From contig JALGVJ010000065.1 in NCBI GenBank assembly GCA_029838195.1, forward strand, positions 1-11,612: 11,612 nucleotides of DNA. Reading direction: 5' to 3'. The stretch comes from Promethearchaeota archaeon (lineage in GTDB: Archaea > Asgardarchaeota > Lokiarchaeia > Sigyniarchaeales > SOKP01). The position numbers and the translations under genes are program-made. The notes under the pieces are model-generated. The model saw only the letters and a list, made by a program, of their open reading frames with translations, searched no databases and was not told the DNA's origin. Position 1 is the first letter of the stretch, and the number at the start of each line of letters is the position of its first letter. Shown one piece after another: positions 1-11,612 of this stretch.

Positions 1-494
1 ACGTGATTTTCCGAGGGGGCGACGAAATCAGATGTGTTATAATTGAGGGTTTTGTCGGAATGAGATTTAAAAAACTTAAAAAACAAGCTATATTATAAAC
101 TTAAAAATACCCTCTCTTATAATCTTTACTAAAATAAAAAATGCTAATCTTCCAAGATATAATTTAATATAAAAAGTAGAAGGAAAAAGTAGAAACATTT
201 TTCATGCAGAAAGTTAGAAAAATCTAAATACCAAAACGTAAACGATTAAAAACTCTCAATATTTTAGTTTTATTATTTTATTAACCCGTGTATTAAGTAA
301 AAAAATTAAAAATTTCCCCCACATTAAAAAACTCCTAAAAGATGTCTTTCTCTAAATCCTAATAAACCTTTAATCATCATCTTTTTAAGAAGAATCCTTT
401 ATTTTTACCCTTTTTAAAAGTATTTAATAATAATTAACTTTAATTGAAAATTTTATTATAATTGAAAATATTAAGCTTTACTTTCTTTCATGAA

Positions 495-502
495 TTATAA
501 AA
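495..502 (+). promoter_or_regulatory. Candidate TATA box for the + strand hdrD-like gene
   Basis: TTATAAAA about 40 nt upstream of ATG 540; weak because the region is very AT-rich. Confidence 0.25.
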
Positions 503-539
503 TAAATATATCATTACGGAATATCAAGAGTAATTAAAA

Positions 540-1772
540 ATGACGGAAGCACGGAATAACAATAAAAAGGAAGAACCTTTACTCGTAGATAAGGAAAAAA
601 TTCTAAAAAAAATTGCTACAGCCGTAAATTATTGTTATAATTGCAATAGGTGCGTGATTGCTTGCCCATTATCGCAATTAGACACATTTTATCCACGCGA
701 TTTAATAAATGACTTAAATTTCTTATCTTTAGAAGATGCTTTAGAGAAAAATAACATATGGCAATGCTTGACGTGTGGTTATTGCATGGTATATTGCCCA
801 ATGACCAAAGATGGAGAAGGAGTAAACATTCCCGAATTAATTTTAGAGTTACGAGAGATTTCCAAGAACCAGGTGAAACAGGTAGAAAGAATCTTGCAAT
901 GCGAGACTCATGATGGCATGTTCCCCTTAATTTCTCAAATCATGGCAAATAATCCCCAACCACCTGATAAATTAGAGTTCATTGAAGAAAATAACCTTCA
1001 GGTAAAACAATTTGGTGAATTAGCATATTTTGTAGGGTGTCTGCCCTTGATGAAGGACGTGTTATATAGATCTGAAATCGATTACATTGGCACCAGCAAG
1101 ACTATCATTAGCTTATTAAATGAAAATGGTGTGGAACCCGTCGTGTTAAATGAAAAGTGCTGTGGCCACGATATTTTATGGGGAAAGGGTGATATAGAAA
1201 ATTTCAAGAAATTGGCAGAATATAACGTGAAATTATATAAGGATGCTGGCGTAAAGACGATCATTGTCAGCTGTGCTGAGGGCTATAGAACGTGGAAATA
1301 TGACTACCCAAGATACGTGGATGGCTGTGATTTTGAAATCCTTTATTTTGCCGAATATTTCTTGAAAGAGAATATCCTTGAAAACGTGCGATTTCCTCAA
1401 GATCAAACCATTAAGGTTACTTATCATGATGCTTGTCGTCTTGGACGTTTAGGGGGAAAAGTATATGATGCACCTCGAGAACTTATAAAACAACTACCCA
1501 ATGTAGAATTAATCGAGATGAAAAATAATCGCGATGAGGCCAATTGCTGCGGGGTTACAGCATTTACGGGGTGTAATGAATGCACGCGAGTGTTGCGTCA
1601 AGATCGAATACATCAAGCGATTGAAACGGGAGCAAGTTACTTACTCGTGCCTTGTCCTAAATGTTTAACTCATTTTAATTGTTTTTTAACAGAACCCGGC
1701 AACCCTAAAAAGAAAAAAATAGAAGTAATGGATTTAGCAAATTTTATCGGCAAGCTTCTTTTAATTTCTTAA
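540..1772 (+). CDS. hdrD: HdrD-like (HdrC+HdrB-type fusion) Fe-S oxidoreductase: 2x[4Fe-4S] plus two cysteine-rich CCG domains
   Basis: 410-aa ORF. N-terminal CYNCNRCVIACP and CLTCGYCMVYCP ferredoxin motifs; CCG domain 1 (YFVGC..KCCGH..SCAEG) and CCG domain 2 (YHDAC..NCCG..PCPKC). Family is clear; exact orthology to methanogen HdrD is not established. Confidence 0.85.
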   Translation: MTEARNNNKKEEPLLVDKEKILKKIATAVNYCYNCNRCVIACPLSQLDTFYPRDLINDLNFLSLEDALEKNNIWQCLTCGYCMVYCPMTKDGEGVNIPELILELREISKNQVKQVERILQCETHDGMFPLISQIMANNPQPPDKLEFIEENNLQVKQFGELAYFVGCLPLMKDVLYRSEIDYIGTSKTIISLLNENGVEPVVLNEKCCGHDILWGKGDIENFKKLAEYNVKLYKDAGVKTIIVSCAEGYRTWKYDYPRYVDGCDFEILYFAEYFLKENILENVRFPQDQTIKVTYHDACRLGRLGGKVYDAPRELIKQLPNVELIEMKNNRDEANCCGVTAFTGCNECTRVLRQDRIHQAIETGASYLLVPCPKCLTHFNCFLTEPGNPKKKKIEVMDLANFIGKLLLIS

Positions 1773-1809
1773 AGAAGCAAATAAAGGAGAAAAATCGAGC
1801 AATTTATAT
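1773..1809 (-). terminator. Putative archaeal oligo-U/pyrimidine-rich terminator region of the minus-strand operon
   Basis: 37-bp gap between convergent genes; minus strand reads ...GATTTTTCTCCTTTATTTGCTTCT with no hairpin. Confidence 0.3.
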
Positions 1810-2940
1810 TTAATCAGTTCTGTTCCTTTTCTTTTTCGATTTAAGAGAGACCATCCTATTAAAATTCTTCAATTTTTTTTCCCGCCATTCTCCGAGCTCT
1901 TCTAAGGAAATGGGATATTCTTCAATATACCGCTTTTTTAGCATGGCATCTATTAGTTCTTTCCCTTTTTGCGTGCGAATGATGATCATGGAATATCCTT
2001 TCGGCGCACCTGAAGAACCCACGCTTATATCTGAATATTTGCCAGTAAAATCCACGCATTCAAGACAATGACTTCTCACGGCGGAATCCAATTTTTTTAT
2101 CTCTATTTCATGTTCCTCGCCCGTCTTGGATTGAATGAAAAAATTATTCTTGATGTAGGTCTTTTTCATTTGGGAGGGAGTTAAATGCGTTTCTCGGGTT
2201 AAAATATCATATAATTGCTCATGGTTAAAGTTTTCAAAACAAAATAAACTAATTCCATACTTGATGAGATGAGCTGGCGTGATGTTTAAAAAATGCATTT
2301 TTCTTAGGGCTCTTAGTTGACATGGCGTCCCTACGAAGGCCAAGCGCATGGCATCTATATTATAGATTCCCTTTTCTCTCAATATATCGGCTGAGATGTT
2401 TTTAATATCCTTGAGGGGAAGCATTTGCGGAGATATGGAATATCGTGTTCCTGCCGAATTAATGATCTCCTTCTCATCAAATATTATTTTTGGAATGGGA
2501 ATTAAGTTCTCATCATATTCTGAAACAATGGCTCCATCTATCTCACGCTCCTCAAATAAATACCTCAATATGGTTGAAACTACCCCTCCATCTTGTCCAT
2601 GTTTCTCGATAATAGAATCCATAGTTTTCGCAGCCAAAAAATCGATAATATGGCCCAAATTATCCCCAGCATCATATCTTTCCTCAACCTGAGATAAGAT
2701 GGGCTCAGTTTGGGGGCAGGAATAATAACAAACCCCACATTCCGTGCAATTCTCTTCATTTTTCTGAGATTTGAATTGAGGACGATTTTCTTTCATGGTA
2801 ATGACGTCAAAAGCTTGGACTTCGCAATATGAAACGCACGCACCACATGCCACGCATCTATCTCGATTAACTACCTCCTCCTCTAAATCTTTAAACGTTT
2901 TAACCTTTACTTCTTGTATTTTTTTTTTTGATTCCGTCAT
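1810..2940 (-). CDS. frhB: Coenzyme F420 hydrogenase/dehydrogenase beta-subunit family protein (FrhB/FdhB/FpoF) with N-terminal 2x[4Fe-4S] domain
   Basis: 376-aa ORF. CVACGACVSYC and CTECGVCYYSCP at the N-terminus, then FrhB motifs GQDGGVVSTIL, AGTRYSISP, FVGTPCQ, SLFCFENF, CLECVDFTGKYSDISVGSSG. SD-like GAGCGTG upstream. Confidence 0.9.
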   Translation of the reverse strand: MTESKKKIQEVKVKTFKDLEEEVVNRDRCVACGACVSYCEVQAFDVITMKENRPQFKSQKNEENCTECGVCYYSCPQTEPILSQVEERYDAGDNLGHIIDFLAAKTMDSIIEKHGQDGGVVSTILRYLFEEREIDGAIVSEYDENLIPIPKIIFDEKEIINSAGTRYSISPQMLPLKDIKNISADILREKGIYNIDAMRLAFVGTPCQLRALRKMHFLNITPAHLIKYGISLFCFENFNHEQLYDILTRETHLTPSQMKKTYIKNNFFIQSKTGEEHEIEIKKLDSAVRSHCLECVDFTGKYSDISVGSSGAPKGYSMIIIRTQKGKELIDAMLKKRYIEEYPISLEELGEWREKKLKNFNRMVSLKSKKKRNRTD

Positions 2941-2963
2941 TAAAGCAACACGCTCTTTTCAAG

Positions 2964-3428
2964 TTAACATTCTCTTATTTCAAGTTTCAATAATTTTTTT
3001 GGAAGGGGCGAAGGCCCTAATTTCTTAATTCGCTCTGTAAATTCTCTCACTAGTTCCGCAAATTGTTTTCCTTCACTAGCAGAAATCCATTGTAATCTAA
3101 ATCTATCGGGATGCAGCCCGATCTTTTTTATCAAGTCTTTCACGTGTTCCATCCGTTTTCGGGTGTATTCATTTCCCGAGATGTAATGACAATCACCAAT
3201 ATGACAGCCCGTCACCAAGATCCCATCGATACCACTCTTGAAAGCCTTTAAAATAAACGCAGGCTCTACTCTTCCCGAGCACATGACCCGTATGATTCTT
3301 ATATTGGGAGGATATTGAAATCGTGAGACGCCTGCCAGATCAGCTCCGGCATAAGAGCACCAATTACAACAGAAAGCGAGTATTTTTGGTTCTTTATCAT
3401 TTAACTCTTGACTATTTAATTCGGACAT
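2964..3428 (-). CDS. mvhD: MvhD [2Fe-2S] subunit (methyl-viologen-reducing hydrogenase delta family), canonical copy
   Basis: 154 aa with FCCNWCSYAGADLAG, RVMCSGRV, GCHIGDCHY, WISASEG and LGPSP motifs; directly downstream of hdrA. Confidence 0.96.
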   Translation of the reverse strand: MSELNSQELNDKEPKILAFCCNWCSYAGADLAGVSRFQYPPNIRIIRVMCSGRVEPAFILKAFKSGIDGILVTGCHIGDCHYISGNEYTRKRMEHVKDLIKKIGLHPDRFRLQWISASEGKQFAELVREFTERIKKLGPSPLPKKLLKLEIREC

Positions 3429-3449
3429 GAGTAATGCCTCTTTGATGGT

Positions 3450-6400
3450 TTAAAAATCTATTAAAGTTTCTATCATTTTACTAATTTGGAGGCGAGTAAA
3501 ATTGTTTTGATCAATTGCATTAACTGGGCACTCAGGAACGCAAGCTCCACATCCTTTACAGATTCCTACGTTTATTCGAGCTTTTAAAACCTTAATTTTA
3601 TGGAGTCCCATATTTTTATCAATTTCCATTAAGCTCATAGCGCCATAGGGACAAACTTCGACGCAAATTCCGCATCCGATGCATTTTTCTTCATTAATCG
3701 AGGCTGTAATTCCCTCCACTATCGCCTTACCATTCATTAATAATTTCAAGGCTCTTGAAGCAGCACCTAAAGCTTGACTCATGGATTCTTGAACATTTTT
3801 AGGCCCTTGAGCCGTGCCACATAAAAATACACCATCGGTGGCGAAATCAACGGGTCTTAGCTTCGTGTGAGCTTCTAAAAAGAATCCATTGCTATCTAAG
3901 GGAACTTTTAGCATTTCAGATAATTTTTTGTTTTCTTCAGAGGTTACAAGGGGTGTAGCTAAAATTATTTTATCAAATGTTAGCTTTAATAAGTCATTCG
4001 TGAAAGAATCTTGAACTTCTAAGATTAGACCATTCTGGTCTTCCCTCACCACGGGGGGATGACTTGCATCGTATTGTACGAAATTAACTCCTTTTTCCCG
4101 TGCTAATCTATATTCGAGTTCTTCCGTGTAGGAAACTCGCACGTCCCTATAAAAAATATATATATTTGAATTGGGGAATTTTTCTTTTACTTTTAATGCA
4201 TTTTTAATAGAAGTTCCACAGCAAGTTGCAGAACAATACGTCCGTCCTTGAGGTTCCCGAGAGCCCACGCATTGGATGAAAGCCAACGCTTCTCCATTTT
4301 TTACTTGCCCTGATTCAAGTAAGGCTTCAAATTCCAGATTAGTAAAGACATTTGGATTCTTTTTATAGAGATAATATCCTTCGGGTTTAAATTCATGTCC
4401 TCCCACTGCTACAACGACCGTTCCCACATCAATTAAAGTTTCCTTATCATCGTGCTGAATAGTAGCATGAAAATTTCCTAAAGATCCTTCCACGTTTTTT
4501 ATTACTGAAGAAGTAAACACTTCAATGTGAGGATCTGCTTGAATTTTTTCCGTCATTTTCTCTATTATCGTGGCAGTGGAAAGACCATCATAAGATAGTT
4601 CCTTGAAATTTCTAATAAGGCCTCCCAATTGAGGCTCTTTTTCGACTAAATATACTTTAAAACCCTTTTTTGCGATAGCCAGAGCGGCCGTCATGCCGGA
4701 GATTCCTCCACCAATCACCAACGTAGAAGGTAATATTTCAACTTCGATATCTTGAAGTGGTACTACGAAACGAGATTTTGCTACCGACATCGCTACTTGC
4801 TCCTTCGCTTTTTTAGTGGCTTTATCCGGAACTGCCATGTGAACCCAACTGACTAATTCTCTAATACTCGCAAATTCGACTAAATAAGGATTCAAACCCG
4901 CTTCTCGGCAAGTTGCCCTGAAAAGCGGTAGATGCGTGCGGGGAGTACACGCAGCTATGATAACTCTATTTAAATCGTGTTCATCAATAGCTGATTTAAT
5001 GCTATTTTGTGATTCTTCCGAACACGTGTATAAATTACGTTCCACGTATGCTACATTGGGCAATTTTTCCATCTCTTTAGCTACTTCTTCCACATCCACG
5101 ACACCCGCAATGTTTGAACCGCAATGACATATAAAAACTCCTATTCTGGGAGGATCATCTGGAGATATTACTTTTTCGGGAATTTCAATTTTTATTTCTT
5201 CAGTTTTTACGACGGACGTCCGACTGGCTGCTTTAGCCGCTGCGGCACTAGCTTCCGCAACGGACGTGGAAATGTCTTCGGGACCGTGCGCACATCCACA
5301 GACATATATTCCTGGAACATTCGTTTCGATATTGTTATCGGGTAGTGTTTTAATGAAACCAAATTCATCTTGCTCAATTCCCAAGATTTGGCATAATTCT
5401 TTCATGCCCTTGCTAGGAACTACAGCGGGATATAAAACCACCATGTCCACTTTTTGAAATTGGACTTGTCCCGTTTTAATATCGACGTTTCTAATGATGA
5501 GATCTTTTGTTTCGGGATGCTCATAAATTTTATTCGGCAGTCCCTTAATATATTTTACATTATAATCCTTTTTAGCTTTCTCAATAAATTCTTCATGATA
5601 TTTACCGGGTGCTCGAATGTCATTATAATAGATTAGAATTTCCGTATCGGAGGCATGTTCTTTTGTGATGATGGCTTCCTTAGCGGAATACATGCAGCAA
5701 AATTTGGAACAATAGGGTTTTGAACAAACATCCCTCGAACCCACGCATAAAATACACGCGATTTCATGAGGATGCTTCCTATCATGAGGGCGTACGATTT
5801 CTCCTCCTGTAGGCCCCGAAGCACTCATGATCCGCTCAAATTCTAGCGATGTCAGGACATTAGAATATTTCCCATACCCATAATTTTTCAAAGACGATAT
5901 GTCCATTAAATCAAAACCCGTTGCTACAATTATAGAAGCAACAACAACGGTAACCTCTTCCGATTTCATGGAGAAATCTATTGCTTCTGCCTTGCAATTC
6001 TTAGAACATAGCCCGCAAATCCCATAATTCAAGTGCAAGCATTTTTCCTCATTAATCAGATATGTTGACGGAACCGCTTGGAGAAAAGGAATGTGAGCGG
6101 CGTGCGTTTCCTTTAATCCCACTTCATATTCATTTGAAATGCCCCGAACTGGACAGATTTCTGCACAATTCCCACAACCGGTGCATTTCTTGGCATCAAT
6201 ATAGCGAGCTTTTTTCTTAATAGTAACTTGAAACAACTCCCCCTTGTTTTGGGGGCTCATGGCCACTACTTCTGAATAAGTCAATAATTCTATCCTGGGA
6301 TGTCGGGCGGCTTCGACCATTTTTGGAGCTAAGATGCAAATAGAGCAGTCTAAAGTTGGAAATGTCTTATCTAATTGAGCCATTTTCCCTCCAATTGAAG

Positions 6401-6521
6401 GAAACCGCTCAACCAAATAGACGTGATGACCTTGATCAGCTAAGTCTAATGCGGCAGAAATTCCCGCCACACCTCCTCCTATGACTAAAACTTGACTCCG
6501 TGGATCTAGATTTTCTGGCAT
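3450..6521 (-). CDS. hdrA: Large heterodisulfide reductase subunit A family flavoprotein (two tandem HdrA flavin modules)
   Basis: 1023 aa. GGGVAG Rossmann motif, GGKMAQLDKTFPTLDCSIC, inserted ferredoxin, CVGSRD..YCSKFCCMYSAK; internal RIGVFICHCG..CSEE..AACTP domain; second GGGISG Rossmann with CVGSRE..YCSATCC; LRPVDFATDGVFLCG; C-terminal 2x[4Fe-4S]. Confidence 0.95.
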   Translation of the reverse strand: MPENLDPRSQVLVIGGGVAGISAALDLADQGHHVYLVERFPSIGGKMAQLDKTFPTLDCSICILAPKMVEAARHPRIELLTYSEVVAMSPQNKGELFQVTIKKKARYIDAKKCTGCGNCAEICPVRGISNEYEVGLKETHAAHIPFLQAVPSTYLINEEKCLHLNYGICGLCSKNCKAEAIDFSMKSEEVTVVVASIIVATGFDLMDISSLKNYGYGKYSNVLTSLEFERIMSASGPTGGEIVRPHDRKHPHEIACILCVGSRDVCSKPYCSKFCCMYSAKEAIITKEHASDTEILIYYNDIRAPGKYHEEFIEKAKKDYNVKYIKGLPNKIYEHPETKDLIIRNVDIKTGQVQFQKVDMVVLYPAVVPSKGMKELCQILGIEQDEFGFIKTLPDNNIETNVPGIYVCGCAHGPEDISTSVAEASAAAAKAASRTSVVKTEEIKIEIPEKVISPDDPPRIGVFICHCGSNIAGVVDVEEVAKEMEKLPNVAYVERNLYTCSEESQNSIKSAIDEHDLNRVIIAACTPRTHLPLFRATCREAGLNPYLVEFASIRELVSWVHMAVPDKATKKAKEQVAMSVAKSRFVVPLQDIEVEILPSTLVIGGGISGMTAALAIAKKGFKVYLVEKEPQLGGLIRNFKELSYDGLSTATIIEKMTEKIQADPHIEVFTSSVIKNVEGSLGNFHATIQHDDKETLIDVGTVVVAVGGHEFKPEGYYLYKKNPNVFTNLEFEALLESGQVKNGEALAFIQCVGSREPQGRTYCSATCCGTSIKNALKVKEKFPNSNIYIFYRDVRVSYTEELEYRLAREKGVNFVQYDASHPPVVREDQNGLILEVQDSFTNDLLKLTFDKIILATPLVTSEENKKLSEMLKVPLDSNGFFLEAHTKLRPVDFATDGVFLCGTAQGPKNVQESMSQALGAASRALKLLMNGKAIVEGITASINEEKCIGCGICVEVCPYGAMSLMEIDKNMGLHKIKVLKARINVGICKGCGACVPECPVNAIDQNNFTRLQISKMIETLIDF

Positions 6522-6527
6522 TTTAAT

Positions 6528-6959
6528 TCACGTTTTTCCTCCTGGGTTTATAGGACCTAAAGAGATCAATTGATTAATAAAACTTGTTAAAATAGTGGAA
6601 AATTTACCCCGTTCAGATGGAGAAAAATATTCTAATTTTAAACGTTCTTTTTCAATTCTTAATATATCAAGAATTTTTTGGATTTTAATCACTCGTTCTT
6701 TCGCGCGCTCATTTCCTTTGATATAATGGCAAGTTCCCTCCTCGCAAGCGCAAATTAAGACACCATCGTTTCCTTGATTAAATCCTTCAAGAATGCGTGC
6801 TGGTTCCACGCTTCCTGAACACGCGATTTTTTTCACCTGGATTAAGGGGGTGCAGCTAAATTTGTCAAGAATCAAAATATCATTATCTGCCACCCCGCTC
6901 CAATTACATAAGAAAATTAACACGTTTGGATTAAATTGATTTGAATTCTTTTTAGACAT
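6528..6959 (-). CDS. mvhD: Divergent MvhD-family [2Fe-2S] protein (second copy)
   Basis: 143 aa with FLCNW, IACSGSVEP, GVLICACEEGTCHYIKGN, ERLKLEYFSPSE and LGP, alignable by eye to the canonical copy at 2964-3428; the CSYAGAD segment is replaced. Confidence 0.88.
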   Translation of the reverse strand: MSKKNSNQFNPNVLIFLCNWSGVADNDILILDKFSCTPLIQVKKIACSGSVEPARILEGFNQGNDGVLICACEEGTCHYIKGNERAKERVIKIQKILDILRIEKERLKLEYFSPSERGKFSTILTSFINQLISLGPINPGGKT

Positions 6960-6968
6960 GAATCTTAC

Positions 6969-9317
6969 CTACTCATGTAATGATTTTATAATTGCTGCGA
7001 TTTCTTCATTTGAAAAATATTTTAAATTGATTGCGCCTACGGGGCAAACTCCCACGCATGCTGCACAACCTTCGCATACATCTGATATTACTTTAGACTT
7101 ATATCGAACAAGAGAAATGGAAGGATTATAGGAGTCTCTGAGAGCAGAAAATTCCATTATCTTTTCATTTCGGGTAATGGCATCAAAAACGCAAGCATCT
7201 ATGCAATCCCCGCAGCCAATACATTTATTTTCTTCAATTGAAGCTTTTGGAGTGAGGATTTTCCACCGATATTCCGTTTTTCTCCGTAAATCGTAGCAAG
7301 AAAGCCAAGCATCCCCCGACGAAAGAATCACGGTATCTACCTTAAGAGTAATGATGTTATTTGTTCCTTCATGTTCAAGAATTCTTGCCACGCATGCCTT
7401 CACGTTATCTCTGCATTCCTCGCATATCCCACATTGTAAACAACGCTTCGCTTCTTCAATGGCAGTTTTAAGATCGAAAGTTTTAGTTATTTCTTTAAAA
7501 TTATTGATCCTTTCCTTAACGGGAAGCAATTTAGCATTATTTCTTGGTTTTTTCTGAATAAATTCCACGTTGTCCATCTGATCTATTTTAATAACCCTAC
7601 TTTCCTCGTATTTAACGCCATATTCCGAACCTTGGGGTAAAGATTCTCCCTTAAGATACTTGTCAATTATGGCGGCAACCTTATTTCCACTAGCTATTGC
7701 TTTAATTGCAGAACCCGGTCCCGCAACCACTTCTCCTCCGGCAAATACGCCTTCTATGGAGGTTTGAAAATTGTCATCGACAACAATTCCCCGAGAAATT
7801 TCAATTTTGTTGTTTAAAAATTCAAGATCAGCAGCTTGACCTATGGATACAATGACCATATCGCCTTCGAAAATCTCTTCCGTACAAGCTTCTAAAACTG
7901 GATTAAATCGTCCTTGTTCATCAAATACGGAGCTACAAATTAGAGTTTCTACACCTTTTACTTTCCCATTTTCCCCTACAAAACGTTTGGGACCTCGACT
8001 CGTGTTAAAAATGATACCTTCTTCTTTTGCTTCTTGGACTTCCCACGGTTGAGCTGGAATGATATCTTCGGATTCAAGCATGATGAGTTGTACTTGTTCT
8101 GCCCCTTTTCTTAATGCGCTCCTAGCAACGTCGATGGCAACATCTCCACCTCCGATAACTATTACTTTCTTTTTTACTTCTACTTTTTCTCCCAAGCTAC
8201 ACTTTTTCAAGAAATCAATGGCATATTCTATGTTTTCCAAGTCTTCTCCTTCAATATTCAACTTTCTACTCTTTTGTAGCCCCACTCCCAGGTAGATAGC
8301 ATGAAATTCTTTTCTCAATTGCTCTAAGGATAAACCTGAATCTCCAACGGGCGTATTTGTCTTTATATTAACTCCGTAACTCTTGATGTGATTAATATCT
8401 TGCTCAATAATTTCGGGAGGTAAACGATAATTTGGTACTCCTAATCTCAACATGCCCCCCGCAACAGACTCCTTTTCAAATATCGTCACGTCATATCCCC
8501 TCCGGGCTAATTGATATGCAACGGTCAATCCCGAAGGACCTGACCCCACTACTGCCACTTTTTTATTTTTCTTCTCCTCAATGAAGCGGGGTTCTTCTTT
8601 AAAATGTTCTCTCACGTGATCTGCTACGAATCTTTTTAGCCCACAAATATTAACGGGCTCATCAATCTCGCCTCTATTGCACGCCGCTTCGCAAGGATGA
8701 TTACAAATCCGTCCGATACTGGAAGGAAGTGGACAGCGCTCTTTAATCACTTCTAGGCTTTCTTTAAAATATTTCTTTGCAATTAATGAATTATATTCTT
8801 GAGCTTCTACATGAGCAGGACATTCATGTTCGCATGGTGGGATGTATCTAGGTTCTAATAATATTTTTAGAGCCATGGTCTCGGGAAATTGGGGATAAAT
8901 TTGTTTTAACTCATTGCTCATCGTGTTATCTAGTTTAAAGGATGCTTGATCAATTATCTCCTCCATGCAAATTTCACATGATTCGCATTCTTTTCCTTCG
9001 CCTTTTTGCTCTCCTTTTCTTATTACTGCTTGAAAATGCCCTGGCTTTCCTTCTAAACTAATTACATCCGCATTCGTTATTAATTCAATATTCGGATGGT
9101 CTTTCACTCCTAAGAGCTTAGGAACAAGGAGGCACATCGAACAATCCTTAACCTGAAATCCGAGTTCGGAGCTTTTAATTGCTTCTTCCACAGAATGTCT
9201 AGTCTCTACTAGATATATCTTTAAATTGGATTTCGCTAAATCTAACGCCGCTTTACATCCTGCTATTCCAGCACCCACGATCAATACGGATTGCAATTCT
9301 GGAGTTTTATTTTCCAT
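6969..9317 (-). CDS. Truncated HdrL-like flavoprotein: HdrA N-terminal fragment + GltD/NfnB-type Fe-S/FAD/NAD(P)H oxidoreductase + HdrA-type C-terminal ferredoxin
   Basis: GAGIAG..DCSMC..HPNIELIT (HdrA-like); PPCEHECPAH..GRICNHPCEAACNRG..LKRF, VGSGPSG..GGMLRLGVPNYRLP, IGGGDVAIDVAR (GltD-like); EAKRCLQCG; C-terminal CIGCGDCIDAC and CEGCAACVGVCP. The ORF track starts at GTG 9326; ATG 9317 is preferred because GGGGTGA sits 9 nt upstream of it. Confidence 0.85.
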   Translation of the reverse strand: MENKTPELQSVLIVGAGIAGCKAALDLAKSNLKIYLVETRHSVEEAIKSSELGFQVKDCSMCLLVPKLLGVKDHPNIELITNADVISLEGKPGHFQAVIRKGEQKGEGKECESCEICMEEIIDQASFKLDNTMSNELKQIYPQFPETMALKILLEPRYIPPCEHECPAHVEAQEYNSLIAKKYFKESLEVIKERCPLPSSIGRICNHPCEAACNRGEIDEPVNICGLKRFVADHVREHFKEEPRFIEEKKNKKVAVVGSGPSGLTVAYQLARRGYDVTIFEKESVAGGMLRLGVPNYRLPPEIIEQDINHIKSYGVNIKTNTPVGDSGLSLEQLRKEFHAIYLGVGLQKSRKLNIEGEDLENIEYAIDFLKKCSLGEKVEVKKKVIVIGGGDVAIDVARSALRKGAEQVQLIMLESEDIIPAQPWEVQEAKEEGIIFNTSRGPKRFVGENGKVKGVETLICSSVFDEQGRFNPVLEACTEEIFEGDMVIVSIGQAADLEFLNNKIEISRGIVVDDNFQTSIEGVFAGGEVVAGPGSAIKAIASGNKVAAIIDKYLKGESLPQGSEYGVKYEESRVIKIDQMDNVEFIQKKPRNNAKLLPVKERINNFKEITKTFDLKTAIEEAKRCLQCGICEECRDNVKACVARILEHEGTNNIITLKVDTVILSSGDAWLSCYDLRRKTEYRWKILTPKASIEENKCIGCGDCIDACVFDAITRNEKIMEFSALRDSYNPSISLVRYKSKVISDVCEGCAACVGVCPVGAINLKYFSNEEIAAIIKSLHE

Positions 9318-9326
9318 TAGCTTCAC

Positions 9327-9333
9327 TCACCCC
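9327..9333 (-). promoter_or_regulatory. Archaeal-type Shine-Dalgarno GGGGTGA overlapping the hdrD-like stop codon
   Basis: Minus strand reads AAGGGGTGA-GTGAAGCTA-ATG; complementary to the UCACC part of the 16S 3' end. Confidence 0.6.
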
Positions 9334-10562
9334 TTGGCTCCCTCTGAGCTTCCCAAGCCCATTAATTTAGCAATTAAATTTGTAAGATCAGTTATTTTTA
9401 AATTGGCAAACTCGTCATTCTTTTCTTTCTTTTCATGAAGAAGGCACTTGTAATGAATTTGACACTTGGGGCAGGTTGTTACCAATAAATTAGCCACCTC
9501 TTTCGCCTCCATCAATCTATCTACTTGTAGAGCTTTTGACATGTCATTACAATTTATGAAACAACTCACCCCGCAACAAGGAGCATTCTCCTTGATTCTT
9601 TCCATCTCTTTAAAAATGATGCCATTTTTTTGCATGGCAGTTAAAATTTCTCGAGGAGGCTCGTAAATCTTCATGTGCCTCCCCAATCTACAAGGATCAT
9701 GATACGTAACCTTTTCATGAAAGGTTTCAGGTAATTGAAGTTCATTCTTTCTCAACTTTTCCTCAATGAGTTCAGAAAGATGAATCACATTAAAATTAAT
9801 ATCCTTGACATATTTAGGATAATCCATTTTTAACGTGCGATAACACTCCGCACAAGTAGTAACTATGGTCTCAATACCCAATTCATTGATTAATTTTACA
9901 TTATGTTCAGCCAATTTCTTAAACGTTTCATGATGCCCCTTCCAAAGAGCATCATGACCACAACATTTAATGCCTTCTATTAAAACGGGAGGCGTTTCTA
10001 ATATGGTGCTTAATATCCCAACTGTGTTGCGCAATATTTCCATCAAATTAACATCCAAATAATCAAAAACCACGTCCAAAACGGGTAAACACCCAAAAAA
10101 ATACGCAACCTTCCCTTCATGAGCAATTTCCTGCCCTTTAGGAATCATTTCCTTGGTTATTTTAAACCCACTTGAACTTTTTGCCTGAAGTTCGGTAATG
10201 ATCGTTAAAATCCCGTCATGCGTCTCTTCATATAGTCCGCCTTCGTTTATTAAATATCTCCTCGCTTTCTTAATGAATTCTATGAAATCTACTCCTTGTG
10301 GGCAGTATTCCTGGCATGTCCTGCACGTCAAGCAATATCGGAGCACCTGATCTTCAATCACGCGCTCCTTGATTCCACGACTTCCCAACTTTACAATCTG
10401 ATGAGGATTATACGGAAATTGTTCTGCCACCGGACAGGCGGATGTGCATTTTCCGCAGTGGAAGCAAGTAAATAACGTACTTGCATCATCGCTTTCAAGA
10501 AGATCTTTAATCAAATCGGAGTTAATATCATTACTCGTGATAGAATTAGAATCGCTTGGCAT
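9327..10562 (-). CDS. hdrD: HdrD-like (HdrC+HdrB-type fusion) Fe-S oxidoreductase, first gene of the operon; paralog of 540-1772
   Basis: 411 aa. CFHCGKCTSACP, CLTCRTCQEYCP, ETHDG, YFFGC..KCCGH..TTCAEC, YHDPCRLGR..PCCG..TTCPKC. SD-like GAGCGTG upstream. Confidence 0.85.
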   Translation of the reverse strand: MPSDSNSITSNDINSDLIKDLLESDDASTLFTCFHCGKCTSACPVAEQFPYNPHQIVKLGSRGIKERVIEDQVLRYCLTCRTCQEYCPQGVDFIEFIKKARRYLINEGGLYEETHDGILTIITELQAKSSSGFKITKEMIPKGQEIAHEGKVAYFFGCLPVLDVVFDYLDVNLMEILRNTVGILSTILETPPVLIEGIKCCGHDALWKGHHETFKKLAEHNVKLINELGIETIVTTCAECYRTLKMDYPKYVKDINFNVIHLSELIEEKLRKNELQLPETFHEKVTYHDPCRLGRHMKIYEPPREILTAMQKNGIIFKEMERIKENAPCCGVSCFINCNDMSKALQVDRLMEAKEVANLLVTTCPKCQIHYKCLLHEKKEKNDEFANLKITDLTNLIAKLMGLGSSEGAKG

Positions 10563-11019
10563 AATGATACACGCTCATGATTTAAAATTTTAAAAAAATA
10601 AATTTTTTTTCCAGAAGTTTCAAATAATTAAAAATGTATAATTTTTTGATAACCATGGGAATGATTTATTGCATTATCGATAGAATCGTGCTATGAATTC
10701 TTAATAAATCATGATATTCTCAATGTTATTTGATAAAAAAACTTCATGTATTTTTAATATAATGATTTTATTGTATATACTTACTTTTTAAAAAGAAAAG
10801 ATTTTGAAAGAGAGAGTTGTTCGTGAGAAATAATTGTATTTTTAAGGTAATCCTTTTTTCTGAACTCATTAAAAGCAGGAAATTATTTGGATTTTCTCTG
10901 AAAAAAAGGATTGAACGATTTTGGAATGAATGGTTCTTTTAATTTAAAAAATAGAAAAGTTAAAATGAAAAACTTTAATTATTGTTATCCTAACCTTTAA
11001 TTGAACAGAAAGATCCATC

Positions 11020-11217
11020 CTAAACTTCTCTCCATTCTGCTCCGCATTGGCCACATTTATATTTTTTTCCATACACGCGGGGGTAATCCATAATAATTTG
11101 GCTTTTATCAACCGATTCATAGATCATGTGAGGATTTTCATTATTACATTTGGGGCATTTTCTACGCCCTTCATGTTTTTCAATGGTTAGGATATCGCCC
11201 GAAGATTCTTCTCCCAT
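11020..11217 (-). CDS. Small zinc-ribbon protein (CxxC...CxxC), function unknown
   Basis: 65 aa with CPKC and CGQC pairs, good SD (GGAGTGA, 7 nt before ATG), higher GC than the flanking intergenic DNA. Confidence 0.8.
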   Translation of the reverse strand: MGEESSGDILTIEKHEGRRKCPKCNNENPHMIYESVDKSQIIMDYPRVYGKKYKCGQCGAEWREV

Positions 11218-11224
11218 ATTCTAT

Positions 11225-11231
11225 TCACTCC
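11225..11231 (-). promoter_or_regulatory. Shine-Dalgarno GGAGTGA for the zinc-ribbon gene
   Basis: Minus strand reads AAAAGGAGTGA-ATAGAAT-ATG. Confidence 0.6.
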
Positions 11232-11280
11232 TTTTACAAATAATTTTTAAATTGGTCTATAGGTTATTAATAATAATTTA

Positions 11281-11298
11281 TTTATATATATGTTTTTA
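11281..11298 (-). promoter_or_regulatory. Candidate BRE/TATA promoter for the zinc-ribbon gene
   Basis: Minus strand TAAAAACATATATATAAA (A-rich run followed by a TATA-like run) about 65 nt upstream of the ATG; the AT-rich background limits specificity. Confidence 0.35.
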
Positions 11299-11456
11299 TA
11301 CAATATTAAGAAAAAGCAAGGAATAAATATTTAGGTATTTTTTAAAGTCTATTTTATTTAGGAAAGCGTTATTTTATGAAATTCTATTAAAGTTCTGAGG
11401 TCATGACCCTTTTATTTATTTTTTTTTATGAGGTAGCAAATTAATCTCACCTCCGA

Positions 11457-11612
11457 CTAAATTGCGCCCCCGCCTTTTTTTGCTTTTTGTCGAATATACT
11501 TATTCACATCCACGTCAAATTCCCTGTATTGCTTGCTTCTTGCCCGACCAATAGCGCTTATTTCCCGCATGGCAGCGCTTAATTGGTTTCTTAGCTGTCT
11601 TATTACTTCTTC
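11457..11612 (-). CDS. 3' end of an unidentified protein-coding gene running off the window edge
   Basis: Open frame from the edge: EEVIRQLRNQLSAAMREISAIGRARSKQYREFDVDVNKYIRQKAKKGGGAI, TAG at 11457-11459; coding-like GC content and helical-looking composition. Confidence 0.65.
   Translation of the reverse strand, partial: EEVIRQLRNQLSAAMREISAIGRARSKQYREFDVDVNKYIRQKAKKGGGAI

Follow-up and report, generated by a model that had tools for sequence, protein, structure and literature searches.

The locus analyzed here raises the question of how an Hdr-type gene cluster devoid of a hydrogenase could be connected to two hydride carriers, F420 and NAD(H). The window, which is the entire 11.6-kb contig from a MAG of Promethearchaeota (Lokiarchaeia-type), carries a minus-strand operon in the order hdrD1, hdrL, mvhD-a, tandem hdrA, mvhD-b and fdx-frhB, with gaps of 0, 9, 6, 21 and 23 nt, and a convergent hdrD2 across a spacer of 37 nt (Table 1). 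The open reading frames and their tight spacing were as given in a preliminary description, which had envisaged a soluble switchboard with two ports, a reading that our results support in part. Our analysis established the domain content, the cofactor motifs, the conserved synteny, gene fusions in relatives and the F420 biosynthesis genes of the host. We favor, at a probability of roughly 0.55, one soluble, hydrogenase-independent Hdr-type redox machine in which F420 and NAD(H) arms are mounted on a tandem HdrA.

Table 1. Genes of the window and the region upstream of the operon.
Feature	Position	Strand	Product	Remark
HdrD2	540-1772	+	410 aa	
Fdx-FrhB	1810-2940	-	376 aa	last operon gene
MvhD-b	2964-3428	-	154 aa	
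HdrA (tandem)	3450-6521	-	1023 aa	
MvhD-a	6528-6959	-	143 aa	
HdrL	6969-9326	-	785 aa	
HdrD1	9327-10562	-	411 aa	first operon gene
hdrD1 upstream region, AT-rich	10563..10640	-		A/T tract ~20-45 nt before ATG

Every gene assignment was confirmed by Pfam and NCBIfam. No convincing transmembrane segment was found in the operon or HdrD2 proteins, all of which are predicted to be soluble, and the window returned no tRNA or Rfam matches. The A/T tract upstream of hdrD1 might possibly be an archaeal BRE/TATA promoter, within a spacer that is AT-rich throughout (GC 0.27-0.32 versus ~0.39 in the genes). The reported lack of a hydrogenase, FdhA or HdrE in the cluster was upheld, with ~0.5-1 kb of flank covered on this short contig. 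In another species, the syntenic locus is free of hydrogenase genes for ~10 kb upstream and ~5.6 kb downstream.

The core of the operon proved to be more elaborate than the single HdrA previously described. Its assignment to the HdrA family stands (NCBIfam HdrA2 model, 999 bits; three-segment alignment with M. wolfeii HdrA 5ODC_A, E 4e-192), but the protein is a tandem pseudo-dimer. The first half (~8-445) comprises a thioredoxin-reductase-like FAD domain (GGGVAG 15-20) with the Cys194/197 equivalents (DCSIC 58-62), an inserted ferredoxin domain (C113-C123 and following) and a CxxC...CxxxCC cluster motif (256-276), without the N-terminal and C-terminal domains. The second half supplies the HdrA N-terminal cluster domain (457-590, CHCGSNI 465-471), a second FAD domain (GGGISG 604-609, CSATCC 763-768) without the Cys197 equivalent or the inserted ferredoxin domain, and a C-terminal 2x[4Fe-4S] domain (947-998). 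[quoted passage not shown] Its halves complement each other as proposed for HdrA heterodimers of ANME (PMC9012536), and the tandem core may act as its own asymmetric 'dimer', fed or drained by two plug-in dehydrogenase arms.

The F420 arm would be formed by Fdx-FrhB, in which an N-terminal 2x[4Fe-4S] ferredoxin domain (29-39, 65-75) precedes an FrhB/FdhB-type FAD/F420 oxidoreductase domain (Pfam FrhB_FdhB_C E 1e-36, FrhB_FdhB_N E 2e-17, two Fer4). Its best solved relative is 8RJA_E (E 1.2e-56, full length), which is FwdI, an experimentally proven F420-reductase module with the same ferredoxin-plus-FrhB architecture; 8RIU_B, Fsr and FrhB follow, and all top relatives are F420-reactive (biochemistry of 8RJA and 8RIU in PMC11493965). 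CofD, CofE (two copies) and CofG were found in the genome above model cut-offs, with a CofH-like gene beside CofG. Given these solved relatives and biosynthesis genes, FrhB is a credible F420 port, as had been proposed. The FrhB fold alone does not prove F420 use, because HdrL and FdhB-like proteins also co-occur in bacteria, namely sulfate reducers that are not known F420 producers. The papers on these bacterial clusters describe no F420 use in the organisms concerned (PMC2702500, PMC5947623). By analogy with the characterized Elp-Hdr and Fdh-Hdr complexes, of which Elp-Hdr is an F420H2-driven precedent for this arm, the FrhB FAD would exchange hydride with F420, and single electrons would pass from the FrhB [4Fe-4S] clusters through the [2Fe-2S] cluster of MvhD-b to HdrA.

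HdrL is a credible candidate for the NAD(H) port on account of its NfnB-type fold and an acidic dinucleotide motif. The protein, which matches GltD/NfnB-type models, is better described as a truncated HdrA that carries an NfnB-like insert and ends in a 2x[4Fe-4S] domain. Four parts were distinguished: a remnant of an HdrA-type FAD Rossmann fold (GAGIAG 18-23, DCSMC 61-65), an NfnB/GltD-type flavoprotein (~160-650) with an FAD motif (GSGPSG 261-266) and a dinucleotide site (GGGDVA 392-397, then MLES 416-419), a short HdrA strand, and the terminal ferredoxin domain (702-712, 751-761). Residues 12-160 align with HdrA 144-291, and HdrA chains in the PDB match residues 12-165 only; the other PDB matches are 9BOV_A (1.9e-112), 9N5U_A 'NfnA', 8OH5_C and NfnI 5JCA_L (about 1e-76). 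An acidic (M/T)LES occurs in all seven members of the HdrL orthogroup examined, in contrast to YRR in NADPH-type relatives and in the genome's own GltD paralogue, and this replacement suggests a preference for NADH. HdrL would make an equivalent exchange with NAD(H) at its NfnB-type FAD, with MvhD-a as the link to HdrA. The absence of most of the HdrA flavin domain from HdrL, which bears on how the protein would dock, was counted against the single machine.

Each port had been said to possess its own MvhD adaptor, which is consistent with the MvhD tree: two separate clades, each with 100/100 support, accompany HdrL (a-clade) and FrhB (b-clade). MvhD-b is a canonical MvhD/FlpD adaptor (Pfam FlpD E 6.6e-59) with the full Cys set (C20, 21, 24, 50, 75, 80), is 62-80% identical to the MvhD preceding FrhB orthologues in other Lokiarchaeia, and groups with them. 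MvhD-a is a divergent adaptor of the same type (Pfam FlpD E 1.8e-33) on a long branch, grouping with the HdrL-adjoining MvhD of G238, G175 and G228 (100/100). In the alignment, four Cys are invariant in both clades, and the CNWC pair of MvhD-a is cut to CNWS with the loss of one Cys; this loss and the divergence also weigh against the single machine.

The remaining outlet would lie in the two HdrD proteins. Both are soluble HdrC-HdrB fusions with two CCG domains and a 4Fe-4S dicluster (Pfam/NCBIfam), at 34% identity to each other. HdrD1 (Pfam CCG E 2e-20 and Fer4_8) has two CxxCxxCxxxC motifs (33-43, 77-87) and two complete CCG motifs (C158...CCG200-202...CAEC237-240; C291...CCG329-331...CPKC364-367), and its orthologues (61-66% identity) adjoin HdrL in G238, G175 and G228. 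In HdrD2 (Pfam CCG E 4e-26), the first CCG motif is without its last Cys (CAEG 245-248), the second is complete, and its type has one additional conserved Cys. Orthologues of HdrD2 (58-74% identity) are found at the head of the HdrA-MvhD-FrhB cassette, or opposite it, in G162, G187, G204, G188, G216 and G184 and also head HdrL-HdrA fusions in G264, G182, G259 and G260. The preliminary description had missed that the convergent gene usually accompanies the FrhB cassette. For the machine as a whole, we infer complex formation, substrates, direction and bifurcation: the HdrA flavin would split, or in reverse merge, electron pairs between a low-potential ferredoxin-type acceptor, accessed via the one ferredoxin domain inserted in HdrA, and the CCG-cluster sites on one or both HdrD proteins, where a putative disulfide or similar acceptor would be reduced. 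Also counted against it are the genome search for a candidate disulfide system, which found no McrA, ComA or DsrC, and the almost equal potentials of F420 and NAD, which leave no obvious energetic gain from using both as donors.

The proposed neighborhood comparison showed that the order is kept or rebuilt in several Lokiarchaeia. The complete six-gene order is shared with one further species, Promethearchaeota YT_039/G238, at 46-74% amino-acid identity, which places the arrangement beyond chance, and variants occur in three more. In G175, HdrD2-HdrD1-HdrL-MvhDa-HdrA runs to the end of the contig; G228 carries HdrD1-HdrL::HdrA-MvhD-FrhB-HdrA-MvhD; and in G259 and G260, HdrD2 is followed by a 1648-aa HdrL-HdrA-HdrA-MvhD fusion and then FrhB. 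Such fusions are an argument for physical association. In the FrhB orthogroup, the HdrL-linked members do not form a single clade, implying that HdrL and FrhB were brought together, or stayed together, on more than one occasion. Of the 135 family genomes, 84 have FrhB orthologues. The six-gene form is rare: among the 399 other Asgard species genomes, only 6 have close HdrL orthologues (at least 54% identity), and the other species of this genus carries the HdrD2/FrhB-MvhD-HdrA part but no HdrL; the two modules thus clearly function apart as well. Orthologous HdrL-MvhD fusions directly precede MetV-MetF in G249 and G230, marking HdrL-MvhD as a portable module. The operon looks like a merger of the common Loki cassette HdrD2-tandem HdrA-MvhD-FrhB with a rarer HdrD1-HdrL-MvhD-HdrA cassette.

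Such a merger also accommodates a doubtful but serious alternative, in which HdrD1-HdrL-MvhDa-HdrA is an NADH-linked Hdr and HdrD2-HdrA-MvhDb-FrhB an F420H2-linked Hdr, with the tandem HdrA shared or in two populations. Each complex would perform ordinary bifurcation or confurcation with ferredoxin and disulfide, and co-location would reflect cassette merger and co-regulation rather than simultaneous two-port chemistry. Each cassette is found on its own in many genomes: the FrhB cassette stands alone in the six genomes named above, HdrD2 followed by an HdrL-HdrA-MvhD fusion occurs without FrhB in G264, G182 and G261, and the HdrD and MvhD types are specific to each cassette. The HdrA of the window likewise falls within the HdrL-linked clade, outside that of the common FrhB cassette. 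However, in the window as in G238 the two arms share a single HdrA gene, and the fusion followed by FrhB in G259 and G260 places both ports on one polypeptide scaffold. Mixed Fdh and Vhu arms on a single Hdr dimer are also known from Methanococcus maripaludis (cited in PMC9012536).

The preliminary description had also raised an F420/NAD transhydrogenase. An F420H2:NAD+ transhydrogenase or an Nfn-like F420(H2)/NAD(H)/ferredoxin three-way enzyme, with HdrA and the MvhD proteins merely wiring two flavoprotein ports together and HdrD minor or regulatory, appears unlikely to us. In its favor, HdrL carries an NfnB-type flavoprotein, and in Nfn it is the NfnB subunit that bifurcates. The fused relatives have the NfnB module in place of the inserted ferredoxin domain or interrupting it, and this domain lies on the low-potential branch of HdrA. 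A search of the 96.6% complete genome for Fno (npdG) gave no homologue, although this absence is based on one family search of a MAG. A Korarchaeia FrhB-MvhD-HdrA set has been proposed as a ferredoxin:F420 oxidoreductase (PMC10667645). Nevertheless, a plain transhydrogenase of isopotential carriers needs no such machine, and the conservation of two HdrD genes with intact CCG motifs argues for a real substrate at the CCG sites.

CCG proteins also serve the TfrB (fumarate), GlpC, LldEF and GlcF systems. The least probable explanation, a different oxidoreductase with borrowed Hdr wiring in which FrhB is only an FAD/FeS relay or acts on another substrate and HdrD reduces no disulfide, would fit the missing McrA, ComA and DsrC, TfrB as the top NCBIfam match of both HdrDs (far below cut-off) and the FdhB-like genes that sulfate reducers have beside HdrL, MvhD and HdrABC (PMC2702500, PMC5947623), but sits poorly with the F420 enzymes closest to FrhB, the F420 biosynthesis genes and the lack of a fumarate reductase, glycerol-3-phosphate or lactate dehydrogenase flavoprotein partner in the operon or the flanks of its G238 counterpart.

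The novelty of the single two-armed machine had been overstated, as its parts and similar clusters were already described; its make-up nonetheless matches no assayed enzyme. Locus VIII of Desulfobacterium autotrophicum, reported in 2009, combines HdrL, MvhD, FdhB-like, HdrA, and HdrBC or HdrD (PMC2702500), and proteomics revealed the equivalent cluster in Syntrophobacter fumaroxidans (PMC5947623). From ANME-1, HdrA-NfnB fusions, tandem HdrA and FrhB-HdrA clusters are known (PMC9012536), and duplicated HdrA fusions have been catalogued in Loki and Thor archaea (PMC11237513). Elsewhere in the same genome, cluster C42 assembles an FlxA-like NAD(P)H-type flavoprotein, an FrhB paralogue, two MvhD and a tandem HdrA, a combination that we counted in favor of the single machine.

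Seven ORFs were called within 540-10562 of the window, and every gene label agrees with Pfam and NCBIfam. From hdrD1 to frhB the minus-strand intergenic gaps are 0, 9, 6, 21 and 23 nt, and hdrD2 converges on frhB across a spacer of 37 nt. The preliminary description had reported a tight Hdr gene cluster with a convergent second hdrD, which these calls bear out (gaps of 0-23 nt), and a lack of FdhA-type and HdrE subunits, for which the window indeed holds no ORF. No HdrE cytochrome b membrane subunit lies beside hdrD, the window has no further ORF of at least 80 aa, and hydrophobicity profiles gave no credible membrane helix in any window protein, the top-scoring stretches being FAD Rossmann strands. 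An ElpA/FdhA scaffold is likewise missing, as no molybdopterin or FdhA-like ORF occurs in the window or in the flanks of the corresponding locus in G238 (Promethearchaeota YT_039). Pfam identified no NfnA-type FNR-like partner gene in the window, and tRNA and Rfam scans of the window returned no element.

Genes of the Hdr cluster in the window, with the evidence for each label
Gene	Position	Strand	Product	Label evidence
hdrD1	9327-10562	minus	HdrC-HdrB fusion	Pfam + NCBIfam
hdrL	6969-9326	minus	HdrA remnant with NfnB-type flavoprotein	Pfam + NCBIfam
mvhD-a	6528-6959	minus	HdrL-linked MvhD/FlpD adaptor	Pfam + NCBIfam
hdrA	3450-6521	minus	tandem HdrA	Pfam + NCBIfam
mvhD-b	2964-3428	minus	FrhB-linked MvhD/FlpD adaptor	Pfam + NCBIfam
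fdx-frhB	1810-2940	minus	ferredoxin-FrhB protein	Pfam + NCBIfam
hdrD2	540-1772	plus	HdrC-HdrB fusion	Pfam + NCBIfam

The reading that we favor, at a probability of about 0.55, is that these proteins would form a two-arm redox enzyme on one asymmetric tandem HdrA. FrhB and MvhD-b would be its F420 arm and HdrL and MvhD-a its NADH arm, each acting as donor or acceptor arm of the same HdrA. Electrons would leave at low potential through the single inserted ferredoxin domain of HdrA, and at high potential through HdrD1 and/or HdrD2. [quoted passage not shown]

The tandem HdrA was aligned with HdrA of M. wolfeii (5ODC_A, E 4e-192). Residues 10-384 correspond to 145-512 of the latter, the FAD domain with its inserted ferredoxin domain, residues 457-606 to 3-152, the N-terminal cluster domain, and residues 879-1020 to 516-649, the C-terminal ferredoxin domain. 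[quoted passage not shown] An FAD motif is retained in each half, as is the cluster motif oriented towards HdrBC in the solved complex. Fused HdrA proteins of ANME and Moorella have complementary halves that were read as a built-in heterodimer (PMC9012536), and the window protein follows this pattern, but with the halves in reverse order. The other components of an HdrA complex are also encoded. Besides the thioredoxin-reductase-like FAD domain and iron-sulfur cluster ligands of HdrA, two FlpD-family genes flank hdrA (E 7e-59 and 2e-33), and the CCG catalytic subunit and HdrC-type dicluster are present as HdrD fusions, not as separate HdrB and HdrC. MvhD-a and MvhD-b are only about 35% identical, with four Cys invariant across both types. 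Both CCG motifs of HdrD1 are complete; in HdrD2-type proteins the first motif consistently lacks its last Cys (CAEG) and an extra conserved Cys occurs, the second motif of HdrD2 being full.

These components could also be shared out between two alternative complexes with HdrA common to both, which we consider possible though unlikely. At the other extreme, tandem HdrA may serve as a built-in asymmetric dimer with both arms attached at once, so that F420, NAD, ferredoxin and a thiol/disulfide would be coupled in one particle; this more ambitious version is rather improbable in our judgment. Such a four-pool particle could contain two flavin bifurcation sites in series, or could act as an Nfn-like F420/NAD/ferredoxin coupler that replaces the Fno not found in this genome. 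If it exists, it would be a central redox hub of Loki-type Asgards, whose energy metabolism bears on syntrophy models of eukaryote origin.

For the F420 arm of the two-arm enzyme, the best solved match of FrhB is FwdI (8RJA_E, E 1.2e-56, full length), followed by the CODH zeta subunit (8RIU_B, E 3.8e-38), and in all three a ferredoxin domain precedes an F420-reductase domain. Next in rank come Fsr and genuine FrhB chains, and Hdr-associated FdhB chains lie lower (E 9e-14 to 5e-7). FwdI and CODH zeta couple their enzymes to F420 in assays (PMC11493965). FrhB has the fold and family of an F420 arm, and its use of F420 is predicted from sequence and from the cof genes of the host genome. That genome encodes F420 biosynthesis. 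CofD and CofE lie together on contig C38, a second CofE lies elsewhere, and CofG adjoins a CofH-like gene on C92; the CofD, CofE and CofG matches are above their cut-offs. An Fno (npdG) homologue was not found above threshold genome-wide (sub-threshold matches, E ~5e-4) or among the window proteins, and a transhydrogenase role of the operon would be a functional analogy, not membership of the Fno family. A bona fide Mer was not found in the genome either, the sole Mer-related match being a luciferase-like protein that scores 149 bits (cut-off 349). That the operon is an enzyme for balancing cofactors between F420 and NAD, with or without ferredoxin, is a reading to which we give little weight.

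The proposed NADH arm of the favored enzyme rests on HdrL, which occurs once in the genome. As in the original definition of HdrL (PMC2702500), an HdrA-like part is fused to a GltD/NfnB part, and mvhD-a lies 9 nt downstream. Residues 12-160 correspond to 144-291 of HdrA, including a DCSMC motif, and most of the HdrA flavin domain is missing; an NfnB/GltD-type flavoprotein is inserted in this remnant at about 160-650 and is followed by a C-terminal 2x[4Fe-4S] domain. The top solved matches are 9BOV_A (2e-112), 9N5U_A (annotated 'NfnA'), 8OH5_C and NfnI (5JCA_L). With an NfnB-like core but no FNR-like NfnA gene in the window, the operon does not have the composition of an NfnAB transhydrogenase. 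After the GGGDVA dinucleotide Rossmann motif, window HdrL and its six closest orthologues read (M/T)LES(E/D), and the same position reads YRR(S/T) in 1648-aa fused relatives and in the GltD paralogue of the same genome. In this fold, an Arg-Arg pair holds the 2'-phosphate of NADPH, and NADH is favored by an acidic residue that ends the second strand; we take the YRR of NfnB-type enzymes to be the NADPH 2'-phosphate site. With MLES in place of YRR, the window HdrL lineage is therefore predicted to prefer NADH over NADPH, as judged by this motif. An F420-dependent glutamate synthase composed of FrhB and a GltD-like protein was rejected, since a GltB-type large subunit is missing and the GltD-like portion belongs to the NfnB type and sits inside HdrA sequence.

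Among the host genes that the preliminary description proposed to check, CofD, CofE, CofG and a CofH-like gene are present, and McrA and ComA were not found in the genome; nor was DsrC. With McrA and ComA not found, CoM-S-S-CoB is an unlikely substrate. The possibility that our substrate labels are wrong is the least probable of the readings considered.

The genome that carries this operon is rich in related systems, with 11 FrhB matches, 13 MvhD matches and at least eight Hdr-type clusters. Its sole [NiFe] hydrogenase lies on contig C82, adjoining an HdrA-MvhD fusion gene of its own; FdhA-like molybdoenzymes occur elsewhere in the genome, below cut-off, with none near the operon. A Moorella-type set on C76 (24160-30803, L096) comprises a tandem HdrA-MvhD fusion, HdrC, HdrB, MetV (DUF5981) and MetF (MTHFR). 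A second cluster that pairs an NAD(P)H-type module with an FrhB paralogue lies on C42 (~71224-84027, L097), with the order HdrC, HdrB, split HdrA, MvhD, tandem HdrA, MvhD, two FeS proteins (one Fer4_22), an FlxA-like protein and FrhB; all genes are tightly spaced in one orientation, and the FlxA-like protein has FAD_binding_6, NAD_binding_1 and DHODB FeS domains. Several MvhD paralogues on C1, C84 and C75 (L025-L028), together with adjacent HdrA, have one or two TGA codons in frame within matches that are well conserved, which fits selenocysteine-containing, VhuD-like proteins; the genes of the window have no in-frame TGA.

A search for HdrL in 400 Asgard species genomes (399 besides that of the window) recovered close orthologues with 54-65% identity in six others (G238, G175, G128, G230, G249 and G228) and fused forms of about 1650 aa with 48-49% identity in many genomes of the same family. 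Gene order is conserved in G238, where the six minus-strand genes of the window recur in the same order without hdrD2. G175 has HdrD2-HdrD1-HdrL-MvhDa-HdrA up to a contig end, and G228 has HdrD1, an HdrL::HdrA fusion, MvhD, FrhB, HdrA and MvhD. HdrD2, a single 1648-aa HdrL-HdrA-HdrA-MvhD protein and FrhB form the locus in G259 and G260, and the same type of fusion occurs with FrhB absent in G264, G182 and G261. In G230 and G249, an HdrL-MvhD fusion precedes MetV-MetF. This fusion (G249, L070 9344-13738; G230, L069) is a 910-aa protein 54% identical to window HdrL, with MetV and MetF directly after it, which suggests that these loci may encode an NADH-linked methylene-tetrahydropterin reductase.

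FrhB orthologues (at least 45% identity, most 50-62%) are found in 84 of 135 family genomes. Tandem HdrA stands beside the FrhB orthologue in 13 of 14 inspected loci, the exception being G161, and in most of these 13 FrhB comes directly after MvhD-b and tandem HdrA. An HdrD2-type gene is adjacent in eight of the 14. In seven of the eight it is the leading gene, with HdrA immediately after it in G187, G204, G188, G216 and G184 and the HdrL-HdrA fusion after it in G259 and G260; the eighth, G162, has it facing the cluster. G162, the other species of the window's genus, reproduces the left end of the window exactly (hdrD2 convergent with frhB-mvhD-hdrA), with HdrL absent. In the trees, window HdrA stands apart from the HdrA of the common FrhB cassette and groups (100/100) with its HdrL-linked counterparts in G238 and G228. 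MvhD-a falls in a separate clade linked to HdrL (100/100), the orthogroups of the common cassette include FrhB and MvhD-b, and the HdrL-linked FrhBs are not monophyletic. The operon is therefore best read, on the sequences compared, as the product of two portable cassettes, one for F420 and one with HdrL, that have merged. Comparable mergers exist, both as separate genes and as fusions. The placement of the adaptors also fits the earlier proposal of a separate MvhD for each port.

Assembly chimerism as the source of the merged operon was rejected, because G238 independently shows the same order and G162 the same convergent hdrD2/frhB junction. The window occupies the whole of contig C30 in a 4.5-Mb source MAG of 94 contigs (96.6% complete, 7.9% contaminated). 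Logan contigs from four metagenomes, in pieces of 200-770 bp too short for whole-operon contiguity, span the hdrD2/frhB, hdrL/hdrD1 and mvhD-b/hdrA junctions, and identical or near-identical copies of FrhB and HdrL are present on longer contigs of 33 kb and 46 kb. The contig ends (1-388 and 11253-11612) have 5-10 times the depth of the operon in these metagenomes and are probably repeated or shared sequence, which would explain the break of the assembly into an 11.6-kb contig. The AT-rich spacers upstream of hdrD1 and of hdrD2, read by eye for promoter signals, could be weak candidates for archaeal promoters. Within the AT-rich region upstream of the operon, a 65-aa ORF at 11020-11217 on the minus strand has two CxxC pairs in a zinc-ribbon-like arrangement and no Pfam match.

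Elp-Hdr (ElpABC-HdrABC) of Methanothermobacter marburgensis (PMC12350162) and FdhAB-MvhD-HdrABC of Methanospirillum hungatei (7BKB) are, like the predicted window complex, soluble and hydrogenase-free. Unlike them, the window lacks an ElpA or FdhA scaffold subunit, its FrhB has an FwdI/FpoF-type N-terminal ferredoxin and matches FdhB chains weakly, its HdrA is a tandem fusion, two versions of HdrD take the place of separate HdrB and HdrC, an HdrL/MvhD arm is added, and no Mcr was found in the host. FwdI and CODH zeta of Ca. Ethanoperedens thermophilum (8RJA, 8RIU, PMC11493965) resemble window FrhB in placing an N-terminal 2x[4Fe-4S] before an FAD/[4Fe-4S] F420-reductase domain. They are bolt-on modules that link another enzyme to F420, but they attach to formylmethanofuran dehydrogenase or CO dehydrogenase, not via MvhD and HdrA. 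The HdrL core resembles NfnAB/NfnI (4YLF, 5JCA) and the NfnB-containing Bfu-type proteins (8OH5_C, 9BOV_A, 9N5U_A) in its FAD, two [4Fe-4S] and dinucleotide site; it differs from them in lacking NfnA, in having MLES for YRR and in lying within an HdrA remnant with a C-terminal ferredoxin domain. MetFV-HdrABC-MvhD of Moorella thermoacetica, which also has a fused double HdrA, and FlxABCD-HdrABC of Desulfovibrio are hydrogenase-free and NADH-linked through an MvhD or FlxD adaptor. Their look-alikes in the host genome are the C76 and C42 clusters, respectively, whereas the window has neither MetFV nor FlxABC and its NAD(H) module is of the HdrL/NfnB type.

Further parallels come from sulfate reducers and ANME-1. 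HdrL was defined in Desulfobacterium autotrophicum, whose locus VIII contains hdrL, hdrA, mvhD, an fdhB gene, hdrCB and hdrD (PMC2702500). In Syntrophobacter fumaroxidans, Sfum_0819-0824 (HdrABC, an FdhB-like FeS protein, MvhD and HdrL) were detected by proteomics and proposed to act by confurcation (PMC5947623); for this set of modules, bifurcation or confurcation has been proposed (PMC5947623, PMC2702500). Both loci hold the module set of the window in one cluster, including an HdrL that fuses HdrA to a GltD-like NAD(P)H domain and CCG subunits (HdrBC, with HdrD in addition in locus VIII), and both lack a hydrogenase and an FdhA catalytic subunit. They differ in having a single HdrA and one MvhD, bacterial hosts, and a larger HdrL that keeps more of HdrA and is less than ~45% identical to that of the window. 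These hosts are not known to make F420. The acceptor proposed for them is DsrC, which was not found in the window's genome. For ANME-1 HdrA paralogues, Chadwick et al. 2022 (PMC9012536) described FrhB-containing hdrA clusters as well as HdrA-NfnB insertions (HdrA9-11) and tandem or fused HdrA. As in the window, the N-terminal domain and Cys197 are lost in a complementary way between the fused halves, the site of the inserted ferredoxin domain carries an NfnB-like module, hdrA clusters without FdhA contain FrhB paralogues, and asymmetric complexes with two flavin sites were likewise inferred. The window differs in its Cys197-bearing half coming first, in a separate, truncated HdrL with its own MvhD, in HdrD as the acceptor subunit and in its host, a non-methane-metabolising Asgard archaeon. 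We found no cluster with both an NfnB-type and an FrhB-type module described in PMC9012536. For Loki and Thor archaea, a count of duplicated HdrA-MvhD fusions has been published (PMC11237513), and a Korarchaeia FrhB-HdrA-MvhD set has been proposed as a ferredoxin:F420 oxidoreductase (PMC10667645). The literature searched yielded no description of the Asgard operon and no characterised enzyme with both modules.

The window operon is an instructive variation on a known theme and does not constitute a new kind of system. The preliminary interpretation is supported in part, by the module assignments, the synteny and the two MvhD lineages, and gives way on novelty, as its parts and similar clusters appear in PMC2702500, PMC5947623 and PMC9012536. 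The most useful new points are the proposed origin from two merged cassettes, the pairing of each MvhD lineage with one module, the NADH-type motif of this HdrL lineage, and the wide spread in Lokiarchaeia of the four-gene F420-type cassette (HdrD2, tandem HdrA, MvhD and FrhB). Lokiarchaeia have unusually many Hdr, MvhD and FrhB paralogues, yet the window's genome lacks methanogenesis genes; the role of such enzymes bears on Asgard physiology and on hydrogen- and electron-transfer models of eukaryogenesis. The seven-protein set and the simpler four-protein set are clonable targets for studying F420H2- or NADH-driven bifurcation and for seeking the Hdr substrate in non-methanogen archaea.

Several neighboring genes were recorded around related loci. 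In G238 (L031 19276-21759), the FrhB end of the cassette is closely followed by a gene for an aldehyde:ferredoxin oxidoreductase and then by one for a small, confirmed 4Fe-4S protein. G165 (L083 10663-13115) also has the oxidoreductase gene at this position, and equally sized genes occupy it in G277, G161 and G151. This neighbor may link the cassette to ferredoxin-reducing aldehyde oxidation. Divergent from the first gene of the G238 operon, a flavodoxin/2x[4Fe-4S] fusion (L031 7635-8450, minus strand) is a candidate low-potential electron carrier for the complex. In five Lokiarchaeia (L085, L086, L090, L092 and L093), a second cluster occurs at a distance of 2-4 kb from the HdrD2-HdrA-MvhD-FrhB cassette. 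It comprises an 849-aa HdrA-MvhD fusion, an FrhB paralogue and a gene of roughly 250 aa, which matches by size and position the hydrogenase small subunit (257 aa) of the C82 cluster. If these neighbors encode a hydrogenase, the F420 cassette would not always be far from one.
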